DNA from: an uncultured bacterium
Lineage (GTDB): Bacteria > Patescibacteriota > Minisyncoccia > Phycocordibacterales > GWA1-40-21
Length of the DNA stretch: 64,000 nt
Assembly (NCBI GenBank): GCA_963798465.1
Contig: CAWCTC010000001.1
Coordinates: 132,315 to 196,314 of the forward strand
Direction of reading: 5' to 3'
Shown: one piece after another, positions 1-64,000 of the stretch
Numbering within the stretch: position 1 is the stretch's first letter
Layout: the number at the start of each line of letters is the position of its first letter
Made by a program: the position numbers and the translations under genes
The notes under the pieces: generated by a model
The model's database searches: none
The model's input: the letters and a program-made list of their open reading frames with translations, nothing else
What the model was told of the DNA's origin: nothing

Positions 1-548
1 GTGATGCCGTTGTATGTTTTTGTAGGCATGTCTTGAAGCGCTCCTTGAGTGAGAGAATCCATGGTTGCTTGGTCCATTTGCGAACCGTCAGCCGGCTGTG
101 AAGCGATGATGTTTGACATCAAATCTTCCGCGATTTTTTGCGTGGAATTTAGTTTTTCATATTCCGCGGTTGCTTCCTGACTTTGTGCGACGAGAGTCGG
201 ATCAATTTTGTCATTCGCTTCTTGTCCTTTTGGAGCGGTGTTTGCTTTAAGTGGATCTCTGTTTTCAGTGATTTCTTCTCCATCTGGCGTGCCATCTCCG
301 TCCGTATCAATATTATGAGGGTCTGTGCCGTAAAGAATTTCTTTCCAATCTGGCAGTCCATCGCCATCTGAATCCATGGTCATGACTGAAGATGTAGCGT
401 TTGCATCTGAAGCTGTCAAATTATTATTACTATATTTTGTGGTGCTTGGTCTCCAGTAATTTAAAATTATAATAACAACAACCAAAACAATTGCTGCTGA
501 AAGCGCTATTATAAAATTTTTTGATGGCAGATATTTTTTATTTATCAT
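1..548 (-). CDS. membrane-anchored protein with DxDxDG (thrombospondin type-3-like) Ca-binding repeats; C-terminus runs off the window
   Basis: ATG at 548-546 opens an uninterrupted minus frame to the window edge (absent from the ORF track because no stop lies in the window). N-terminal TM segment IIALSAAIVLVVVIIIL. Repeats DSDGDGLPDWKE and DTDGDGTPDGEE. Confidence 0.6.
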   Translation of the reverse strand, partial: MINKKYLPSKNFIIALSAAIVLVVVIIILNYWRPSTTKYSNNNLTASDANATSSVMTMDSDGDGLPDWKEILYGTDPHNIDTDGDGTPDGEEITENRDPLKANTAPKGQEANDKIDPTLVAQSQEATAEYEKLNSTQKIAEDLMSNIIASQPADGSQMDQATMDSLTQGALQDMPTKTYNGI

Positions 549-598
549 TTATGAAAGGTTATTAGCTAAAATGTTTTAGAAATAAAAAATAAAGAGGT

Positions 599-1720
599 TT
601 AATTACATACCCATTCACCAAACGTACACCAGCTGCCAAACTGCCAACCATGGCAGTGGCAGCTGGGGATACAAGATTGAACCGCCGCAGGTTCTGGTTC
701 AGATCCTCCTTGCGGCAGAACTGCAACAAGTTCAACTTCCTTTGTGACCGTACGAGTTTGGGTCCAGCTGGTTGTATGGGGGCTGTTTGTACAAGATCCC
801 CAATCGCCGACAACATACCAATAATAGGGAATAGTATTTTGTGCAGTTGGCACAACAGAAGGTGTAACTGGGACTGGATTATTTTGAGTTATGTTTATTT
901 TTGATACTGAAATTGGTGTTACTGATGTTTGTGTTGATGTTGAACTCCCCGTCAAAGATTTATTTAACAATTGGTTCAACTTTTTCCTCGTCGAAGGACC
1001 GACTGTTCCTGTGCCTGTCGTCAGACCGTAAGGAGTTAATATTTCACTTGCATATTTCATCTGAAATTTTGATACAGCAACTGCTGTCGCTTCATCATAA
1101 AGATTTTGCGCTCCTGCCGGCGATGTCATAGTATAAACCAAAGCTGTGTCTGGATCGGAATTCAAAACTGTTTTTAATAAAATTACATCATCGCCGGTAT
1201 CTCCGAGCGATAAATCTCTATTGAATGCAGTTATAGGTGCAGTGGATGTCGATACGACGACAGGAACGAAATCGCTTAATTTTATATTGTATTGGGTAGC
1301 CAAAGTATTCAGCTTGGCTATTGTTGTCGTTCCGACAATTCCATCGCCTGATGCTGGCAAACCTGCAGGTATGATTATATCAAGCGGATATTTTTGCTGA
1401 AATACCTTTACGGCATTTTGTGTTGCACTTCCGAATGTGCCGGTGACTGGAAGCTGTGCTTTAGTTTCCAAATTTAATATTGCCTGCAGAGCTGAAACAT
1501 CTTGTCCTGAAGAGCCGACTGTTAAAACTCTGGTAAAAACTGGCGTGTAAGCAACAGGCGTTGTCGTCGTGCTTGGCGTCGGTCCCAGAATAACTACCGC
1601 AGATTGTGCCGATTGAACGACTAAGAATAGAGTGAATAAAACAAAGACAGCCAAAGACATTTTTTCAAGCCAGCCTGGAAGCCTGCTATTGAAAGAAAAG
1701 TTAGATTTTTGATTGTTCAT
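599..1720 (-). CDS. secreted/anchored protein with two peptidoglycan-binding (PG_binding_1-like) repeats and a Trp/Cys-rich C-terminal module
   Basis: N-terminal hydrophobic signal. Two repeats of the type LxxGxxGxDVxxLQxxL...G.FG..T..AV..FQ. C-terminus GDWGSC...SWTQTRTV...GWQFGSWC. Confidence 0.6.
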   Translation of the reverse strand: MNNQKSNFSFNSRLPGWLEKMSLAVFVLFTLFLVVQSAQSAVVILGPTPSTTTTPVAYTPVFTRVLTVGSSGQDVSALQAILNLETKAQLPVTGTFGSATQNAVKVFQQKYPLDIIIPAGLPASGDGIVGTTTIAKLNTLATQYNIKLSDFVPVVVSTSTAPITAFNRDLSLGDTGDDVILLKTVLNSDPDTALVYTMTSPAGAQNLYDEATAVAVSKFQMKYASEILTPYGLTTGTGTVGPSTRKKLNQLLNKSLTGSSTSTQTSVTPISVSKINITQNNPVPVTPSVVPTAQNTIPYYWYVVGDWGSCTNSPHTTSWTQTRTVTKEVELVAVLPQGGSEPEPAAVQSCIPSCHCHGWQFGSWCTFGEWVCN

Positions 1721-1827
1721 ATTTTTATATACGTGGCTATTAAAACTATCAATATTATATAATTAATATTGGCAAATTACAAAGATAAAACTTCTAAGAT
1801 AAAAAACTTTTTAAAATGCCGTTTTTA

Positions 1828-2679
1828 TCAAATCAGTTTTTTTATCAACTCTTTCCAGTCTTCAAGCTTCAAGTCTTCCGAACGGGCTTTTTCCGGTATT
1901 TTAAGCTCATGGAATATTTTCTGCAGGTCATTTTTGCCGAATTTTTCTTTCAGATTGACTATTAGCATCTTTCTTTTGTGTGCAAAACCAGCTTTTATGA
2001 CTTCAAAGAATTTTTCCTCGGTGATTTCCTTGCTTGCCACGAGAGCTTTAGCTTTTTCGTGGCTTGCCACGAGGTCAGCAGACTTTTCGTGGAAAAAATC
2101 CTTAGAAATATTGTCTACAAGTAAAATTGCAGAATCAACTTTTGGTGCAGGGCTGAAGTTTTCTTTCTCAACTTTCATTATTTTCTTGGGAATTCCATAG
2201 GCTTTTACTGACAAAGAAAGCAAACTTTCCTTTAAATCTCTGGCGATTATCCTGTCAGCTATCTCTTTTTGCACCATTATTACCAGTTTTTTCGGCTGGA
2301 TGCTTCCGGAAAGGAATTTTCTGAAAATCAGACCTGTAATATAGTATGGAATGTTGGCTATCAACTTATAATCCACAGTTTTAAAACCAAGTTTTTCCAA
2401 ATCTAATTCTAAAATATCGCCATGAATAAGGCTAAATTGACCGTTTTGGATTTCAGACGCGAATTTCTCTTTTAAGTATTCGATGAGTCGGTCGTCTTTT
2501 TCCACAGCGATGACTTTTGCCTCAGTTTCAAGAATTTTTTCAGTCAAAGCTCCCTGCCCTGGCCCGATTTCGAGAACCCGGTCATTTGAATTAATTTCCC
2601 CAGCTTTTATCATCGCCAAAAGAGCAGTTTTTGATTTCAAAAAGTTCTGACCGAGCGATTTTTTTGCATGTATTTCCAT
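1828..2679 (-). CDS. rsmA: 16S rRNA (adenine1518/1519-N6)-dimethyltransferase
   Basis: KSLGQNFL and EIGPGQGALT SAM-binding motifs typical of KsgA/RsmA. Ends in TGA. Confidence 0.9.
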   Translation of the reverse strand: MEIHAKKSLGQNFLKSKTALLAMIKAGEINSNDRVLEIGPGQGALTEKILETEAKVIAVEKDDRLIEYLKEKFASEIQNGQFSLIHGDILELDLEKLGFKTVDYKLIANIPYYITGLIFRKFLSGSIQPKKLVIMVQKEIADRIIARDLKESLLSLSVKAYGIPKKIMKVEKENFSPAPKVDSAILLVDNISKDFFHEKSADLVASHEKAKALVASKEITEEKFFEVIKAGFAHKRKMLIVNLKEKFGKNDLQKIFHELKIPEKARSEDLKLEDWKELIKKLI

Positions 2680-2682
2680 AAT

Positions 2683-3390
2683 TTAGAGGCAAGGCCTCTC
2701 AGTTGTTATTCCTCCAATTCCTTTTGTTGTTCCTTCTGTCTCATTAACTCACCCAATGAATCAGAAAGGAATTTTTTATAAGAATTTTTGCTATTAAATT
2801 GTTCAAGTATTATAGACTTATCACAAATACCGTTTAAATCCTTAGTATATTCATCTAAACTTGAGAATACTTTATCTGTATTTATCTTATGTATTTTATC
2901 ATTTAGATTTACATAAGCACTTAAATATAGCAAATATTCATTATCTTTTATATATTTCGCCTTAAATTTACCTTGGAATAATGATCCAGTTCTTTTTTCT
3001 TTATTATTAAAATATAAAGTATAGCCAGTTCCAAGTCTTTGCATAAATTGTGATATTCCGTTATCAGAAATCTGTTTTACTATTAAATGAAAATGATTTT
3101 GATTTAGACAATATGCAATTATTTCAACAAGACGATTTTGATTTTGAGTATTTTGTAATTTTTTATTTTCTAAAAAAGATTTCGAATATAAACCGCCAAA
3201 AGTTTGTTCAGTATTTAATTCAATAATACTTTCTAAAAACCTCTCATAATCATCATTTTTACCAAATATAATCCTCTTATCAATACCACGATTATATATG
3301 TGATATATTTCATTATTAATAAATGGCACTTTTCTAGAACTCATATTGTAAATATTAACAAAATTAAAACTTAGAGGCAAGGCCTCTAAG
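2683..3390 (-). mobile_element. IS200/RAYT-like single-gene unit bracketed by identical hairpin repeats
   Basis: TTAGAGGCAAGGCCTCT (stem AGAGGC/GCCTCT) occurs at 2683-2700 and 3371-3390. The two copies flank the Y1 transposase-like gene exactly, between the uvrD stop and the ksgA start. Confidence 0.5.
2706..3344 (-). CDS. HUH-Y1 transposase-like protein (IS200-like / REP-associated tyrosine transposase family)
   Basis: YHIYNRG, an HUH motif (NHFHLIV), GSLFQGKFK, and a C-terminal Tyr region (EYLLYLSAYVNLN). Start moved to the internal MSSRK because the longer ORF overlaps the uvrD 3' end. Confidence 0.65.
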   Translation of the reverse strand: MSSRKVPFINNEIYHIYNRGIDKRIIFGKNDDYERFLESIIELNTEQTFGGLYSKSFLENKKLQNTQNQNRLVEIIAYCLNQNHFHLIVKQISDNGISQFMQRLGTGYTLYFNNKEKRTGSLFQGKFKAKYIKDNEYLLYLSAYVNLNDKIHKINTDKVFSSLDEYTKDLNGICDKSIILEQFNSKNSYKKFLSDSLGELMRQKEQQKELEE

Positions 3391-5385
3391 TTACCATTCA
3401 AGGTACACGATTTTCTCCCGATATTCAAATTTTTCTTCTTCCAAAAAGCCATTGTCGAATTCCCCAAGAAAAATTGATGGAAGATTCATCTGCATCGAAC
3501 CGAAAATCGTTCTCATTTCTGCATAAGTCATAAATAATTTTTTTCTTGCGCGCGTGACAGCGACATAAAATAATCTCCTCTCCTCCTCCATTTCTTCCGG
3601 AGTTTTTTCTGCACCGCTCATTCCTTGGTGCGGAAATAAATCTTGTTCAAGTCCGGTAATGAAAACATAATCGAATTCCAAACCTTTTGAAGCATGCACT
3701 GTCATCAGCTTCACCGCATTTTCATTTTTTTCTAATGTATCTTGATCCGAAGCAAGCGAACATTCTTCCAAAAGTTTTTCTACGCCTTCAAGTTTTGGCA
3801 AGTGATCGTATTTGATTGCGAGAGTTGCAAGCTCGCGCATGTTTTCCAATCTTTCTTTATCTTCGTCTCCGCCTTTTTGCAATTCGAGTTCAATTCCCGA
3901 TTCGCGAATTATAAATCGAATTACTTCAGATGGTTTTATACTTTCAGCTTCTTTCTTGATTCTCAAAAGCAAATTGAAAAAAGTATTTACTTTTTCTTTC
4001 ACACCGAGCGGAAGTTCATCTTTTTTTCCTTCAAATATTTTTAATATCGTGACTTTGCCGATTCCTCTTGCCGGAACATTTATAATTCTTTTTATATCAG
4101 ACAAACTTTCCGGATTCAAACTCGCGCGAAGAAAAGCCAGAATATCTTTTACTTCTTTTCTTTCAAAAAATTTTGTTCCAAGGACTTGGTACGGAACATT
4201 TTCTGTGAGAAATGCTTCTTCGAGAACGCGCGATTGAAAATTTGCGCGGTAAAGCACTGCAATTTCTCTCGGACTTGCTCCGTTTGCAATCAATTCTTGC
4301 GATTTTCTGGCTATAAATCTAGCTTCTTCAGTTTCATTTAAAGCCTTAAAAAATGAGACTTTTTCGCCTTCGGCGTTCTTTGTAAAGAGATTTTTTTCAC
4401 GTCTCAATTTATTATTTTTTATTACTTCATTTGCGACGGCGAGAATAGTTTGTGTCGAGCGATAATTTTGTTCAAGCAGAATTATTTTTGCTTCCGGATA
4501 ATCTTCTTCGAAACTCAAAATATTTTGAATGTCTGCACCGCGCCAGCTGTAAATACTTTGATCGATATCTCCTACCACGCAGATATTCCTATTTTTTGCA
4601 GCTAAAAGTTTTGCTGTCATATATTGGACTTTGTTTGTATCTTGGTATTCATCAATATGAATGTATTTCCAAAGATTCTGATATATTTCTAAAACTTCCG
4701 GATGATTTTTTAAAATATTGTAAGTTTTCAAAAGTAAATCATCGAAATCAAGAGCTTTTTCCTGTGCAAGTTTTTTTTCATACATTGGCCAGACTTTTCC
4801 GACGACTGCTTGCAGAGTGTATCCATTTTTATCTGAACCAGCAGAATATTCTTCCACGGAAACTAAATTACCTTTTTCCCTTGAAATAATATTCAAGATT
4901 TTGCTCGGTTCAAATTGTTTTGGATCTATATCCAAACTTTTCAAGCAATCTTTCACAAGTTTTGAAGAGTCGCTCCTGTCCATGATGCTGAAATTTCTCG
5001 TGAGGCCGATGAGCCGAGCGTTTTCTTTAAGAATATGAACGCCGAGAGAATGAAATGTGCTGATGAATGGTTTGTGATTGTAACTTACGGGAAAATTCAA
5101 ACTTTTCTCTTCAGAAATAATTTTCTCAACTCTTTCGCGCATTTCTTTTGAAGCTTTGTTCGTAAATGTGATAGCCAATATGCTTTCGGGACTTACTCCT
5201 TCTTTTATTAAATGTAAGATTCTGTGAGAAATCGTCTTAGTCTTTCCAGCTCCTGCTCCGGCGATTATTAAGATCGGTCCGTCTTTTTGTAAAACAGCTT
5301 CTTTTTGTTGTTCGTTTAGTCCTTCCAGATGAGTCATCGAATAAACCCGCTCACCTACTTTATTATTTTGATGATTATTATCCAT
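3391..5385 (-). CDS. uvrD: ATP-dependent DNA helicase, UvrD/PcrA/Rep family
   Basis: Walker A motif AGAGAGKTKT, DEYQDTN, and YRSTQ helicase motifs. 664 aa, intact. Confidence 0.9.
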   Translation of the reverse strand: MDNNHQNNKVGERVYSMTHLEGLNEQQKEAVLQKDGPILIIAGAGAGKTKTISHRILHLIKEGVSPESILAITFTNKASKEMRERVEKIISEEKSLNFPVSYNHKPFISTFHSLGVHILKENARLIGLTRNFSIMDRSDSSKLVKDCLKSLDIDPKQFEPSKILNIISREKGNLVSVEEYSAGSDKNGYTLQAVVGKVWPMYEKKLAQEKALDFDDLLLKTYNILKNHPEVLEIYQNLWKYIHIDEYQDTNKVQYMTAKLLAAKNRNICVVGDIDQSIYSWRGADIQNILSFEEDYPEAKIILLEQNYRSTQTILAVANEVIKNNKLRREKNLFTKNAEGEKVSFFKALNETEEARFIARKSQELIANGASPREIAVLYRANFQSRVLEEAFLTENVPYQVLGTKFFERKEVKDILAFLRASLNPESLSDIKRIINVPARGIGKVTILKIFEGKKDELPLGVKEKVNTFFNLLLRIKKEAESIKPSEVIRFIIRESGIELELQKGGDEDKERLENMRELATLAIKYDHLPKLEGVEKLLEECSLASDQDTLEKNENAVKLMTVHASKGLEFDYVFITGLEQDLFPHQGMSGAEKTPEEMEEERRLFYVAVTRARKKLFMTYAEMRTIFGSMQMNLPSIFLGEFDNGFLEEEKFEYREKIVYLEW

Positions 5386-5527
5386 AATTTAGACTTGATT
5401 TTATATTGTTATCATTTTTTATTAGTATACCGGTAGGTGTACGGGTAAATATAACATACGAAAGTTGAATCAGAAAATTAAAAGTTAAAAAATTAAAATT
5501 TAGACCTTAACCGAAAATAAAAAGTGC

Positions 5528-5536
5528 TGTGGATAA
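5528..5536 (-). promoter_or_regulatory. perfect DnaA-box 9-mer (TTATCCACA on the minus strand)
   Basis: TGTGGATAA read on the plus strand, in the uvrD / M23-peptidase divergent intergenic region. Confidence 0.35.
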
Positions 5537-5781
5537 GTTGTTTGACCTCCATCGCTCAAATGGTATCATTATTCCCGTACCGCTAATGATGATTGATTGT
5601 TTAAATATGGCTTTGTTTAGCCATATTATACAGAAAAGACAGAATCCCTTTAAAAAATCGGCTTATTTTAAGAAAAAAATCTATATTTGGCTCTAAAAGC
5701 GAGAAAAACTCCAAGAGTCAGCCCATAAGTTCTAAGTTTTTAACTGTTTTCACGAAATGGTCTACGGTTTTTATTTTTACT

Positions 5782-6864
5782 TTGGGTTTTATTTATATAA
5801 TCCCGTTTCTTGCAAATGCAAATATTGTGTCTGATATTTCAACTTTATTTTCAGGCAATTCCCAAGTCGTGGCTCCCGATGACAGTCAAACACCTGATGA
5901 CTCAAATTCTCAAAATGTGCCCCTGCTTGCAAGCAGCGTAAATTTGAATGCTAATGCTGCAGTCGGTGGAGGAAATATTACTGTTTCAGATGACGGCGAG
6001 GCATTGATGTCTGAAAGCGGTCCTTCTGGGACGATTGCGGATATCGGAGATACTGTTAACACAGGTCAGATTAGTAAATATACTGTGAGAGCCGGTGACA
6101 ATTTGTCATCTATCGCAAAAATGTATGGAGTTACAACAAATACAATTGTTTGGGCAAATAATCTTTCCAAAGCAACTATTCATACTGGCGAATCGCTTTT
6201 GATCTTACCTGTTTCTGGAACAATACATACTGTTGTAAAAGGAGATACATTAGCATCAATTGCAAAAAAATATAATGCTGATGTTGGAGACATCGCGGAG
6301 TTCAATGGTTTGGATTCCAAAGTGCCGCTTGTTGTTGGCAATACGTTGATTATTCCAAATGGAGAAGGTTCAGTTGAAATCAGCGGAAGTGTTACAACAA
6401 ATTCTTCAAATCCGTTTGCTGCCGGAGGGGCATATTACAATCCTTACAGAGGAGGAAGTGGTTCAAACGAAGACAGTTATTATGTCAGACCTCTTGCCGG
6501 GGGAATTATGACGCAAGGTTTGCATGGATATAACGCAGTCGATATAGGAACTCCTATCGGAACGCCGATATATGCTGCGGCAGCCGGACAAGTCATAGTT
6601 GCCAGATCTTCTGGATGGAATGGAGGTTACGGAAATTATATTGTTATTTCTCACGATAATGGAACGCAAACTCTTTATGCTCACTTGAGCCAAGTTCTTG
6701 TCAGCGAAGGAGAAAGTGTCGCACAAGGACAGACAATCGGTCTTTCAGGAAACACCGGAGATGTCTTCCCTGCACCGACAGCGGCTCATCCAAACTCTGG
6801 TGCGCATTTACACTTTGAAGTCAGAGGCGCGCATAACTTCATGCTGAATAAAAGTGAATATTAA
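5782..6864 (+). CDS. LysM-domain M23 family metallopeptidase
   Basis: Two LysM repeats (YTVRAGDNLSSIAKMYG and HTVVKGDTLASIAKKYN) and the M23 signature GNTG...HLHFEVR. Confidence 0.85.
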   Translation: MGFIYIIPFLANANIVSDISTLFSGNSQVVAPDDSQTPDDSNSQNVPLLASSVNLNANAAVGGGNITVSDDGEALMSESGPSGTIADIGDTVNTGQISKYTVRAGDNLSSIAKMYGVTTNTIVWANNLSKATIHTGESLLILPVSGTIHTVVKGDTLASIAKKYNADVGDIAEFNGLDSKVPLVVGNTLIIPNGEGSVEISGSVTTNSSNPFAAGGAYYNPYRGGSGSNEDSYYVRPLAGGIMTQGLHGYNAVDIGTPIGTPIYAAAAGQVIVARSSGWNGGYGNYIVISHDNGTQTLYAHLSQVLVSEGESVAQGQTIGLSGNTGDVFPAPTAAHPNSGAHLHFEVRGAHNFMLNKSEY

Positions 6865-6915
6865 ATAAAAATACAAAAGGGCGGCCGCTTCGCGGCCGCC
6901 CTTTTGTATTTTATT
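6864..6915. terminator. bidirectional GC-rich stem-loop terminator
   Basis: Core GGGCGGCCGC-TTCG-GCGGCCGCCC flanked by A/T runs, between convergent genes. Confidence 0.8.
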
Positions 6916-6924
6916 TTTTTTAAT

Positions 6925-8493
6925 TTACTGATTTCTTTTTGGTCTGTATTGAAGCGCTTCGAGAATATGCGATGAGTTTATTGTTTCATTTCCTTCCAAA
7001 TCCGCGATAGTTCTTCCGAGTTTTATTATTCTATGATATGCGCGGGCTGACAAATCTAATTTTTTAGCTGAAGTATTTAAAATTTCCTTTGCGCTATCTT
7101 CCAGTCCGGAGATTTTATTTATGTCTTTCGCTTCCATCTCGCTGTTTGTTTTTATTTTTCTGCCAGCTTCGGCAAATCTTTTTTTCTGAATTTCTCGCGC
7201 AGAGATTACTCGTTTTTTTATTTCAGCGGTTTCTTTTTTGCCGGAATCTTTTTCGGCGAGCTTTTCGTAATTGATTTGTGAAACTTCAACCCACATGTCT
7301 ATTCTGTCGATTATTGGTCCAGAAATTTTTCTCTGATACCTTAGCAAGTCCATCGGCTTGCAGATGCATTCCTTTGTTTTTGAGCCGAAGTTTCCGCAAG
7401 GGCAAGGATTCATTGCTGCAATCAAAATGAAATTTGCCGGGAAAGTTATTGTTCCTTTCGATCTTGAAATAGTTATCTCGCCTTCTTCAAGCGGTTCGCG
7501 TAAAGTTTCAATAACTTTCCTGTCAAATTCTGGAAACTCATCCAAAAATAAAACACCGCGATGTGCGAGAGTTATTTCTCCAGGTTTTGGAGTTGCTCCT
7601 CCGCCGACAATCGAAACATATGAAGCAGTATGATGCGGAGCTCTGACTGGTGATTTTGTAATGATATCTTTTTTCAAAACACCTGCGACGGAATGAATTG
7701 AAGTTATTTCCAGAATTTCGTCAAAAGAAAGTGTTGGCAGAATATGCGCGAAAGCTTTTGCCAGCATTGTTTTTCCGGTTCCTGGAGGTCCGTACATTGC
7801 AATATTGTGTCCGCCTGCAGCTGCGATTTCTAATCCCCTTTTTGCAGTTTCCTGACCTTTTATTTCACTGAAATCAATAAGCATCTCGTCAACTTCCGAG
7901 ATTATTTCTGTCGGAGGCTGTTGTTCCAGTTTTTTTGAAATATTTTCTTCTTTTTGTTTTTCTTTGATTAATTTTTTTGTATTCAAATGTTCGATTATTT
8001 CTTTCAGATTGTTCGCACTGTAAATTTTAATATCGGAAATCAGCGCGGCTTCTTTTGCATTTTCTTTCGGCAGGAAGACTTCGAGGAATCCGCTTGCTTT
8101 GGCCTGCGCGACTATCGGAAGCACGCCGTTTATTCTTCTCAGATTTCCATCAAGCGAAAGCTCACCCAAGAAAAGTATTTTTTCCGCATTAAATTCTATT
8201 TCTTCATTTGCAAGTAGATATGCGAGAGAAATTGCAACATCAAAAATCGGTCCTTCTTTCTTTATGTCCGCGGGAGCAAGCGAGACGACGACTTTTTGAT
8301 TCAAACTTTTTGGAGAAGTGAAACCGGAATTTTTTATTGAAGCTGAAACTCTGTCCCGTGATTCCTCGACTCCCTTGTCCGGCAAACCGACGATAGTGAA
8401 ATTATGCAATCCCTTTGAAAGATCGATTTCAACATCAATTATTTTTGCGCCAAGGCCTATCGTCTGTGCGCTGAAAGTTTTTGCAAAGCTCAT
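6925..8493 (-). CDS. comM: Mg-chelatase-like AAA+ ATPase, YifB/ComM family
   Basis: N-terminal Lon-like domain, Walker A motif GPPGTGKT, C-terminal ChlI-type domain. 522 aa, intact. Confidence 0.9.
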   Translation of the reverse strand: MSFAKTFSAQTIGLGAKIIDVEIDLSKGLHNFTIVGLPDKGVEESRDRVSASIKNSGFTSPKSLNQKVVVSLAPADIKKEGPIFDVAISLAYLLANEEIEFNAEKILFLGELSLDGNLRRINGVLPIVAQAKASGFLEVFLPKENAKEAALISDIKIYSANNLKEIIEHLNTKKLIKEKQKEENISKKLEQQPPTEIISEVDEMLIDFSEIKGQETAKRGLEIAAAGGHNIAMYGPPGTGKTMLAKAFAHILPTLSFDEILEITSIHSVAGVLKKDIITKSPVRAPHHTASYVSIVGGGATPKPGEITLAHRGVLFLDEFPEFDRKVIETLREPLEEGEITISRSKGTITFPANFILIAAMNPCPCGNFGSKTKECICKPMDLLRYQRKISGPIIDRIDMWVEVSQINYEKLAEKDSGKKETAEIKKRVISAREIQKKRFAEAGRKIKTNSEMEAKDINKISGLEDSAKEILNTSAKKLDLSARAYHRIIKLGRTIADLEGNETINSSHILEALQYRPKRNQ

Positions 8494-8658
8494 TTACCCG
8501 AGAAAATTTTTACTAATAAAAAAGTTGTTTTTGGCATATATTTATTCTAAGTTCATTTTAAACCATATCATCATTTTTAGCCAACTTTTTTGCACGGAAT
8601 ATCCTTTTTATTACAAAAAATTATATTCCGTGCATTAGTAAAAACTTTAACGGGTGAA
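8494..8658 (-). promoter_or_regulatory. inverted-repeat leader element, copy 1 (upstream of comM)
   Basis: Read on the minus strand, the 5' arm TTCACCCGTTAAAGTTTTTAC pairs with the 3' arm GTAAAAATTTTCTCGGGTAA. The 3' arm directly abuts the ATG. TGTATAAT -10 box at 8665-8672 (minus). Confidence 0.6.
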
Positions 8659-8693
8659 GAAAACATTATACAGGCAAATTTTAAAAAACAAAA

Positions 8694-8732
8694 TTAAAAG
8701 AGGGTTTTCGCTCTGCGAAAACCCTCTTTTAA
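8694..8732. terminator. stem-loop terminator after the dksA-like gene
   Basis: AAAAGAGGGTTTTCG-CTCT-GCGAAAACCCTCTTTT. Confidence 0.75.
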
Positions 8733-8744
8733 TTTTTATTTTTC

Positions 8745-9137
8745 TTATTTTTTCGAATGTTCGATGCAAGTTCTTGCGGAAGGATTCGCTTCCAGCCTTT
8801 CTTCTGGAATATTTTCTCCGCCGACTTCGCACTTTCCATAAGTTCCATTTTTTATTTTTTCCAGTGCAATCTTTATATCGTCATATTGTTTCTGCAGCCT
8901 TTGCAATAAAGATTCATTTTCATCAAAATTTTCCAATTCATCCGCGACTTCATCGTCATCCGCGCCGTCAAAGTTCAAATCCGTTTCCACAGCTTCCCAT
9001 TCATCCGGATTTTCTGGATTTCTTCGGGCAATTTTACTTATTTCGCTTTCCACCAATTTCATCTCGTCGTCCAATTTTATTTTAAGTTTTTTTATATCCA
9101 TATGTATAAATTGTAACAAACTATATTTATTAGACAA
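8745..9137 (-). CDS. DksA/TraR family C4-type zinc-finger protein
   Basis: GKCEVGGENIPEERLEANPSARTCIEH motif. The true start may be the internal MDIKK at 9101. Confidence 0.75.
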   Translation of the reverse strand: MSNKYSLLQFIHMDIKKLKIKLDDEMKLVESEISKIARRNPENPDEWEAVETDLNFDGADDDEVADELENFDENESLLQRLQKQYDDIKIALEKIKNGTYGKCEVGGENIPEERLEANPSARTCIEHSKK

Positions 9138-9148
9138 GTTCTGTTTTT

Positions 9149-10240
9149 TTACTGCGTGACGACTCGCGCTTTGCTCACTCTGTTTATGATTTCCTCGAGA
9201 GTGTTGACACTTGTCGTTATGACTATGGTATTCTGATCGATAATTGAGTAGAGAAAAACAATATTTCCCGAAGAATCTTCAACAACTCTGCAATCCTTGT
9301 TATCAATAGTATAGTCTTGAAATTTTATTGCCGTGCTCAATGATGAGCTTGAATACAAAGCTGAATTATCTGGCAATTCGAATAATTCTTTGAAATTCTG
9401 CCAGAGATCTGTTTCCCAGGAAAGCATTCCTGAAAAAGCCGTATCATAATCGCCCACTTTCAATATCAAAAATCTCTGGTTTCCATTGTAATTGTAAAGA
9501 CCGAACATATACGGATCTTTAAGCGTGAGCTCTATCTGCGAAGGCACGTCTGCTCCGATTAATTGCAAAAATTCGCTTGCGGTCACAAGTTTTTCATTTG
9601 TGCTGGTTCCTTCCGTAAGAAAAATATTTTCAAGCTGTCCAAGCTGTGTCGATGATTCATCGACTCTTTCCTGGAGCGTCGTGCTAAGTCTGTTCTGATT
9701 TATCGTATCTAAATTTATTTCTTCTTCCAAATCCGCAGTTATTATCGGTTGGGAAGAAATTGTTTCAACTGGAACTTTTTTCGGGCCGAATTGCATATTG
9801 ATGAGAAGTTGAGGTATGAAAATAGTAAGTGCACCGCCGAAAACTAGGATCAAACTTATGATTATGATTATTTTATTTATTCCTTGTTTTTTTGTTCCTA
9901 CTTCCGTTTTTCTTTCCTGTCCGATCATCTTTTTGTTCTCGGCGAGAGCCATGTTGATGGAAGATATATGACCGGCTTGAATAGTTTCTTCAACATCGCT
10001 TTTATAAGTCCTGATTATCGGCCGAGTTTGTTTTTTTATTTCGGGAGGAGGAATTTCAGACTCGTCTTTGATTTTTATCAACGGTTCGGCTTTTATTTCT
10101 GGCGTCTGTTCAGGAATGATATTGCTGTTTGTTTTTGGTGCTTCACTCGGATTAATATAAGAATCGAGCTGGCTTTCTATAGCCGCTTTTTCTTTCAATT
10201 GGTCGATTATATTCGGTTCTGCTTTTTTTTCTTCGTCCAT
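9149..10240 (-). CDS. hypothetical single-pass membrane protein
   Basis: 363-aa intact ORF with a central TM segment (IIIIISLILVFGGALTIFIPQLLI). No recognisable domain. Confidence 0.55.
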   Translation of the reverse strand: MDEEKKAEPNIIDQLKEKAAIESQLDSYINPSEAPKTNSNIIPEQTPEIKAEPLIKIKDESEIPPPEIKKQTRPIIRTYKSDVEETIQAGHISSINMALAENKKMIGQERKTEVGTKKQGINKIIIIISLILVFGGALTIFIPQLLINMQFGPKKVPVETISSQPIITADLEEEINLDTINQNRLSTTLQERVDESSTQLGQLENIFLTEGTSTNEKLVTASEFLQLIGADVPSQIELTLKDPYMFGLYNYNGNQRFLILKVGDYDTAFSGMLSWETDLWQNFKELFELPDNSALYSSSSLSTAIKFQDYTIDNKDCRVVEDSSGNIVFLYSIIDQNTIVITTSVNTLEEIINRVSKARVVTQ

Positions 10241-10262
10241 AAAATTTTCTTCAGAAAATTAT

Positions 10263-10400
10263 TTACCCGAGAAAATTTTTGCCAAAGAAAATGTTATTGA
10301 TTAAAGTCCAGTAACATTTAAAATTGGTCTTCTTCTCTTAGTAAGATGATATCATAAATATTGATTTTCAATAACATTGGCAAAAACTTTAGCGGGTTAA
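10263..10400 (-). promoter_or_regulatory. inverted-repeat leader element, copy 2 (upstream of the hypothetical membrane protein)
   Basis: Same arms as copy 1 (TTAACCCGCTAAAGTTTTTGCC ... GGCAAAAATTTTCTCGGGTAA). Here an extra 22-nt palindrome separates the 3' arm from the ATG. Confidence 0.55.
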
Positions 10401-10402
10401 CT

Positions 10403-10448
10403 AAAAAAAGCCGTTTTTGTCTTTTTTTAGACAGAAACGGCTTTTTTT
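10403..10448. terminator. stem-loop terminator after pnp
   Basis: GCCGTTTTTGTCT / AGACAGAAACGGC stem with T-runs on both sides. Confidence 0.7.
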
Positions 10449-10450
10449 GA

Positions 10451-12600
10451 TTAGGCTTTTTTCGGTTCAGTTGGAGGAACTGGAGGATTTTTCTTTTTGA
10501 TGAAGTCTGGATTGGCTGATTTAATTGATAATGCAATCCTTTCTCTTTCATCTACGCCTTTTACAACCACCGGCACTTTGTCGCCGACTTTAAGATAATC
10601 CGCGACATTATCTATTCTAAACGGTGCGATTTCTGAAACATGAACTAAGCCGTCTGTGTCATATCCGATATTTACGAATGCTCCGAAAGCTTCGACTCTG
10701 ACAACTGTTCCCTCGAATTTTTCTCCAGCTTTGTATTCATGAGTCATGCTTTCGACTATGTCTTTGGCTTTTTCAGCAGAACCATTTTTTCCTGTGAGAT
10801 AAACTGTTCCATCATCGTCTATGTCCATTTCCGCACCAGTTTTTTCTTTGATTGCTTTAATTGTTTTTCCTCCTGAGCCGATTACTCCGCCGATTTGATC
10901 AGGTTGAATTTTAACTACCAATATTTTTGGTGCATTCGGCGAAATATCTTTTCTTGTTTCCGAAATCGCAGCTTTAATTACGTCCAAAATTTGCAATCTT
11001 GCCTTTTTTGCTTTTTCAAAAGCTATAGCCAAAACTGGAATTGGAATACCGCTAACTTTTACATCCATTTGAATTGCAGTCACTCCTTCTGTTGTTCCGG
11101 CAACTTTGAAATCCATATCGCCATAATGATCTTCCGGTCCTTGAATATCCGTAAGGACTTTATAAATTCCTTTTCCATCCGACATCAATCCTGAAGCAAT
11201 TCCAGCAACTGGTCTTTTTAATCGGAACTCCTCCATCCATAAGTGCAAGAGTCGAACCACAAACCGAGCCCATCGAAGTTGAACCATTTGAAGACATTGC
11301 TTCTGAAACCAATCTTATCGTGTAAGGAAAAATATTTTTGTTTCGGAATCATCGGGAATAAAGCTTTTTCTGCCAAATCTCCATGGCCGATCATTCTTCT
11401 ATTTGTTCCGCCCATTCTTCCCGTTTCTCCGGTTGAATATGGTGGAAAATTGTAATGGTGCATGAATCTTTTTGCTTCTTCTTTTTCTTCCATTCCTTCA
11501 ATAACTTGCGCGTCTTTCGGTCCGCCAAGTGTTAAAACTGAAAGGATATGCGTTCCTCCTCTGTAAAATATTCCTGAGCCGTGAAGAATGGGTGAAACTC
11601 CGCCGGCTTGTGCAAACAAAGGTCGAAGTTCATCAATTCCTCTGCCGTCTGCTCTTTTATCGAACTTCAAAACTTGTTCATGAATCAATTCATCAAGTTT
11701 TTCTTCAATATATTTGTCGGCGCAAAAGCAAAATCATCTTCAGAAAGAGATTCTTCGGCAATTTTCATCCATTCATCTGATGATTTCATCATTATTTTTT
11801 CATGTCCTGGAATTCCGCTCATGACAGTTTTTTCAAATTTTCCTTCGATTTTATCTGCAAAAAGTTTTTTGACAGTTTCTGGCATTTCTGGGGCTGGAAT
11901 TTCCACTTTTTTAACTCCGATTTTTGTGATTATTTCCTTCTGCCAAGCATTTATTTTTTCGATTTGTTCCGAAGCAAGCTTCAAAGCCATCAACAATCGT
12001 AGATTCTTGCGCTTCTTCTCCGCCGAGTTCAATCATATTTATATTTCCGTCTTTTCCGCAGGCAAGCAAGTCTAATTCATAAGTTTCATTTTCTCTTTCA
12101 ACATAAGTTGGATTTATTTGAAAGCCGTCATTTGCATGTTTGCTGATTCTTATCGCACTGACTGGTCCATGAAAAGGAATATTTGAAACTCCAAGCGCAA
12201 GTGACGCTGCAATAACTCCAAGCGTATCAGGATCATCTTGATCCAAAGAAAGAACCGTCAAAACAACTTGGATTTCATTTCGAATCCATTGATCAAAAAG
12301 CGGGCGGATTGTTCTGTCTGTAATTCTTCCGGATAAAATTGCTTCGTCAGATGGCTTTCCTTCTCTTCTCGTATATCTTGAACCGAGAATTTGTCCTGTT
12401 GCGTAAAATTTTTCCTCGTAATCAACTGTCAAAGGAAAAAAATCCGTATCCTTTTTATTTTTTGACATCACTGCGGTTGCAAGGACTGCTGTTGCGCCGT
12501 ATCTTAAAATAACCGAACCATTGGCATTTTCTACCAAATCATTGAACTCGGCAGTAAGTTTTTTGCCGTTTAGTTCCATCGAAAATTCTTGTTTGTGCAT
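10451..12600 (-). pseudogene. pnp: polynucleotide phosphorylase, reading frame broken by at least 4 single-nt indels
   Basis: Four consecutive ORFs in different frames together give a colinear PNPase: RNase PH domains, [38 protein letters not shown] in a shifted frame, then KH and S1 domains. Shifts lie near 11986-11991, 11720-11730, 11328-11332 and 11215-11219. Confidence 0.8.
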
Positions 12601-12732
12601 TTTTTTAGATTTACCAACAAATTCCAGATTAGAAACAAATGTTCCAAGCTGTTTATTTGTTGGCAAAATAAATTAATAACTAATAATAAAAGAACAGTTT
12701 TATACTAGCATAAAAATTAATTTTTAAAAATA

Positions 12733-12775
12733 AAAAAACAAAGGGCGGCCGCTTCGCGGCCGCCCTTTGTTTTTT
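12733..12775. terminator. GC-rich stem-loop terminator
   Basis: Same 23-nt core GGGCGGCCGCTTCGCGGCCGCCC as at 6879 and 25677. Confidence 0.8.
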
Positions 12776-12782
12776 TATTTTC

Positions 12783-13304
12783 TTATCTTCTATTATTCTG
12801 TCCTATCATATATTTGTAAGGATTTTTATCTAAATCCATGAAATCATCCACTGTTTCAACGAGTTTTCCTGATGTTGATTTGCTGAATGAAACCAATTCA
12901 ACCTGGCAACCTTGCGTTATTTTCAAATATTCAACTAACGGAATGAAATCGCCGTCACCAGTTACCAAAATCACGGCGTCTAGTTTGGGTGAAAGTGAAA
13001 TAGCATCAATTGCCATCGCCACATCCCAGTCCCCTTTTTTTGATCCACCGGCAAAAATCTGCAAATTTTTTGTTTTTGTTGTGATTCCCACTTTTCCCAG
13101 TGCTTCAAAAAAGTTTTTTTCATCTCCTGCTTCTGTGGAAATAACATATGCTGTCGCTCTTATTAAAACTCTTCCATCAAGCGCATCTTTCACCACTTGC
13201 CCAAAATTTACTTTTGCTCCATACAAATTTTTCGCAGAGTGATAAATATTTTGCGTATCTATAAAAATTCCTACTCTTTGTCCTTTATGTTTTATTACTG
13301 ACAT
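12783..13304 (-). CDS. NYN domain (LabA-like) protein
   Basis: GIFIDTQNIYHSAK and VILVTGDGDFIPLVEYLK motifs typical of NYN/LabA nuclease-like proteins. Confidence 0.8.
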   Translation of the reverse strand: MSVIKHKGQRVGIFIDTQNIYHSAKNLYGAKVNFGQVVKDALDGRVLIRATAYVISTEAGDEKNFFEALGKVGITTKTKNLQIFAGGSKKGDWDVAMAIDAISLSPKLDAVILVTGDGDFIPLVEYLKITQGCQVELVSFSKSTSGKLVETVDDFMDLDKNPYKYMIGQNNRR

Positions 13305-13417
13305 ATTAAAATTATATTTATATATTAAATTACGACCAATGTAAATTATATCATGAATTAGTCTTTGCGAGTGAAGCGAAGCAATCCAGTTTCTAGACTG
13401 CCGCGCATTAGCTCGCA

Positions 13418-13491
13418 GTGGAACTAAAATAAGAAAAATAAAAAATACCGCAGTTATGCGGTTTTTTTTATTTTTCTTATTTTAGTTCCAC
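13418..13491. terminator. 74-nt nested hairpin terminator that includes the last codons of rpsO
   Basis: GTGGAACTAAAATAAGAAAAATAAAAAATACCGCAG...GCGGT...GTTCCAC. The stem covers the rpsO stop codon. Confidence 0.7.
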
Positions 13492-13740
13492 CTTCTTCAT
13501 TATAACATCGTATCTTTTTGGTGATGTTTTTTGTAGATACTTGAGGTGTTTTCTTCTGTCGGCAACCATTCCGAGCAATCCTCTTCTCGAGTGATTGTCT
13601 TTTGCATTTTTCTTCAAGTGTTTTGTCAATTCATCGATTCTTTTTGAAAGGATGGCAATCTGAACTTCCGGAGATCCTGTGTCCGTAGCATGTGTCGCAA
13701 CTTCTTTGATTACTTTCGCTTTTTTTGTCTTTGTTAACAT
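13477..13740 (-). CDS. rpsO: 30S ribosomal protein S15
   Basis: 87 aa with GSPEVQIAILSKRI and HSRRGLLGMV motifs. Lies in the usual rpsO-pnp neighbourhood. Confidence 0.95.
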   Translation of the reverse strand: MLTKTKKAKVIKEVATHATDTGSPEVQIAILSKRIDELTKHLKKNAKDNHSRRGLLGMVADRRKHLKYLQKTSPKRYDVIMKKVELK

Positions 13741-13842
13741 GGCTCATAAGATATCATAATAATTAGATTTTTGCAATATTTATATAAAGGACATTATTTT
13801 AACGTGTCGCAAAATATTTTGCGACATGGTAAAATATTATTA

Positions 13843-14796
13843 ATGAAACTTTCTGAACTTAAAAGACAATTTCTTGAATATACAGAAATAGAGCGCGGAC
13901 GTAGCATAAAAACCGTTGTTAATTACAATAGATATATTGATAAATTCATAGAATTTTCTGGAGATATAAGCCCCGAAAACATAAATGAAAATATGTTCCG
14001 TGAATACAGATTGTTTTTGAACAGACAGACGATAAAGCAAAACCGCGGGAAAAATTTATATCAAAGAGACGGACGTTCTGAAACTTTAAAAAAGAAAACC
14101 CAAAATTATTATCTTATCGCACTTCGTGCTTATCTGAAGTTTGCAAATAAAATCGGGATTAAAACGATATCGCCGGAAATAATAGAGCTTGCGAAAGTCG
14201 GTGAAAGATCTCTCGATCTTATTTCAAGAGATGATTTGGAAAAAATTATGAAAGGCCCGGATGTCGCGACTCTAAAAGGCTCGCGGGATAAGGCTATTTT
14301 TGAACTTTTGTTTTCAACCGGATTGCGTGTTTCCGAGCTGTGTTCTCTTCCTCGCGATATTGATTTGGACAGAGATGAATTTTCTGTTCGCGGAAAAGGA
14401 GAAAAAGTTCGTGTTGTTTTTCTTTCACAAGATGCGAAAGATGCTGTGAAAAAATATTTGGATAAAAGAGATGATATGTCCGATGCACTTTTTGTTCAGA
14501 TTGATTCACCGATAAAAAATTCTGAAAAAAAATCGAATGAAATTTCTGGAGCTCTTACTTCCCGATCCGTAGAAAGAATAATAAGATTTTATGCAATTAA
14601 AGCCGGCATTTCTAAGAAAGTTACACCGCATGTTTTAAGACATATTTTTGCCACAGATTTGCTCAGTAATGGTGCGGATTTGCGTTCTGTTCAGGCAATG
14701 CTTGGACATGCAAATATCGCCACGACTCAGATTTATACTCACATTACAGACAAACATCTCAGAGATATTCACAAAAATTTTCATGACAAAAAATAA
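13843..14796 (+). CDS. tyrosine recombinase, XerC/XerD-like
   Basis: SAM-like N-terminal domain. Catalytic residues in GLRVSEL, HVLRHIFAT and GHANIATTQIYTH. Start set at MKLSEL, 7 nt after TGGTAAAAT. Confidence 0.85.
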   Translation: MKLSELKRQFLEYTEIERGRSIKTVVNYNRYIDKFIEFSGDISPENINENMFREYRLFLNRQTIKQNRGKNLYQRDGRSETLKKKTQNYYLIALRAYLKFANKIGIKTISPEIIELAKVGERSLDLISRDDLEKIMKGPDVATLKGSRDKAIFELLFSTGLRVSELCSLPRDIDLDRDEFSVRGKGEKVRVVFLSQDAKDAVKKYLDKRDDMSDALFVQIDSPIKNSEKKSNEISGALTSRSVERIIRFYAIKAGISKKVTPHVLRHIFATDLLSNGADLRSVQAMLGHANIATTQIYTHITDKHLRDIHKNFHDKK

Positions 14797-14849
14797 AATG
14801 CATTAAAAAAGAGCGGCGCCTTTGGCGCCGCTCTTTTTTAATGCATTTT
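14795..14849. terminator. bidirectional GC-rich stem-loop terminator
   Basis: GAGCGGCGCC-TTTG-GCGCCGCTC core inside a longer A/T-rich palindrome. Confidence 0.8.
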
Positions 14850-15219
14850 ATTTATCCTCTTCTTTTTTATGTTCTGGATGTTGATGCATCTTTTTTTCTT
14901 TTTCTCTCGGTCTCTTTTCAACAAAATAATAAATCAGTGCACCGATAATCCAAGTAAAAATAATGACGATAACCCAGATTAATTTCATCTTTTCAGGAGA
15001 ATTTTTAATTGCATCAATAAGCATAACTAGCCAGAATACAAAGACAAATATGCAGAAACAAATCCAGATTAGAGGTATTAAAAGTAAGGGAAAAACAAGC
15101 CATGAAGTATTTGATTGAAATCCGTTATATCCTCCTCGGTAATAATTCATCATATATCCTTGAGCTGAAGCTAATACTGGTAATGCAAACAATGATAAAC
15201 TTGCTATAATTTTTTTCAT
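14848..15219 (-). CDS. small membrane protein with a PLD-nuclease N-terminal-like (PLDc_N) domain
   Basis: Signal-like N-terminus, TM helices, LIDAIKNS...IIGALIYYF motif, basic tail. Confidence 0.55.
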   Translation of the reverse strand: MKKIIASLSLFALPVLASAQGYMMNYYRGGYNGFQSNTSWLVFPLLLIPLIWICFCIFVFVFWLVMLIDAIKNSPEKMKLIWVIVIIFTWIIGALIYYFVEKRPREKEKKMHQHPEHKKEEDK

Positions 15220-15315
15220 AATTTTATAATTTAATTATTTTTTTCGACTTGTTAACAACCAAATTATATCACAAATGTATGCATGTGCGAGTCTTAAAAA
15301 ACATAGTATAATAAT

Positions 15316-16086
15316 ATGACAATGAAATTAATATCTTGGAATGTTAATGGTCTCAGATCCTTATATAAAAAAGGTGCCTTTAGTTCTATCTTTGAAATTG
15401 ATCCGGATATAATTTGTATGCAAGAAACAAAAGCCCATCCAGACCAACTTCCAGATGAAGTTCGCTCTCCTGCTGGTTATCATTCATATTTTGACCATTC
15501 AAAAATTAAAAAGGGATATAGCGGAGTTGCTATTTTTTCAAAAGTTGAGCCAGATAAAGTTGAATATGGCATTGGAATAAAAAAGTTTGATGATGAAGGT
15601 CGTGTTTTGGTGGCTTATTATAAGGCTTTTGTTCTGTTAAATGTTTATTTCCCAAATGGTGGAGGTGGTCCAGACAGACTTGAGTATAAGATGGAATTTT
15701 ACGATGAATTCCTAAAATTTATCGATAAATTGGAAAAAGAAGGCAAAAAAATCGTGTTTTGTGGCGATGTTAATACTGCGCACGCAGAGATTGACTTGTT
15801 TCATCCGAAAGAAAACGCAAACAATACGGGTTTTTTGGAAATGGAAAGAAAATGGATAGATAAAGTTATTGAACATGGATATTTGGACACTTTTAGAACT
15901 TTACATCCGGATAAAATACAATATAGTTGGTGGGATATGAAATCCTACGCTAGAGACAGAGGAATTGGATGGAGAATCGATTATTTTTTTGTTTCAGAAA
16001 ATTTAAAAAATGAAATTAAAAAAGCGGAAATTTTTGACAATATTTTTGGTTCAGATCACTGCCCTATTTTTTTAGAGTTGAATTAA
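15316..16086 (+). CDS. xth: exodeoxyribonuclease III
   Basis: ISWNVNGLR, CMQETK, and SDHCP at the C-terminus. The functional start is probably the second ATG at 15322. Confidence 0.9.
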   Translation: MTMKLISWNVNGLRSLYKKGAFSSIFEIDPDIICMQETKAHPDQLPDEVRSPAGYHSYFDHSKIKKGYSGVAIFSKVEPDKVEYGIGIKKFDDEGRVLVAYYKAFVLLNVYFPNGGGGPDRLEYKMEFYDEFLKFIDKLEKEGKKIVFCGDVNTAHAEIDLFHPKENANNTGFLEMERKWIDKVIEHGYLDTFRTLHPDKIQYSWWDMKSYARDRGIGWRIDYFFVSENLKNEIKKAEIFDNIFGSDHCPIFLELN

Positions 16087-16174
16087 TTCGTAATACATGT
16101 GAGTCAAATTTCTAAAATAAGCTTATTTTAAAGCATATATTTTATGTCTTTTACAATTAAATATTGATGTCAAG

Positions 16175-16183
16175 TTATCCACA
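16175..16183 (+). promoter_or_regulatory. perfect DnaA-box 9-mer TTATCCACA
   Basis: Read directly. Embedded in a 540-nt AT-rich non-coding stretch. Confidence 0.4.
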
Positions 16184-16600
16184 GTTATGTCCTTTACATA
16201 ATTTCTATAGGACATATAATGATATCGGAAAATAGTTTTGATGATATAGACAAGGAATAGTATGCAACTGCTTTCCATGTCCTCCTTTTCATCATAACAA
16301 AAGTATGTTCTTTCAATGAAAGTCTAGCTAACTTTCGAAAAATCAAATAGAAATTGTTTGGTAAAAAGATTATATCTTTCCCATCCTTAAAAATTACATC
16401 ATTTATATATATTATAAAAAGTAATTAAAGGAGTATAAAATTTTTACGAGATATTATCTAATTTGTAGCCGCTCAAAAATATCGCTCAGGTATTTGGAGC
16501 GGTTTTTTATTGGAAAATAAAGAGCGAAGCGACTATATTTCCCTGTATCCTGTAAATACTCGCTGAATTTATGTATTTACAGGGTTATTTCCATACGATA

Positions 16601-16616
16601 TGTTTCGCATGAAACA
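16601..16616. other. parS-like 16-mer TGTTTCGCATGAAACA
   Basis: 14/16 match to the Firmicute parS consensus TGTTTCACGTGAAACA. Lies 9 nt beyond the yraN stop codon. Confidence 0.35.
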
Positions 16617-16624
16617 TTAAACAG

Positions 16625-17029
16625 CTATAATATTACATTTTCTATAATTTCAATCTTTGAAATCAACCGTTTTTTATCAATATAAACCGTAATTACATCA
16701 AATTGCCATTCCGTTTCATCTGAAACGTTTTTTTCCGACAGATATACTTGTATGGTTCTTGCTAATCTCTGTAATTTCCAAGGATGAAGGTTATCTTCCG
16801 GTCTAAAACTATCATTCGTTTCATGCGAAACATTAGTGAGTGTTTCGCATGAAACACTTTTAACCTCGATAAAGTGTAATCTATCTTTGTTTTTAGCTAT
16901 TATATCTATTTCCCCGCATTTTTTTAGATAGTTTCTTTCAATAATTTTAAAACCTCGTTTTTCAATAAATCTGCATGCCAGATCTTCTCCTAAATTACCA
17001 GTTCTTCTTTTATCTGTTATATTTGTCAT
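16625..17029 (-). CDS. yraN: YraN family (UPF0102) endonuclease-like protein
   Basis: GNLGEDLACRFIEKRGFKIIERNY, GEIDIIA, and HFIEVKS motifs. Confidence 0.8.
   Translation of the reverse strand: MTNITDKRRTGNLGEDLACRFIEKRGFKIIERNYLKKCGEIDIIAKNKDRLHFIEVKSVSCETLTNVSHETNDSFRPEDNLHPWKLQRLARTIQVYLSEKNVSDETEWQFDVITVYIDKKRLISKIEIIENVIL
16817..16856. other. two inverted parS-like 16-mers forming a 15-bp perfect hairpin inside yraN
   Basis: CGTTTCATGCGAAACA (16817-16832) and TGTTTCGCATGAAACA (16841-16856). They encode VSCET and VSHET in the protein. Confidence 0.35.
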
Positions 17030-17281
17030 TTAATTATATTAAATATATTAACATAGTTATGTTTCTTATGTAATTTTTTTATTAAAAATTACTTTTTATG
17101 AACATTTCATGTGTAACACATATAAAGTGTTACTAAGAAACACTTTCTATCAGACAAAAGTGATATCTATGTAAATTATCAAATATAGGCTTGTTTATAG
17201 CCATATTTAAGATAAAAGACTTATATCTTTTTAAAGTCATATAATATATTTAAACTGTCTTTAATTAACATATCCCCAGAG

Positions 17282-17290
17282 TTATCCACA
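17282..17290 (+). promoter_or_regulatory. perfect DnaA-box 9-mer TTATCCACA
   Basis: Read directly. The flanking context AGTTATCCACAG is shared with the boxes at 16175 and 5528. Confidence 0.4.
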
Positions 17291-17489
17291 GTTTTACCCA
17301 AAAAGTGTTTATTTTAAAGCCTAAATTTTTGAATATAATTCCATTTTTTATAAATTATGTTGTGATGTGTCTGATAAAAAATTGAGAGTGTCTTTGAAAA
17401 AAATTCAAAAAACTATGGAAATAATTTTTGAAATGCGAACGAAGGGGAACACAATAATTTGTAATTTGGGTCCCACCCCAAATTACAAA

Positions 17490-17679
17490 TACGGAAAACG
17501 CGCCGAGATCGCTTCGCTTATCTTCCATTACATGGACGGTATACCTTTCGTATTTTTTTACATGAGTACATGTTAAAAAATATACTCAAGGTTTTTCGAT
17601 TCCCGGACGCAAGCAAAATTGTTTGCTTGCTCACTCGCACAAATGAAAAACACTCAGAATTCTGAGTGTTTTTCATTTG
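17490..17679 (-). other. tRNA-like trailer module behind tRNA-Gly(GCC)
   Basis: 56-nt perfect palindrome at 17632-17687 that includes the acceptor 3' strand. On the minus strand it is followed by TGCGAGTG, a 9-bp hairpin, CCGGGAATCGAA (complement of the T-arm 3' half), a long A/T hairpin, ATAC, and a TGTAA-loop hairpin. Confidence 0.45.
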
Positions 17680-17750
17680 TGCGAGTGCCGGGAATCGAAC
17701 CCGGGCCCAATCCTTGGCAAGGACTAGTTCTACCATTAAACCACACTCGC
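17680..17750 (-). tRNA. tRNA-Gly (anticodon GCC)
   Basis: Manual cloverleaf: acceptor GCGAGTG/CACTCGC, anticodon loop TTGCCAA, T-arm CCGGG-TTCGATT-CCCGG. No encoded CCA. Confidence 0.9.
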
Positions 17751-17898
17751 ATAAGCCTTATTTGATGTATATTGGAACTAAACGAAGTAATTCTAGCATT
17801 TTCTTTTTTAAAAATCTACCATCTAAATATTCAAAACATATTACATGTTTCGAAATTATGTTGAGTTTCGAATATTTACATGATAGAATTTTGATTCA

Positions 17899-18342
17899 AT
17901 GAAAAAATGTTCAAAGTGTAAAAAAGAAAAATCAGATGATGAATTTAATTTTAAAAATAAAGGTTTAAAATTACGACAGTGTCAGTGTAAAGAATGTACT
18001 AGATTATTAATAAAAAATCATTATAATGAGAATAAACAGTATTATTTTAGTAAAGCTAAAAAAAGAAATTTAGAAATTAAAACAAACATTGTTAAATATT
18101 TACAAAATTACTTATCAAATAAGTCATGTATTGATTGTGGAGAGTCAGATATTGCAGTTCTTGAATTTGATCACACAAATCGATCAAAAAAATTTAAAGC
18201 TGTTTCAACTCTCATAAGATGTGGTTACCCAATGGAGGTAATACTGGAGGAAATAAGTAAATGTGATATTAGATGTGCGAACTGTCATAGGAGAAAGACG
18301 TCAAAAGATTTTAAATGGCTTAAAACAATAATGCCCCTGTAG
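17899..18342 (+). CDS. HNH (His-Me finger) endonuclease
   Basis: CxxC pairs, LEFDH, and CANCHRRKT motif. The last 10 nt overlap the 5' end of tRNA-Arg. Confidence 0.7.
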   Translation: MKKCSKCKKEKSDDEFNFKNKGLKLRQCQCKECTRLLIKNHYNENKQYYFSKAKKRNLEIKTNIVKYLQNYLSNKSCIDCGESDIAVLEFDHTNRSKKFKAVSTLIRCGYPMEVILEEISKCDIRCANCHRRKTSKDFKWLKTIMPL

Positions 18343-18404
18343 CTCAACGGATAGAGTACTGGTCTTCGAAACCAGTGGTGAAGGTTCAATTCCTTCCAGG
18401 GGTA
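18333..18404 (+). tRNA. tRNA-Arg (anticodon TCG)
   Basis: Acceptor GCCCCTG/CAGGGGT, anticodon stem CTGGT/ACCAG with loop CTTCGAA, T-arm GAAGG-TTCAATT-CCTTC. Confidence 0.9.
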
Positions 18405-18447
18405 CAAAAAGTTTATTATATTTAGTTATTTTGATATAATTCAAACA

Positions 18448-19953
18448 ATGAAAAAAACTATCCTAGAATATGGTCCAATTCCAAAAGAAGTTTTAGAAGT
18501 TTCAGAAACACTTAAAAAATCTGGTTATGAAGCTTACTTGGTAGGTGGTTGTGTTCGTGATATTTTGGTCGGTTTAAAACCAAAAGATTGGGATATTACG
18601 ACAAACGCCAAACCTGAAGATATAATAAGGATATTTCCGGATACTTTCTATGAAAATGTTTACGGAACGGTTGGTGTAGTGAATGAAACGGTTTCTGATG
18701 AAACGCTCAAGGTAATTGAAATAACGCCATATAGGCTTGAATCCGAATATTCTGACAATAGAAGGCCTGACAAGGTGACTTTCAGTGATAAGCTCGAAGA
18801 TGATTTGAAAAGAAGAGATTTTACAATAAATGCTATTGCTTTGGATATTGAAAATGAGGGAAGCAAGGAAGATTTTTATAAAGGACATATTGTCGATCTA
18901 TTTCACGGACAGGAAGATTTAAAAAATAAAATTTTGCGAACTGTCGGAGACGCGCATGAAAGATTTCAAGAAGATGGTCTTAGAATATTGCGCGCTGTGA
19001 GAATAGGGAACTATGTCGGATTTGAAATTGACAGTAAAACGGAAAAAGCATTAGCAGAAGAGTCTCACTTGCTTTCAAATATAGCAAAAGAAAGAATTCG
19101 CGATGAATTTGCAAAAATAATTATGTCGAAAGATCCAGAACAAGGATTAAAATCTTGTCAGAAATTTGGATTGTTAAAATTTATTATTCCAGAATTAGAA
19201 AAAACAATTAATGTTGAACAAGGCGGAGCGCACATTTACGATGTTTGGAATCATTCGCTCAAAGCATTACAATTTGCCGCCGACAAAAATTTTTCTTTGG
19301 AGCTTCGTCTTTCTGCACTTTTGCATGACATAGGAAAACCGAAATCAAAAAGGGAAGGAGAAAAAAAACCGACATTTTACGGCCATGAAGTTGTCAGTGC
19401 AAGAATGACGGAAAAAATTTTGCTGGATCTGAAATTTCCGACAAAAATAATTGAAAAAGTCACAAAACTCGTTAGAAATCATATGTTTTTTGCCGACACG
19501 GAACTTATTAGTTTGTCAGCTGTTCGAAGAATTGTTGCAAGAGTTGGGAAAGATAATGTTTGGGATCTTATGGATTTACGCGCTTGTGACAGAATAGGAA
19601 TGGGCAGACCAAAAGAAGATCCATATCGTTTGAGAAAATATCACGCGATGATTGACGAAGCGACGAGAGATCCGATTTCTGTAGGAATGCTTAATATTGA
19701 TGGAAAGAAAATTATGGAAGTTACGGGCGAAATTCCTGGACCAAAAATCGGTTTTGTTTTACATGCACTTCTTGAAGAGGTTTTAGATAATCCAAAATTA
19801 AATACTGAAGAATATTTAAATAAAAAAGCAATTGAACTTATTAAGCTCCCGGAAAAAAAGTTGCGAGAAATGGGTGAGGAAGGAAAAGAAAGAAAAGAAG
19901 AAAAAAATGAAGAAGAATTGAAAGAGATTAGAAAGAGTCATAAGGTCAGATAA
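18448..19953 (+). CDS. cca: CCA-adding tRNA nucleotidyltransferase with an HD domain
   Basis: GGCVRD nucleotidyltransferase head and LLHDIGKP HD motif. TGATATAAT sits 7 nt upstream of the ATG. Confidence 0.85.
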   Translation: MKKTILEYGPIPKEVLEVSETLKKSGYEAYLVGGCVRDILVGLKPKDWDITTNAKPEDIIRIFPDTFYENVYGTVGVVNETVSDETLKVIEITPYRLESEYSDNRRPDKVTFSDKLEDDLKRRDFTINAIALDIENEGSKEDFYKGHIVDLFHGQEDLKNKILRTVGDAHERFQEDGLRILRAVRIGNYVGFEIDSKTEKALAEESHLLSNIAKERIRDEFAKIIMSKDPEQGLKSCQKFGLLKFIIPELEKTINVEQGGAHIYDVWNHSLKALQFAADKNFSLELRLSALLHDIGKPKSKREGEKKPTFYGHEVVSARMTEKILLDLKFPTKIIEKVTKLVRNHMFFADTELISLSAVRRIVARVGKDNVWDLMDLRACDRIGMGRPKEDPYRLRKYHAMIDEATRDPISVGMLNIDGKKIMEVTGEIPGPKIGFVLHALLEEVLDNPKLNTEEYLNKKAIELIKLPEKKLREMGEEGKERKEEKNEEELKEIRKSHKVR

Positions 19954-19969
19954 AATTTGTTTTTATTTC

Positions 19970-21505
19970 ATGAACAAAGAACTTGTAACATATATTATTG
20001 CAAAGCTAAAGCAAGGAAATACTTTTGAATCGATAAAAGATGAGCTTATTAAATATGGCTGGTCTATCGATGATATAAATGCGGCTTACAAAAGTTGTAT
20101 TTCATCAAAAAAAACCGACGCTTTTTCTTTTTCAAAAATTTTTCATTCAAAAATTCCGAGAGTTATGAATATTTTTTTAATTTTTGTTTTTCTGGGATTA
20201 TTTGCCTGTTTTTTCTTATATTTTAAAAATCCGGTTTATAGCTATACGATAAATTTAGCCTCAGTAATTCCTGGCACAAAAACAGAAACTTTGAATTATG
20301 GGGAACAGCCAGCGTTATCAAATCCAGTTTTTTTTGATCAAGTAAAAAATCAATTTATTAGCGACAAAGTAAATTTTATTGAAGTTAATCTTTCTGACAT
20401 GTATGTAAAGGTCTACAAAAATGGCGACGATGTTTTGGATCTACCGGTAAAAACAATTGGCAGGGAAGGCTCGTGGTGGGAAACGCCTGCCGGACTTTAT
20501 AAAATAGAAACAAAAGAACCGACTCATTTTTCTTCTATGGGAAATGTTTATATGCCGTGGAGCATGGAATTTCAGGGAAATTTTTACATTCATGGTATTC
20601 CTTATTTTTCCGATGGAACGCCGGTCGCTACTTCATATTCCGGAGGATGTATCAGACTCGAAACTGATGATGCAAAAAAACTTTATGATGCGGTAGATAT
20701 TGGATACCCGATTCTTGTTTATAAAAATAGTTTTGAGCCCGATGATTTTCAATACACGGAAGCGGTTCCGACTTTGTCTGGGGCTTCTTCAATCGCAGTA
20801 GATATTGGAAATAATTATGTCTTTTCAGAAAATAATCCCGATGAAGTTTTGCCGATTGCCTCAATTACAAAATTGATGACTGCGCTCGTTACGACTGAAT
20901 ATATAAATCTTGATGATATTGCGACTGTTCCGCAGGAAGCTATAGTTTATACTTCCACTCCGCGTTTGAAAGTCGGAGAAAAAATAAGCGTCTATCAGCT
21001 TCTTTATCCTCTTCTTATGGAATCTTCAAATGAAGCAGCTGAAACTATCGCTAGATATTTTGGTCGCGATGATTTTATTGCTGACATGAATGCGAAAGCT
21101 GCTTCTCTTGGAATGACTCATACGCATTTTGCGGATCCGTCTGGAGCTTCTGCGGACAATGTTTCCACGGCTGAAGATTTGGTAACTTTGGCAAAATATA
21201 TTTATTACAATAGGCAATTTATATTGAATATCACATCCGGAAAAATAAATAATTCCGCCTATGAGCCGAATATGTTTACCGGTATGTCAGATTTCAATGA
21301 TTTTACAGATAATCCAAATTTTGTCGGAGGAAAAGTCGGAGAAACTACGGCAGCAAAAGAAACTGAACTTTCAATATTTGATTTGCCCATAGCAAACAGC
21401 ACCAGCACTCGGCCGATAGTCATAATTACTTTGGGCTCGGATAATAGAAAAAGTGATATACAATCCATGCTTGATTATATTTCAAACAATTTTTTTAAAA
21501 AATAA
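19970..21505 (+). CDS. fusion of an L,D-transpeptidase (YkuD) and a D-alanyl-D-alanine carboxypeptidase (peptidase S11)
   Basis: YkuD motifs IHG...SGGCIRL. S11 motifs SITK and SSN. N-terminal soluble domain followed by a TM segment. Confidence 0.8.
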   Translation: MNKELVTYIIAKLKQGNTFESIKDELIKYGWSIDDINAAYKSCISSKKTDAFSFSKIFHSKIPRVMNIFLIFVFLGLFACFFLYFKNPVYSYTINLASVIPGTKTETLNYGEQPALSNPVFFDQVKNQFISDKVNFIEVNLSDMYVKVYKNGDDVLDLPVKTIGREGSWWETPAGLYKIETKEPTHFSSMGNVYMPWSMEFQGNFYIHGIPYFSDGTPVATSYSGGCIRLETDDAKKLYDAVDIGYPILVYKNSFEPDDFQYTEAVPTLSGASSIAVDIGNNYVFSENNPDEVLPIASITKLMTALVTTEYINLDDIATVPQEAIVYTSTPRLKVGEKISVYQLLYPLLMESSNEAAETIARYFGRDDFIADMNAKAASLGMTHTHFADPSGASADNVSTAEDLVTLAKYIYYNRQFILNITSGKINNSAYEPNMFTGMSDFNDFTDNPNFVGGKVGETTAAKETELSIFDLPIANSTSTRPIVIITLGSDNRKSDIQSMLDYISNNFFKK

Positions 21506-21557
21506 TTTTTGTTTCTCGCCTATTTTTGTATTTTGTGCTAATATCTTTTTGTTATAT

Positions 21558-21628
21558 CGGAGTGTAGTGTAACGGTAGCATTCGTGCTTTGGGAGCATGC
21601 GATCCGGGTTCGAATCCCGGCACTCCGA
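21558..21628 (+). tRNA. tRNA-Pro (anticodon TGG)
   Basis: Acceptor CGGAGTG/CACTCCG, anticodon loop TTTGGGA, T-arm CCGGG-TTCGAAT-CCCGG. Confidence 0.9.
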
Positions 21629-21836
21629 CAAAAACTAAAATAACCTTCAATTGAAGGTTATTTTAGTTTTTGTCGGAGTGTTCAAAGTGCTGGGAGCACT
21701 TTGAAAGGGATTCGAAGCCCGATTGTGTATTTTTTACAAGTTTAATAACGAAGTAAAAAATCCAATCGGGATACTGGTCGTGTAACGACCGAAATTCCCG
21801 GCAAATCTGGATTGGAAGTTTCGAAACTCCCGGCGA
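21629..21836 (+). other. tRNA-like trailer module behind tRNA-Pro
   Basis: 60-nt perfect palindrome at 21621-21680 that incorporates the acceptor strand. It is followed by CGGAGTG, a hairpin with loop TGGGA, GGGATTCGAA, a long hairpin CCCGATTG...CAATCGGG, ATAC, the hairpin GGTCG-TGTAA-CGACC, and GAAATTCCCGGCA. Confidence 0.45.
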
Positions 21837-21855
21837 TTATGTTATTATATAAATT

Positions 21856-22533
21856 ATGAAACTCCTTCTTTACGGACATAATACAGATGAAATAAAACAC
21901 TTGGCCGAGAAAGCTGGTTTTGAAATTGTAAATGAAAATCCAGATGTCGTAGCAAGTTATGGTGGTGATGGAACTTTTATGCAAGCTGAGAGCAAATTTC
22001 CAGGGATTCCAAAATTTGCATTAAAAAAAAGTAAAATTTGCAAAAAGTGTCACGACCTTCCTATTGAAGAAATGTTTAGAAAAGTTTTTTCAGGAGAATA
22101 TAGGATTGAAGAGGACATAAAAATAGAGTCTGTGTGCAAAGGCAAAAAAATAGTGGGTCTCAACGAAATAATCATCCACAATTCTGATCCGAGAAGGGCA
22201 ATACGCTACGAAGTTTTTGTAAATGATAAGAAAATTGACAGCGAGATAATAGGGGATGGAGTAATCATTTCTACACCTTATGGCTCAACTGGATATTACA
22301 GGTCAATTACAGATGGTATATTTGAAGTTGGAATAGGTTTAGCTTTTAATAATAGTACTGAGCAGTCCGATCATATGGTTTTAAAAGAGGATTCAGAGAT
22401 TAAAATAAAGATAGTGCGCGGACCTGCGGTAGCTTATGCTGATAATGATGAAGTAGAGATACCTTTGAATGATGGAGATGAAATTGAAATTAAAAAATCG
22501 AAAGAAATTGCAAAAATAATCAGATTATTATAA
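21856..22533 (+). CDS. nadK: NAD kinase
   Basis: GGDGT motif and NAD kinase C-terminal beta-sandwich pattern. TGTTATTAT lies 7 nt upstream of the ATG. Confidence 0.85.
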   Translation: MKLLLYGHNTDEIKHLAEKAGFEIVNENPDVVASYGGDGTFMQAESKFPGIPKFALKKSKICKKCHDLPIEEMFRKVFSGEYRIEEDIKIESVCKGKKIVGLNEIIIHNSDPRRAIRYEVFVNDKKIDSEIIGDGVIISTPYGSTGYYRSITDGIFEVGIGLAFNNSTEQSDHMVLKEDSEIKIKIVRGPAVAYADNDEVEIPLNDGDEIEIKKSKEIAKIIRLL

Positions 22534-22847
22534 TGACAAATCAACCAAAAAAATTTACAAGAAGAATTGAAGATTTTGATTGTGAGAAATGCGGAGCGAA
22601 AAATATCGGCACAGGTTTTACCAATCATTGTTGTAAATGTTTGTGGAGCAAACACGTGGATATTAATCCTGGAGATAGAGCTGCAAATTGTGGGGGAATG
22701 ATGGAACCAGTAAAAATAGATTTTGAAAAAAATAAATATATCATAAATCATAAATGTGTGAAATGTGGTTTTAAAAAGAGACAGAGTTTGGAGAAAAATG
22801 ATAATTTTGATGCAGCGGTGGCTATAACAAAAAAATTGGCTAAATAA
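22533..22847 (+). CDS. RNHCP domain protein (zinc ribbon)
   Basis: FDCEKCG...NHCCKCLWSKHVD...CVKCG pattern. The start overlaps the nadK stop. Confidence 0.7.
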   Translation: MTNQPKKFTRRIEDFDCEKCGAKNIGTGFTNHCCKCLWSKHVDINPGDRAANCGGMMEPVKIDFEKNKYIINHKCVKCGFKKRQSLEKNDNFDAAVAITKKLAK

Positions 22848-23035
22848 TTGCTTCAAATTAGTATTTCTGCTAATATTACAGCGTTCTTTTCAATGCGGGC
22901 CGAGTTGTGAAATTTGGCATTGTTTTTAAAAAGTAACATTTTGGGTCAGAGTTTAGTTTTAGTTCTCAATAATTGAATAGGATAATAGTAAAATATATGG
23001 CTAAAAAACTTTTTGATGCCAAATTCTACTACTCG

Positions 23036-23106
23036 GCGGGCATAGTTTAGTGGTAAAACAACAGTTTTCCAAACTGTGGTTGGGTGTTCGATTCACCCTG
23101 CCCGCA
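23036..23106 (+). tRNA. tRNA-Gly (anticodon TCC)
   Basis: Acceptor GCGGGCA/TGCCCGC, anticodon stem ACAGT/ACTGT with loop TTTCCAA, T-arm GGGTG-TTCGATT-CACCC. Confidence 0.9.
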
Positions 23107-23308
23107 CAAATGAAATAACCAACTTTTTTAAGTTGGTTATTTCATTTGTCGAGGCAAGCGAACAAACTGCTTTGTTCGTGTGGGTGAATCGAAAGACTTT
23201 TCCATATGAGCGAAGCGAAGCAGAAAAGTACCTGGCTACGTCGTAGCAGATTCACCCTGCCCGCACAAATGAAAAATCACTCAGTTTTCTGAGTGATTTT
23301 TCATTTTG
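23107..23308 (+). other. tRNA-like trailer module behind tRNA-Gly(TCC)
   Basis: Hairpin at 23107-23148. GGGTGAATC (23182-23190) pairs with GATTCACCC (23249-23257), enclosing GAAAGAC and two hairpins. The module ends with a direct repeat of the tRNA 3' end (23249-23265) followed by a second hairpin (23266-23308). Confidence 0.5.
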
Positions 23309-23348
23309 TAATGATTAACACATTTATTTTTTGTGCTATTATTTAATT

Positions 23349-24302
23349 ATGGAAAAACTAAAAACACAGGAAACTTTGGACTTGGAAATGATTGAGACTA
23401 CAGTTGAGGAAATAAAAAATCGTCCAGAAAATAGAAGAATTGATCCGAAGGATTTTTATGAAAGCGGATTATTTTCTAAAAAGTTGATTGATCATGATAT
23501 AGAAGATGTAGAAGTAAAACAAAAGGAAATACTTAATCAGAAAGCTGGCATGTCTGAATATCAGAAGAGCAGAAATAAAATTGCAGAGTTTGTTGAGGTT
23601 TCCATTCCAGAAGCAATCAGAAATCTTGGATGGCTTGGAGAAAATGTAAATGTGATAAGACCTTCCGATTGGGATGATTATTTTAGAGGAATTGATAATG
23701 TCGTGCAGATGTTCCCAGATGAAATAATAGAGGATGAAAATGATTTAAAATGTATTGGATTTTCTATTGATTTTACAATATCTGAAAAATCAGCCCTAGA
23801 TAAAGTTTTTGAAGCGTCGCTAGCCATTGCTCGTGGAAAAGTTCCGTCAATGCAATATTTTAGTGCTGATATTAAAACAAAAGATGGAGATAAAAACATA
23901 AAACTTAGAGATTTTAAAATTCCTAGAATAGTCATGTCTTGTCCAGATGATGTTCTGAATAAATCAAAAAATGATTTATTAAATTACGAAAAAAATCCAG
24001 ATGATGAAAATATAAAAGAAAAAGCCAAAGACTGTGTATTAAGATATCATTTTATAAAGGAAACATTATCTCAATTAGTTTTTTTTACTGAATTAGCAGA
24101 AAAATTAGGGAATACTGCAGCTAGAGATGTATATAATAGTTCATTGGAATCATTTAAAATGATTGTTGAAGAGCAAGGCATTGATGATGATTTGATTGAA
24201 GAGAAAACTGGTAAAATTTCTGGTCTAGTAGGAAATTTTGATTTGGAAGCAAATCATGGACAATGGATCGAAATATTAAAAGTAATGGCAAAAAATAAAT
24301 AA
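23349..24302 (+). CDS. hypothetical protein
   Basis: 317-aa intact ORF, acidic, with no recognisable motif. Start set at MEKLK. Confidence 0.5.
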   Translation: MEKLKTQETLDLEMIETTVEEIKNRPENRRIDPKDFYESGLFSKKLIDHDIEDVEVKQKEILNQKAGMSEYQKSRNKIAEFVEVSIPEAIRNLGWLGENVNVIRPSDWDDYFRGIDNVVQMFPDEIIEDENDLKCIGFSIDFTISEKSALDKVFEASLAIARGKVPSMQYFSADIKTKDGDKNIKLRDFKIPRIVMSCPDDVLNKSKNDLLNYEKNPDDENIKEKAKDCVLRYHFIKETLSQLVFFTELAEKLGNTAARDVYNSSLESFKMIVEEQGIDDDLIEEKTGKISGLVGNFDLEANHGQWIEILKVMAKNK

Positions 24303-24329
24303 AAAAAGAGGCTGCCTCTAAGCATCCTC

Positions 24330-24536
24330 TTATTTTTTTTGTGCTATTGCTCTTGCAGTAGCCTTAGTTAGATAAAGATAACTGTCCATTTCCTCTTTGT
24401 CTAACAGCCCCATGTTATGAAGTTTTATTATTGTATCTGTTTGGAGCTTTCTAGCTTCTTCGGGCACTACAAGTTTTTCGGTTAAGGCCTTTTCTAAAAA
24501 CTTTTTAGCATCTTCTTTTGTGGGTATTTTTTTCAT
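24330..24536 (-). CDS. hypothetical small protein
   Basis: 68-aa ORF with coding-like composition. Confidence 0.4.
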   Translation of the reverse strand: MKKIPTKEDAKKFLEKALTEKLVVPEEARKLQTDTIIKLHNMGLLDKEEMDSYLYLTKATARAIAQKK

Positions 24537-24670
24537 AAATGCCTCCTCTCTAAAAATACATTATCATAGATATATTGATTTGTAAATAGTAGAATATAGT
24601 TTAATTATATGACAAACATTAGTTTGATGGATACAGAAAAATATAATCGTTACATTCATTATTTTCCAAT

Positions 24671-24697
24671 AAAAAATCGCCTAGAGGGCGATTTTTT
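24671..24697. terminator. stem-loop terminator after hup
   Basis: AAAAAATCGCCC-TAGA-GGGCGATTTTTT. Confidence 0.75.
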
Positions 24698-24722
24698 ATT
24701 TCTTAAGAATCTTTATTCAAAA

Positions 24723-24995
24723 TTACTTAACTGCATCCTTCAAAGCCTTTGCTGCTCTGAATTTTGGAACCTTCATCGCTTTAACCTGAATAGTTTCACC
24801 TGTTCGTGGGTTTCTTGCTTGTCTAGCAGCTCTTTGCTTGACTGAGAATATACCGATGCCTGCTATTGATACTTCTTCTCCTTTTTTCAAAGATGCGACT
24901 ATTGAATCAAAAACCTTATCAACGACCTGCTCTGCTTGCACTTTTGTTCCGCCTAGAACTACTTGCACAGCTTCTACAATTCCTGCTTTATTCAT
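24723..24995 (-). CDS. hup: HU family DNA-binding protein
   Basis: MNKAGIVEAV...GIGIFSVKQRAARQARNPRTGETI beta-arm motif. Confidence 0.9.
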   Translation of the reverse strand: MNKAGIVEAVQVVLGGTKVQAEQVVDKVFDSIVASLKKGEEVSIAGIGIFSVKQRAARQARNPRTGETIQVKAMKVPKFRAAKALKDAVK

Positions 24996-25253
24996 AATAA
25001 TTTGCAAATTATTCCGCGCATCAGGTCTGGATTCGCGAAGCTTTTAAGTATTTCATATGCTTTCCCGACATATGAAATGTTTAATGACCTGCATAATATT
25101 ATAATACCTTGTTTTTAAAGCGCAATAGGAGAAAATATATTGACATTTTTTGAAATTATTTTATAGCTTTTATTAAAATATGGCGTAAATGCTAATAATG
25201 TTCGCTAAATTTGATTGGAATTAATTTGTTATTTGTTTTATTATATAAAATAT

Positions 25254-25667
25254 ATGAAAAAAATGGTACAAAAAGCCGGAGCAATTGTTTTAAGCGCTAA
25301 AAATAAAGGTAATATTGTCCTAATCTATAGAATCAGTTTGAATGACTGGTCCTTTCCCAAAGGCCATGTTGAAAAAGGTGAAACTTATGAGCAGACAATG
25401 ATCAGAGAGATTAAAGAAGAAACTGGATTGGATGTAAAAATAATTAAAAAATTGCCTGATAATTTATATTCAAATGAAGATGAAGGGAAAATTTCTACAA
25501 AGATGTTCCTTGTCGCATCGGAAGATGATTCAAAAATCAAACCGGAGCTTCCCGGCGATAGAACGGAATGGATTCCGTATGATGAAGTCGTGGAAAAGCT
25601 CAGCTATGATAATTTGAAAGATTATTTTAAAAAGGTTTTGCCGGAAATAAAAAAAGCAATTGCGTAA
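25254..25667 (+). CDS. NUDIX hydrolase
   Basis: Nudix box GHVEKGETYEQTMIREIKEETG. Confidence 0.85.
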   Translation: MKKMVQKAGAIVLSAKNKGNIVLIYRISLNDWSFPKGHVEKGETYEQTMIREIKEETGLDVKIIKKLPDNLYSNEDEGKISTKMFLVASEDDSKIKPELPGDRTEWIPYDEVVEKLSYDNLKDYFKKVLPEIKKAIA

Positions 25668-25670
25668 AAT

Positions 25671-25706
25671 TTTAAAAGGGCGGCCGCTTCGCGGCCGCCC
25701 TTTTAA
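25671..25706. terminator. bidirectional GC-rich stem-loop terminator
   Basis: Third copy of the core GGGCGGCCGCTTCGCGGCCGCCC, between convergent genes. Confidence 0.8.
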
Positions 25707-25715
25707 AATTTTTTC

Positions 25716-27245
25716 TTATCTCGCGTATTCAATAATCCTATTTTCTCTTATCAAAGTGACTTTTATTTCTCCTGGATATTTCAAATCGGATTCAATTTTG
25801 TCGGCTATATCGCGAGCCAGTTTTTTTGCATCAAGATCGGAAATCTGGTCTGGCGTGACGAAGACTCTGATTTCTCTTCCAGCTTGAAGTGCATATGATT
25901 TTTCAACCCCTGGGAATGAATTTGCCGTAGCTTCGAGTTCCTCAAGTCTTTTTATGTAATTTTCAATGCTGTCGCTTCTTGCACCTGGTCTTCCGCCGGA
26001 AATCGTGTCTGCAACTTGAACAATAATCGCTTCAACGCTTTCATAAGGATATTCTTCGTGGTGAGATTGCATCGCTTTTATTACAGCTTCGCTCACTCCG
26101 AATTTTTGCAAGATTCTTCTGCCGATTTCAACGTGAGTTCCTGCAACTTCATGGTCGAGTGCTTTACCGATATCGTGGACCAACGCGGCAGTTTTTGCTA
26201 TTTGAACATTTGCACCAAGTTCCTCAGCAATCATTCCTGCAAGCAATGACATTTCTATCGAATGTTGAAGAACATTTTGTCCGTAGCTTGTTCTAAAATG
26301 AAGTCTTCCAAGAATTGCAATGACTCTAGGATCCAAGCCGATAACTCCGCATTCATAAGCTGCCTGTTCTCCTTTTTCTTTTATTATTTTATTTATATCT
26401 AGCTGAGCTTTTTCAACAACTTTCTCTATTTTTGCCGGCTGGATTCTTCCATCGAGAAGCAAGTTTTCAAGAGCGACTCTGGCAACTTGTCTTCTGATCG
26501 GATCAAACGAAGAAATTGTAATAATGCCTGGCGTATCATCAACTATGACTTCAACTCCAGTGACTCTTTCAAAAGCTTTTATATTTTTTCCTTCCTTTCC
26601 TATAATTTTTCCTTTCATTTCATCTGAAGGAATGCTTAAAATAGTGGACATGATATCCGGAGCAACAGATGTTGAAAGCCTTTGAATTGAAGTTGCAAGA
26701 ATTTCTCTCGCTCTATTTTCAAATTTTTCTTCGCCATTTTCCTCGAGTTTTTTCATCCTGCTCATAATATCTACTTCATATTTTTTCTCCATTGAAGCAA
26801 GAACAGTGTTTATCGCTTCTTCTTCGGACATTTTTGCGATTGACAAAAGCTCGGCGTTTTTTTCCACCTCTATTTTATCGACTTTTTCTTTGACATCTTT
26901 TATTTCGACAAGCTTCTGTTTTATATTTCCTTCTTCCTTGTCTATATCAATTTGTCTCTGGTCCAAAAGACCTTCTTTTTTTATAAGACGATCTTCGGTA
27001 ACTCTAAATTTTTCTTCTTTTTCCTTGGCCTCTTTTTTCGCTTCGCTTATTATTTCCACAGATTTTGTTTCTGCTTCAATAATCACTTTCTTTGATTTTT
27101 CTTCAGCACTCAGCATCATCTGCCTGACTTGAAGTTCCAAAGAACCTTTTTGTCCCATAGATATGATGATTCTCAAGAAATATCCGAGCGCAATACCGAC
27201 AAGACCTGCGATGCTTGCGAACAGGACTATTATTCTTAATGACAT
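25716..27245 (-). CDS. rny: ribonuclease Y
   Basis: N-terminal TM segment, coiled coil, KH domain (GKIIGKEGKNIKAFE), and HD domain (ALVHDIGKA). 509 aa, intact. Confidence 0.9.
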   Translation of the reverse strand: MSLRIIVLFASIAGLVGIALGYFLRIIISMGQKGSLELQVRQMMLSAEEKSKKVIIEAETKSVEIISEAKKEAKEKEEKFRVTEDRLIKKEGLLDQRQIDIDKEEGNIKQKLVEIKDVKEKVDKIEVEKNAELLSIAKMSEEEAINTVLASMEKKYEVDIMSRMKKLEENGEEKFENRAREILATSIQRLSTSVAPDIMSTILSIPSDEMKGKIIGKEGKNIKAFERVTGVEVIVDDTPGIITISSFDPIRRQVARVALENLLLDGRIQPAKIEKVVEKAQLDINKIIKEKGEQAAYECGVIGLDPRVIAILGRLHFRTSYGQNVLQHSIEMSLLAGMIAEELGANVQIAKTAALVHDIGKALDHEVAGTHVEIGRRILQKFGVSEAVIKAMQSHHEEYPYESVEAIIVQVADTISGGRPGARSDSIENYIKRLEELEATANSFPGVEKSYALQAGREIRVFVTPDQISDLDAKKLARDIADKIESDLKYPGEIKVTLIRENRIIEYAR

Positions 27246-27553
27246 ATTATTGTGAAAAAGATCTCGTCTTTTTCTAGATTTCCAATATCTTTATGTAGTT
27301 TTCTACCGTCTTCACTGCGTTAACTTTCTCTATAATTCTTAAAAACATAATATTTTATTTAAAAATCTGAAAAAACTGAATCCTTTAAAATTAAATTACT
27401 AACATACTTATACTATAGTAATTTTCCTGTTTTGTCTATTAGTTTTATCCTATAAAATAGGGTTATTTTTAGCATCGAAAAACCAGGTATTGACATATTT
27501 TTTAAAAAGAAGTAGAATATTATGCATAGAAAAAGCGGTTAAATAACAAAATC

Positions 27554-28150
27554 ATGAATATGGAAGGCCGAACAATTTTGGAACAAGTAAAACACATCCT
27601 GAACCTAGACGGAGGTTTTTCAAACTGCAGAAGAGGAAAAGAATTTGAAGTAGCGATTGCATACTGATAATAGCTGAAGCATGAAGGCAATCGATGCCAT
27701 GAAATTTTTAAAAAGAGCAAAATTGGCGGATAGACTTTTAAATGCAATGAAAGAAGTTCAAATTGAATCGGAATCAGATGATTTAGAAAAATTAGAATCA
27801 AAATATTTTATGTGAAGTTTCGCTGAAACTGATGTTGAACAAGGAAAAGTTGGTAAAAAAAACCCAGAGGATAACTACAGGCACCGAAGATTTGCAAAAA
27901 GTTGTCAATGGAAAGGAAATAATTTTCAAGAAAAACCCTAACCCATAACTTATGCCGAGGCACATGCTGGACAGATGAAGATTGCTACATAGAGGAAAAT
28001 GGTTTGTATAAAATGATAAAGCGGAAGCTTTGAAGGAAAAATATGGTCAAGCTCGATGAAATTCGATTATCCGAAGTTTTTCACTTTGAGCGATGGAAAA
28101 ATAAAAATCAGATATAAAGAAGACGAGATGAATGCAAAACACTGATGTAA
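27554..28150 (+). pseudogene. unidentified gene(s) with coding-like segments in all three plus frames
   Basis: MNMEGRTILEQVKHILNLDGG... stops at TGATAATAG. Coding continues in other frames (SMKAIDAMKFLKRAKLADRLLNAMKEVQIESESDDLEKLESKYF, LVKKTQRITTGTEDLQKVVNGKEIIFKKNP, and others). Confidence 0.4.
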
Positions 28151-28163
28151 ATAAAACACAATA

Positions 28164-28195
28164 AAAAGCCGCGCCTGAAGGGCGCGGCTTTTTGT
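28164..28195. terminator. GC-rich stem-loop terminator
   Basis: AAAAAGCCGCGCC-TGAA-GGGCGCGGCTTTTT. Confidence 0.75.
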
Positions 28196-28248
28196 TTTAT
28201 ATTATTAGGTTATAATTTAATTATCTTATTAATTTAAAAATTAAAAAT

Positions 28249-28856
28249 ATGAAAATGATATGCATGGATTTGGAAAAGTGGCTATTTACCTGAATTTTGG
28301 GAGGAATTTGCCGCAGCGACTGGAATAAAAACAGCTTGCGCTGACCACAAGAGATGTTCCTGATTATGACAAGCTCATAGAAATGAGAATTGAAATTCTG
28401 AAAGAAAAAGGATATACGATTCAAAAAATGAAAAAGATTATTGCAAAAATGAAACCGTTCGACGGTGCGCCGGAATTTATAAAATGGATAGAGAAACCGG
28501 AAAAGCTCAGCCAATAATTTTCACGGGCAGTTTTTACGATTATATTATGCCGCTTATCAGCAAACTTGGATTTCCGCTGACTTTTGCAAATATCGCTTGA
28601 AATAGATAAAGAGGGAAATGTCGTCGGTTACAAACTTAGAGAAAAAGATGGAAAAATTGAAATGATAAATAGATTGCATGAAGCTGGATTTTCTACCATT
28701 GCGATAGGCGATAGTTTCAATGATTTGAAAATGTTGAAAGGCGCAAATAAAGGAATTCTTTTTAGACCATCACCAAAACTTTTAGAAACAGAAAAAGAAA
28801 TTGAAGTGGCAACTACTTATGAGGAGTTGAAAAAGATAATTGAGAAAATAATTTAG
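28249..28856 (+). pseudogene. HAD-family phosphoserine phosphatase / ThrH-like gene with at least 4 frameshifts
   Basis: Pieces colinear with ThrH-type proteins lie in different frames: MKMICMDLE, LPEFWEEFAAATGIK, TTRDVPDYDKLIEMRIEILKEKG, IIFTGSFYDYIMPLISKLGFP, and LEIDKEGNVVGYKLREKDGK...GDSFNDLKML. Confidence 0.7.
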
Positions 28857-28864
28857 AATAAAGA

Positions 28865-28897
28865 AAAAGAGCGGCGCCTACGGCGCCGCTCTTTTTT
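28865..28897. terminator. bidirectional GC-rich stem-loop terminator
   Basis: GAGCGGCGCC-TAC-GGCGCCGCTC core. Confidence 0.8.
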
Positions 28898-28905
28898 GAT
28901 TTTGC

Positions 28906-29476
28906 CTACAGTATTTTATCAACTATTCCGTATTTTTTAGCTTCTTCTGCTGACATGAAAAAATCTCTATCAGCATCTTTTTCTACTTTTTCCAAAGTTT
29001 GGCTCGTATTTTTTGAAAGCATTTTATTAAGTTTATCTTTAATTTTTAAGATATGTTTTGCATTGATTTCAATATCTGAAGCTTGTCCTTGTCCGCCACC
29101 ACTTGGTTGATGTATCATCACTTCTGCATTTGCCAAAGCAAATCTTTTTCCTTTTTCCCCGGCTGAAAGTATGACTGCTCCCATTGATGCTGCTTTTCCG
29201 ACGCAAACCGTGCAAACATCATTTTTAATATGATTCATTGTATCTATAATTGCCAGTGCATCCGTTACATTTCCTCCAGGAGAATTTATATAAAGTTTTA
29301 CATCTTTTTTTGGATCTTCTGACTGCAAGAAAAGAATTGTGCAATAACAATATTTGCTGTGTCATCATCTATCGGTCCGCCAAAAAAAATTATTCCTTCT
29401 TTAAAAGTCTTGAATAAATATCAAAAGCTCTTTCGCCAAATTGTGATTTTTCTATTACTGTTGGTATTAGGTTCAT
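28906..29476 (-). pseudogene. clpP: ATP-dependent Clp protease proteolytic subunit with 2 frameshifts near the 5' end
   Basis: [45 protein letters not shown], and [21 protein letters not shown]...GKAASMGA...MIHQP lie in three different frames. Confidence 0.8.
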
Positions 29477-29581
29477 ATGTTTTTTAAAAGTATAAAAAAT
29501 CTAGTTAAAAGACAAAATCTATAAAGTCAATGAAAAAGACAAATGCTCCGCACTTTATACTTTTGAATATATACTTAGTTT

Positions 29582-30278
29582 ATGCGATTTCACAGATTTT
29601 ATATAGATCAAACAAATAGTAAAAGAAATCCGCATAAATGATAAAAAGCTTTTGCATCAGTGGCTGAAAGTTTTCAGATTCAAAACGAGCGACAGAGTAA
29701 TTGTTTTCAATGGTGGAGATTCAGAATATGAAGGATATTTCAAAATTCTTTCAAAAGATGAAGCCGTGCTTGTCATAGACAAAGAAAGAAAAAGTGAAAA
29801 ACCTACGGATATTGAATTGCATCTTTTCCAGTCAATAATTAAAAAAGATAATTTTGAATTGATTGTAGAAAAATGCACGGAAATCGGCGCGTCGGCATTT
29901 CATCCGATAATTTCCGAAAGAAGCGAGAAAAAAGATTTGAATATTGAAAGATTGAATAAAATTGCGAAGGAAGCAGCGGAACAATCTGGCAAAACAAATT
30001 TACCGAAAATTTTCGAGCCAGAAGATTTGAAAAAGGCGATTTTTGATTTTGACGGAGAACTGTTTGTCCTAGATTTTGACGGTCAATTTTTCAGAAACAT
30101 TTTTTCTATCAGAAATACTGATAAAAAAATTGGAATTTTCATAGGTCCAGAAGGCGGATGGTCAGAAAAAGAAAGATTTTTATTTGATGAAGAAGGGAAT
30201 AAGAGGCGTTCTTTCGGTCCGCAAATACTTCGTGCCGAAACCGCGGTGATTGTCTGTAAGCGCTTTAATACTTTTTGA
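29582..30278 (+). pseudogene. rsmE: 16S rRNA (uracil1498-N3)-methyltransferase with a frameshift near codon 13
   Basis: MRFHRFYIDQTN sits in one frame. The rest (LHQWLKVFRFK...IFIGPEGGWSEKE...ILRAETA) sits in another. Confidence 0.75.
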
Positions 30279-30299
30279 AATAATTATTTTTATTCTTTT

Positions 30300-30640
30300 G
30301 AAGTTATCTTTAAACTCCGGATATCCTATTTTTATTGATAATTTTTAATGGCTAGGTTCGTTTTTGATTATACCCCCATCAATCCATTGTTTTATATAGT
30401 TTCGGAATCAATTTTTCTTTTTTCTATAAGGTCTAAAGCTTCATCACCAGTTTTTGCTCCATATTCATCACGTATATGGGCCGAAAATTATTATAGTGTT
30501 AGATAATATTTCACTGATTTTTTTTTGTCCTGAGGTTCATCATCTATAGTTCTTAATACATGATATTATAGCCATCATAGCTTTAATAAGGTCATTTTAT
30601 ATTCAAAGTCCCAATTCGTCTTTTATGTTTTTTCATTATG
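30300..30640 (-). pseudogene. short degraded coding remnants of unknown function
   Basis: Only short minus-strand fragments (for example IRDEYGAKTGDEALDLIEKRK and KQWIDGGIIKNEP) interrupted by stops in every frame. Confidence 0.3.
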
Positions 30641-30800
30641 TATCCTTATGAGTTCATTTACCGAGTAGCAGCATTTGAAGAATCTTCTATGGACCATTTG
30701 CCGAGTCAAAATAATTGGTTTTTCATAACCTTATATTATCAATTTTATTTGAAATTGAACAGGTTGGACTTTTACTCATTTAAAATATATCATTTAAACA

Positions 30801-31538
30801 ATGATTTATTTTTATTATGGAACAGACACAGAAAATGCGAGAAAAAAAGCGAAAATAACCGTCGATTCTTTGCTTGCCAAAAAACCGGATGCAACTTTGA
30901 TAAAAATCGGAGAGGAAGAATTGAAAAGCGGAAAATCATGAAGTTGCAAGCGGGCAGGCGCTTTTTTCCAGTAAATATATTGTCTTTTTTCATAATACAT
31001 TTGAAAACAAAGAAAACAAGGAGATAATTCTGAAAAGTATAAAGGAGATTGCTAACTCGGAAAATATTTTTATTTTTGCGGAAGGAAAAGTCAGAAAGCT
31101 GGACTTGCAAAAATTGAAGAATCCGCGGAAAAGGTCAAAAAATTTGTAAAAGCGGAAAAACCTATGGACAAAAAAGAAAAGCTCGCTTTGATCGGCGAAA
31201 AAGTAGATTTTTTCGAATTCGCCGACGCACTTGGCAAACGGGATAAAAGGGGTTTGTGGGTCTTTATCAGAATGCGCTGCAGAACAAGTTTCCGGCGGAA
31301 GAAGTAAATGGAATGTTTTCTGGCAAGTGAAAAGCATGTTGCTTGGGAAAAAATACAAAACTGCCATGAAGCCGGAATGAAATGTTATCCGTTTCAAAAA
31401 GCTCGCGAATATTCCAGAAATTATAAAGATGACGAACTCGAAAAACTTTCTTCGGAACTTGTCGGTATGTTCCACGAAGCGCACAGAGGAAATATTGATT
31501 TCCATGTTGCTCTGGAAAAATTTATTTTGAGTTTGTAA
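30801..31538 (+). pseudogene. holA: DNA polymerase III delta subunit with at least 4 frameshifts
   Basis: MIYFYYGTDTENARKKA..., ALFSSKYIVFFHNTFENKENKEIILKSIKEIANSENIFIFAEGKV, KAGLAKIEESAEKVKKF...FADALGKRDKRGLW, WQVKSMLL, and the C-terminal FHEAHRGNIDFHVALEKFILSL lie in alternating frames. Confidence 0.7.
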
Positions 31539-31568
31539 TCTAAAAATTATGTATTGAAAAAGGCGGTT

Positions 31569-31824
31569 TTAGACCGCCTTCGGTGATTTACACCCATTTT
31601 TCTTTAGCCATTTTAAAACTTTTTTGACATCTGTTGTTTTAAAATCCGCAAAATAAATGCGCGGGCTGTAATAACCGTGATAATACTCAATTCCTTTTTC
31701 CTCAAGAAATTTCTTAAATTCCTTGAGTTTGATAAATTCCGGGAATACATCATCATTAGCAATTCCATAGATAGTTATTCGTATTCTCGAAATTTTTTCT
31801 AAAGTGTATCGCGGTTGCACTCAT
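31569..31824 (-). pseudogene. hypothetical small protein, apparently frameshifted just after its start
   Basis: A strong SD (AAAGGAGGT) and the ATG at 31824 open a 22-codon frame. The 83-aa ORF 31569-31820 continues in another frame. Confidence 0.4.
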
Positions 31825-31928
31825 GAGTGTTACCTCCTTTTGGTGTGCAGATTTAAATTTCTAGTAGTATCTTCTCATAAATGTGGACATTTAGCAAATT
31901 TCTTGGTATATTTTCGTGGTTAATATAT

Positions 31929-32001
31929 GCGCTTATAGCTCAGTCGGTAGAGCAGCTCCCTTTTAAGGAGACGGTCGTTGGTTCGATTCCAACTAAGCGC
32001 A
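31929..32001 (+). tRNA. tRNA-Lys (anticodon TTT)
   Basis: Acceptor GCGCTTA/TAAGCGC, anticodon loop CTTTTAA, T-arm GTTGG-TTCGATT-CCAAC. Confidence 0.9.
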
Positions 32002-32205
32002 CAAATTTTTTATAAAAATTTGGGCAGCTTAAGGAAGCACCTGCGTGCTTTCGTGTTGGAATCGAAAGACTTTTCCTTATCGAATGAGCAAAGCGAAATG
32101 AGATGGAAAAGTACCTGGCTATGTAGTAGCCGATTCCAACTCAAGCGCACAACGCAAGCAATTAAAAATCGCCGGTTATCTATAAGGCGATTTTTTCTTG
32201 CGTTG
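32002..32205 (+). other. tRNA-like trailer module behind tRNA-Lys
   Basis: Hairpin at 32002-32022. GCAGCTTAAG resembles the acceptor 5' strand. GTTGGAATC (32055-32063) pairs with GATTCCAAC (32132-32140), enclosing GAAAGAC, the ACTTTTCC/GGAAAAGT hairpin and the GGCTA-TGTAG-TAGCC hairpin. The module ends TCAAGCGCA (32141-32149) and is followed by a hairpin at 32150-32205. Confidence 0.5.
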
Positions 32206-32350
32206 TGCGGACCGGACGAACGGAGTGAGGAGGTCGGGCTGTAACTTTGCTTTGAGTTCACGAAAAGCAAAAGTTATAGCCACAGTGAAATCAAAGTTTC
32301 AAATGAAGATAGTTTAAGAAGACTCTGATTGGAATGAACCAGTTTTTAGA

Positions 32351-32378
32351 TTGACAAATAACATTTATCGTGTATACT
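32351..32378 (+). promoter_or_regulatory. sigma70-type promoter (TTGACA, 16-nt spacer, TATACT)
   Basis: TTGACA at 32351-32356 and TATACT at 32373-32378. Confidence 0.55.
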
Positions 32379-32384
32379 ACAAGT

Positions 32385-32625
32385 GTAGATATTTAACACT
32401 AGTTAAACATCTACACCAACTGATCGTTAATCAGTGGTGTTCACGGGATATTAATCTTTTGATTAACTTCCCAATCTGTGCGATTTACGATACTTTGTAT
32501 CCAGACTTTAAACCATCGCACCCGTTCTTTCTTAATTATTTTTATAGATACAGATTCTATAAAGCAAATATTTTATTTGTACTCGTATATTGTGTTACAC
32601 TTACCTCGGTAAGTTGTTTTTTTAT
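32385..32625 (+). ncRNA. candidate structured small RNA of unknown class
   Basis: Lies between a consensus-like promoter and an intrinsic terminator (ACTTAC-CTCG-GTAAGT plus a T-run at 32599-32625). Contains several local helices: GTGTAGAT/ATCTACAC, CACCAACTGAT/ATCAGTGGTG, and GTGCGAT/ATCGCAC. The only overlapping ORF has a TTG start and an implausible composition. Confidence 0.4.
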
Positions 32626-32681
32626 TTTAAAATTTCCTCTGATTGCTAGAAGAAGTTAGAACCTATTTTGTATGATTAGTT

Positions 32682-33232
32682 TTAATTTGACTCTTCCACA
32701 AGTTTCTCAGCTTCTTTTAAAAGATTAAAAATTTGCAAATGTTCCATTAATTCTTTTGGAGTAAGAGGTCGGTGAAATCCATTTTTTGCATACCACCCAA
32801 CTTTTCCAGATTTATCTACAAATGATTCTGTTTTTCCAGAAAGATGTCTTCTTTAATGTACCTTCCTCATTATCCTCAGGTTTCGTTTTCTTTCCCACTA
32901 GGTCCACGACTTCCTCCAGAACACTTTTTTCTGATGTATTTTCCTCATCCTTTGTTACTAAAAATACTTCGACTTCTTTTCCCAACATATGATCATTGGT
33001 AGCTTTCGATTAAATCCTCCGAATGTTGTATATCTGGATAGAGTTTTGTAAGCATATCTTCAGTTAAGGTAAAACGAAAAACTTCCGCTTTCAAGTCATT
33101 ATTTTTGAGAAACAATAAAAGTGGTGCTGGTGTATCTGTATTCTCAGGCTTTGTCATAAACATAGAGACTTTTTGCGCCAATTCCTCAGGAGAGATTTCT
33201 CTTTCTTTTTTATTTGATAATGATTCTTTCAT
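32682..33232 (-). pseudogene. hypothetical protein gene with at least 2 frameshifts
   Basis: MKESLSNKKEREISPEELAQKV..., MLGKEVEVFLVTKDEENTSEKSVLEEVVDLVGKK..., and HLSGKTESFVDKSGKVGWYAKNGFHRPLTPKELMEHLQIF... lie in three frames. Confidence 0.45.
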
Positions 33233-33268
33233 ATTTATTAACTATAATGTAAAATTGTAGCATATAAT

Positions 33269-33857
33269 ATGGCCCAAGAAAACGAGACAAAAATACTTAA
33301 TATAGATTTCAAAAAGCTTGAAAGGAAACTTTCTAGATTGGTGCGGTAAAAGCTGGTGAAGTATTTTTCAGATCCATTAGTTTTGATTTTCCTGGTTTTC
33401 CTCTAGATAAGGATGCATCATGGATACATTCAGAGATGATGGTAAAAAAGTAACTTTAGCTTATAAAAAACGTCTTGGTGTTACGGGAGTAAAAGGTCAG
33501 AATGATAGCGGAATGGAGGAAATAGAAATAATCGTTAGTAGTTACGAGGATACAATTTCTCTTTTAAAAAAAATTGGCATGATAGAAAAGTTTTCTCAAG
33601 AGAAGAAACGTATAACTTGGAAAAAAGGAAGTGTAACATTTGATATTGATACGTGGCCACGCTTAAATACGTATTTAGAGATTGAGGGAGAAAACTGGAC
33701 GGATGTGGATGCTACAGTTCTAGAATTGGGATTTGATCTAAAAGATAAAGTGATATGTTCAGCCACACAGATTTATGAACTGAACGGAATTAACGATAAA
33801 GACTATATTATAATGAATTTTGATAAGTGGGTGAAAAGAGACGGAAGTATTTGTTAA
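33269..33857 (+). pseudogene. CYTH-domain (CyaB-like / triphosphatase) gene with 2 frameshifts near the 5' end
   Basis: MAQENETKILNIDFKKLERKL, AVKAGEVFFRSISFDFPGFPLDKDASWI, and RDDGKKVTLAYKKR...EIEI...FDIDTWP...YLEIEGE lie in different frames. Confidence 0.65.
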
Positions 33858-33962
33858 CTTTTCTCAAATATTAGCTTCTGCTCTGATTACTAGAAGTAAG
33901 TCGGAATATATTTTGCATATAAAAAACCCGCACTTTTCAGTACGGGCTTTTATTCATAGAAA

Positions 33963-34370
33963 TCATACTGTTAAAAGTATGGCAGCAAGACTTGCAAAAA
34001 CGAAACCAATTCCTTGTTTAAGAGTTATACCATTGTTGCACACCTGATAAACAGCAGAGATTACAAGGCATACAAGAATTTCAATAACAATAAGTAACCC
34101 GACATTTTTTACCGATGCCTCATGCAGCATTTTGTTAAAAAGCAAAGTACCTATTGCTCCACAAATTCCTGCTGTGATTACAAATGTCCAGTTTATTCCC
34201 GTTGGAATTTTTCCAAAACTGCTGATGTTGAAAGGAACAATACAAACAAACATTATGACTACAAATGCTAGTGAAGAAATATTTCCACTAAGCCCGCTTT
34301 TATTCATCAAAAGCGGCCAGATTCCCCAAAAAATTCCGACAAAAACAGAATTCATAATAAGCTTCTGCAT
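33963..34370 (-). CDS. small multi-pass membrane protein (EamA/DMT-like half transporter)
   Basis: 135 aa with 4 predicted TM helices. Confidence 0.5.
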   Translation of the reverse strand: MQKLIMNSVFVGIFWGIWPLLMNKSGLSGNISSLAFVVIMFVCIVPFNISSFGKIPTGINWTFVITAGICGAIGTLLFNKMLHEASVKNVGLLIVIEILVCLVISAVYQVCNNGITLKQGIGFVFASLAAILLTV

Positions 34371-34560
34371 ATTATTCTCCTTTTCAAATAAGATTTTACA
34401 TCTGTGAATAGATTATCAGAATATATAGTATTTGTCTATTATATAAATCAGCTTCTCATACATTTCTTCCATATAATAATTATCATTAAAAATAGTTAGA
34501 ATAATTTCTGGAAAAGGCACAAAAATAGGTTGAAATAAGAATGCTTTTGTTTTTTATATT

Positions 34561-35079
34561 TTGTATAATAATATCTATGAGAATTTTAATTATAAAATAT
34601 TTTTTGCTTCGATATTTGCCGTTCTTGTTCTTGTAATATTAAATGCAAGTTTTTTCCAGCATAAAGCCAAAGCAGATTCTTCGGATTATCAATATATAAA
34701 TATAACATCCAGTGATATTTCTCAGGCGGGATACAGCGGTGTCAGTCAGCAGTCGCCGGAAAATAATATGTATCAGTCGCCGAATCTTTATTTTTGGGTA
34801 AATAATTCTTCAGAATCAAATCCAATGTCCGGCAAGACTTTTGATTTGCTGATGGTTTCTCAATATACAAACGGCTTGGCATATAACAATGATTTATTCA
34901 GCTATGGCACGAGTACGCATTCCGTGGATATAAGCGGAGCAAAAGCTCAGGAAGATCAGCTTGATTACGGCAGAGTCGCATTAAACTTTTCCAAAGGAAA
35001 TTATTATTTTGTTATAATTGGTCCGAATGCGCAGAATGTTGAAGCTCTGGCAAAAAACATTGCTGGTAAGATTCAATAG
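34561..35079 (+). CDS. hypothetical secreted or anchored protein
   Basis: N-terminal hydrophobic segment (IFFASIFAVLVLVILNA). Intact 172-aa ORF with an uncertain start. Confidence 0.45.
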   Translation: MYNNIYENFNYKIFFASIFAVLVLVILNASFFQHKAKADSSDYQYINITSSDISQAGYSGVSQQSPENNMYQSPNLYFWVNNSSESNPMSGKTFDLLMVSQYTNGLAYNNDLFSYGTSTHSVDISGAKAQEDQLDYGRVALNFSKGNYYFVIIGPNAQNVEALAKNIAGKIQ

Positions 35080-35189
35080 CTTATTTTCTATTATTTTGAA
35101 GAGATTGAAATAAATTTGACAAAATATTTTTTTGTCGTAAAGTATCTGTCAGACAAGTTATAAAATTTATCCTTTAGAGGAGGAATAAA

Positions 35190-35543
35190 ATGGAAGTAAA
35201 CGTCGTTGGTATGAATAATGAGAAGGGAAAAGTTATTGCATTAAAGGAATGCACAGAAAGTATTTCCGGTGATAAGTGGTTTTCTTTTCTGGAAGATGTG
35301 GAATCTTTTTTAAACAAGGAAAAAATTCCGTTCAAACTTGGCAGAGGGAGCTCTAACCTAATGAGGGAAGCCAACTTTATTATGAAAAGTAATAAACGCG
35401 CTAAAGGTAGCAGAAATATCTTTGCTAAGTTTTTAAATCTTCATAAAAGCATAGAAAAGGCGGAGCGGAAAAGCTCGCCTTTGTTTTTTAATTTTTGGAA
35501 AAGAAAAAAGGAGAATGAATGTTTTAACATCCAGCCTCCTTAA
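35190..35543 (+). CDS. hypothetical protein
   Basis: Strong SD (GAGGAGGA) before the ATG. A terminator-like hairpin inside the 3' third makes the true end uncertain. Confidence 0.35.
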   Translation: MEVNVVGMNNEKGKVIALKECTESISGDKWFSFLEDVESFLNKEKIPFKLGRGSSNLMREANFIMKSNKRAKGSRNIFAKFLNLHKSIEKAERKSSPLFFNFWKRKKENECFNIQPP

Positions 35544-35700
35544 TAATTTTACTCCGGCGAACAATTTTGGCTCGCTGTCTATGTTTAGTACGACAGTTCA
35601 GTATATGCTCGCCGTTAATCTTAACAATGGTATACATGTGATAATCTTCGATCGGATCATAAACTGATCCGCAAGCCATCACCATCATACCCATCGTCAT
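35524..35700 (-). CDS. hypothetical 58-aa protein (below the ORF-track size cutoff)
   Basis: MTMGMMVMACGSVYDPIEDYHMYTIVKINGEHILNCRTKHRQRAKIVRRSKIIKEAGC. In the same frame as the upstream ORF, separated by a TGA. Confidence 0.3.
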   Translation of the reverse strand: MTMGMMVMACGSVYDPIEDYHMYTIVKINGEHILNCRTKHRQRAKIVRRSKIIKEAGC

Positions 35701-35733
35701 TCCATGTATTCTTATCTGATGCCTGCCATTGTT

Positions 35734-35871
35734 TCATATATATTTGCCGGTATGAAACCTAATCACAGACATTTTTTCCTCAGCTTCTTTAACAGAAGCA
35801 TTACCGAAATTGAATAAAGATAATCTCTCTATCAATCTCGGCTCGGGTGGCTTTGGGAAAGTTTTCATCAT
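35734..35871 (-). CDS. hypothetical 45-aa protein (below the ORF-track size cutoff)
   Basis: MMKTFPKPPEPRLIERLSLFNFGNASVKEAEEKMSVIRFHTGKYI. Its ATG directly follows the TAA of the preceding short ORF. Confidence 0.3.
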   Translation of the reverse strand: MMKTFPKPPEPRLIERLSLFNFGNASVKEAEEKMSVIRFHTGKYI

Positions 35872-36162
35872 TTACTTTCCATTCCCACTTTGTACCCTCG
35901 AAGCTAATTTTTCTAGTCCCACATTACATTCTCTTCCTTCAAGTAGAACTTCAGCAACGATAGATCTCATTACTTCTTTCATTAGAGCAATGTCCTTTGT
36001 TACATTCTTAAGCTCCGTGAGTTATCATTCGGAATGACCTCCTTTACGCCTTTTTGGCGTTTTTTATTTAAACAATCATCCATTACAGATGACGTTTATA
36101 TCTAAAAGAACTTACTACTCTATGATAGTATAACCAAAAAAAAGAGTTTTGTCAACTATAAA

Positions 36163-36570
36163 TTATAAAGGCAAATCAAGGGCGAAAGCGCCGGCGCCGA
36201 GGAAAATCAATGAAAGGGAAATCGTGAACATCAATATATAGAAAGTGAGATTTCTTTTTTCCAAGTCTGATTCTCTGTATTCCAGGATTGCCTCGCAGAA
36301 GAAGAGCAGTGCGAATACCATAGCTGTGATTTGAGTGTAAGCTCCGGCCAAAAGCATAAGTGCGCCGAGAATTTCAATGAATGCCAGAACTTTTACGAAA
36401 ATCTTCGCCGGCTGGATGTTTATCGTTTCAAAAAGTTTCTGCCAAGCGGTTTTTTCTTTTGTCAGTTTAAGATAGCCGAGATTGATCGTGATAAGTCCAA
36501 GAACAACTCTCAACATCAAAGGCGAAATCTGGCTGAATGTAAGCAAACTTGGAAATGTATTTAATATCAT
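36163..36570 (-). CDS. DoxX family membrane protein
   Basis: Four TM helices and a RVVLGLITINLGYLKL... pattern typical of DoxX. Confidence 0.7.
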   Translation of the reverse strand: MILNTFPSLLTFSQISPLMLRVVLGLITINLGYLKLTKEKTAWQKLFETINIQPAKIFVKVLAFIEILGALMLLAGAYTQITAMVFALLFFCEAILEYRESDLEKRNLTFYILMFTISLSLIFLGAGAFALDLPL

Positions 36571-36742
36571 ATGCGATTAGTATACTATTAAGGCGGGTTT
36601 TCGGCAAAGTCAAAAACTCGCCTTTAATCTTTGCACAGTTTGATGTATATTCAAGTTGTGAAAAATAAACAAAACCCCGCAAAGAATTTTATAAGAATAG
36701 CTCAAATGTTAAGTTTTTTATAATATCTAATTAACAAAAGTT

Positions 36743-37240
36743 GTGCCAAATTTAAAACAAAGTGAAAATTCACGCAGGGCAAGAGTTGTGATTCTTGACA
36801 ATATAAGAAGCGTTCATAACGTGGGTTCTATTTTCCGCACTTCTGATGCGCTCGGAATTGATAAAATATGTTTATGCGGTTGCACGCCAACACCAACTGA
36901 CAGATTTGGCAGAGCAAGAAAAGATTTGGCTAAAGTTGCACTCGGAGCTGAAAAAGATATTGCTTGGGAATATTTTTTAGATACTAAAAAAATAATTAAA
37001 AAATTAAAAAAAGAAGGATTTCAGATAATTGCGGTTGAACAGGACGAAAAATCTGTTGATTATAAAAAAGTTAAGATGAAATTTCCCGCGGCGATTTTGA
37101 TGGGGAATGAAGTCGACGGAATTGATAAAAAAACTTTAGCACTTTGTGATGTGATTGCAGAAATTCCAATGAAAGGCAAAAAAGAATCTTTGAATGTTTC
37201 AGTTTCGTTTGGGATCGCTGGATATGAGATACTAAAATAA
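36743..37240 (+). CDS. SpoU/TrmH family RNA 2'-O-methyltransferase
   Basis: NVGSIFRTSDALG, MGNEVDGI and ESLNVSVSFGI SPOUT motifs. Confidence 0.8.
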   Translation: MPNLKQSENSRRARVVILDNIRSVHNVGSIFRTSDALGIDKICLCGCTPTPTDRFGRARKDLAKVALGAEKDIAWEYFLDTKKIIKKLKKEGFQIIAVEQDEKSVDYKKVKMKFPAAILMGNEVDGIDKKTLALCDVIAEIPMKGKKESLNVSVSFGIAGYEILK

Positions 37241-37316
37241 CCTATTTGACATTATTTATTTTTATGGTATTGTTATTCAGAAATCAGTTCTAAAATAATT
37301 TATATGGAGGTGTCAT

Positions 37317-37583
37317 ATGTTGTATGAAGTGAAACCGGAGAAAGAAACGATAAAACAGTTTTTGGAAAGGGAGGGTAAACTTGTAAAGTTTGGAGACATA
37401 CACTGGATAAAGGGTATGTTTCCACTAGCTCTTTCCGATGGAATGTTTTTGTTTTTAGCTTTAAATCAAAATGATGTAGACTTTATAAATAAAAGATATA
37501 CCAGTGAGTGGTATATGGTAAAAGGGGAAAGAATTTTAGAATTTACTAATCCCGCTTTTGAACAACATATTTGCGCTCAATAA
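37317..37583 (+). CDS. hypothetical small protein (stand-alone cassette)
   Basis: TTGACA promoter-like box, GGAGGT SD, 88-aa ORF, and its own terminator (AACCGGCGAT...ATCGCCGGTT). Confidence 0.5.
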   Translation: MLYEVKPEKETIKQFLEREGKLVKFGDIHWIKGMFPLALSDGMFLFLALNQNDVDFINKRYTSEWYMVKGERILEFTNPAFEQHICAQ

Positions 37584-37667
37584 TAATAAAAACCGGCGAT
37601 GGTAATATCGCCGGTTTTTTCTTTTGCACAACTAGCAGCAAGATGTTATAAGAGTTATTATATATCT

Positions 37668-38935
37668 ATGCAAAAAATAATTTCAAAAATTAAAAAATTA
37701 ATGCCGAAAAAACTGTGGCAAAAGCTTCAGCCGATTTATCATTACAAGCTTGCAGTTCTCGGCGCGATTATTTACAGATTTCCATCAAAAGAAATAAAAG
37801 TTGTCGGCGTGACTGGAACGAAAGGAAAAACTTCATCAGTGGAGTTCGTGAATGCGATTTTGGAAGAAGCTGGCAAAAAAACAGCTGTCGCCGGAACTTT
37901 GAGATTTAAAATTGGAAATGAATCGAAACCGAATTTATACAAGATGACGATGCCGGGAAGAATTTTCATACAAAAATTTTTACGAAAAGCAGTTCTCGCC
38001 GGATGCGAATATGCAATAATTGAAATTTCTTCCGAAGCTGCGAAACAATACAGAAATAAATTTATCGATCTTGATGCTCTGATTTTTACAAATCTTGCGC
38101 CTGAACATATTGAGTCGCACGGAAGTTATGAAAAATATGTCGAGGCAAAACTTGCGATTGCAAAAGAATTGGAAAAATCTTCAAAAGAAAACAAAGCGAT
38201 GATCGTGAATGCCGACGACAAAGAAGGAGAAAAATTTTTGAAAATAAATGTTGGAAAATAAAATTACTTATTCTTTGGCCGAAGCAAAAGATATTTCTGC
38301 GTCGGAAGATTTCACAAAATTTACTTACAAAGGAGTAAAGATGGAAACAACACTTCCGGGAAAATTTAATATTTATAATATGCTCGGCGCGATAAAATAT
38401 GCCGAACATGAAAAAATAGATTTGGAAATTGTAAAAAAAGCATTTTTAAAATTGAAAGAAATAAAAGGGCGAGCGCAAAGAATTGAAGAAGGGCAGGATT
38501 TCAAAGTTGTCGTTGATTATGCTCACACGCCGGATTCTTTGAAAGCGATTTATGAAACATATCTTGGAAGTAAAAAAATCGTGGTGCTTGGAAATTGCGG
38601 TGGTGGCCGTGACAAATGGAAAAGAAAAGAAATGGCAGAAATTGCAGACAATTATTGCGAAGCGGTGATTCTCACAGATGAAGATCCATACGATGACGAT
38701 CCGCGAGAAATTGTGGAAGACATGGCGAAATATTTTAAAAATAAAAAACCGGAAATAATAATGGACAGGAGAGAAGCGATTGCGAAAGCATTTCAAAAAT
38801 CAAAAAGTGGAGACGTTGTGATAATCACAGGAAAGGGAACGGATCCGTACATCATGAGAAAAAATGGTGAGAAAGAAAAATGGAGCGATGCGGAAGTGGC
38901 GAGAGGAAGAATTGAAAAAATTGTTGAAAAAGTAA
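37668..38935 (+). pseudogene. murE: Mur ligase (MurE-like UDP-MurNAc-tripeptide synthetase) with 2 frameshifts
   Basis: GVTGTKGKTS P-loop in ORF 37599-38261 and DYAHTPDSL in ORF 38248-39048. The join ...FLKINV|ENKITYSL needs a 1-nt shift near 38245-38255. The annotated C-terminus reads through the terminator, whereas a shifted frame ends EELKKLLKK-TAA at 38933-38935. Confidence 0.75.
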
Positions 38936-38990
38936 AATACAAAAAGGGCGGCCCGCTAAGCGGGCCGCCCTTTTTGTATTTTACTTTTTT
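38927..38990. terminator. long GC-rich stem-loop terminator
   Basis: GTAAAATACAAAAAGGGCGGCCCGC-TAA-GCGGGCCGCCCTTTTTGTATTTTAC. Confidence 0.8.
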
Positions 38991-39014
38991 TAGCTTTGGC
39001 TTTAAACTTCAGCT

Positions 39015-39920
39015 ATGCCAGAACTTCCAGAAGTGCAAACAACTGTAAATATTTTAAACAGCAAAGTCAAAGGACTTTCTATTTTAGACGTGTGGACGGA
39101 TTATGATTCCTCATTTCACGCCGGAAAAAATAATATAAAGGACAAAAAATATTTTCCGATATTCAGAAAAGAAATTTTAAATAAAAAGATTTTAGACGTA
39201 AAAAGAATGGCAAAAAATGTTTTGATTAACGTTTCAGGAAACAAGACTATTCTCGTGCACATGAAGATGACGGGAAAACTTTTATACGGAAAATATAAAT
39301 TTTCAGACGGAAAATGGCTTCCCCCGATTGGCACCTCGCTCGCGGATCCGTATAACCGTTTCATCCATCTTGCGTTTAGTTTGTCGGATAAAAATACTTT
39401 GGTGCTTTCCGATGCAAGAAAATTTGCAAAAGTTTATGTTTTTGAAACAGACAAAATGTCCGAGATAGCTGACCTTGAGAAGCTCGGTCCGGAACCTCTG
39501 GAGAAAAGTTTTACGTATGAGATTTTCAAAGAAAGACTGCAAAAAAAATCGAATGGAAAAATCAAAACGGTGCTGATGGATCAGGAAATAATTTCCGGAA
39601 TAGGAAATATTTATTCCGACGAAGCTTTGTGGGCTTCCTCAATTCATCCGCTGCAAAAAGTAAAAGATATTTCTGAGACGCAATTGAAATTACTTTTTAA
39701 AAACATTATTAAAATTTTAACCGAGTCGATAAAAATCGGCGGAGATTCAATGTCGGATTACAGAAATCCGCTTGGTGGAAAAGGCGGTTATCAGAATTTG
39801 CACAAAGCATACGGGCAAGAAGGAAAAAAATGTCAGAAAAAAGATGGAGGAATTATTAAAAGAATAAAAGTCGGCGGAAGGAGCGCATGTTTTTGTCCGG
39901 TGCATCAGAAATTAAATTAA
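39015..39920 (+). CDS. mutM: formamidopyrimidine-DNA glycosylase
   Basis: N-terminal MPELPEV, H2TH region, and a C-terminal zinc finger (CQKK...CFCPVHQ). Confidence 0.9.
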   Translation: MPELPEVQTTVNILNSKVKGLSILDVWTDYDSSFHAGKNNIKDKKYFPIFRKEILNKKILDVKRMAKNVLINVSGNKTILVHMKMTGKLLYGKYKFSDGKWLPPIGTSLADPYNRFIHLAFSLSDKNTLVLSDARKFAKVYVFETDKMSEIADLEKLGPEPLEKSFTYEIFKERLQKKSNGKIKTVLMDQEIISGIGNIYSDEALWASSIHPLQKVKDISETQLKLLFKNIIKILTESIKIGGDSMSDYRNPLGGKGGYQNLHKAYGQEGKKCQKKDGGIIKRIKVGGRSACFCPVHQKLN

Positions 39921-39926
39921 AAAATA

Positions 39927-39957
39927 CGGGCGGGTTTTGCTTCGCAAAACCCGCCCG
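39927..39957. terminator. GC-rich stem-loop terminator
   Basis: GGGCGGGTTTTGC ... GCAAAACCCGCCC. Confidence 0.75.
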
Positions 39958-40010
39958 ATTTTTCATTTTCCTAACCCTAAAGGATAAGGAAAATATATTC
40001 GCTTCGCTCA

Positions 40011-40580
40011 TTATTTTCCTAAAATTTTCAGTGCCGCCTTTATTCTGTCTCCAGTTTTTGTAATTGTTTTTTCTACATCGCGAAGTGCATCACGTGCATC
40101 TTTCGGATTGTAGCCGAGAGCTTTCAAAGCTTCGATTGCGTCTATTTCATCGCGAAGTGAAATATCATTTTCATCACCTGATATGCCGACCTTATCTTTT
40201 AGCTCGAGCACCATTTTGTCTGCAATCTTTTTTCCAATTCCTGAAACTTTTGTAAGATGGGAAGTGTCGCCGGTTGAAATTGCTCGCTTGAGTGCTGGAA
40301 CAGAACTGATGTTCAAAACATTTACGGCAGTTTTCGGACCGATTCCAGAAATAGAAATTATCATTTCAAAAAATTGCAATTCTTCTTCTGAAAGAAATCC
40401 ATAAAGATCGAGTGCGTCTTCTCTGACGACTAAATGAGTGAACAAGGAAATCTTTTCTCCTTTTTGCGCGACTTCTTTTGTTTCTGCTGTCGTGTAAATT
40501 TTAAAACCGATTCCGCCGACTCCGACAGTTAGAAATTTAACATTTGTGTCCCAAACTATACCTTCTATTTTTGATATCAT
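40011..40580 (-). CDS. ruvA: Holliday junction DNA helicase subunit RuvA
   Basis: MISKIEGIV..., two HhH motifs (ISGIGPKTA and VSGIGKKIA), and C-terminal domain III. Confidence 0.9.
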   Translation of the reverse strand: MISKIEGIVWDTNVKFLTVGVGGIGFKIYTTAETKEVAQKGEKISLFTHLVVREDALDLYGFLSEEELQFFEMIISISGIGPKTAVNVLNISSVPALKRAISTGDTSHLTKVSGIGKKIADKMVLELKDKVGISGDENDISLRDEIDAIEALKALGYNPKDARDALRDVEKTITKTGDRIKAALKILGK

Positions 40581-40719
40581 TTACCCGAGAAAATTTTTGC
40601 TGATGAAAATGTGTTGATGTTACATGAACTGGCAGTTTTGATTAAGATTTATCTTTCAAAAAAGATATCTCTGCCAACTTCTCATTTTCAACACGTCAGC
40701 AAAAACTTTAACGGGTTAA
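40581..40719 (-). promoter_or_regulatory. inverted-repeat leader element, copy 3 (upstream of ruvA)
   Basis: On the minus strand, TTAACCCGTTAAAGTTTTTGCTGA pairs with TCAGCAAAAATTTTCTCGGGTAA, which abuts the ATG. TAGTAT -10-like box at 40722-40727. Confidence 0.6.
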
Positions 40720-40851
40720 TGATACTACGAAAATCAAAAAATAAAAATCAATCGACTGGCATTGATTTCTCATATCAAAAGTGTTAGTGTATAAACCTAT
40801 CAATAAATCGTGTCTCGATTATTATTTGATAAAATAAATTAATTAAAACAA

Positions 40852-41124
40852 ATGCCTATAATAGCATCAGCAAAAAAAGCCTTAAGAGTAGCAAAAAAGA
40901 AAGCAGTATTTAATACACGCAGAAGTAATGCTATGGAAAAAGCTTTGAAAGGAATAAAAAAACTTGTCACAGCGAATAAAATAAAAGAAGCGGAAAAAAT
41001 GCTGCCGGAAGTTTATACAGCAATCGACAAAGCAGTAAAAACAAAGTTTATAAAAAAGAATGCCGGAGCAAGATACAAATCAAGAATAACTTTATTCTTG
41101 AATAAAGCGAAAGCAGAAAAATAA
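40852..41124 (+). CDS. rpsT: 30S ribosomal protein S20
   Basis: MPIIASAKKALRVAKKKAVFNTRR... typical S20 N-terminus. 90 aa. Confidence 0.9.
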   Translation: MPIIASAKKALRVAKKKAVFNTRRSNAMEKALKGIKKLVTANKIKEAEKMLPEVYTAIDKAVKTKFIKKNAGARYKSRITLFLNKAKAEK

Positions 41125-41211
41125 TTTCTAAAAAACACCCGAGAGGGTGTTTTTGAATAAAAAAAAGGCGCCCAAATGAGGACGCCTTTAATACACATAA
41201 TATACAATTGT

Positions 41212-41511
41212 TTATTTTTTAACCCAAGATCTAAGTTCCCCCCAGCTTATTCCTATGTCTGCGAATGAAAGAATACCATGATTAAGTTTATCCCTTATTT
41301 TATCTTTGTATCTTTCCAAAGTTCTGCGGGACTTAGTCTTTTTTCTTATAGATCTTAGCATGTTCCGCGCCACGCTTCTTTCGCACTCAGTCAGCCAGTC
41401 TTCAACCTCTCCTGGAAATTTATGTCTGTCCATCAAATTTCCAAAAAAATTTTTGATATAAAGCGGAACATGTGACATTCTAACCCGAATCAGTAGTCGT
41501 CTAATAAGCAT
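41212..41511 (-). CDS. hypothetical small basic protein
   Basis: GGAGGTG SD 5 nt before the ATG. 99 aa with no confident domain. Confidence 0.4.
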   Translation of the reverse strand: MLIRRLLIRVRMSHVPLYIKNFFGNLMDRHKFPGEVEDWLTECERSVARNMLRSIRKKTKSRRTLERYKDKIRDKLNHGILSFADIGISWGELRSWVKK

Positions 41512-41761
41512 TTCTGCACCTCCAATTTTTTGTAAAACATCATTCTTACCTATTATAGCATTAATTACGTTAATGTCAAGAGTAGTAAAAATAACACATA
41601 TTCAAGGGTGTTTTTAATTGTACTGTGGTCAGGAATAATTTTCTCGTCGTCACTCGAAAATTTTCACTACCCTGACTCGTTTGTTTTGCTTGCTAGCAAA
41701 ACATAACTCCGTCTCGCACATGTATCAAAAAACACGAAGCAGTTCGTGTTTTTCTATCATG

Positions 41762-41833
41762 TGCGCCTACGTGGAATCGAACCACGATCAAACCCTTCGC
41801 AAGGGTTCATCCTATCCATTGAACGACAGGCGC
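41762..41833 (-). tRNA. tRNA-Arg (anticodon GCG as read)
   Basis: Acceptor GCGCCTG/TAGGCGC, anticodon stem AACCC/GGGTT with loop TTGCGAA, T-arm CGTGG-TTCGATT-CCACG. Confidence 0.85.
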
Positions 41834-41892
41834 ATACTTAAACATATGCAGTTTATGATAAAGACATTAAAAAGTAAAACAAAAACTCGGAT

Positions 41893-42354
41893 TTAGAATC
41901 CGAGTTTTTCCATGATTTTTTGTCCGAGCGGTTCGTGCATTTCGACTTCTGGAAGATATTGAAGCAGGAATTCCCTGACATCAAGATGATTGTGTTCTTC
42001 AAGCGGAATGGATATTAAAGGCATCAATGGCTTTTTTGATTTTAATAAAATTTTCTGATTGCTCTTGTCTGAAGCTTCAACCCAGAATGATTCAAGCGAA
42101 GCGAATGGGTACATTTCTTTTCCAGTTTTTATCCCTTTCTGATTGATGCTTATTTCGAATACTTTTGGTGGCGTCAGAGAAATTGAAAGTAGAAGCCCTG
42201 TGGCAATTATTATTAATATTCCGAAAAGCGCGTCGTTCACGATGAAAGAGATTACAACTATGGAAAGAGCGATCAATATGACGGCCCAATACCAATCGGC
42301 AGTTTTTTCTTTTCTTTTATATTCTAGAGCCTTCCAAGAAATTTTATTTTCCAT
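41893..42354 (-). CDS. hypothetical two-TM membrane protein
   Basis: 153 aa with two adjacent TM helices after a short N-terminal region. Confidence 0.5.
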   Translation of the reverse strand: MENKISWKALEYKRKEKTADWYWAVILIALSIVVISFIVNDALFGILIIIATGLLLSISLTPPKVFEISINQKGIKTGKEMYPFASLESFWVEASDKSNQKILLKSKKPLMPLISIPLEEHNHLDVREFLLQYLPEVEMHEPLGQKIMEKLGF

Positions 42355-42464
42355 GTGGAAATTATATCATTTTAAATCACAGTGCACCAATATGTTGAAA
42401 GTATTCGGCATATATGTATAATCAGTTCAGGTGTTTTAAAAATAAGTTAATGGGGAGGATTGAA

Positions 42465-42590
42465 ATGAAAGGAGATATGGATAGCGGACCTTTTGTTTTT
42501 TGCAATTTGATTATCGGGGTGCTGTGGCTTGTAATTATAATAGTATTTGAATTTTTCAAAAAACTTTTTGGAAATAAAAGCCGCGCTTGA
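42465..42590 (+). CDS. hypothetical 41-aa membrane peptide
   Basis: GGGAGGA SD 5 nt upstream and one TM segment (FVFCNLIIGVLWLVIIIVF). The stop lies inside a terminator hairpin. Confidence 0.3.
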   Translation: MKGDMDSGPFVFCNLIIGVLWLVIIIVFEFFKKLFGNKSRA

Positions 42591-42636
42591 AAAAGCGGGG
42601 CTTTTTTTTATCGTTCATGATGATATAATTGCCTGC

Positions 42637-43398
42637 ATGAGTACAAAATTGATAATAGCAAATTGGAAAATGAATCCTAAGTCTGCAAAGACTGCAAGAG
42701 AAATAGTCGCTTCAATAAATAAGCAATCGAAAAATTTTGGCGATGTTCGATTGATAGTTTGCCCTCCATTTATTTTTCTTGACGAAGTTTCGAATATAAT
42801 TTCTCTTTCCAAGAAAATTTTTCTCGGAGCACAGGATGTTTTTGTCGGACAAGGAGTATCTCACACCGGAGAAATTGGAATAGACCAGCTTAAATCTGCC
42901 GGAGTCAAATATATTTTGGTTGGCCATTCAGAAAGAAGAGCTTTGTTTGATAACGATGAAATTGTAAAAGTAAAAATGCTCGGCTCGATAAAAAGCGGTT
43001 TCAAAACTATTTTATGTGTCGGAGAAAAAGAAAGAAACGAACACGGCGATCATTATCATGAAGTGAAAAGACAAATTGAAGATGCAATCATGAAACTTCC
43101 AAAGAAATTTGTCGGCAATCTTATAATCGCTTATGAACCTATTTGGGCGATAGGCAGACCGGAAAATGAAGCAATAAAACCGGATCAGCTTCGCGAAATA
43201 ACTATTTTTATAAAGAGGTTGCTAAGCGATATTTTTGGCGCAAAAGAAATGGAGAAAGTCAAAATACTTTACGGCGGTTCTGTCACGAAAAATAATTTCA
43301 AGGAAATAATCGAGAAGGGAAATGTTGATGGAATTTTAGTCGGCAGAGAAAGTCTGAAAGTAAAAAATTTTGTAGAGCTTATCGAGGGAATAAAATAA
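42637..43398 (+). CDS. tpiA: triosephosphate isomerase
   Basis: IIANWKMN, VGHSERR and AYEPIWAIG motifs. TGATATAAT lies 7 nt upstream of the ATG. Confidence 0.9.
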   Translation: MSTKLIIANWKMNPKSAKTAREIVASINKQSKNFGDVRLIVCPPFIFLDEVSNIISLSKKIFLGAQDVFVGQGVSHTGEIGIDQLKSAGVKYILVGHSERRALFDNDEIVKVKMLGSIKSGFKTILCVGEKERNEHGDHYHEVKRQIEDAIMKLPKKFVGNLIIAYEPIWAIGRPENEAIKPDQLREITIFIKRLLSDIFGAKEMEKVKILYGGSVTKNNFKEIIEKGNVDGILVGRESLKVKNFVELIEGIK

Positions 43399-43402
43399 AA
43401 TA

Positions 43403-43436
43403 AAAAGGGCGGCTGCTTTCGCGGTCGCCCTTTTTT
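43403..43436. terminator. GC-rich stem-loop terminator
   Basis: AAAAAGGGCGGCTGC-TTTC-GCGGTCGCCCTTTTTT. Confidence 0.75.
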
Positions 43437-43549
43437 GGTCTAAAGTTTTTATTATCCTTTAGGTAATAAAAACATTTAGACATGATTTTTGTGGTACAAA
43501 AATCAATTCTGCGGAATCACATCGCACGAGTCCTTTTGGTGCGATGCAA

Positions 43550-43924
43550 TTAATTTTTTAGTGCATCTCTTATTTTTTCCGCATTGCATTTGAAATCTTT
43601 GCTATCGCAATTTTCAGATGTTTTATCCGGATAAACCCAGAAATGCGCATGCGGAACATCTTTTCCTTCAATGCGTCCGAGAATTATTTCTTGATTGAAA
43701 GCCTTTTTTTGAGCTAAGGCGATTTTTTTTACAACTTCAAAATATTCTCCGGCATTTGGAATATCCCAAACCCATCTATAATGATCTTTTGGAATAACCA
43801 AACTATGCCCGGCAGAACGAGGATTTATATCAAGAAATGCCAGAAATTTATCATCCTCATACACAATCTCAGCCGGAATTTCTTTGCTGACTATTTTACA
43901 AAATATGCAATTTTTGTCTTTCAT
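43550..43924 (-). CDS. HIT family protein
   Basis: CIFCKI zinc-binding start and histidine-triad region VPHAHFWV. Confidence 0.85.
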   Translation of the reverse strand: MKDKNCIFCKIVSKEIPAEIVYEDDKFLAFLDINPRSAGHSLVIPKDHYRWVWDIPNAGEYFEVVKKIALAQKKAFNQEIILGRIEGKDVPHAHFWVYPDKTSENCDSKDFKCNAEKIRDALKN

Positions 43925-43966
43925 GAATAGTATTTTAATATATTTTAATTGAAAAGACTATTTTTT

Positions 43967-44032
43967 GTCATTCCCGCGCAGGCGGGAATCCAGAATTAGT
44001 TCAACTTAGATTCCCGCCTGCGCGGGAATGAC
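43967..44032. repeat. nested double-hairpin palindromic element
   Basis: GTCATTCCCGCGCAGGCGGGAATC (43967-43990) and its exact reverse complement (44009-44032). Each arm is itself a hairpin (ATTCCCGC/GCGGGAAT). Confidence 0.7.
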
Positions 44033-44056
44033 ACAGTATCATGTTATAATCATATT

Positions 44057-45808
44057 ATGAATAATTATTCAGTCAGACCGGAATTAAGCGAAAAAATAAA
44101 TAAAGAATTGGAAAAATATCCGGAAATTTTGCGCAAGCTTTTATATTATCGAGGAATAAAGATGGAAAAAGGAGCCGAAAGTTTTTTGAATCCGATTTTT
44201 GAAGAAAACAACGACCCATTTGAAATGTTCGGAATGGAAATTGCAGTGGAAAGGATTTTTCAGGCGATTGAAAATAAAGAAAAAATAATAATTTACAGTG
44301 ATTATGATGCAGACGGAATTCCTGGCGCGGTAGTTCTTCACGATTTCTTTAAAAAAATCGGCTATGACAATTTTGAAAATTATATTCCGCACAGGGTTCT
44401 TGAAGGTTTCGGATTGAACGATGAAGCAATCGATGAGTTTGCAAAAAATAAAGTTAATTTGATAATCACAGTGGATTGCGGAATCGCCGATGTCGAGGAA
44501 GCGAAAAAAATAAAAAAATATAAGATAGATTTGATAATAACGGATCATCACTTGCCGAGAATTGATTCGAAAGGAAAAGAAGAATTGCCAAAAGCGTTTG
44601 CAATACTTGATTCGAAACAATCAGGATGCAATTATCCAGACAAAAATCTTTGTGGAGCTGGTGTAGCTTTTAAACTTGTCCAAGCTTTGATTTCTAGAAT
44701 TAATACTTTTGACTTTAAAGACTTTCGACTTGATGGACTAACTCCCGGCTGGGAAAAATGGCTTCTCGATATGGTCGCGATTGCAACGATTTCAGATATG
44801 GTTCCGCTTGTAGGAGAAAATAGATTGCTCGCTTATTTTGGCCTAAAAGTTTTGAGAAAATCTCCGCGTCCAGGTTTGCAAAAACTTCTTTCAATAATAA
44901 AAGTTGATCAAAGAAATATTACCGAGGACGACATAGGTTTTATGATTTCTCCGAGAATAAATGCCGCTTCAAGAATGGGAATTCCGGAGGACGCTTTTAA
45001 TATGCTTGTAACAAAAGATGATAATGAAGCGCTAAAATATGCATTTCATTTGAATAAAATAAACGACGAGAGAAAAGGAATCGTCGCAGAAATGGTCAAA
45101 GAAATTAGAAAACATTGGAATAAAATTGACCCGGAGAAAAAAAGAAAAGTTTTGGTCGCGGGAAATCCGGATTGGAAGCCGTCGCTTCTCGGTCTTGTTG
45201 CGAATTCTCTTTTGGACGAACATGACGGACCGATTTTTCTTTGGGGCAGAGAAGAAGGAAAAACTTTGAAAGGTTCTTGCCGTTCTGACGGTTGCGTTGA
45301 TATTGTCGCGATGATGCGAGAAGCTTCAGATTTGTTTGACGAATATGGCGGACATTCTGCTTCGGGAGGTTTTTCTATTTCTCTTGAAAAAGTTGATTTG
45401 CTTGCCGACGGGCTTGAAGCTTCATATCAAAAAGTTTGTGTGAGCGGAAGCAATAAAAAAGAATTAATCGCTGACATTTCAATAAATATCGATGATGTAA
45501 ATAATAATTTGGAAAAAGAAATCAGCATACTCGCGCCGTTTGGAATGGATAATCCGAAGCCGATTTTCTTGTTTAAAAATATTGAAATATTTGATACAAA
45601 AATTTTTGGAAAGAAAAATAATCACTTGAAGATAGATTTTGCAAATAAAAAAGGACAAAAAATTTCCGCAATCGCATTTTTCAAAAAACCGGAAGATTTT
45701 CCCGTGAAAATCGAAAAGGGAGAAAAAATAAATTTGTTGGCGAATATTGAAAAGAGTTTTTTTGCTGGGAGAGAAGAATTGAGATTGAGAATTGTTGATA
45801 TAGTTTAA
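44057..45808 (+). CDS. recJ: single-stranded-DNA-specific exonuclease RecJ
   Basis: DHH motifs (DYDADGI and ITDHH) and a DHHA1 region (GGHSASGG). 583 aa, intact. Confidence 0.9.
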   Translation: MNNYSVRPELSEKINKELEKYPEILRKLLYYRGIKMEKGAESFLNPIFEENNDPFEMFGMEIAVERIFQAIENKEKIIIYSDYDADGIPGAVVLHDFFKKIGYDNFENYIPHRVLEGFGLNDEAIDEFAKNKVNLIITVDCGIADVEEAKKIKKYKIDLIITDHHLPRIDSKGKEELPKAFAILDSKQSGCNYPDKNLCGAGVAFKLVQALISRINTFDFKDFRLDGLTPGWEKWLLDMVAIATISDMVPLVGENRLLAYFGLKVLRKSPRPGLQKLLSIIKVDQRNITEDDIGFMISPRINAASRMGIPEDAFNMLVTKDDNEALKYAFHLNKINDERKGIVAEMVKEIRKHWNKIDPEKKRKVLVAGNPDWKPSLLGLVANSLLDEHDGPIFLWGREEGKTLKGSCRSDGCVDIVAMMREASDLFDEYGGHSASGGFSISLEKVDLLADGLEASYQKVCVSGSNKKELIADISINIDDVNNNLEKEISILAPFGMDNPKPIFLFKNIEIFDTKIFGKKNNHLKIDFANKKGQKISAIAFFKKPEDFPVKIEKGEKINLLANIEKSFFAGREELRLRIVDIV

Positions 45809-45871
45809 ATATGTTTTTGCTTGCGATTTCGGTAATTTTGGGGTAAATTAGTCTTTGTTCGACAAATAAAT

Positions 45872-45958
45872 GGAAGAGTGGCTGAGTGGTTTAAAGCACC
45901 AGTCTTGAAAACTGGAGGGCTCGCAAGGGTCCCGTGAGTTCGAATCTCACCTCTTCCG
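45872..45958 (+). tRNA. tRNA-Ser (anticodon TGA)
   Basis: Acceptor GGAAGAG/CTCTTCC, anticodon loop CTTGAAA, long variable arm, T-arm GTGAG-TTCGAAT-CTCAC, discriminator G. Confidence 0.9.
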
Positions 45959-46135
45959 CAACGACAAATAAAAACAGCCTGGGAAGGCTGTTTTTATTTT
46001 GGCGTCATGGATGAAAGGTGAGATTCGAAAGACGGAGCCGACACGAACGATAGTGAATGAATCGGCGAGTCGGGGTCGCAAGTTCTTATGAGCGAAGCGA
46101 ATTAGAAACTTGGACCGAATCTCACCTCTTCCGCA
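45959..46135 (+). other. tRNA-like trailer module behind tRNA-Ser
   Basis: Hairpin AAATAAAAACAGCC...GGCTGTTTTTATTT. GGTGAGATTC (46017-46026) pairs with GAATCTCACC (46117-46126), enclosing GAAAGAC and hairpins that include a GAGCGAAGCGAA cap. A perfect 19-nt direct repeat of the tRNA 3' end lies at 46117-46135. Confidence 0.5.
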
Positions 46136-46161
46136 AAATAATTTTATGGTAAAATAAAAAG

Positions 46162-46719
46162 ATGATAGCAATAATTACAGCATGGATTTTAGTCGGACTA
46201 TATTGGATTTTAATGTCTTTTAAAAATAAGACATCGACAGAGAGCGAGTCTTCTTTTTCTAGAATATTGTTCTTAGGAATAATGACATTTTCTTTTTATT
46301 TATTATTCTCTGAAAGTTTTCTAGTGCAATTTGGATTGAGTAATTATATTTTTACTTCTTCATTATTGCTTTATTGCGTTGGATTTATGATTGCCTTTAT
46401 AGGTTTAGCTTTTGCAGTCTATTCAAGATATTACATCGGGAAAAATTGGAGTGGACGAATTGAAATAAAAAAAGATCATAAATTATTGACAACAGGACCT
46501 TATGGAATTACAAGACATCCGATTTACACAGGGCTTTTGCTCGGAATTATAGGAACCATATTGATATACAATCAACCAAAAGGATTACTGGCTCTGCTTT
46601 TTATATTTTGTGCATTTTCATTTAAAATAAATAAAGAGGAAAAATTTCTCCTAAAACAATTTCCAGAATACGCGACTTATATGAAAAAAGTAAAAAGGAT
46701 AATTCCTTTTGTTTACTAA
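46162..46719 (+). CDS. isoprenylcysteine carboxyl / phospholipid methyltransferase family membrane protein
   Basis: Multi-TM protein with the ITRHPIYTGLLLG motif. Confidence 0.7.
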   Translation: MIAIITAWILVGLYWILMSFKNKTSTESESSFSRILFLGIMTFSFYLLFSESFLVQFGLSNYIFTSSLLLYCVGFMIAFIGLAFAVYSRYYIGKNWSGRIEIKKDHKLLTTGPYGITRHPIYTGLLLGIIGTILIYNQPKGLLALLFIFCAFSFKINKEEKFLLKQFPEYATYMKKVKRIIPFVY

Positions 46720-46911
46720 TAGACATTATCCTTTTTAGTTCGCATGATGAAATGCATTGTTATAATAATATAAAAATTATTCTAATAACTTCATAGGCCT
46801 TGTTGTCAAAAAGTTTTGATACGAGTATTTCCGCATTTGTAAAATTTACTACAAAAAAGTATGGTATAATTACAAAAGTCGGGATATTTAATTAACTCAA
46901 TTCAAAAAATT

Positions 46912-47073
46912 ATGATGATAAGAGGAAATTTTATTGGTGCGGCGATTGTTGCAATAATTTACACGGTTTATATTTTAATAAAACCTTTTCCGCAGAAATG
47001 GCAGATGGCGTTGATATTGGTGATTCTCAATGCTTTGACAATCGTATTGTTGTATTTTGCATTCAAAGTCTAA
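46912..47073 (+). CDS. hypothetical 53-aa two-TM peptide
   Basis: Preceded by TGGTATAAT. Hydrophobic sequence. Below the ORF-track cutoff. Confidence 0.3.
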   Translation: MMIRGNFIGAAIVAIIYTVYILIKPFPQKWQMALILVILNALTIVLLYFAFKV

Positions 47074-47424
47074 AAATAAAGAATAATTTTGTTGAAACAA
47101 AAAAACCGCTGAAAACAGCGTGTTTTTTAATTTTTCTTGATTGGCTAAGATTAATGGTTACTCTTACAGATAGATATTATTTTTTTTACTACATTATTGC
47201 ATTTGGATTAGTAGTGCTATAATTGTATCGGTTCATTTTGTATCTATTCTGTAAATTTACGTATTTTGGTCGAATTGATTAATTTAATAAAAAATAATTA
47301 ATTAAAACAATAAAATAATTTAAACATACGTAAAATCACAATCTAAATCTTAGAGACTCTTGAAGCTTAGACATAATTTTGTTTGGACAATTTTAAAAAA
47401 TTAATAATTAATAATAAATAAAAA

Positions 47425-49089
47425 ATGAAGAAATTTAATATAATAACTTCGCTCGTTTCTTTTCTTTTTGTTCTCGGTCTCATTGGACCGATCACCACTT
47501 TCGCAGCTACTGCAACAGGAGTACCTCTTGGATCAATAGATACAAATAATATTGTAGTTCTCGGAAAAACTGCGATAACTGATGTACCAGCTTCTATAAT
47601 TACTGGAAATATTGGAATAAGTCCAGCCACAGGTGCGCAAATCGGAGTAACTTGTCCAGAAATTTCAGGTTCAATTTACACAGTTGATGCTTTAACTGCT
47701 TTTGCAGGCGGTCCTGGAGGAAGCGCAGACAATACTTGTGTTATGGCGGGTCCCGGAACAAATAAAACTTTAATTGATAATGCAGTGCTTGATATGGGAA
47801 CTGCTTATACTTATGCTGCGGGTGAAGCAGCAGGAACTGGCGCCTTCTTGAACATAGGAACTCCAGCTGGAACAGTCGGCACAATGACTCTTGCTCCCGG
47901 TGTTTATACTTGGAACAGTAATGTAGATATAACAAATAATGTCACTCTTTCTGGAGGAGCAAATGATGTTTGGGTATTTCAAATAACTGGAACTCTAACT
48001 CTTGAGGCTGCTAAAAGTATTATTTTGACTGGAGGTGCACAAGCAAAAAATGTTTTCTGGCAAGTGACCGGAACCACTAATCTATTAGCTGGCTCAAATA
48101 TGGTTGGAATTATATTGGATCAAACAAATATAGCTATGGTCACTGGCGCAACATTAAATGGAAAAGCTTTAGCTCAAACTGCAGTTACCCTTGAGAGTAA
48201 TACTATCGGGATTTCTGCTTCTGCTGCTCCCATTACTTCGCATAATAGATATTATTCGGCACCATCAGCACCAGTTCCAACTATCCCTATAATCGGAATT
48301 ACAAAAGTCCCAAGTCCTCTATCTTTGCCTTTAGGTCCTGGGGAAGTTACTTATAATTACACAGTTTCAAATATTGGAGGGCAAACGGCATTAACTGATG
48401 TTTCTGTCGTTGATGACAAATGTAGTCCCGTAACTTTAGTTTCTGGTAATTTTAATGGCGATGAAAAACTTTATAAGGGTGCGGACTGGAAATATACTTG
48501 TACCACAATGCTCACAAGCACTACTGCGAATACTGCAATTGCAACCGGATATAGCGATGACAGTTTTCATACAGCAGCAATTGCAACCGCGATTTCTACA
48601 GTTGTCGTCGGTACTTCACTTACACCACCGCTCATAAACGTTGTAAAAGTTCCAAGTCAATTGACTGCGCTTCCATTTGGAGGTGGTAATATAACTTACA
48701 CTTATACGGTTACAAATCCAGGTGTAGTTTCACTTCAAAATGTTTCTGTTGTTGATAACAAATGCAGCACTGTGACTTTAGTTTCCGGTGATTCTAACAA
48801 TAATGGTTTGCTTGATACAAATGAAACATGGAAATATACATGTACGGCAAATGTTCCAGTCTCAACTGCAAGTGTTGCTACAGCAAAAGGCAGTGCAAAC
48901 AGTTTGACAGCGTTAGCTTATTCTTTTGTAAATGTTCTTGTATCAACTCCAACACTTCCTAACACAGGATTTTCTCCTGCTGGCATAACTATTTCATGGC
49001 TTACAATTATTCTTGCTCTTGCTGTCGTAGTACTTGCGATTTGGCTTGCTGTAGTAATGAAGAAAGACAAAAATAAAACAAAAGTTTAG
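47425..49089 (+). CDS. LPXTG-anchored surface protein with an ice-binding-like (DUF3494-type) domain and two DUF11-like repeats
   Basis: Signal peptide. The beta-solenoid-type motif ITGNIGISPATG. Two repeats of about 115 aa (VTYNYTVSNIG...VVDDKCSPVT and ITYTYTVTNPG...VVDNKCSTVT). C-terminal LPNTG, a TM segment and a KK tail. Confidence 0.8.
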   Translation: MKKFNIITSLVSFLFVLGLIGPITTFAATATGVPLGSIDTNNIVVLGKTAITDVPASIITGNIGISPATGAQIGVTCPEISGSIYTVDALTAFAGGPGGSADNTCVMAGPGTNKTLIDNAVLDMGTAYTYAAGEAAGTGAFLNIGTPAGTVGTMTLAPGVYTWNSNVDITNNVTLSGGANDVWVFQITGTLTLEAAKSIILTGGAQAKNVFWQVTGTTNLLAGSNMVGIILDQTNIAMVTGATLNGKALAQTAVTLESNTIGISASAAPITSHNRYYSAPSAPVPTIPIIGITKVPSPLSLPLGPGEVTYNYTVSNIGGQTALTDVSVVDDKCSPVTLVSGNFNGDEKLYKGADWKYTCTTMLTSTTANTAIATGYSDDSFHTAAIATAISTVVVGTSLTPPLINVVKVPSQLTALPFGGGNITYTYTVTNPGVVSLQNVSVVDNKCSTVTLVSGDSNNNGLLDTNETWKYTCTANVPVSTASVATAKGSANSLTALAYSFVNVLVSTPTLPNTGFSPAGITISWLTIILALAVVVLAIWLAVVMKKDKNKTKV

Positions 49090-49133
49090 TCTAATTATCT
49101 GTTGTTAAAACCAACATATAATTAATTAAAAAT

Positions 49134-49754
49134 ATGCAATCGAAAATCTCACTGAAGCTATCATTGTCGATTATTGGTGGAATAATAATTATATTTTCTT
49201 TAGTTATTTTATTCATTCAAAATAATAGTGCACCGCAAAATTTGATTCCTATTGTTCCGCCAGTTGCATATATTGTTCATGCTGTACCTCCTGCAGAATT
49301 ATCGAGTTCAACGCTTCCCGCGCGTCTCGTGATTCCAAAGATAAGCGTTGATGCTTTTGTTGAGTATCTGGGTCTAACTTCAACAGGTGCAATGGATGTT
49401 CCAAAAGGACCAAGCGACGTGGCGTGGTTTGATCTAGGACCGCGTCCTGGAGAGATTGGAGATGCTGTTATTGCAGGACATTATGGTTGGAAAGATAATA
49501 TACCGGCCTCATTTGATAATTTGTCCAAACTGAAAATAGGAGATGAAATATATGTTGAGGATTATTCAGGAGCAACTACTACATTTGTCGTAAAAGAAAT
49601 CGGAAACTTTGATAAGAATGCAGATTCTGCAAATGTTTTTGATTCAAGCGATGGAAAGGCACATCTTAATCTTGTCACATGCGAAGGAATCTGGAACGCA
49701 GCAGAAAAGAGTTATTCTGATAGATTGGTAGTATTTACCGATGAAGAAATATAG
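49134..49754 (+). CDS. sortase family transpeptidase
   Basis: N-terminal TM anchor, catalytic His (VIAGHYGW) and Cys (LNLVTCEG). Lies immediately downstream of the LPNTG substrate. Confidence 0.85.
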   Translation: MQSKISLKLSLSIIGGIIIIFSLVILFIQNNSAPQNLIPIVPPVAYIVHAVPPAELSSSTLPARLVIPKISVDAFVEYLGLTSTGAMDVPKGPSDVAWFDLGPRPGEIGDAVIAGHYGWKDNIPASFDNLSKLKIGDEIYVEDYSGATTTFVVKEIGNFDKNADSANVFDSSDGKAHLNLVTCEGIWNAAEKSYSDRLVVFTDEEI

Positions 49755-49824
49755 TTTGGTTCATTAAAATTTAATAATTAATATGCGCTTATCAGATAAA
49801 AAATATTTTTGATGAGCAAGAAAA

Positions 49825-50094
49825 ATGGTAGAAAATAAAAAAACAGTTAAATCAGTAAGCAAGTTTGTTTCTCAAGGTGCGAAAGATGCCGCATATCTTA
49901 AAGTTAAAGGTAAAAGAATTATTAAAGATATGAAAAAGAGATGGGATGCCAGCGAGCCAAGAAGAAAAATAATGGAAGCTGATGCAAAAAAAGCTATTAA
50001 AAAAATGGTTGGAAAAGGCGGCAGAAAAATGATTAAAAAATCAGTTCAACTTAAAAACGATATCTCAAAAGGAGTAAAACTTGGTTTAAAATAA
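49825..50094 (+). CDS. hypothetical lysine-rich small protein
   Basis: 89-aa ORF, highly basic. Confidence 0.4.
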   Translation: MVENKKTVKSVSKFVSQGAKDAAYLKVKGKRIIKDMKKRWDASEPRRKIMEADAKKAIKKMVGKGGRKMIKKSVQLKNDISKGVKLGLK

Positions 50095-50164
50095 TTTAAA
50101 AATTAATCTATATAAATTGCGTCGAGTTTAAATGATGGTTACTCGACGTTATTTCGCAAAATAA

Positions 50165-50533
50165 ATGAAAAAAATAATAATATCAATAATAATAATTATT
50201 CTTGCTATTTTATTTGTAATAACTTTTGGTATTTTTCAAAATCCAAATTCTGGCCAGCACACCGGCTACATAACTTCAGTTGAAAAATCAGGAATAATTT
50301 TACAGACGTGGACGGTATATGTAAAAACCGATCCGCAATCGTCGCAAGAAGACACTTATTGTGTCACCGATTCAAACACTATTGCTTCTTTGCAAAATTA
50401 TGAAAAAGAAAGATTGCCGGTAACAGTATATTATTCTGCTCCGATTTTATTGTGGAGATGGCAGTGCGGAAATGAATCTTCAATAATAAATTCAGTTTCT
50501 ACAGTCAGTTTATCGACGACTACAGTTCAATAA
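50165..50533 (+). CDS. hypothetical membrane-anchored protein
   Basis: N-terminal TM segment (IIISIIIIILAILFVITFGIF). 122 aa. Confidence 0.45.
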   Translation: MKKIIISIIIIILAILFVITFGIFQNPNSGQHTGYITSVEKSGIILQTWTVYVKTDPQSSQEDTYCVTDSNTIASLQNYEKERLPVTVYYSAPILLWRWQCGNESSIINSVSTVSLSTTTVQ

Positions 50534-50668
50534 ATTACACTACGCTCAAAAAGTTCGCTGAAAATATAGTTTTTTTGTTGATAATCCGTTTGTTTCTATT
50601 TTATTGGAACTGATGTAGAATTACGTTTGTAAAAGGTCAGTCTTATTTATTAGTAATAAAAATTTTTT

Positions 50669-50938
50669 ATGGAAAACATGGACAAAAAGCAGTGGGGAGA
50701 TATGGAATCAAAAGACTCTTGCGGATGCGGAATGCATCATGGAGGCAAGCATCATCTTGTAAAAATAATTTTGAAGCTTGTTATTGTAATAATTATTTTT
50801 TGGTGCGGTTTCCAATTAGGTCAAATGACTGGTTTTATTAAAGCATCTGAAAATGGAATTATGCATACGAGGACATATTCCAACAATATGGCGCCTAACA
50901 TAAATGCTGGAGCGACAACGCTGACCCCGGCACAATAA
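50669..50938 (+). CDS. hypothetical His/Cys-rich membrane protein
   Basis: CGCGMHHGGKHH followed by a TM helix. Confidence 0.4.
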   Translation: MENMDKKQWGDMESKDSCGCGMHHGGKHHLVKIILKLVIVIIIFWCGFQLGQMTGFIKASENGIMHTRTYSNNMAPNINAGATTLTPAQ

Positions 50939-51039
50939 AAGTTTTAAATTACTTTAATTTAAACAAAAAAACCTCGGCTTTCTGCCAAGGTTTTTTTGTT
51001 GTATTTTTAAATAGTGCTAGATAGTGTTAAGATATAGTT

Positions 51040-51894
51040 ATGAAAAAAAGATTCATCCTTTTGTTTACTCTCATAATTTTAATAGCTGTTTCTGTAGCGT
51101 TATATTTCTTTTTACAAAATAAGAATAAAAATCCTGCGGGAAATATTGTGAATTTTTATTGTCAGGAAGGAAATTTTCAGGGAGAATTCGGACAAAATTA
51201 TGTTTTGCTGACATTTTCTGACAAAACAAATCTTCTTTTGCCGCAGGCAACTTCAGGTTCAGGAATCCGCTATGAACTCGGCTCGACGACATTTATCGGG
51301 GAAGGTTCAAATGCATCTCTTACAATCGGAACAACGACTTATACGAATTGCATCGCGGGAAATCAAATATTGAAAAATGGAACGAATACTTATACCGATT
51401 TATCAAAAACTTTTTCTTTTTCATATCCGAGCCAGTTTAAACTTTTTGGCGGAGATTTCGGATATTCTCAAGATTGGAGTGCCGACACAAATGATTTAGG
51501 ACTTCTTTTGACTGAAGTTTATATTCCTCAAAATTTTTTCACGGCAAAAACTAATTTTGGCGATGCAAAATTTACAGTTGGAACAAGTGCAGATCCGGAT
51601 GCTGTGAAAAATTGTCTCGTTTATAATTATGGTCCGGTGGGAACGACAAGCGAAGCCATGATAGGAGACAGAGAATTCACAAAAATGGAATTTACCGACG
51701 CCGGTGCAGGAAATTATTATGATACGACAAGTTACAGAACGATTTATAACAATCAATGCTACGCGGTGGAATACACGATTCATTCCTCGAATATTTATAA
51801 TTACAGTCCGGATCAAGGAGTGACGGAATTTGATAAAGCTGCTGTAACTTCAGTTCTTGAAGGAATCGCACAGAGTTTCAAATTTATTCAATAA
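51040..51894 (+). CDS. membrane-anchored protein with an MliC-like (lysozyme inhibitor) domain
   Basis: TM anchor, then YCQEGN...LLLPQATSGSGIRYE...GEGSNASL...YTNC, matching the MliC pattern. Confidence 0.55.
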   Translation: MKKRFILLFTLIILIAVSVALYFFLQNKNKNPAGNIVNFYCQEGNFQGEFGQNYVLLTFSDKTNLLLPQATSGSGIRYELGSTTFIGEGSNASLTIGTTTYTNCIAGNQILKNGTNTYTDLSKTFSFSYPSQFKLFGGDFGYSQDWSADTNDLGLLLTEVYIPQNFFTAKTNFGDAKFTVGTSADPDAVKNCLVYNYGPVGTTSEAMIGDREFTKMEFTDAGAGNYYDTTSYRTIYNNQCYAVEYTIHSSNIYNYSPDQGVTEFDKAAVTSVLEGIAQSFKFIQ

Positions 51895-51916
51895 AATAAA
51901 ATCCTCGGCGTATTTT

Positions 51917-52093
51917 CTACGTCGAGGATTCTTTTTTCTTTTCTTCTGAGATTTTTTCAGTCTCTTCTTTTTTCGGGTAAGCTTTTTTTACGTCCAGCTG
52001 AGCTCCGTTTTTATTATGACAATTTGAGTGCACTAAACCGAAATAATACGTTCTACAATTTGGGCAAAATTTTCTTCCCGTCGGTTTTTCCAT
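51917..52093 (-). CDS. hypothetical zinc-ribbon small protein
   Basis: AAGGAGA SD 5 nt before the internal ATG. CPNC...H..CH motif with an acidic/basic tail. Confidence 0.4.
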   Translation of the reverse strand: MEKPTGRKFCPNCRTYYFGLVHSNCHNKNGAQLDVKKAYPKKEETEKISEEKKKESST

Positions 52094-52339
52094 TTGATTC
52101 TCCTTTTCGAAAAAATTAACTTCCGGGGTCAATATTAACAAAATAATTAAACATTGCAAATGATGACTTTTACTAATCATTTTGTGATATAATTTATTCA
52201 TTATTAGAATAATATAATAAATATTATGGCCAACGATAGAAATAATTCGAAAAAAGACAAAAAGAAACCAAAGAAGAATAAAAAATAGTTATTTAAAAAA
52301 ACCGCTTCGTGCGGTTTTTTTAAAATGTTCTGTTTTTTA

Positions 52340-52582
52340 TTATGCGGTTTTTTGTTCTTCCTTATCTTTGAAGTAAAGCCAGATAAGATATCCTATTTCA
52401 AGCAAACCGACAGTGTTTACGACTCCCATAATTATGAACATTGTCATATGGTTATGTTTTGCTGCTTGCCACAGGGCGATAAGCTTCCAAACGAGCGACC
52501 AAATTATCACAAATAAAGTTATGAATGGATGTGCAATCATGAAAGAAAACAAAGGTCCGCTTAATGCTGTTTGTGTATTCAT
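52340..52582 (-). CDS. small two-TM membrane protein (DUF5652-like)
   Basis: 80 aa with the LIALWQAAKHNH...LLEIGYLIWLYF pattern. Confidence 0.5.
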   Translation of the reverse strand: MNTQTALSGPLFSFMIAHPFITLFVIIWSLVWKLIALWQAAKHNHMTMFIIMGVVNTVGLLEIGYLIWLYFKDKEEQKTA

Positions 52583-52631
52583 GGAACCATTATATCAAAT
52601 AAAAACTTAATTTCAATTATTGCTGGCAAGC

Positions 52632-53048
52632 TTAGTATTTTCCAGCAACCTCGAAATTGACGTAAAGATTTATAATATAATTCCAAATACCGACGACTGC
52701 TGCGATGATTACTCTCGAATCCAGAAATTCCATATGGAATATTTCCACGAGTATTCTCATTCCCAGCATTGCTATCGCTATACCTATCGATGCTATCGCC
52801 ATGAAGGCAAAATATCCTTTGTGTATTGAAGCAAGAGAACCTTTAAAAACATAATGTCGGCTGAAAAGATAATTTATCGATATCGCTACGGTAAATGCAG
52901 CACCTGTTGCAATTATATAATTCCATTTCAGCATGTCTGTGAAAATATAAAGAAGCGCAAGATCAAAGGCGAAAGTTGAAGCGCCGATTGCGACATATTT
53001 TAGAAAACGTTTTGCTGCTTTTACCACCATAGTCTGATATTCTAGCAA
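52632..53048 (-). CDS. GtrA family membrane protein
   Basis: Four TM helices and an FxxVGxxxxxxxxxxxF-type N-terminus typical of GtrA-like proteins. Confidence 0.7.
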   Translation of the reverse strand: MLEYQTMVVKAAKRFLKYVAIGASTFAFDLALLYIFTDMLKWNYIIATGAAFTVAISINYLFSRHYVFKGSLASIHKGYFAFMAIASIGIAIAMLGMRILVEIFHMEFLDSRVIIAAVVGIWNYIINLYVNFEVAGKY

Positions 53049-53098
53049 GAATTTTTATAAATTGCATATAAAATATCTGCGGTATAATTTCGTTTTAA

Positions 53099-53740
53099 TT
53101 AAAGTCCTGGTTTTTTGGAACTTACTTTATTCTGATCATATATTATATAAACAAAAAACATTGAACTGACAATTGCTGCGAAGAAGCACCAAACCGATGT
53201 AAAATCTATTGTAAAGAAAAGCCATGAAATAATCGCGAGGACTGTGATGATGGCACCAAATATTCTGAAAATCTGCCGGCTGGAAATTATAAGAGGAAGA
53301 AGAGTCGTCAAAAGATATCCGGAGGCTACCAAATCTTTCAATGGGAAATTAAAATTATAATTTATGCATGATTTCAATTCTTGTATGACGGGAGCTTGAG
53401 TCATTATAATTACAAGAAAATACATTGAGATTGCAATTCCCAAAAAAACAAACCATTTCATTACATCGCGTTTTTCTTTGTCGAGTATATAAACTGCAAC
53501 AGGAGAATATATCGGCCATACTACGAATGCAAAAAATAAAAAACCATAACCAGCAATGAGCGATATTGAGCCATTATTCAAATAAATCCATTGAATACCT
53601 TCAAAAAATTGCTGAACGGCGAAAAGAAGTGGAATGATTGCAAGAATTTTATTCTCTTTTTTTGCCGAAGCTAAAGAAGCGACACCGATGACAGCGAGAC
53701 CTCCGCTTGCGATAAAACTAGCTTGAGCTGAAAAGCACAT
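53099..53740 (-). CDS. hypothetical polytopic membrane protein
   Basis: 213 aa with about 6-7 TM helices. Confidence 0.5.
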   Translation of the reverse strand: MCFSAQASFIASGGLAVIGVASLASAKKENKILAIIPLLFAVQQFFEGIQWIYLNNGSISLIAGYGFLFFAFVVWPIYSPVAVYILDKEKRDVMKWFVFLGIAISMYFLVIIMTQAPVIQELKSCINYNFNFPLKDLVASGYLLTTLLPLIISSRQIFRIFGAIITVLAIISWLFFTIDFTSVWCFFAAIVSSMFFVYIIYDQNKVSSKKPGL

Positions 53741-53872
53741 GAGTGAAGTATAACAGGTTTAACATGAAAGCCTATGATTATAAAAGCAGAATCTATGACA
53801 AATATATTATTGATATATGATATAATTGCACCAGCAAAGATTTTTTATTTCTTAAACTAATTTTTAAAAAAA

Positions 53873-54568
53873 ATGATTACTCCAGATTTATTGACTTATA
53901 TAAAAACTGAATTAGCGAAAGGCACGCCAAGAGATGTTATCCAGTCAAATTTAGTAGGTGGCGGATGGAATGTCGCCGATGTCAATGAAGGTTTTTCTGC
54001 GGTACTACCTCCAAAAAATCCAGCACCTGCTCCTGCACCTGCACCGATGTCAACACTAGCTTCTATCAATAATAATTTAAATATTCAAAATCAAGTTCAG
54101 CCAGCGACTCCAGTACAAAATCCTGCTGAGCCAATAAAATTAAATATGGCAGCGATAGAAAATCCGGTTCAATCAAATATTTTAAAGGTTATGCCAACAC
54201 AAGCATCAGTTCAACCAACTGCACCAAAAATAATGCCGGTACAATTTCCTGTTCAGTCATCTGTGTCAGCACAAAATTATAAAATCGGCACGTCTTTTCA
54301 GCCAAAGAGTGCAAAAATTATTCATAAAAAATCAGGTTCATCTTTCGGAATAATTTTTTTGTTACTTCTTCTTTTGGGTGGCGGAGTTTATGCTTATTAT
54401 AAATATTTTTCTGCAAATACAAATACTTCGTCAAATAATATTCAAAATCAACCAGCAGAAATTTCTACAACGACCCAAAATCAGTCAGCATCAAATGCGC
54501 CAATGATTCCTGTTACAACAACTCAAAATAATATAGCTACTACGAGTTCTTCAACACCATCAAAATAA
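53873..54568 (+). CDS. hypothetical membrane protein with a conserved N-terminal domain and a Pro/Ala/Gln-rich linker
   Basis: The N-terminal 40 aa (DLLTYIKTELAKGTPRDVIQSNLVGGGWNVADVNEGF) resemble the N-terminus of ORF 19970. Followed by a PAPAPAPAP linker and a TM segment. Confidence 0.5.
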   Translation: MITPDLLTYIKTELAKGTPRDVIQSNLVGGGWNVADVNEGFSAVLPPKNPAPAPAPAPMSTLASINNNLNIQNQVQPATPVQNPAEPIKLNMAAIENPVQSNILKVMPTQASVQPTAPKIMPVQFPVQSSVSAQNYKIGTSFQPKSAKIIHKKSGSSFGIIFLLLLLLGGGVYAYYKYFSANTNTSSNNIQNQPAEISTTTQNQSASNAPMIPVTTTQNNIATTSSSTPSK

Positions 54569-54712
54569 TGCTATAATATTTTGTGGTTCTAAAATTTTAG
54601 GAGGTGCAAAATGAACAACGGAAGTAAATATCCGAACATCAGAGAACACAAACCCTGGTGGATCGGATGGTTCATTTTTAGAAAGGTCCTGTTTTTCAGG
54701 ACCTTTTTTTAT

Positions 54713-55456
54713 TTATAAATTTCTTTTCCAATTATCTAGAATTATTGCGGTCGCAATCGCTACATTTAAAGATTCTGCTTTTCCAAAAGCTGGGATTGTG
54801 ATTTTTTTTGTAATTAATTTCTCAATTTCTTCACTTACGCCGTTTGATTCATTTCCCATAACGAGAATTCCGCTTGCTGGGAATTTTGTTTCATGAATAT
54901 TTTCACCGTTTAAAAATGCACCGAAAATTGGCAGTTTTGTATATGAGAGAAAATCTTTCAAATCCGTGTAAAACATATTTACTCTAGTGAAAGAGCCTTT
55001 TGTCGCCGTGATAACTTTTGGATTGTAAAAATCTACGGTATTTTTTGAAGCAACAATATTTTTTATTCCATACCAGTCTGCGATGCGAATGATTGTTCCT
55101 AGGTTTCCCGGATCTTTGATTTCATCAAGTGCAATTACAACTTCATCTTTTTTGATTTCAAAATTTTTGTTTTCTTTTTGTTTCACGACAGCAAGTGCCG
55201 CATTATTTGTCGCGAAGGTTCCGACTTTTTCCAAATCAAATTGATTTACAATTTCATATGATTTTGATTTTTCTCTTATTTTTTCTCCATATTTGTCAAA
55301 AAATTCCGTCGTTGTGAGTAAAAGTTCAATTTCAAAATCTGAGTCGAGTAATTCTGAAACGCTTTTTTCTCCTTCGACTAAAAATAGTCCGAGCTCGACT
55401 CTGTTTTTCTTTTCATCCAGCGATTTTATAAGTTTTGCTTGGTTTTTCGTGAACAT
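54713..55456 (-). CDS. TrmH/SpoU family RNA methyltransferase (RlmB-like)
   Basis: N-terminal substrate-binding domain. SPOUT motifs DPGNLGTIIRIADW, MGNESNGV and ESLNVAIATAI. Confidence 0.8.
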   Translation of the reverse strand: MFTKNQAKLIKSLDEKKNRVELGLFLVEGEKSVSELLDSDFEIELLLTTTEFFDKYGEKIREKSKSYEIVNQFDLEKVGTFATNNAALAVVKQKENKNFEIKKDEVVIALDEIKDPGNLGTIIRIADWYGIKNIVASKNTVDFYNPKVITATKGSFTRVNMFYTDLKDFLSYTKLPIFGAFLNGENIHETKFPASGILVMGNESNGVSEEIEKLITKKITIPAFGKAESLNVAIATAIILDNWKRNL

Positions 55457-55593
55457 TTACCCGAGAAAATTTTTGCTGATAAAAATGTGATTGAAGGACT
55501 ATTGAATCACTCATGTGCTAAAGTCTATCTGACTACTAGATTATACAATATTTTTGCATTTTTAATGCGTCAGCAAAAACTTTAGCGGGTGAA
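55457..55593 (-). promoter_or_regulatory. inverted-repeat leader element, copy 4 (upstream of the TrmH-family gene)
   Basis: On the minus strand, TTCACCCGCTAAAGTTTTTGCTGA pairs with TCAGCAAAAATTTTCTCGGGTAA, which abuts the ATG. TGCTAGAAT extended -10 with the hexamer at 55597-55602. Confidence 0.6.
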
Positions 55594-55629
55594 GAGATTC
55601 TAGCATAAATCTGCTATACTTTCCTCAAT

Positions 55630-56073
55630 ATGAAATTCACATTTATTTCAGTCGGGAAGAAGAATGATTCGGATATTGAAGTTGCTGTCGCCGATTATAC
55701 AAAGAGAATCAGCAGATATTTTCCGATTGAATGGAAATTAATTCCAACTTCGGATAAAGAAAAAGAAGGAGAAACGATTTTAAAAAATTTGGATGGTGGA
55801 GATTTTGTCGTTGCGCTCGACGATAAAGGAAAAGAAATGACAACCGAAGAACTTGCGGGTTTTATTGAAAAAAGAATGTCCGCTTCAGATAAAAGAATTG
55901 TATTTATAATTGGCGGAGCTTATGGATTTTCCGAAAATGTTTATGCGAGAGCAAATTTTAAATGGTCACTTTCAAAACTGACTTTTCCGCATCAGCTTGT
56001 TCGGCTTATTTTATCAGAAGCTTTATATCGTGCGATTTCTGTGATAAAAAAAGAACCGTATCATCATGCATGA
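55630..56073 (+). CDS. rlmH: 23S rRNA (pseudouridine1915-N3)-methyltransferase
   Basis: 147 aa with IIGGAYGF and TFPHQLVRLILSEALYRA motifs. Confidence 0.9.
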   Translation: MKFTFISVGKKNDSDIEVAVADYTKRISRYFPIEWKLIPTSDKEKEGETILKNLDGGDFVVALDDKGKEMTTEELAGFIEKRMSASDKRIVFIIGGAYGFSENVYARANFKWSLSKLTFPHQLVRLILSEALYRAISVIKKEPYHHA

Positions 56074-56114
56074 TTATTGCGTATTTTTTGATGATATGTA
56101 ATTATAAAAACAAT

Positions 56115-56528
56115 ATGGATAAAAAACTTGATTTGCCGAGAGATGAAATGGCATTTAGAAAAATCTATAAAGATTTGGTGGCAGGTGAAAAAATTACTAC
56201 GGTTTTTCGTCCTGGAAAAAGACTGTGTGGTGATTTTAGAAGCTACTGTCTAGGCGAAAAAATAACAATAAGAATAATAGAAAATGTTGGAGCTGATTGG
56301 GCAAAGATTGCACCACAATTTGAAACCGACTTCAGAAAAATAATAGAAATTATAGATACATCAATTATGAAGCTAAAAGATCTCACGAGTAAAGATTTTC
56401 TCGGTTCTTCCCCTGATGTGTGTGACAAAAAATCTTTGATATATCATCTGGGACTTATTTACAATTTATCGATTGATGAACTCAATGATGAATCTTCTGT
56501 CACAAAGATAAAATTTCAATACATCTAA
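56115..56528 (+). CDS. hypothetical protein (possibly ASCH-like)
   Basis: Start set at MDKKLDL. 137 aa with weak similarity only. Confidence 0.4.
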   Translation: MDKKLDLPRDEMAFRKIYKDLVAGEKITTVFRPGKRLCGDFRSYCLGEKITIRIIENVGADWAKIAPQFETDFRKIIEIIDTSIMKLKDLTSKDFLGSSPDVCDKKSLIYHLGLIYNLSIDELNDESSVTKIKFQYI

Positions 56529-56549
56529 AATTAGTGAATTTATTATTAA

Positions 56550-57614
56550 TTGAGTGAGTATATATATTATGCTATGATGAATCCGGAAGAAAATAAAAAT
56601 ATGGAGGATAAAAAGATGATATTGGACAATCTGCTTGCATTCGCCGAACAGCCGAAAGGCAATCTGGAATCTCTTGATTTTCAAAAGTATGAGGTGTCTC
56701 TGCTTGAACATGATTATCCGGCAAAAACCGCAGTCATGTGGAATGCTGTGTACAAGAAACTGGGTATGGATATTGGAAATATTATGGGGGTTGGTAATCC
56801 GGAAAAATGCGCTGAAATTTTGGATGTGCTTCGTGAAGATCCAAAATACATCGGTGGCGGTGCCGGAGTTGGTTTCAAAGATGTCGCTTTCGATCTTGTG
56901 GATGAACTTGATCCAATGGCGAAAGCTATCGGCTCTATCAATTTTATTTTGAAAACGTCGGAAGGAAAGTTAAAAGGTTTCAACACCGATGGAATTGGTT
57001 TTGCAATGAGCTTGAAAGAAAAGTTCAGAGACGGTTCAAAAGAAATGAAAGGCTCCAAAGCAGTTGTTTTGGGAGCTGGAGGTACGAGTAATTCAGTTTC
57101 ATTTTCTTTGGCCAACAGTGGAATGAACGTTGTGATTTTGAATCGAACCGTAGCAAAAGCGCAAAATCTCGCGGAAAGGATAAATTCTTTTCTGGGAGAA
57201 GAGATTTGCAATTTCGGTGGTGAAGATGATATTGAAAAAGAGGTTGCTGATGCCGATGCAATTGTAAATGTTTCTACCAAAGGTGCGGCAGGGGATTTTG
57301 AAAAATATTCCGCACTTGCTCCTGCGATTTTACCAGCAACGAAAGAAAATATCGATGAGAATCTGAAAGAATCGCAAAAAATTCTTTCTGAACTCAAAGC
57401 GAGAACGATTGTCTGCGATGTTATTCTTAGAAATGAGCCAACACCGATGTTGGAGCAGGCAAAGGAAGATAATTTTGAAACTTTGAACGGAATTCCAATG
57501 GTCATCAATCAAGCAGTGGAAGCTTTCTGGTTGCTTCATGGAAAAGAAATGGAGGAAAAGAAAGTCACAAAAAGTGAAGTTGCCGAGATAATGAAAGAGG
57601 CGGCTTATTCTTAA
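56550..57614 (+). CDS. shikimate/quinate dehydrogenase-like (AroE family) protein
   Basis: AIGSINFILKT..GKLKGFNTDGIGF and the Rossmann motif VLGAGGTSNSV..NRT. The N-terminal substrate motifs are divergent. Confidence 0.6.
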   Translation: MSEYIYYAMMNPEENKNMEDKKMILDNLLAFAEQPKGNLESLDFQKYEVSLLEHDYPAKTAVMWNAVYKKLGMDIGNIMGVGNPEKCAEILDVLREDPKYIGGGAGVGFKDVAFDLVDELDPMAKAIGSINFILKTSEGKLKGFNTDGIGFAMSLKEKFRDGSKEMKGSKAVVLGAGGTSNSVSFSLANSGMNVVILNRTVAKAQNLAERINSFLGEEICNFGGEDDIEKEVADADAIVNVSTKGAAGDFEKYSALAPAILPATKENIDENLKESQKILSELKARTIVCDVILRNEPTPMLEQAKEDNFETLNGIPMVINQAVEAFWLLHGKEMEEKKVTKSEVAEIMKEAAYS

Positions 57615-57630
57615 AAAATAATGCTATGCC

Positions 57631-57660
57631 AAATGGCGCGTCAAAAGACGCGCCATTTTT
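57631..57660. terminator. stem-loop terminator
   Basis: AAATGGCGCGTC-AAAA-GACGCGCCATTTTTT. Confidence 0.75.
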
Positions 57661-57736
57661 TATTGAAAATTCTTGCTGTTTTAAAAAAACTCAATAGGTA
57701 TATAATATATTTGTTATCAGCCTAATATTTAAACAT

Positions 57737-58129
57737 ATGAAAAAAGGATTTGTAGCAAATATTGAAAAGGAAACTTTGGATAATAATAATTTTAGAAAAG
57801 TTCTTTTTACTTCAGTTCACGGGCAAGTCGTAGTGATGACTTTAGTTCCGAATGAAGAAATCGGAATGGAAGTCCATGAATTATCGGATCAATTTTTTCG
57901 TTTTGAAAGCGGGGAAGGAAAAGTAATAATTGACGGCGAGGAAGCAATCGTATCGGACGGTTTTGCTGCAGTCGTACCAGCGGGTTCACAGCATAATGTA
58001 ATTAATACTTCAAGCGATAAACCTTTGAAACTTTATACAATTTACATGCCACCACATCACAGAGATGGAGTAATTCATAAAACAAAGGAAGATGCTGAAG
58101 TGGATACAACTGACGAATATTTGGGCTAG
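57737..58129 (+). CDS. cupin domain protein
   Basis: Cupin_2-type motifs (GMEVHELSDQFFRFESGEG and VPAGSQHNVIN). Confidence 0.7.
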   Translation: MKKGFVANIEKETLDNNNFRKVLFTSVHGQVVVMTLVPNEEIGMEVHELSDQFFRFESGEGKVIIDGEEAIVSDGFAAVVPAGSQHNVINTSSDKPLKLYTIYMPPHHRDGVIHKTKEDAEVDTTDEYLG

Positions 58130-58132
58130 ATT

Positions 58133-58696
58133 ATGGACAGAAAAATCTCAGAAATTATAAAAAAAAATGGAGTCGGAGTCTTGCCGACGGATACTTTGTA
58201 TGGGCTTGTCGGTTCCGCGTTTTCAAAAGAAGCCGTTGATAGAATTTATGATTTAAAAAGCAGAAACGAGAAAAAATCTTTGATAATCCTTATTTCTTCG
58301 ATTGAGGATTTGGAAAAATTCGGCGTGAAAATTACCGAGTCTGCGAAAAAATTCATGGAAAAATTCTGGCCGGGAAAAGTCAGCATTGTTTTGCCGTTCA
58401 ATAATAAGCAGTTGTCTTATTTGGACAGAATGGGCGGAACTTTGGCTTTCAGATTTCCGAAAAAAGAAGATTTAATAAAATTAATAAAAGAAGTCGGACC
58501 GATTGTCGCTCCGTCTGCCAATCCTGAAGGTCTGGCGCCGGCAAAAGATATCGATGAAGCGAGAATTTATTTTGATGACAGAGTAGATTTTTATGTCGAT
58601 GGAGGAAAAATTGAATCCGAGCCTTCAACTCTTGTAAAAATTGACGGAGACAAGATTGAAGTTTTGCGCGAAGGTGCGGTTAAAATAATGTTATAA
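58133..58696 (+). CDS. tsaC: L-threonylcarbamoyladenylate synthase (YrdC/TsaC type)
   Basis: LPTDTLYGL and SANPEG motifs. 187 aa. Confidence 0.85.
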   Translation: MDRKISEIIKKNGVGVLPTDTLYGLVGSAFSKEAVDRIYDLKSRNEKKSLIILISSIEDLEKFGVKITESAKKFMEKFWPGKVSIVLPFNNKQLSYLDRMGGTLAFRFPKKEDLIKLIKEVGPIVAPSANPEGLAPAKDIDEARIYFDDRVDFYVDGGKIESEPSTLVKIDGDKIEVLREGAVKIML

Positions 58697-58702
58697 GTTT
58701 TC

Positions 58703-58773
58703 GTATTGTCATTCCCGTGAAAACGGGAATCTAGATTAATTTTGGATCCCCGCATTCGCGAGGATGACAATAC
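58703..58773. repeat. nested double-hairpin palindromic element (diverged second copy)
   Basis: GTCATTCCCGTGAAAACGGGAATC (58708-58731) and GGATCCCCGCATTCGCGAGGATGAC (58744-58768). Each arm folds on itself. Outer arms GTATTGTCAT/ATGACAATAC. Confidence 0.6.
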
Positions 58774-58810
58774 TTTTTTGATATTTTTATATGATATAAT
58801 TCTTAACAAT

Positions 58811-59512
58811 ATGCAAAAAAGTATTATCATTTTCAGCGATGGTTCATCGAGAGGAAATCCAGGTCCGGGAGGCTGGGGCGCAATTATCGCAGATGAAAAA
58901 AAAGCTTTGGAGATTGGCGGAAGAGAAAATCACACGACGAATAATCGCATGGAACTTTTAGGCGCCATAAATGCGCTTGCATCAATTAAACAATCAAAGG
59001 AAGAAATAATTTTAAATACGGATTCATCATACGTGATAAATGGAATTACAAAATGGGTTTATGGCTGGCAGAAAAATGGCTGGATAAATTCTACAAAAGA
59101 TGAAGTTTCAAATCGCGATTTATGGGAAGAGTTGATAAAAGTTTCTGATAGTAAAAAAATAAAATGGAATTATGTCGGCGGTCATATTGGAGTTCCAGGA
59201 AATGAAAGATGTGATGAGATAGCGACTTCATTTGCAGATAATGAAAAAATAAAACTTTTCAAAGGTAAGATTTCTGATTATGAATTTAATTTGTCTGACA
59301 CGAAAGGAAATGGAATAAAAATTTCAAAAAAATCCAAAAATAAAAGTCCGGCATATTCTTATCTGAGCCTGGTTCACGGAGTTTTACATATTGATAAGAC
59401 TTGGCTGGAGTGCGAAAAAAGAGTGAAAGGCGTAAAAGGAAATGTTAAATTCAAAAAATCGGCGAGCCTGGAAAATGAAAAAGAAATTTTGAAAGAGTGG
59501 GGAATACGATAA
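58811..59512 (+). CDS. rnhA: ribonuclease HI with a C-terminal extension
   Basis: SDGSSRGNPGPGGWG, NNRMEL and TDSSYV RNase H motifs. The extra 80-aa tail resembles an RNase H1 hybrid-binding-type domain (W.ECEKRVKG). Confidence 0.85.
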   Translation: MQKSIIIFSDGSSRGNPGPGGWGAIIADEKKALEIGGRENHTTNNRMELLGAINALASIKQSKEEIILNTDSSYVINGITKWVYGWQKNGWINSTKDEVSNRDLWEELIKVSDSKKIKWNYVGGHIGVPGNERCDEIATSFADNEKIKLFKGKISDYEFNLSDTKGNGIKISKKSKNKSPAYSYLSLVHGVLHIDKTWLECEKRVKGVKGNVKFKKSASLENEKEILKEWGIR

Positions 59513-59517
59513 TAATA

Positions 59518-59549
59518 AATGGGCGGCCAGCGAAGCTGGCCGCCCATTT
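59518..59549. terminator. GC-rich stem-loop terminator
   Basis: AAATGGGCGGCCAGC-GAA-GCTGGCCGCCCATTT. Confidence 0.8.
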
Positions 59550-59675
59550 GTGTTTAATATTAAAATTGACAATAATCCTTTCAATTGCTTTAATTGAGTG
59601 AACAGAGTTCTTTGCAAAAATAAAAAGAACTAATTCTATTTTTAAAATTTGGCTTTGGCCAAAAAAGGAGGATTT

Positions 59676-60077
59676 ATGGAAAAAGTATTAGATGTTGAAA
59701 AAGGTGCATTTGCTGGATGGGCGAAAGTCATTCTCAATAAGTACAGAGGTGAGATTGCAACAGACGATATAGATCTTTCAGGAAGTTTTATTGTATCATC
59801 TTTTTCTGTGCCAACGGACAGCTCTTACGAAGATGTGAACGAAATAGCAAGAAAAAACAGCTTTGGCAAAATACCTCTTTCGCTCATTGCATTTGAGGTG
59901 TTATCAAACCCGGATTTCGTAAGTGAAAAGGGTTTTATTCTGATGGACTCTCTGGAAGATCATGACGGAACGAATGTTATTTTCCATATAGAGGATAAGC
60001 TTTTAAAGGCTTATCACTTAAAGAAAGAAACCATTTTTCCGGCGGGCACCGTAATATTTGCCTTAAAAAAGAAATAG
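59676..60077 (+). CDS. hypothetical protein (stand-alone cassette A)
   Basis: TTGACA box, GGCTTTGGCC hairpin, AAAGGAGGA SD, 133-aa ORF, and its own terminator at 60092-60125. Confidence 0.5.
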   Translation: MEKVLDVEKGAFAGWAKVILNKYRGEIATDDIDLSGSFIVSSFSVPTDSSYEDVNEIARKNSFGKIPLSLIAFEVLSNPDFVSEKGFILMDSLEDHDGTNVIFHIEDKLLKAYHLKKETIFPAGTVIFALKKK

Positions 60078-60226
60078 TAAAAGTTCAAAATAAAAACCGC
60101 TGGTCATTCTGGCGGTTTTTTTTATTTCTAAATTGACATTTTTTCAAAAAGCGCTTTAATTGTTCAAGACGTTTTTTCTATGAAATAAAAATATTTCAAA
60201 TATGGCTTCGGCCGAAGGAGGTTTTT

Positions 60227-60697
60227 ATGAATGAAGTTTCTGATAAAGTACAGGATGAGAATTACGAAATTGCTTTGCAGAATAAAGAAGATTTTTTGAC
60301 TCTCGCAAAGAGAAACGGAATTGTCATTGGAAAGGAGGTAATGGATTTTCTTCCGCAAATAAAGTTTGACTGCGGTCTAATCACTAAGGACGATTTCGCC
60401 TTGGTATCAAACGAGGAGATCGGAATCGATGACGATGATTGGATAAAAGTATTCGATTTTATTTATGTGGCCGAACATTTCGGTTTGAAGAAAATCGGAT
60501 ACGCGGAAGCACTCATTTCCATCATCATGCATAAGGATGATGTTGAGTGCAGGCAAGCGGAAATAATCCCAGCTATAATTCCCATTTATGGAAATTATAT
60601 TGTGGGAAAATGGGTTGGAGAAACTTATTTCATTTCACTGTTTGACGGATACATTGCGTTGCCGCAATACGCTCGCATTACGGCAAGAAGAAAATAA
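60227..60697 (+). CDS. hypothetical protein (stand-alone cassette B)
   Basis: TTGACA box, GGCTTCGGCC hairpin, GAAGGAGG SD, 156-aa ORF, and its own terminator at 60732-60767. Confidence 0.5.
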   Translation: MNEVSDKVQDENYEIALQNKEDFLTLAKRNGIVIGKEVMDFLPQIKFDCGLITKDDFALVSNEEIGIDDDDWIKVFDFIYVAEHFGLKKIGYAEALISIIMHKDDVECRQAEIIPAIIPIYGNYIVGKWVGETYFISLFDGYIALPQYARITARRK

Positions 60698-60782
60698 ATT
60701 TTCTCCAAAAATATTTTCAGTAAGAAATTTTAAAACCGCCGGATTTTATATACCGGCGGTTTTTTTATGCTAAAATATTCTG

Positions 60783-62303
60783 GTGAAAAATGATTTTTCT
60801 TTGGCAATTTCGATTGTCGGTTTTATTTCTGCAATTTTTTTGTGCTCATTTTTCAAAATTGGAATTACTTTTTCATTTTTTCTGATTTTTATTTCAGCAG
60901 TCCTATTTTTATTCAGAAAATTTTTTGTTTCCAATTCTGAATGTCGGCGGCAAATTTTTCTCATTACAATTTTTATTCTGTCTTTTGGCTTGGGAGTTTT
61001 GAGATACGGATTGATTGACCTGAAACCTCTTGATGCGAATTTGGAAAACAATATCGGTAATAAAATAGAAATCAGCGGAATTATTTCGAGCGAGCCGGAA
61101 AAAACGGACAAGCAGCAGATTTTAACCGTTGATTTCAAAAATATTTTTATTTCAACTTCCAGTGTTGCGGTTTCCGGAAAGGGAATCGTCAGCACGGATT
61201 TATATCCTGGATTCAATTATGGCGATTTGATAAAAATCTACGGAACGCTTTCAAAACCGGAAAATTTTTCCAATTCGGCTGGCGGAGCGAGCACGACGGA
61301 TGATTTCGATTATATTTCTTATCTGGCAAAAGACGATATTTATTACAAGATTGATTTTGCGCAGGCGAAATTTATTTCTTCAGGACACGGAAATTCAGTG
61401 CAGGCTTTTTTGTTTAAAATAAAAGATGCTTTTATTGAAAATCTTAACAAAACGATAGTCGAGCCGGAAGCATCGTTTCTCGGAGGAATTCTTATCGGCG
61501 CGAAAAATTCAATGGATAAAGATACGACGGAAATTCTCCGCAAGTCCGGACTTTCTTATATTGTGGTTCTTTCCGGATACAATATTACGGTCGTGGCGAA
61601 TGCGATTGAAAAAACATTTTCTTTTCTTCCGCGAAACATCGGATTTCTCGGCGGAGTTTTCGGAATAATTCTTTTTGTGATAATGTCTGGCTCTTCTTCA
61701 ACCGCAATCCGCGCAGGAATCATGGCACTCATCGTGATTTTGGCGGATGCGACTCACAGGAATTATCAGGCCGGCAGAGCTTTGATTTTTGCCGGAGTTC
61801 TGATGGTGATTTTCAATCCGAAAATCTTGGTTTTTGATTTGTCTTTCCAGCTTTCTTTCATTGCGACCGTCGCAATAATTTATGTCGCGCCGATTTTGGA
61901 AAATAAATTCGGTTTCATCACCGAAAAATTCAATTTGAGAAGCACGATTTCTTCCACAGTTTCAGCACAGATTCTAGTTTTACCTCTTATACTTTATTCA
62001 ATGGGGACGCTTTCGCTTGTTGCGATTCCCGCAAATATTTTTGTGATTGCTTCCATTCCGGCGACGATGCTTTTCGGCTTCATCGCTGGAATGCTCGGAT
62101 TTCTTTGGCTTCCGCTCGCGCTTCCTTTTGCTTGGATTTCTTGGATTTTTCTCGCATATATAATAAATATTTCAAAATTTTTTGCCGATCTGCCGTTTTC
62201 TTCGATAAATATTCCCTGGTTTTCTTCGGCTCTCATGGCTCTGAGCTATTTAATTATTTTCGGCTGGATTTTTTATGAAGGCAGAAAGCAAAAACATGTT
62301 TAA
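60783..62303 (+). CDS. comEC: ComEC/Rec2 family competence membrane channel protein
   Basis: N-terminal DUF4131-like TM region followed by a polytopic competence domain. 506 aa, intact. Confidence 0.8.
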   Translation: MKNDFSLAISIVGFISAIFLCSFFKIGITFSFFLIFISAVLFLFRKFFVSNSECRRQIFLITIFILSFGLGVLRYGLIDLKPLDANLENNIGNKIEISGIISSEPEKTDKQQILTVDFKNIFISTSSVAVSGKGIVSTDLYPGFNYGDLIKIYGTLSKPENFSNSAGGASTTDDFDYISYLAKDDIYYKIDFAQAKFISSGHGNSVQAFLFKIKDAFIENLNKTIVEPEASFLGGILIGAKNSMDKDTTEILRKSGLSYIVVLSGYNITVVANAIEKTFSFLPRNIGFLGGVFGIILFVIMSGSSSTAIRAGIMALIVILADATHRNYQAGRALIFAGVLMVIFNPKILVFDLSFQLSFIATVAIIYVAPILENKFGFITEKFNLRSTISSTVSAQILVLPLILYSMGTLSLVAIPANIFVIASIPATMLFGFIAGMLGFLWLPLALPFAWISWIFLAYIINISKFFADLPFSSINIPWFSSALMALSYLIIFGWIFYEGRKQKHV

Positions 62304-63150
62304 ATTCAGCTATATAAAAATATATTTTTTGATTTTTCTCTTGCTTGCAAATGCAATGATTTTTTACGCTGTAATTTCAGAAAACAGAAACGGCATTTTG
62401 CAAGTTTCATTTTTGAATATCGGGCAAGGCGACGCGGAACTTATCGAATCGCCGACCGGAAATACTTTTTTAATCGATGGCGGTCCGGACAAAAGTATTT
62501 TGAATGCGCTCGGCAGAGTTTTGCCTTTTTATGACAAGACAATCAATGCAGTTTTGGCGACGCATCCGGATTCTGATCATGTCGGAGGAATTCCGGAAGT
62601 CATGAAAAATTATTCCGTCGGAGAATTCGTTTATACCGGAGCGACTTCGAGCACGGGAATATTCAAACATCTGGAATCTGAAATTTCTGAAAAAAATATT
62701 AAAACAAATATTGCGAGAGCCGGAGAAATATTCGATCTCGGCGGCGGAGCTTTTTTGAAAATTTTATATCCGGACAAAAATCCGCAGGGAACGGACACGA
62801 ATGAATATTCAATCGTCGCGGAACTTTATTATGGCGATTCGACTTTTATGTTTACCGGAGATGCGCCGACGGATGTTTTGGACGGACTTGCCGAAAAAGA
62901 TGGAAAGGAATTGAAAAGTGATGTTTTGAAAGTCGCGCATCATGGTTCAAAAAATTCTCTTTCCCCGGCTTTTTTATCTGCCGTAGATCCTGAATACTCA
63001 ATAATTTCAGCGGGGAAAAATAATAAATATGGCTTTCCCAATAAGGAAATACTTGATTATTTAAATGGAATAAAAAGTCAAATACTTGCTACTTTTGATC
63101 TTGGCGACATCATTTTCACATCTGACGGGCAGACTCTTGAAAAGAAATAA
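62296..63150 (+). CDS. MBL-fold metallo-hydrolase (ComEC C-terminal beta-lactamase-type domain encoded as a separate gene)
   Basis: LNIGQGDA, THPDSDHVGG and VAHHGS motifs. Own TM anchor. ATGTTTAA start/stop overlap with comEC. Confidence 0.75.
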   Translation: MFKFSYIKIYFLIFLLLANAMIFYAVISENRNGILQVSFLNIGQGDAELIESPTGNTFLIDGGPDKSILNALGRVLPFYDKTINAVLATHPDSDHVGGIPEVMKNYSVGEFVYTGATSSTGIFKHLESEISEKNIKTNIARAGEIFDLGGGAFLKILYPDKNPQGTDTNEYSIVAELYYGDSTFMFTGDAPTDVLDGLAEKDGKELKSDVLKVAHHGSKNSLSPAFLSAVDPEYSIISAGKNNKYGFPNKEILDYLNGIKSQILATFDLGDIIFTSDGQTLEKK

Positions 63151-63303
63151 TTTTTTGCTTATTATATTATGTAACAATTTATCAACTTTATGCAGTTTTG
63201 TTTATTAAAACGTTGCTGTATAATAGCCATATAAGTTTTTGTGTTTAATATTATTAATTTAATTATTTTTTTATAGTTTTATAAAAACTAATCAACAAAA
63301 AAA

Positions 63304-63759
63304 ATGGTAGAAAATATTGTGAAAGACAATGTAAACGTTGTCAGAGTTAAAAAAATGAAAGTGATGCCGGTTATCATCTGGTTTATCATAGGTTTGATAC
63401 TTGGAGCAGGAGCACTTTTTGCTTGGGATAAATATATGTCAAAGACCCCAGCACAGTTGGCTACTCAAGTTCAACAGGCTCAAGTTCAAGACATTGTTGC
63501 AAAAGTAAGCAAGCTTATAATGCTTCCAACAGGAGAACAGCCAGTAGTCGCTACAATAAATGATGCGGCATCTTTGATAAAAGATCAGGTATTTTATAAA
63601 GGTGCTCAAAATGGAGATGTAGTATTGGTATATCAGAAAGCTGCAAAAGCAGTCATATATTCTCCTAGCAGAAATATAATAGTAAATGTCGGTCCTATAT
63701 TCTTGCAGGATCAGAATGCTTCAAGTACAGCTACAACTGCAGCGACCTCAACGAAATAA
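63304..63759 (+). CDS. hypothetical membrane-anchored protein
   Basis: TM segment (VIIWFIIGLILGAGALFAW). 151 aa. Confidence 0.45.
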   Translation: MVENIVKDNVNVVRVKKMKVMPVIIWFIIGLILGAGALFAWDKYMSKTPAQLATQVQQAQVQDIVAKVSKLIMLPTGEQPVVATINDAASLIKDQVFYKGAQNGDVVLVYQKAAKAVIYSPSRNIIVNVGPIFLQDQNASSTATTAATSTK

Positions 63760-63883
63760 TTAATTTCTTAAAAAACCGCATTCCCGCTTTGATAATAGAC
63801 TGGAGTGCGGTTTTTTTATATTATGCTATACGGAATATTTTATAATTCTATGATAGAATATATCTATTATAAAAGTTGCAAAC

Positions 63884-64000
63884 ATGTTTTTTAAGAATAA
63901 TAAAAAATTATTTTGTCTGGTTTCTTTTTTGTTTTTGAGCATATTATTTTTTCCTAAATCTATTTTTGCCTCTACAACTAATGGAACAATTTTAAATCCT
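63884..64000 (+). CDS. hypothetical secreted protein, N-terminal fragment (runs off the window)
   Basis: ATG at 63884. Signal-peptide-like MFFKNNKKLFCLVSFLFLSILFFPKSIFA. Confidence 0.4.
   Translation, partial: MFFKNNKKLFCLVSFLFLSILFFPKSIFASTTNGTILNP

Follow-up and report, generated by a model that had tools for sequence, protein, structure and literature searches.

Seven real tRNA genes, and no others, were recognized by ARAGORN and the Rfam tRNA model (RF00005) in the window, the whole 64,000-nt stretch of DNA analysed here, which belongs to a low-GC Patescibacteria genome and encodes RNase Y, ruvA, NAD kinase, and CCA-adding enzymes. The tRNA-Lys(TTT) gene (31929..32001, plus strand; 72.5 bits with the Rfam model) is followed on the same strand by a module spanning 32002-32206, which consists of a spacer hairpin, an arm designated X', a three-way-junction core, a tail, and a terminator. 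The source sequence copied in the module, designated X, is positions 57-73 of the tRNA (GATTCCAACTAAGCGCA, 31985-32001). The spacer hairpin (CAAATTTTT-TAT-AAAAATTTG, 32002..32022) is the apex of a near-continuous palindrome, X-hairpin-X', in which the predicted fold leaves one unpaired position per side. The acceptor part of X', GC[A]GCTTAAG (GCAGCTTAAG, 32024..32033), is complementary to the acceptor 3' strand of the tRNA, and its T part (GTTGGAATC, 32055..32063) to tRNA positions 57-65 or, together with the next GAA, 54-65. These two parts are separated by a side branch, an 8-bp mid hairpin with the loop CUGC (32033..32052).

The tail (GATTCCAACTCAAGCGCA, 32132..32149) is a direct copy of tRNA positions 57-73 and pairs with X'. 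These relationships had been read from the sequence in an earlier note and were confirmed here: the T part of X' and GATTCCAAC (32132-32140) are exactly complementary, the tail matches the 3' end of the tRNA apart from an extra C at 32142, and the acceptor part pairs with the tail with a bulged A at 32026 and one further irregularity, which is an A.C mismatch or, equivalently, the extra C bulged. Between X' and the tail lies a class A core (32064..32131), whose three-way junction was assigned by RNAfold, by an alignment with P_b covariation, and by covariance model R1 (88.2 bits, E = 5e-22). It comprises J1 (GAAAG, 32064-68), the helix P_a (ACUUUUCC...GGAAAAGU, 32069-32112) capped by an GAGCAAAGCGA mini-hairpin, J2 (ACCU, 32113-16), and the P_b hairpin with a GUA loop (32117-31). 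The tail is followed by an intrinsic-terminator-like hairpin (AAAAATCGCC...GGCGATTTTTT within CAACGCAAG...CTTGCGTTG, 32150..32206).

In the RNAfold structure of 32024-32150, an acceptor-like stem is accompanied by a hairpin of 8 bp and a T-like helix of 9 bp, the latter ending in the three-way junction. The z score of this fold was -4.8, and none of 200 shuffled sequences folded equally well. The short word TCGAAAGAC occurred three times against an expectation of 0.74, and three matches were reached in 4 of 100 shuffles; this word alone is weak evidence, whereas the whole Lys module is far beyond chance. A relative (MAG 'Patescibacteria group bacterium bog_1341', locus L118), which is 94% identical, also has the Lys module. 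Its copy contains neither the extra A (32026) nor the extra C (32142) and shows no other within-module differences, and the two sequences are nearly identical over a 3-kb stretch around the module.

A module or an armless core was found on the same strand behind six of the seven tRNA genes in the window. The sister module behind tRNA-Gly(TCC) (23036-23106) occupies 23107..23310 (plus strand; class A, 87 bits) and contains a spacer hairpin, X' (CG[A]GGCA, a mid hairpin, and GGGTGAATC at 23182-90), the core, a tail (23249-23265), and a hairpin. A 58-nt direct repeat (repeat family D9) is also present at this site, and an orthologous copy of the module occurs in L120. The module behind tRNA-Ser(TGA) (45872-45958) at 45959..46135 (plus strand; class B, 95.7 bits) is composed of a terminator hairpin, X' with its T part at 46018-26, the class B core, and a perfect tail (46117-46133). 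As noted earlier, the Lys and Gly(TCC) cores are alike, with about 80% identity over 45 nt and E values of about 1e-22 for both with the covariance model. The Ser copy, which the earlier note had proposed to align with them, shares their frame but carries a different core, that of class B.

Behind tRNA-Pro(TGG) (21558-21628), the module at 21629..21810 (plus strand) has a variant core resembling classes A and C, a 21-bp spacer hairpin, X' made of CGGAGTG, a mid hairpin, and GGGATTC, and a degenerate tail, GAAATTCCCGGCA; its orthologue is present in L120. The module behind tRNA-Gly(GCC) (17680-17750, minus strand) lies at 17440..17679 (minus strand) and combines a class C core (17514-17606, 20.5 bits) and a perfect X' (GCGAGTG ... 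CCGGGAATC) with a decayed tail. Behind tRNA-Arg(GCG) (41762-41833, minus strand) we found an armless class B core (41619..41726, minus strand; 32.2 bits), directly preceded by a complementary stretch, TGCG, that matches only the last 4-5 nt of the tRNA. Armless class B cores also follow tRNA-Arg(TCG) in L121, L122, and L125, where pairing of the preceding hairpin is likewise limited to the last 4-5 nt of the tRNA; no module or core lies behind tRNA-Arg(TCG) in the window. Every credible covariance-model match in the window was linked to a tRNA gene. A weak match at 54878-54968 was rejected as a module since it is coding sequence, and another at 39942-40009 shares only the GAGCGAAGCGA mini-hairpin and was also rejected.

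Module arms and their tRNAs

Modules of this kind, 120-250 bp in size and located directly 3' of tRNA genes in Patescibacteria, share the order tRNA, spacer hairpin, X', core, tail, and terminator. The spacer is often a canonical intrinsic terminator and forms the palindrome apex. X', a perfectly Watson-Crick inverted repeat of tRNA positions 54/57-72 (57-72 in the Lys module), is the reverse complement of the acceptor 3' strand, the 3' strand of the T-stem, and positions 57-60 of the T-loop, with GAA after it, and the tail repeats positions 57-73 directly and adds CA(A). A side hairpin of the type described above for Lys splits X' in classes A and C; it measures 8-9 bp in most copies and often has the identical CUGC loop. 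The tRNA 3' part, the spacer, and X' together make a long palindrome that is almost perfect and has arms of about 35-45 bp; over 34 modules, its pairs were 1386 Watson-Crick versus 38 G.U, as in a DNA-type palindrome. A core-less intermediate (X-hairpin-X'-X) was looked for and not found.

The tRNA stems that contain G.U pairs allowed us to determine which strand X' follows. In at least 11 informative G.U stems (acceptor or T), X' carried the Watson-Crick complement of the tRNA 3' strand and not the base of the tRNA 5' strand; moreover, X' also pairs with T-loop positions 57-60. These two results indicate that the module is, in its sequence, an inverted plus direct repeat of the tRNA tail and not a tRNA-like gene. 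The upstream strand that had been described as acceptor-like thus does pair as proposed, but it is a complement of the 3' strand and not a copy of the 5' strand.

The layout, in which an acceptor-like stem, a single hairpin, and a T-like stem superficially recall a cloverleaf, could have been explained by a decayed tandem tRNA duplicate that had lost its D and anticodon arms and gained an insertion in the T-loop. However, the module 5' strand follows the complement of the 3' strand at the G.U pairs, which already refutes such a duplicate, and pairing with T-loop positions 57-60 would be unexpected of a tRNA copy. Furthermore, class B modules form a continuous 16-bp helix without remnants of arms, and neither ARAGORN nor the Rfam tRNA model detected anything at 32024-32150, 23151-23267, or 46003-46137. 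We therefore give this explanation next to no credence. A tmRNA or permuted tmRNA was also rejected, because ARAGORN detected none.

A pattern scan of one genome per species yielded 117 loci, in which the true homologues were essentially all from Patescibacteria (Paceibacteria, Saccharibacteria, Campbell-, Yonath-, Zambryski-, and Spechtbacteria), the remainder being chance matches. Among the 77 tRNAs of the scanned loci and the window, 34 were followed within 450 nt by a stretch complementary to their own T-loop and T-stem with no more than one mismatch, which bears out the claim that the flanking helices co-vary with the tRNA. A tail copy with at most three errors was present in 22 of these 34 modules; tails were often decayed while X' was perfect, in a set of modules that had been detected through X'. 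The 34 module-bearing tRNAs represent 15 tRNA types, and covariance-model matches add Ala, giving at least 16 types.

With covariance models for class A (R1) and class B (R2), 47 of 59 good matches were located 35-275 nt behind a tRNA gene on the same strand. Two further matches lay behind group I intron-containing tRNAs overlooked by ARAGORN, and the remaining ones were at locus edges or behind decayed modules. The core is therefore not a generic intergenic repeat, the reading that the earlier note had set against its own, and its preference for tRNA 3' flanks was confirmed. Without exception, the orientation was downstream and on the strand of the tRNA. Modules in tandem or nested arrangement occur in L025, L058, L064, L076, and L090, and an orphan copy in L108 (3993-4067) has the arms of tRNA-Ser(GCT) at a distance of 2.7 kb from that tRNA.

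Core classes and orthologous sites

At least four interchangeable classes of three-way-junction cores (A-D), 60-110 nt in length, occupy the position between X' and the tail. Class A consists of GAAAG, ACUUUUCC...GGAAAAGU, ACC, and a hairpin with a YGUAR loop; the sequence of P_a is nearly invariant and P_b covaries. Class B consists of GAAAG, GAC[GGA]G...C[GA]GUC, GG, and GGUCG...UGACC. Class C, which is related to class A, has UAUAC and a P_a that varies, and class D has GGC[GGA]AU...UAU[GA]GCC followed by a second hairpin. No Rfam 15 family was found for any of the core classes.

Covariation in class B was measured on 30 sequences. Paired cells amounted to 95.2%, compared with 74% in shuffles, and changes on both sides were observed in 23 of 26 pairs. 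The covariation score was 0.534, against 0.168 in shuffles and about 0.06 with slid partners, and none of 500 shuffles scored as high. One G.U pair was conserved in 21 of the 30 sequences, indicating that the functional strand is the tRNA strand; on the evidence of this alignment, the class B core is an RNA on that strand. Compensatory double changes were also found between the window and L120 in the side hairpins and the spacer of the Gly and Pro modules. The core is thus predicted to be under RNA-level selection, and the suggestion that the insert is maintained by selection agrees with the compensatory changes in the core helices.

The conserved neighbourhood of CCA-adding enzyme, tRNA-Pro, NAD kinase, RNHCP, and tRNA-Gly(TCC) allowed orthologous sites to be compared with those of relatives. 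At the Gly(TCC) locus, the window and L120 have class A cores, L125 has a core of class B-like type, L126 has one of class D, and L122 and L124 have only a simple terminator. The Pro(TGG) locus is filled in the window and L120, decayed in L121, and empty in L122, L124, L125, and L126. At the Gly(GCC) locus, the window has class C, both L125 and L126 have class A, and nothing is inserted in L121 or L122. Such empty sites and different core classes at orthologous tRNA loci support the other suggestion of the earlier note, that the insert has moved between tRNA contexts. The module would accordingly be gained, lost, and exchanged, rather than belonging permanently to the tRNA gene. At filled sites, the terminator behind the tail resembles the one directly behind the tRNA at empty sites, so the inserted unit sits between two copies of positions 57-73.

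This insert is made of non-coding hairpins without protein cargo. The module neighbours include NAD kinase, RNHCP, CCA-adding enzymes, HU, and RNase Y; no integrase, transposase, or reverse transcriptase adjoining any copy was found among the inspected neighbours. Group II introns have been reported to be absent from the phylum Patescibacteria (PMC13011429). Pattern scans of IMG/VR gave only chance matches inside coding sequence and no copies on viral contigs.

The arrangement resembles that left by tRNA-targeting integrative elements (tyrosine-integrase islands, prophages, and casposons at tRNA 3' ends), which also have a direct repeat from the T-loop onward, leave the tRNA intact, and displace the original 3' end and its terminator to the far side. 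The modules could thus be attL/attR scars of T-loop-targeting integrase elements deleted to a stub, in the manner of CIME-like remnants. Consistent with this, the inserted DNA is bordered by a direct repeat that covers the tRNA 3' end from the T-loop on, the repeat sometimes takes in the downstream terminator (L115 and the D9 repeat at Gly(TCC)), and the tail and terminator correspond to the original 3' end at empty sites. On the other hand, the same 60-110 nt structured cores with matched arms lie behind at least 16 tRNA types and show RNA covariation. In addition, att sites contain nothing that corresponds to the inverted copy X', neither the T-stem 5' half nor the TTC expected of attR is present at the right junction, and no integrase is nearby. 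We consider such scars very improbable. As for intact elements of this type, they differ from the modules in the same respects of inverted tail copy, matched arms behind at least 16 tRNA types, and covarying RNA cargo, and the modules, at 120-250 bp, have neither an integrase nor a casposase.

Predicted folds and possible roles

In the minimum free energy fold of the transcript from the tRNA to the tail, X and X' form a long hairpin and the tRNA 5' half (the acceptor and T-stem 5' strands) is paired with the tail. Forcing the normal tRNA acceptor stem cost 7.6-9.6 kcal/mol, a figure in which tRNA tertiary contacts and modifications are left uncounted. In transcripts ending before the tail, the acceptor and T arms of the tRNA were predicted to be disrupted by X'. 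A read-through transcript may thus adopt one state with a normal tRNA and an X':tail hairpin capped by the core, and a second state with the long X:X' hairpin and the tRNA 5' half paired to the tail. According to these models, strand exchange between two near-isoenergetic topologies could take place in read-through transcripts. Many spacers look like efficient terminators, which would be expected to halt transcription ahead of X'.

Having three mutually exclusive partners (X, X', and the tail), the module is similar to attenuators and riboswitches with alternative pairing; the difference is that its competing element is the mature tRNA body and not an expression platform. A riboswitch for the downstream gene was rejected, because the downstream genes are unrelated and the same genes also follow empty sites.

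The folds raise the possibility of a cis-acting switch for tRNA maturation or folding that serves the host, in which X' would invade the tRNA 3' half from the spacer hairpin and the tail would release it. The core, as a domain that binds a protein or ligand or as a point of entry for an RNase, would set the balance, and the long, perfectly paired X:X' duplex, or else the spacer hairpin by itself, would serve as a processing stem of the RNase III type. Processing stems of this type occur in rRNA operons. Such a switch would fit the two near-isoenergetic folds and the disruption predicted for tail-less transcripts, as well as the perfectly Watson-Crick X' that continues almost uninterrupted from the spacer stem. 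The strong core covariation, the invariable downstream orientation on the tRNA strand, the high occupancy (6/7 tRNAs in the window), and the conservation of armless cores behind tRNA-Arg are also in its favour. However, the close relatives L122 and L124 manage the same tRNAs with empty sites, decayed tails beside a perfect X' would trap the tRNA, and one slot is shared by four unrelated core classes. Many canonical-terminator spacers, moreover, should end transcription before X' is made. We regard the switch as possible, though doubtful.

Alternatively, the cores may be new self-cleaving (or cleaving and ligating) ribozymes that process the 3' trailer of the tRNA or detach the tRNA from RNA further downstream. 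The arms would then be substrate-binding helices, and the modules would be functional analogues of the HDV-like theta ribozymes by phage tRNAs. The interchangeability of different structured classes at one genomic slot, which is typical of self-cleaving ribozyme classes, is consistent with this, as are the fixed position next to tRNAs and the highly conserved junctions (GAAAG; GAC/GUC with a GGA/GA internal loop; GUAC(C); YGUAR loops). HDV-like theta and other self-cleaving ribozymes are indeed similar in being compact structured RNAs directly 3' of tRNAs, with several folds in one slot. Nevertheless, the hammerhead, HDV/theta, twister, twister-sister, pistol, hatchet, and hairpin models of Rfam 15 gave no match to class A or B modules even at E <= 10, and a spacer hairpin separates the tRNA from the core. 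In addition, a cleavage site cannot be inferred, and the core-adjacent helix of the armed forms is located within the mature tRNA sequence or its copy rather than at the 3' end of the tRNA. Hammerhead, hairpin-ribozyme, and archaeal bulge-helix-bulge motifs were also rejected by eye, CUGAUGA being absent and the candidate junction lying within a continuous helix. Ribozyme activity of the cores therefore seems unlikely to us.

The reading that we favour, to which we give an even chance, is that the modules are insertion elements, which keep the tRNA intact through a duplicate of its 3' end and are exchanged via their conserved arms, with the tail neutralising an X' that would otherwise disrupt the tRNA. 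The module would land in or after the tRNA 3' end, carrying or creating a second copy of positions 57-73, and owing to this second copy an intact tRNA gene would always be rebuilt. This is the logic of tRNA-targeting integrative elements at one-hundredth the size and without an integrase. Few sequences are as conserved as tRNA tails, and the arms could therefore act as portable homology, which would allow core swaps between lineages and, less often, seeding at new tRNAs. Correction of the palindrome against the selected tRNA copy could keep the arms matched. The role of the tail would be to neutralise X', which might otherwise unfold the tRNA.

Several observations speak against this reading. 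Mobility machinery was found near none of the copies, and no copies were found on viral contigs; the model does not account for the matching of the arms to each new tRNA, and the core-less intermediate was not found. Furthermore, P_a of class A is almost invariant, and four genomes have kept an armless class B core behind tRNA-Arg. These two features, added to the strong covariation, point to a putative host-relevant RNA function, and the occupancy of 6 of 7 tRNAs in a reduced genome suggests utility. The empty sites in close relatives and the often decayed tails speak against an essential host role. A host-relevant RNA function is not required by a purely selfish model.

A different idea, which we hold to be rather improbable, is that the modules represent a new strand-exchange RNA device or element, whose core is a ribozyme or protein-recruiting domain acting on a four-way junction of X:X' and tRNA-5'-half:tail. 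Such a device could excise or insert X-hairpin-X'-core at T-loop position 56/57, or swap the tRNA 3' segment. It would amount to an intron-like mobile RNA with a spare 3' exon, or to a system for replacing the tRNA 3' half.

Relation to known elements

At the gathering thresholds of Rfam 15, no family was found for the modules in the whole window and six module-bearing loci, and at E <= 10 only hairpin-type chance matches were obtained in three module regions (class A and class B). No description of tRNA-tail-copying modules was found in the searched literature. Since neither an Rfam family, a viral copy, nor a paper was found, and since the closest analogues each fail at least one tested feature, we rate the family as new in kind; the statements on its function are drawn from sequence analysis and predicted folding. 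The modules apparently constitute an undescribed family of tRNA-linked structured RNAs.

If the family is real, a large share of the tRNA genes in some Patescibacteria, a major ultra-reduced radiation, would carry an undescribed RNA module, and at least four new covariation-supported folds would be offered for work on catalysis or protein binding. The inverted plus direct tail copy would represent a new way of targeting tRNA genes that leaves the tRNA intact and needs no integrase, and, as far as the folding models go, the module may be a natural strand-exchange design able to switch a tRNA between a folded and an unfolded state. The modules would also be relevant to tRNA annotation, pseudo-tRNA calls, and the assembly of palindromic regions in metagenome-assembled genomes, and could bear on tRNA processing by genome-reduced symbionts with few RNases.

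REP/BIME sequences, Rickettsia palindromic elements, Correia elements, and MITEs share with the modules a short, protein-less, hairpin-forming, and multi-copy character within a genome, the occurrence of tandem, nested, or decayed copies, and frequent co-transcription at gene 3' ends. Unlike these repeats, the modules have no constant terminal repeats, and their arms differ at each tRNA and copy that tRNA. Both the site and the orientation of a module depend strictly on the tRNA 3' flank, and its central part, a conserved multi-helix RNA, covaries and retains a conserved G.U pair.

Group I introns in the tRNA genes of Patescibacteria are sporadic, and most of them lack homing endonuclease genes (PMC13011429). 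They are similar to the modules in being structured RNA insertions linked to tRNA genes in the same phylum. In contrast to the introns, the modules are much smaller, leave the tRNA uninterrupted, and duplicate the 'exon' sequence in both orientations. The group I core model (RF00028) gave no match in the window and the six module-bearing loci at gathering thresholds, or in the three module regions at E <= 10. As in tRNA-like structures such as minihelices, mascRNA, and viral TLS, the X':tail helix reproduces the sequence of the acceptor/T minihelix of one tRNA; it differs from them in that it runs through T-loop positions 57-60 with no T-loop, its 5' strand being the complement.

Modules at intron-containing tRNA genes and at a locus without a detectable tRNA

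The module was located behind each of two tRNA genes (2/2) that are interrupted by a group I intron, in loci L083 (about 150-400, minus strand) and L110 (1-160, plus strand) of the pattern scan. ARAGORN gave no call for either interrupted gene; the conserved motif GATATAGTCC...ATGAAAATAGTGG was recognisable. Introns at position 35/36 have been reported for tRNA-Asn and tRNA-Asp of Patescibacteria (PMC13011429), and those of L083 and L110 agreed with them.

Another scan locus, L051, carried two tandem modules (2700-3240, plus strand), the arms of which matched a tail ending in ...CCCTGTAGGCACCCAA, and no tRNA was detectable upstream of them with ARAGORN or Rfam. The region preceding these modules opens like the 5' end of a tmRNA (GGGGGCUGAUGAAGAGUCGAAC...AAACCCAGGUGG); neither ARAGORN nor Rfam called a tmRNA there.

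Hairpins inside and outside the modules

Some modules, namely both of those in L010 and that in L072, had an additional small hairpin within the tail, placed between positions 57-59 and the 3' strand of the T-stem, as in GAA-ACATGTACTCGTG-GTCTCCCC. In L064, a class B core held a class C core inside its P_b helix. Further insertions appear to favour hairpin tips.

The mini-hairpin GA-GCGAAGC-GA (GAGCGAAGCGA) caps helices in modules, with copies within the cores, and was also found repeatedly in spacer loops. Two lone intergenic copies were observed in the window, at 16520-16533 (plus strand) and 39998-40011 (minus strand), both followed by TATATTTYCC. The same word was present in L093 and many unrelated loci, and it caps short hairpin repeats of many unrelated phyla.

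A near-identical GC-rich hairpin, AAAAGGGCGGCCGCTTCGCGGCCGCCCTTTT, was common to terminators of protein-coding genes in the window (repeat families D1 and D2), with copies at 6874-6910, 12738-12774, 14806-14842, 25673-25709, 28864-28900, and 43402-43438. This family differs from the AT-rich spacer hairpins located 3' of the Gly, Lys, and Pro tRNAs of the window.

Paired upstream motifs and CCA-adding-type genes in the window

Four pairs of conserved motifs of about 40 nt each, CATTTACCCGAGAAAATTTTTGC and GCAAAAACTTTARCGGGTKAA (families D3 and D4), were found at 8481-8526/8622-8658, 10250-10295/10364-10400, 40568-40613/40683-40719, and 55444-55489/55557-55593. Each motif is roughly an inverted copy of the other, the spacing within a pair is 115-140 nt, and a minus-strand gene, in one case ruvA, lies directly downstream of every pair (4/4). 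The pairs may represent a common operator or structured 5' leader.

CCA is not encoded in the tRNA genes here. Two adjoining plus-strand genes of the PolyA_pol/CCA-adding enzyme type, encoding 501 aa (18448-19953) and 511 aa (19970-21505), are flanked by tRNA-Arg(TCG) and tRNA-Pro, and may constitute a split pair of CC-adding and A-adding enzymes. A 511-aa copy was also present in at least one relative, on the contig carrying P0017; in L121, L122, and L125, the 501-aa gene was seen without the 511-aa one.

Follow-up and report, generated by a model that had tools for sequence, protein, structure and literature searches.

Correia elements (CREE/NEMIS) of Neisseria measure ~100-155 bp, end in inverted repeats of ~26 bp and occur in many copies beside genes; the transcript of the downstream gene includes them, they may provide or alter promoters, and RNase III cleaves their hairpin. 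They duplicate a TA target, contain an IHF site, occur in both orientations and keep no fixed distance from start codons, and we know of no autonomous parent. In the REPIN/RAYT system the RAYTs are HUH Y1 transposases and the REPs bear a GTAG/CGTC tag, and REPINs are located chiefly between convergent genes rather than against start codons. The intervening sequences of 23S rRNA are inserted stem-loops that RNase III cuts out without religation. The free-standing genes for GIY-YIG homing endonucleases, of which Seg in T-even phages is an example, encode enzymes of 200 aa or more that carry NUMODs and belong to the HEase/UvrC lineage (PMC2988022, PMC1564403), and the prokaryotic Slx1-like minimal GIY-YIG proteins (UPF0213/YhbQ; PDB 1zg2, 1ywl) are described as stand-alone proteins with vertical inheritance (PMC1564403).

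The elements described here resemble Correia elements in their small size, inverted-repeat ends and many copies beside genes, but they lack a TA duplication, are strictly oriented, abut the ATG and have a nuclease-encoding parent; Correia sequences are unrelated by description. With REPIN/RAYT they have in common palindromic doublets, long hairpins, conserved arms around more variable centres, and long persistence alongside a genome-encoded nuclease thought to maintain the elements, whereas their arms have no GTAG tag and the associated ORF is GIY-YIG rather than Y1 HUH. As with the 23S rRNA intervening sequences, we propose that the stem-loop may be tolerated since a host dsRNA nuclease can excise it, here from mRNA leaders instead of rRNA. 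As with Seg genes, a selfish GIY-YIG gene lies between conserved genes with presence/absence polymorphism, its start codon is hidden in a predicted hairpin and the neighbouring genes would stay expressed. Seg genes, however, lack terminal inverted repeats and miniature derivatives, both of which are present here, and in place of a large enzyme we find a bare 89-aa Slx1/UPF0213-type domain in a palindromic cassette, with dozens of non-coding copies per genome. In domain type and size (stand-alone GIY-YIG, ~90-100 aa) this nuclease matches UPF0213/YhbQ, proteins that are not described as cargo of a repeat-bounded mobile cassette. Our literature search found no match for the arm sequences or for such an element, nothing on leaderless translation in Patescibacteria/Parcubacteria, and nothing linking GIY-YIG with MITEs, inverted repeats or CPR.

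A sequence-only reading of the window, the whole 64-kb stretch of DNA analysed here, had described four inverted-repeat leaders on the minus strand. All four were located where it placed them, all co-oriented (Table 1), and a structural scan of the entire window found no fifth copy. Pfam agrees with the proposed gene identities (ComM-like Mg-chelatase ATPase, RuvA, SpoU/TrmH methylase); no Pfam family matched the hypothetical protein behind copy 2, and an exact look-up of the window RuvA returned no record. Three copies have, as claimed, an ATG right after GGGTAA with no Shine-Dalgarno (SD) sequence, the exception being copy 2, and the -10-like hexamers reported for three copies are likewise in place. 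Directly 5' of copy 2, where the -10 would be, lies the terminator hairpin of the upstream KH/S1 gene. An identical copy 3 is present in L024 (PLOL01), orthologues of copy 1 occur in L021, L030, L044 and L106, and copy 2 has an orthologue in L030 and a relative in L021.

Table 1. Elements, arms, putative promoter motifs and downstream genes in the window.
Feature	Position	Strand	Description
Copy 1	8494..8658	-	165-nt element, ACTAAT subfamily, before the comM-like gene
Extended -10 of copy 1	8665..8672	-	TGTATAAT (TATAAT 8670-8665); ends 9 nt before ACCCG
comM-like AAA+ ATPase gene, downstream of copy 1	6925..8493	-	Pfam Mg_chelatase, ChlI, Mg_chelatase_C
Copy 2	10263..10400	-	138-nt element, GCCAAT stem; 22 nt from the ATG at 10240
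Gene for a hypothetical protein, downstream of copy 2	9149..10240	-	From the ORF list
Copy 3	40581..40719	-	139-nt miniature, GCTGAC subfamily; separates the -10 box from the ruvA ATG
Copy 3, 5' arm	40694..40719	-	TTAACCCGTTAAAGTTTTTGCTGACG; from per-position conservation over 92 copies and the pairing table
Copy 3, 3' arm	40580..40605	-	CATCAGCAAAAATTTTCTCGGGTAAA; final A is the A of the ruvA ATG
-10-like hexamer of copy 3	40722..40727	-	TAGTAT; ends 5 nt before ACCCG
ruvA, behind copy 3	40011..40580	-	Pfam RuvA_N, HHH_5, RuvA_C
Copy 4	55457..55593	-	137-nt element, GCTGAC subfamily, before the SpoU/TrmH gene
Extended -10 of copy 4	55597..55604	-	TGCTAGAAT (TAGAAT 55602-55597); ends 6 nt before ACCCG
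SpoU/TrmH-family methyltransferase gene behind copy 4	54713..55456	-	Pfam SpoU_methylase

Longer versions of the element, of 297 nt, have the same arms and enclose an intact 89-aa GIY-YIG (UPF0213/Slx1-like) ORF, the TAA stop codon of which is that of GGGTAA in the 3' arm and the AUG of which is sequestered in the predicted fold. The encoded protein matches Pfam GIY-YIG (PF01541) with E = 5e-14 and 1.5e-15, the domain spanning residues 2-73, and its nearest solved relative is UPF0213 BH0048 (1zg2; phmmer E = 2.4e-4 over residues 2-66). Its homologues form 236 clusters; at 84-89 aa these proteins lack C-terminal DNA-binding modules (NUMOD/HTH), and the nuclease had no match in PHROGs or PADLOC. 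The ORF of the 297-nt parents is under purifying selection (dN/dS 0.06-0.27), and one genome holds two intact copies (dS 0.11); there is no intact nuclease gene within the window. Between the same arms, 108 loci contain no transposase gene and GIY-YIG is the sole enclosed ORF; long elements (400-4000 nt) with these arms around other genes are likewise absent, except for a rearranged comM region in L021.

The intact cassette and the window copies are connected by a size series of decay (233, 210, 160 and 135 nt), with pseudogene remnants of the nuclease in L027 and L051, and these forms share with the window copies a 5' end of ~29 nt and a 3' end of ~45 nt. In copy 3 the 3' arm has its homologue in the codons that end the intact ORF (C-terminal ..FISKNFLG*). 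Copy 1 retains the decayed frame ..NNFFISKNFLG*, together with a 12-bp central hairpin, and copy 4 still contains CGCATTA...AATGC, which is the ORF-start hairpin in collapsed form; in L051 a 149-nt orthologue of copy 4 still has visible LLHNAKK remnants. The ORF could in principle be a mere passenger, against which the decay series and the coding 3' arm both speak. We therefore favour, as a reading that is probable rather than secure, that the four loci are non-autonomous, hairpin-bounded miniatures (~135-165 nt) of a ~300-bp selfish cassette encoding the 89-aa GIY-YIG nuclease.

The family goes well beyond four members, with 93 unique full copies, or 88 once reverse-strand re-detections are removed, spread over 14 or more related Patescibacteria MAGs. 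The sequence-only reading had proposed looking for the arm consensus in relatives and recording its distance from start codons: ATG follows GGGTAA exactly (+0) in 49 of the 93 copies, and 75 have the start of an ORF of 50 codons or more within 13 nt. All forward copies share the orientation of the downstream gene, and the arm order is identical in all 88 of them, orthologues across species included. The arms begin TTMACCCG and their sequence is specific to Patescibacteria MAGs, with no matches among viral contigs. Interiors had been thought unrelated, which does not hold: copies 3 and 4 have ~30-45 nt in common at each end, and family-wide the interiors form subfamilies that are 72-87% alike, all having ends in common with the 297-nt versions. 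The interiors of miniature pairs within a genome are never more than 87% identical, which gives no sign of recent movement of the miniatures. A leader peptide ending at the TAA was rejected for the miniatures, 57 of 93 having no in-frame ATG and the TGAY type having an in-frame stop 12 codons upstream; the 89-codon ORF came to light through this leader-peptide test.

Judged by sequence comparison, the cassette and its apparent deletion derivatives fill a slot between a -10 box and the start codon in one clade of Paceibacteria, always in the orientation of the gene, and the genes concerned would otherwise be transcribed as leaderless or near-leaderless mRNAs. Among 42 ATG genes in the window, 10 show a strong -10 that stops 6-9 nt short of the ATG and only 4 an SD-like motif; apart from the element, host genes are of leaderless type (TAnAAT, 6-9 nt, ATG), with SD sequences rare. 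Syntenic ruvA alleles in L115, L118, L120 and L121 are empty; that of L115 (93% aa identity) reads TAGTATcatttaagcATG. Because the TAGTAT hexamer is also found in the empty alleles of L115, L118 and L120, together with its upstream sequence, the ruvA -10 belongs to the host site, and with the dksA-like sites showing the same pattern we rejected the -10 as part of the element at these two genes. Sites are also empty at comM in L049 (tgtataat, 9 nt, ATG) and L064, and in close relatives at trmD, the dksA-like gene and others, and the gene that carries an element in L013 has orthologues without one in L025 and L073. Orthologous slots such as murG, ddl, trmD and pilC hold different subfamilies or the intact cassette; at murG, L102 has the intact cassette and L033, L072 and L002 a miniature. 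Since related species differ in which sites are filled, and no target-site duplication accompanies gain or loss, the elements are mobile or were so until recently.

The positions of the putative promoters bear on what could be transcribed. With transcription predicted to begin ~7 nt past the -10, the start in the window copies lies between -2 and +1 relative to ACCCG, and therefore the 5' end of the transcript could pair with the bases before the AUG; for copy 4 the spacing seen at leaderless genes of the window predicts the A of ACCCG itself. Elsewhere, the most frequent arrangement leaves 2 nt between the -10 and ACCCG; this would place the start at about G4, inside the 5' arm, and leave the invariant ACCC outside the RNA. 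TGAY-type copies have the -10 at a fixed external position (-11), and GCCAAY-type copies at a fixed internal position (+68..76), always facing the gene. Where the -10 lies 2 nt from the arm or inside the element, a full closed leader cannot form. Of the earlier proposal of a closed leader, then, the orientation, the place directly upstream of the gene and the position downstream of a -10 all stand, but many copies could not adopt the closed form.

A dedicated host cis-regulatory leader, in which the 5' end pairs before the AUG and gates translation or binds a global factor across a regulon, would account for the strict orientation and position relative to the ATG, the predicted start at the 5' arm in the window copies, the switch-like look of two covarying alternative inner helices (see below), and, at orthologous loci such as comM (5 species), trmD and murG, arms whose conservation exceeds that of the neighbouring coding sequence. 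We nevertheless regard it as improbable. Absence upstream of orthologous genes, which the sequence-only reading had itself named as evidence against such a leader, is what we observe in close relatives at ruvA, comM, trmD and others; the genes served are unrelated housekeeping genes; the same slot is filled now by one subfamily, now by another or by the complete nuclease cassette; the family shows homology to a decaying ORF; and, besides the copies in which a closed leader cannot form, no Rfam family corresponds to it. In the window only tRNAs passed the gathering score of Rfam 15, and at E<=1 the element gave sub-threshold matches to generic hairpins (miRNA precursors) only.

The common arms of the four window copies, 5' TTMACCCGYTAAAGTTTTTRY and 3' RYAAAAATTTTCTCGGGTAAA, pair with each other, and in the window their patterns are matched 8 times against 0.4 expected (4 true arms and 4 imperfect reverse arms) and 4 times against 0.01 expected, respectively. 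The earlier description of a stem of about 21 bp with a 2-nt mismatch resolves into 5 bp (ACCCG/CGGGU), a 2x2 internal loop and at least 14 bp including a conserved G.U, while the inverted repeat proves 3 nt longer at each end than had been described (TTM...AAA), its final A 100% conserved. Across the family the ~21-nt arms pair with 2-3 conserved mismatches. Predicted folds clearly surpass those of shuffled sequences, with z = -7.0 for the ruvA copy and a further value of -4.8. Stem positions 16-22 covary, with 341 of 368 cells Watson-Crick at positions 16-19, and so does the inner helix, for which two alternatives both show covariation; we handled these two helices as alternatives, and an H-type pseudoknot of both was rejected as sterically implausible, its connecting loops having zero length. 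In distant homologues (L109, L113, L015, L057) the arms differ in sequence yet remain complementary, and paralogous GIY-YIG families each have their own matching arms. The main stem contains 15 G.U against 14 A.C, no excess of G.U; in the inner helix of the TGAY subfamily the counts are 9 and 0, although orthologues are among them and the cases are hence not independent. Elements of ~160-180 nt contain hypervariable perfect 18-bp palindromes with loops of 0-2 nt, which points to a hairpin process at the DNA level.

RNA pairing alone cannot explain the conservation of the arms, because ACCC would be untranscribed in the commonest arrangement and the 5' arm of GCCAAY copies lies upstream of their own promoter. 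This consideration also favours a domesticated DNA-level module, in which paired protein-binding arms or a cruciform tune the promoter, for example through supercoiling sensitivity or looping, and any RNA structure is incidental. Such a module would fit the ~20 nt that are invariant in both arms, mismatched positions included, as well as the stem without G.U bias and the perfect zero-loop palindromes of some copies. Protein sites would, however, leave unexplained the covariation at positions 16-22 and the way in which distant homologues keep complementary arms of different sequence. That the 3' end abuts the ATG so strictly indicates transcript or translation, and presence/absence polymorphism speaks against a required module; we consider this explanation unlikely.

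A classical MITE with terminal inverted repeats, moved in trans by a DDE transposase (for example of the IS630 or IS5 family) and with the GIY-YIG ORF an unrelated passenger, is suggested by the ~21-bp repeats, the small size, the many copies and the subfamilies. The filled and empty sites tell against it. The check for target-site duplications that had been called for was run on four comparisons (ruvA, comM, the dksA-like gene and the MENKISW gene) and found no duplicated bases; instead ~4-5 nt of spacer is replaced at filled relative to empty sites. A TAA/TNA duplication was also rejected: the left side is A, C or T, empty sites have no duplicated triplet, and the right flank is always TAA because TAA is the stop codon of the ORF. 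The random orientation expected of a MITE is not seen, no transposase accompanies the arms in the 108 loci, and the matching arms of each paralogous GIY-YIG family would be unaccounted for. Thus the MITE alternative raised earlier survives in so far as the copies are MITE-like non-autonomous derivatives, but a classical MITE is very unlikely. An inverton, with the arms as recombination sites around an invertible promoter, is scarcely credible: inverted repeats do enclose ~100 bp upstream of genes and one subfamily has an internal -10, but the arms are distinguishable and in one order in all 88 forward copies, the internal -10 points towards the gene in every case, the enclosed segment is a palindrome in its own right and no recombinase is associated.

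Returning to the cassette and its miniatures, we infer every RNA-level step by which a host gene would be expressed despite the insert. The insert would be transcribed as the leader of the gene, the promoter being the host -10 that directly precedes it or, in one subfamily, a -10 inside the element. The terminal inverted repeat would then fold into a stem of at least 20 bp, so that the insert is looped out and the AUG comes to lie at the foot of the stem, an arrangement that would limit harm to a host gene without a Shine-Dalgarno sequence. Endonucleolytic trimming of the stem by an RNase III-type enzyme, leaving a short leader or none, is the most likely route, and direct initiation beside the stem an alternative; intact cassettes may in addition use termination at the UAA and re-initiation at the abutting AUG (UAAAUG). 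The earlier idea of RNase III cleavage to a leaderless mRNA is made more plausible by the leaderless type of the other genes and by the RNase III encoded in the clade. The extreme conservation of the arms probably reflects a role as nuclease substrate or recombination site; repeated conversion between copies would homogenise them, and dependence of the host gene would add constraint.

More tentatively, and with the odds in our estimation against it, the elements may represent a new class of mobile element, in which a bare, structure-specific GIY-YIG nuclease of Slx1/UPF0213 type, encoded within a palindromic cassette, works on a hairpin or cruciform into which its own arms fold, or on melted open-complex DNA, and copies the cassette and its miniatures between the -10 and the +1 ATG of leaderless genes, the same arms making the insert removable from the mRNA. 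We know of no bare 89-aa GIY-YIG protein that mobilises DNA unaided. Minimal GIY-YIG proteins of the UPF0213/YhbQ kind are widespread and, to our knowledge, have no assigned function. Finding a UPF0213 nuclease as the coding core of a repeat-bounded cassette leads to the hypothesis of a structure-specific nuclease that maintains or moves hairpin elements; if true, a new class of this kind would give the large UPF0213 family a role, and hairpin processing would account for the hypervariable perfect palindromes, which would be its footprints.

Tiny streamlined genomes of this kind are assumed to hold little selfish DNA, and here a large share of promoters is occupied, elements preceding about 4 of roughly 58 long ORFs in the window. 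A leaderless, SD-poor translation system that faces a 135-nt structured leader is a natural experiment, one in which filled and empty alleles of the same gene can be compared directly in metatranscriptomes, and recognising the element would help the annotation of start codons and promoters in Patescibacteria MAGs.

Re-inspection of the window placed four elements where the sequence-only reading had them, all on the minus strand, and we consider them very probably leader-forming relics of a mobile GIY-YIG cassette. The 5' arm pattern (≤3 mismatches) has 8 matches in the window against 0.4 expected (the four true arms and four imperfect reverse arms) and the 3' arm pattern 4 against 0.01; a structure-based scan of the window for a fifth copy found none. 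The arms can pair as proposed: each copy folds as a rod in which an ACCCG/CGGGU helix of 5 bp is followed, across a 2x2 internal loop, by 14 bp or more with a conserved G.U among them, and the fold of the ruvA copy has z = -7.0 relative to shuffles. Three of the four copies do end ...GGGTAA directly abutting ATG without a Shine-Dalgarno (SD) sequence, and three have -10-like hexamers, ending 9, 5 and 6 nt ahead of ACCCG; copy 2 is preceded by a terminator hairpin instead, and its ATG lies 22 nt past the element end, beyond a small additional hairpin. Pfam identifies the genes behind the copies as ComM-like ATPase, RuvA and SpoU/TrmH methylase, with no family for the gene behind copy 2. At the ruvA copy (window 40578-40722, minus strand) the host CAUU just ahead of the 5' arm is complementary to AAUG, and the MFE fold accordingly includes the start codon in the stem.

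The parent cassette came to light when we asked whether the conserved TAA closes a leader-peptide frame. An 89-codon ORF is intact in five 297-nt copies, at five different loci in five genomes; its product (MQYVYVLQSKK..YTGCTKDL..RL.LHNAKK...LIYYEAY...REKYMKT.YGRN.IKKVLSNFFISKNFLG) matches Pfam GIY-YIG (E = 5e-14 and 1.5e-15), and its nearest solved relative, UPF0213 protein BH0048 (1zg2), places it with the minimal prokaryotic Slx1-like GIY-YIG domains (PMC1564403). A database search returned 236 clusters of 84-89-aa homologues, JAPLZG01 has two nuclease copies on different contigs (dS 0.11), and pairwise dN/dS of 0.06-0.27 indicates that the protein is under purifying selection. The ORF stops at the TAA of GGGTAA, so that the 3' arm codes for ..FISKNFLG and the stop. 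Aligned to the window copies, the intact cassettes have ~29 nt in common with them on the 5' side and ~45 nt on the 3' side; intermediate forms (233, 226, 212 and 160-181 nt) retain the ORF start hairpin (GCATTATGCAAT...ATTGCATAATGC) and the 3' end, and nuclease pseudogene remnants are recognisable at two related loci (L027, L051), a clear indication that evolution ran from cassette to miniature. In the predicted fold of the intact cassettes a helix of 13-14 bp hides the start codon of the nuclease; a hidden start codon is known as a self-limiting feature of other selfish endonuclease genes. The same genomes contain paralogous small GIY-YIG genes, 41-50% identical, and at least two paralogous GIY-YIG genes have matching inverted-repeat ends of their own, finishing ..GGGTAAAC ATG or CCCG...CGGG.

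The 18-nt 3' arm, used as a query against species-representative genomes, gave at least 108 matching stretches, ~85 of those listed in Patescibacteria MAGs (labels include Paceibacterota, Taylorbacteria and Minisyncoccia; some single genomes have 20 or more) and the remaining listed ones single chance matches in unrelated taxa. This search of relatives, which the sequence-only reading had proposed, yielded at least 93 unique full elements (88 without three to five reverse-strand re-detections). Among the matches listed, lengths are mostly 130-139 nt, others 160-297 nt; ATG follows GGGTAA at a distance of 0 nt in 49 of 93, and an ORF of ≥50 codons begins ≤13 nt downstream in 75 of 93. Most other listed elements have a small ORF downstream or reach the contig end, and a few have a terminator behind them (L001, L086) or stand in tandem (L011, L092, L095, L104). 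The conserved unit is TTM-ACCCG-YT-AAAG-TTTTT-RYYRA...TYRRY-AAAAA-TTTT-CT-CGGG-TAAA, its last A being 100% conserved and usually the A of ATG. The interiors, earlier taken to be unrelated, fall into subfamilies with centres 72-87% alike, whether compared inside one genome or across genomes; among the extracted elements no pair from a single genome exceeded 87%. Nested as well as tandem arrangements occur, L092 and L095 being among the loci concerned. The ~890-bp segment enclosed by the L021 duplication includes an internal piece of comM (..IDTLREPL) and a gene whose 196-aa product is a membrane or secreted protein; either the locus is rearranged or the assembly is chimeric. JAGVNG01 (L019, L044, L076), labelled Nanoarchaeota archaeon DeMMO3_40, carries the element plus bacterial CPR genes; its comM and trmD orthologues are 82-93% identical to Paceibacteria ones, and the archaeal label looks wrong.

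Window genes are mostly of leaderless type: a strong -10 ends 6-9 nt before ATG in 10 of 42 ATG-start long ORFs (example tgatataatttccacATG), and an SD-like motif precedes only 4 of the 42 (e.g. 34370, 35190, 60227). Most recognisable window promoters read TGnTAnAAT, 6-9 nt, ATG (e.g. 42354, 44057, 46162, 18448). Orthologues without the element have this same -10/short spacer/ATG arrangement. For ruvA, the empty allele at a syntenic metagenome locus (L115, 93% aa identity) is tcatttcgTAGTATcatttaagcATGATAGCA, whereas the filled window site is gattttcgTAGTATcatta[ACCCG...CGGGTAA]ATGATATCA; for comM, tgtataat + 9 nt + ATG (L049) becomes tgtataat + 9 nt + element + ATG in the window; and for a dksA-like gene, tgctacaatttacacatATG becomes tgttacaatta + element + acatATG. 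These three comparisons showed no target-site duplication, and a few spacer bases beside the ATG are replaced at filled sites. Different subfamilies occupy one slot in different species at ddl, trmD and pilC, and at murG one species has the intact cassette where others have a 139-nt miniature. Empty orthologous sites and varying occupants show that the element is or was mobile, with one insertion orientation and its right end fixed at the start codon. The sequence-only reading had favoured a closed regulatory leader over a mobile element; its leader-forming and pairing potential stand, but the relics of a mobile cassette and the empty sites in relatives run contrary to a dedicated leader. In related genomes the slot between -10 and ATG is also filled by a second, unrelated leader type, tandem ATTCGTAA-like repeats (e.g. 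gtataat..attcgtaaacattcgtaaaattcgcataacattcgtatcttATG), and a different, GC-rich hairpin repeat has 3 exact pattern matches in the window against 0.16 expected.

Positions and sequences of the elements and neighbouring features (L handles are loci from related genomes or metagenomes)
Feature	Locus	Position (strand)	Sequence or remark
Copy 1, comM	window	8494-8658 (-)	
Copy 2, hypothetical gene	window	10263-10400 (-)	
Copy 3, ruvA	window	40581-40719 (-)	
Copy 4, SpoU/TrmH	window	55457-55593 (-)	
Hairpin between copy 2 and its ATG	window	10243-10260 (-)	AATTTTCTGAAGAAAATT
GC-rich repeat, inverted doublet between divergent genes	window	43970-44029	ATTCCCGCGCAGGCGGGAAT
GC-rich repeat, single copy	window	58711-58730	ATTCCCGTGAAAACGGGAAT; ahead of ORF at 58742
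Element with perfect 18-bp palindrome	L021	5982-6141	
Element with perfect 18-bp palindrome	L045	4011-4171	
Element with perfect 18-bp palindrome	L007	2419-2599 (-)	
Element with perfect 18-bp palindrome	L106	1623-1784 (-)	
Divergent arms	L109		ACCCTCTAAACTTTTTACCTA with TAGGTAAAAAGTTTTTAGGGTAA
More distant GIY-YIG cassette between ruvB and yebC-ruvC	L113	1460-1775	arms ATCCGCCAAAATTTTTGCCAA with TTGGCAAAAATTTAGGAGGATAA; 3' arm now includes SD for yebC
Arms of paralogous family	L015		ACCCTGTTAAAT with ATTTAACAGGGTAAAC, then ATG
Divergent arms	L057		CCCGTACGAAATA with TATTTCGTACGGG
Paralogous GIY-YIG gene	L015	1004-1243	
Paralogous GIY-YIG gene	L015	2754-3005	
Paralogous GIY-YIG gene	L057	315-557 (-)	
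Paralogous GIY-YIG gene	L020	2068-2262	
RNase III gene behind miniature element	L098	2337-3169	
Duplicated 3' arm	L011	1033-1207	
Nested element	L103	6460-6632	40-nt arms-only mini-hairpin within 3' end of another element
Element cluster	L104	3230-4430 (-)	three or four elements, including intact nuclease gene
Duplication around ~890-bp segment	L021	6141-7034	3' arm + first ~25 nt of comM
Tandem-repeat leader	L064		comM upstream
Tandem-repeat leader	L062		trmD upstream
Tandem-repeat leader	L101		pilC upstream
Tandem-repeat leader	L099		pilC upstream

Arm pairing is evidently selected for, to judge from covariation and from distant homologues whose arms differ from the family yet match each other (L109, L113, L015, L057). 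In the stem, positions 16-19 covary (GC/AU, CG/UA and others), 341 of 368 cells being Watson-Crick, and the inner helix TGAAAATG:CATTTTCA of the TGAY subfamily covaries too; G.U and A.C number 15 and 14 in the main stem, and 9 and 0 in the inner helix. The L113 3' arm supplies GGAGG for yebC and its 5' arm is altered to stay complementary (ATCCGCC), so that it would mask this SD. The same internal position in four 160-181-nt elements holds perfect 18-bp palindromes, unrelated in sequence and with loops of 0-2 nt, and comM orthologues, at 86-89% protein identity, have perfect central hairpins that differ completely from one another. Stepwise compensatory change seems too slow and too imprecise to account for this turnover, which suggests a hairpin process at the DNA level, such as inverted-repeat deletion or snap-back repair.

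In 22 of 38 copies of the TGAY subfamily, which includes copies 3 and 4, an extended -10 (TGnTAnnnT) sits at -11, so that its hexamer stops 2 nt short of ACCCG; with the 6-7-nt spacing of the genome, the predicted start falls at about C3/G4, within the 5' arm. The GCCAAY subfamily has an extended -10 inside the element (+68 to +76) in about half of its copies, and a terminator often precedes the 5' arm. The -10 spacings of the window copies (5, 6 and 9 nt) place the predicted starts at -2 to +1 of ACCCG, and in these copies the full stem could form. To the established origin, position, orientation, polymorphism and pairing potential of the element we add an inferred course of events, in which the insert would be transcribed as the leader of the host gene and looped out by the arm stem, leaving the AUG at the stem foot. 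The host gene, lacking an SD and normally dependent on a 5'-terminal AUG, would then be rescued by a dsRNA endonuclease trimming the stem or by a ribosome initiating beside it. Confidence in the specific RNA-processing step is fairly low; the clade has an RNase III gene, which in L098 itself lies behind a miniature. In intact cassettes the UAA-AUG junction would let a ribosome terminate and then re-initiate. It may be, too, that the arms serve the nuclease as its DNA substrate, which would account for their conservation where untranscribed, their homogeneity across copies (by conversion) and the palindromic footprints.

Closest in behaviour are the Correia elements of Neisseria, which are bounded by terminal inverted repeats, co-transcribed and cut by RNase III. 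However, the present element, unlike these and MITEs, has no target duplication and no DDE transposase and is strictly oriented. The free-standing GIY-YIG homing endonuclease genes of T-even phages, selfish nuclease genes between conserved genes (PMC2988022, PMC1564403), are also close, but the present nuclease has no DNA-binding module and its domain is of Slx1/UPF0213 rather than homing endonuclease type; the element thus lacks defining features of Correia elements and MITEs as well as of homing endonuclease genes. REPIN/RAYT is set apart by its GTAG tag and HUH enzyme, both absent here. We found no Rfam family for the element, no PHROG or PADLOC family for the nuclease and no viral-contig match to the arm, and no earlier description in the literature searched, whose coverage is incomplete, so that one may exist elsewhere. 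We rate the element as a combination of known kinds, a selfish nuclease gene with MITE-like derivatives, made unusual by its bare Slx1-like nuclease, its palindromic bounds and its exact filling of the -10-to-ATG slot of leaderless genes.

Follow-up and report, generated by a model that had tools for sequence, protein, structure and literature searches.

A candidate structured-RNA module behind tRNA-Ser(TGA) and its relatives trailing tRNA genes of Patescibacteria

The tRNA-Ser(TGA) gene and its tail

In the 64,000-nt stretch of DNA that was analysed (hereafter, the window), an intact forward-strand tRNA-Ser(TGA) gene (45872..45959; called by ARAGORN and scoring 64.4 bits with the Rfam tRNA model) lies between a RecJ gene (44057-45808) and a gene of the ICMT family of methyltransferases (46162-46719; Pfam ICMT/PEMT), and the space between the tRNA and the latter is largely taken up by an arrangement of tRNA-derived sequences on the same strand, in which the portion of the tRNA that is copied corresponds to positions 54-76 plus CA. 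The initial annotation had described a perfect 19-nt direct repeat of the tRNA 3' end, and GAATCTCACCTCTTCCGCA does occur exactly twice in the window (45942-45960 and 46117-46135; 0 occurrences expected from shuffles), yet reading the sequence directly extends this repeat by one base on either side to the 21 nt of CGAATCTCACCTCTTCCGCAA, so that the copy within the tRNA (S, 45941..45961, running from C56 to N73 and then CAA) is matched by a second copy (S', 46116..46136) whose end is, as had been noted, separated from the ATG at 46162 by 26 nt.

Between the two copies lies an antisense arm, GGATGAAAGGTGAGATTCGAA (A, 46009..46029, forward strand), within which GGTGAGATTC (46017-46026) is, just as the annotation stated, the exact complement of the first 10 nt of the noted 19-nt repeat and can pair with 46117-46126 of S' (helix P1). 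This complementarity reaches 11 nt with G46027 and is further extended by A46028-A46029, which are complementary to T54 and T55 of the real tRNA-Ser only, the stretch 46017-46029 being an exact reverse complement of tRNA positions 54-66. The remainder of the arm (46009-46016), which corresponds to the acceptor, is degenerate, and the proposed pairing of GGATGA (46009-46014) with TCTTCC, although it exists, is imperfect, consisting of five pairs with one U-U mismatch and an AA bulge. The enclosed segment does open with GAAAGAC (46027-46033), and the cap that was said to be common to this copy and the one behind tRNA-Gly(TCC), TATGAGCGAAGCGAAT (46087-46102), is indeed found in the latter at 23205-23220 with 1 mismatch; scanning for it with up to 3 mismatches gave 7 matches vs. 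0.86 expected.

Sound as this earlier description of the module is, it omits a 45-nt terminator-like hairpin situated between the tRNA and the module (45961..46005, forward strand), which consists of an A-tract, a GC stem and a U-tract, is folded by RNAfold into an extended stem whose GC core, AACAGCC/GGCUGUU, precedes UUUAUUUU, and escapes a simple terminator scan because its T-run (U-run) pairs with the A-tract. The same kind of scan found no terminator-like site downstream of the module, in agreement with the annotation. As a terminator-like hairpin precedes the module and a search for a promoter belonging to it found none, expression of the module is assumed to occur by read-through.

A folding energy of -47.9 kcal/mol (z = -4.35) is predicted for the 133-nt module, both strands being about equal in folding stability when this copy is taken singly. 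ARAGORN and the Rfam tRNA model called no tRNA in 45961-46136, the sole call at the locus being the real one at 45872-45959, and the only open reading frame across the unit (antisense, 45947-46171) was rejected as a gene because it has no Pfam match and overlaps covarying stems. As an independent Logan assembly (L150) matches 45894-46948 at 100% identity, the module is not an assembly artefact of its own contig.

An insertion/deletion polymorphism with ends in the tRNA-tail repeat

RecJ assigns the window to Candidatus Paceibacterota. Three contigs from three different samples (L006, L007 and L008), whose RecJ is 95% identical to that of the window, carry the same tRNA-Ser (97% identity over 118 nt) without the module, the flank directly behind the tRNA being AGAATAATGG / AGAATAATGGTACAATTAC, and the class-C covariance model described below (R1) found no match in any of the three. 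When the window is aligned to L006 by blastn, 46116-46142 (that is, from the beginning of S') aligns to 2920-2946 of L006, and homology picks up again at 46861. These breakpoints delimit a unit of 175 bp (45961..46135 or, equivalently, 45941-46115, forward strand), inclusive of the terminator-like hairpin, which is absent from the L006 empty site, so the unit is present or absent as a whole with its ends inside the 21-nt tRNA-tail repeat, i.e., it is an insertion/deletion polymorphism. That it was gained, by recombination, can be inferred from a single empty site, and repeat-mediated deletion (loss) would look alike. Other relatives show yet other states at the same tRNA-Ser: a terminator only (L009), a different core together with a remnant of a third core (L003 and L004), or an island with a large serine recombinase adjoining the tRNA (L010).

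The methyltransferase gene downstream is a second, separate indel, and its extended -10 element, TGGTAAAAT (46147..46155, forward strand), lies outside the module and is homologous to the promoter found directly behind the module-less tRNA-Ser of L006. The idea that processing at the module generates the 5' end of the methyltransferase mRNA consequently finds no support in the comparison, the gene being an independent indel furnished with an ancestral promoter of its own.

Fold and covariation of the class-C core

Enclosed between the antisense arm and S' is an 87-nt core (46030..46116, forward strand; A-GAC..GUC-GG-GGUC..GACC), made up of a stem with a bulged G and tandem G-A pairs (P2, 46031-46071), a junction GG (46072-46073) and a second stem capped by the shared cap sequence (P3, 46074-46116). 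Cores of this kind, here designated class C, are defined as A-GAC-G-GA[stem]GA-GUC-GG-GGUCG[stem]YGUGACC and occur on the tRNA strand with a helix directly on their 5' side. The Ser copy conforms to this definition, scoring 79.7 bits with model R1, of which it is, however, itself a seed member, and deviates from the family in having a bulged G46078 where a G-U pair is otherwise seen. A copy outside the seed alignment, behind tRNA-Val in L003, has the same architecture and scores 90 bits.

The Ser module and those behind tRNA-Gly(TCC) and tRNA-Lys are alike in their scaffold, their GAAAGAC start and their cap; this is, however, where the likeness ends, the cores of the latter two belonging to another structural class (11-13 bits with the class-C model vs. 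79.7 for the Ser copy).

Covariation was tested on a 45-sequence alignment under a P1/P2/P3 model. Of the cells, 86% were paired vs. 73% in shuffles, and the covariation score was 0.343 vs. 0.153, neither value being reached by any of 500 shuffles (0/500 in both cases), whereas slid controls of the model were only 28-42% paired. The inner pairs of P2 and P3 vary between GC, CG, AU and UA, and the sequences of these two stems differ completely between class-C copies, while the G-U pair of P3 is conserved in 41/41 sequences and the antisense arms stay paired through G-U pairs (including in L031, as read by eye). In 118 of the 119 cores, the tRNA strand gave a stabler fold than the reverse complement (-29.8 vs. 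-20.9 kcal/mol, among the matches listed). What the core forms on the tRNA strand is an RNA structure that covaries and is specific to that strand, although strand bias and covariation would also be expected if the hairpins acted as single-stranded DNA.

It should be kept in mind that the 21 seemingly invariant columns of the alignment were fixed by the very search pattern used to collect the sequences. This caveat is met by three independent lines of support: the score of the L003 Val copy; the pair L143 and L148, in which a deletion within P2 leaves a stem re-formed; and the Arg(GCG) orthologues found in the window and in L002, which have kept the junction with both P2 and P3 wholly replaced. 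The window copy of the latter pair (41616-41728) shows that the core tolerates changes. Tandem G-A motifs recur in class-C cores as judged by eye; a K-turn was considered for them and rejected, the 3-nt bulge being absent and the tandem G-A pairs lying inside regular helices.

Other tails of the window and the family across Patescibacteria

Tails are found behind 6 of the 7 tRNAs of the window. A second class-C core, without S', lies behind tRNA-Arg(GCG) (41616..41728, reverse strand; 36 bits with model R1, E = 3.4e-10), where the adjoining helix is the terminator hairpin of the tRNA plus GTGCG; its orthologue in L002 scores 49 bits. Intact class-A modules, i.e., another core on the same scaffold, trail tRNA-Gly(TCC) (approximately 23149..23266, forward strand, with a terminator on each side) and tRNA-Lys(TTT) (approximately 32020..32152, forward strand), and degenerate class-B tails are present behind tRNA-Gly(GCC) (approximately 17430..17678, reverse strand, no S') and tRNA-Pro(TGG) (approximately 21630..21790, forward strand). 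In the case of tRNA-Gly(GCC), direct reading of the sequence shows that the acceptor and the terminator form a perfect 56-nt palindrome. The scaffold, which unrelated other cores occupy in place of class C behind other tRNAs, has a recurrent order: the tRNA is followed by a hairpin, a copy of the acceptor 5' strand, often a covarying hairpin, the T-stem 5' strand together with the T-loop antisense, the core and, finally, tRNA positions 56-76 plus CA.

An exact-pattern scan of species genomes for the class-C junction returned at least 120 loci, all of those listed being from Patescibacteria. Among the matches listed, 74 of 123 cores lie no more than 400 nt downstream of a same-strand tRNA (30 anticodons are represented), and every one of the 78 cores with a tRNA within 400 nt is co-oriented with it, 74 following the tRNA and 4 preceding it; the core starts a median of 65 nt (IQR 63-68) after the tRNA ends. 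Within the fetched loci, copies of tRNA tails are found downstream of 34% of the tRNAs and upstream of only 1%. A scan of metagenomes for the Ser-type junction added 19 further tRNA-Ser tails, none of which resembles the Ser copy closely.

Family members are quite variable in their tRNA-derived parts (among the matches listed, the sense copy is 4-22 nt and the arm 5-24 nt long), the usual minimum being some 8-11 bp over the T-loop and T-stem, and many copies have no acceptor antisense or no acceptor part of S'. Classes may also be stacked in tandem (C then A/B 13 times, A/B then C 5 times, D then C 2 times), and the outer repeat of one such tandem, in L064, is the more degenerate one when read by eye.

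No protein gene travels with class-C cores: none of the neighbouring ORF families occurs at more than 8 of the 120 listed loci, the recurrent ones are housekeeping genes only, and a serine recombinase family is found at 3/120. The next ORF is on the same strand in 38 of 64 cases and convergent in the other 26 (among the matches listed). The class-C pattern had no match in viral contigs, and BLAST of the Ser unit against phage and plasmid records gave none either; the sole viral-contig match of a first pattern (L001) lies inside a coding sequence with no tRNA and is therefore taken as a chance one.

Helix layouts and pairing registers

The helix that precedes the core is provided in three ways. 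In layout a, to which the Ser copy belongs, the antisense arm pairs with the downstream sense copy; in layout b (L071, L083, L085), seen in 5' partial tRNA copies in front of tRNAs, a local hairpin of the TTGAA...TTCAA type is placed right before AGAC; and in layout c, represented by Arg(GCG), the terminator hairpin plus 5 nt of acceptor antisense abuts AGAC, and there is no sense copy. What is common to all three is a helix immediately 5' of the core.

The arm of layout a is able to pair with either copy of the tail. In the minimum-energy fold of the whole read-through transcript (-111.3 kcal/mol), the arm pairs with the tRNA's own tail and S' closes the tRNA body, and a comparison of whether the arm follows the tRNA's own tail or the downstream copy came out even (8 vs. 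7, with misregistered boundaries confounding the count).

The annotation's view that the module is a separate unit, belongs to a repeated family and is delimited by a second copy of the tRNA 3' end holds, and so does the T-arm-derived helix, which covaries with tRNA identity across many tRNAs. The acceptor-like extension fares worse: it is weakly conserved, the outer three columns of P1 (1-3) being unpaired in 17-21 of 39 sequences and the outer P1 columns pairing in approximately 50-75%. Often, too, the helix runs on through N73-CA, where that of a tRNA would stop; in the predicted helix of the 31 intact copies, N73 and the two bases that follow it are paired in 65%, 55% and 45%, respectively.

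Interpretation and alternatives

The best explanation of the locus as a whole, which we would put at slightly better than even (a probability of about 0.55), is that of a co-transcribed structured-RNA insertion module belonging to a phylum-wide Patescibacteria family that trails tRNA genes. Such a unit would comprise, in order, a terminator-like hairpin, the antisense of the tRNA T-loop, T-stem and acceptor 3' strand, the 87-nt core (two hairpins predicted to be joined by fixed junction nucleotides) and the sense copy of the tail, and would be transcribed from the tRNA promoter by terminator read-through. The antisense arm would then anneal to the sense copy or, alternatively, to the 3' end of the tRNA itself, providing the helix presumably needed 5' of the core: pairing with S' would give a closed three-way junction beside an intact tRNA, and pairing with the tRNA's own tail would leave the spare tail to close the tRNA body. 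The sense repeat may further serve as a handle for entry and exit by homologous or microhomology recombination, by which a single-copy tRNA would remain undamaged, and a crossover within the repeat would leave the displaced tail at full length, with the native flank behind it, as is the case at the Ser locus. The tRNA would thereby be supplied with a new terminator, and the core would be the selected part of the unit, most likely (and this is a guess) a cis-acting RNA-processing element for read-through tRNA transcripts that is either ribozyme-like or RNase-recruiting. As to how an arm came to match tRNAs of 30 anticodons, templated copy-back at the terminator palindrome and guide-like retargeting are the candidates.

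The ribozyme-like option just mentioned could be taken further, the core being viewed as a new class of small self-cleaving ribozyme that would cut read-through tRNA transcripts and have the tRNA-derived helix as its variable closing stem. Some 30 conserved junction nucleotides amid freely varying stems would suit such a ribozyme, as would the circular permutations (closed by a local hairpin in L071, L083 and L085, or open-ended), the interchangeability of at least three unrelated cores that occur in one context and are stacked in tandem, and the failure to find a protein partner near the 120 listed loci; hammerhead, twister, pistol and hatchet ribozymes co-occur in a resembling manner. No Rfam ribozyme matches, however, a hammerhead core is not mappable by eye (classes A/B and C contain GAAA and no CUGAUGA), and no conserved candidate cleavage dinucleotide was identified, and this reading is held to be unlikely. 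Rather unlikely, too, is the notion that the tails are self-propagating, RNA-programmed elements, in which the arm would be a retargetable guide for the T-loop/3' end of a tRNA gene or transcript and the A/B, C and D cores, as new ribozymes or as folds that recruit effectors, would be responsible for cleavage or insertion; nearly every tRNA gene of a Patescibacteria genome would then have been colonised and yet left intact. A tRNA-like minihelix cut by RNase P or RNase Z, which would punctuate the transcript and yield the methyltransferase mRNA 5' end, agrees with the “mini-tRNA” layout of many members (acceptor-strand copy, covarying hairpin and T-stem copy, the hairpin being placed exactly at the acceptor/T-stem boundary), with the inclusion of N73 and CA in S' and with the co-orientation of modules and tRNAs. 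It is nonetheless an improbable one, as conservation of the acceptor helix is poor and its pairing frequently extends through N73-CA, many copies lack the acceptor antisense or the acceptor part of S', the Ser copy itself has a mismatched and bulged acceptor helix and no boundary hairpin, the downstream gene is convergent in 26/64 cases (among the matches listed), and the methyltransferase gene, itself a separate indel, has an extended -10 that is ancestral.

An insert that restores its tRNA and has a direct repeat of the tRNA 3' end on either side is the classic signature of tRNA-targeting integrative elements, and the insertion at the Ser locus, so flanked and with its tRNA restored, could be seen as a decayed footprint (attL/attR plus an arm) of an integrase-driven element that had targeted the tRNA-Ser 3' end and subsequently lost its genes, all the more so given the serial accumulation of units with older outer copies and the serine recombinase island next to tRNA-Ser in L010. 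Quite improbable is nevertheless the grade this deserves: the 175-bp unit contains no ORF (the antisense one having no Pfam match), recombinases are not enriched near the 120 listed loci, phage and plasmid matches are nil, att sites have neither an antisense arm nor a fixed 65-nt spacing, and a core that covaries strand-specifically is found phylum-wide behind tRNAs of 30 anticodons (among the matches listed). Equally doubtful is that the hairpins act as single-stranded DNA (in the manner of REP/BIME, integron attC or IS200/IS605 ends), being substrates of a trans-acting HUH or tyrosine recombinase that would insert the unit next to them. The core does lie immediately 3' of a hairpin in all three layouts, top-strand specificity and stem covariation are equally expected of folded single-stranded DNA sites, and the centre of the cap is GCGAAGC, a very stable DNA mini-hairpin; on the other side stand the co-orientation of 78/78 cores with tRNA transcription (among the matches listed), the conserved G-U pair of P3 (41/41) and recurrent tandem G-A motifs, typical of RNA, and the failure to see any linkage to HUH or tyrosine recombinases near the 120 listed loci. 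As for a chance duplication or non-functional rearrangement with no selected function (a fold-back/tandem-inversion duplication at a terminator palindrome), fold-back template switching does yield a sense, antisense, sense order around a palindromic terminator, and tRNA-Gly(GCC) offers a perfect 56-nt palindrome; such an event, however, gives no account of a conserved core between the arms at no fewer than 120 loci, of covariation or of fixed spacing, and, already contradicted by this family-level conservation, it is left with next to no weight.

Comparison with known systems

Rfam 15 covariance models run over 45850-46200 with E-values of up to 10 gave no match overlapping the core, sub-threshold matches at the Ser locus being confined to the tRNA 3' end, the hairpin and the antisense arm. 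At gathering scores, only tRNAs were matched window-wide, and the class A and B copies gave hairpin-type sub-threshold matches only, a T-box over the Gly(GCC) tail being rejected at 21.6 bits vs. a gathering score of 93. No description of these tRNA tails was found in Rfam 15 or by a full-text literature search. Group I introns of Patescibacteria tRNAs are located in the anticodon loop (PMC13011429), and TIGR-Tas, which occurs in CPR bacteria and uses dual-strand guides, was rejected as an identity of the tails, as its 36-nt array units, CCA/UG boxes and Nop-domain proteins do not fit (PMC12045711).

With tRNA-targeting integrative elements (prophages, ICEs and those of the CIME type), the Ser unit shares flanking repeats of the tRNA 3' end (21 nt here, with the empty site seen in L006-L008), a restored tRNA, strain-variable presence and serial accumulation. 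The recombinase that defines such elements, within or consistently adjacent, is missing from the Ser unit, which is a mere 175 bp long, and an integrase is neither present in cis nor enriched nearby; the tail units, in turn, contain the target in antisense as well as a fold conserved at the RNA level, and stand behind most tRNAs of a genome with no phage or plasmid counterpart. MITEs, Correia elements, RPEs and REP/BIME are likewise short and ORF-less, with inverted arms, flanking direct repeats and many intergenic copies per genome, but the tail copies are old, divergent and carry compensatory changes instead of being near-identical, their arms are target-derived and locus-specific, and they are strictly tied to tRNA 3' ends and to one orientation; in terms of what defines a MITE, P2 and P3 differ between copies, and the length of the repeat ranges from 4 to 22 nt. 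The superficially similar shape of retron ncRNAs is not accompanied by a recurrent neighbouring ORF family at the 120 listed loci (the families not being individually annotated).

R2 retrotransposons and their ORF-less derivatives reside in rRNA genes, co-oriented with the host gene. They resemble the tail units in being located in or at a highly transcribed stable-RNA gene, with which both, given this co-orientation, are presumably co-transcribed, and in having a structured RNA that borrows host-gene sequence for a helix; the tail units, however, have no linked reverse transcriptase, leave the host gene intact through the duplicated tail and possess a core unrelated to HDV-like ribozymes (no Rfam match). 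Small ribozymes (hammerhead, twister, pistol and hatchet) are of a size similar to that of the tail cores and share with them conserved junctions amid variable stems, circular permutation, several unrelated folds per genetic context and no linked protein, whereas the cores match none of them in sequence or structure and are, unlike any of those classes, systematically paired with tRNA tails. Finally, viral TLS, the tRNA-like domain of tmRNA, mascRNA, plant tRNA-snoRNA precursors and E. coli 3'ETS-leuZ have either acceptor/T-arm geometry or the habit of riding on a tRNA transcript in common with the tails. In the latter, unlike in those RNAs, a large domain takes the place of the T-loop, which is itself paired; an acceptor helix may or may not be present, the sequence derives from the tRNA next to it, and the unit as a whole is an indel. 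Because each of these closest analogues fails a defining feature, the family is rated a new kind of tRNA-linked structured RNA element, of which the Ser copy is a clean member with a well-documented polymorphism.

Patescibacteria, which are poorly understood and whose genomes are tiny, account for much of bacterial diversity. Should a conserved, tRNA-matched structured RNA accompany most of their single-copy tRNA genes, this would amount to either an unknown layer of tRNA-transcript handling or a protein-free genetic element residing on tRNA genes. Several unrelated cores on one scaffold, together with circular permutation, make up a pattern that has earlier led to new ribozyme classes, and, on account of this ribozyme-like pattern, the family offers concrete, short candidates for in vitro tests. 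There is also a more mundane side to the matter, namely, that the tails mimic the repeats of att sites and could, during routine annotation, be miscalled as prophage or island boundaries.

Orientation of the cores and 3′ ends of the tRNA genes

Among the matches listed, all of the cores having a tRNA gene at a distance of at most 400 nt (78/78) were co-oriented with that tRNA, and the only stable-RNA gene found on the strand opposite to a nearby core was the 5S rRNA gene of comparison locus L015. Just past the 3′ end of this gene, on the opposite strand, lie class-B and class-C units (approximately 3450-3900), the flanks of which carry antisense 5S fragments.

Each of the seven tRNA genes of the window terminates in N73-CA(A/C), not in CCA. 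The sole tRNA gene within the window that is not trailed by a structured unit, or tail, is tRNA-Arg(TCG) (18333-18405), approximately 40 nt past which a CCA-adding-enzyme-like ORF begins.

Gene content around the tRNA-Ser module

The ICMT/PEMT-family methyltransferase gene following the module behind tRNA-Ser(TGA) represents an indel (46137-46860) in comparison with the related loci L006-L008, and its boundaries are marked by a duplicated extended -10 element, found as TGGTAAAAT at 46147-46155 on one side and as TGGTATAAT at approximately 46868-46876 on the other. It looks like a gene cassette bringing its own promoter. Between RecJ and tRNA-Ser, an ORF of 92-95 aa is seen in L006 (2460-2738), as well as in L007, L008 and a further relative, L009, and is missing from the window. 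In yet another related genome, L010, the same interval between RecJ and tRNA-Ser is occupied by a conventional island (2174-5108) with genes for a large serine recombinase, a ParB-like protein and a zinc-ribbon protein.

Hairpins, a palindrome and class-C variants

The cap motif GAGCGAAGCGA of the module helix P3, consisting of tandem G-A pairs around GC-GAA-GC, also caps two stand-alone intergenic hairpins of the window (16519-16534, plus strand; 39997-40012, minus strand). Downstream of tRNA-Gly(GCC), a hairpin, AATTTGGGGTGGGACCCAAATT (approximately 17470-17500, minus strand), closely resembles GAAATTGGGATGGGACCCAATTTC, the local hairpin preceding the permuted class-C cores of L020, L023 and L068, and a perfect 56-nt palindrome (within 17630-17750, minus strand) comprises the tRNA-Gly(GCC) acceptor 3′ strand, N73-CA, a terminator and the next acceptor-5′ copy.

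In other genomes, a class-C core is interrupted between its P2 and P3 helices by another structured module of a different kind (L131 and L145, approximately 4830-4990), and a recurrent 14-nt insert, GAA(A/C)(G/A)TGTACTCAC, separates the core, ending in GTGACC, from the sense copy of the tRNA tail in L012, L022, L030, L052, L064 and L106.
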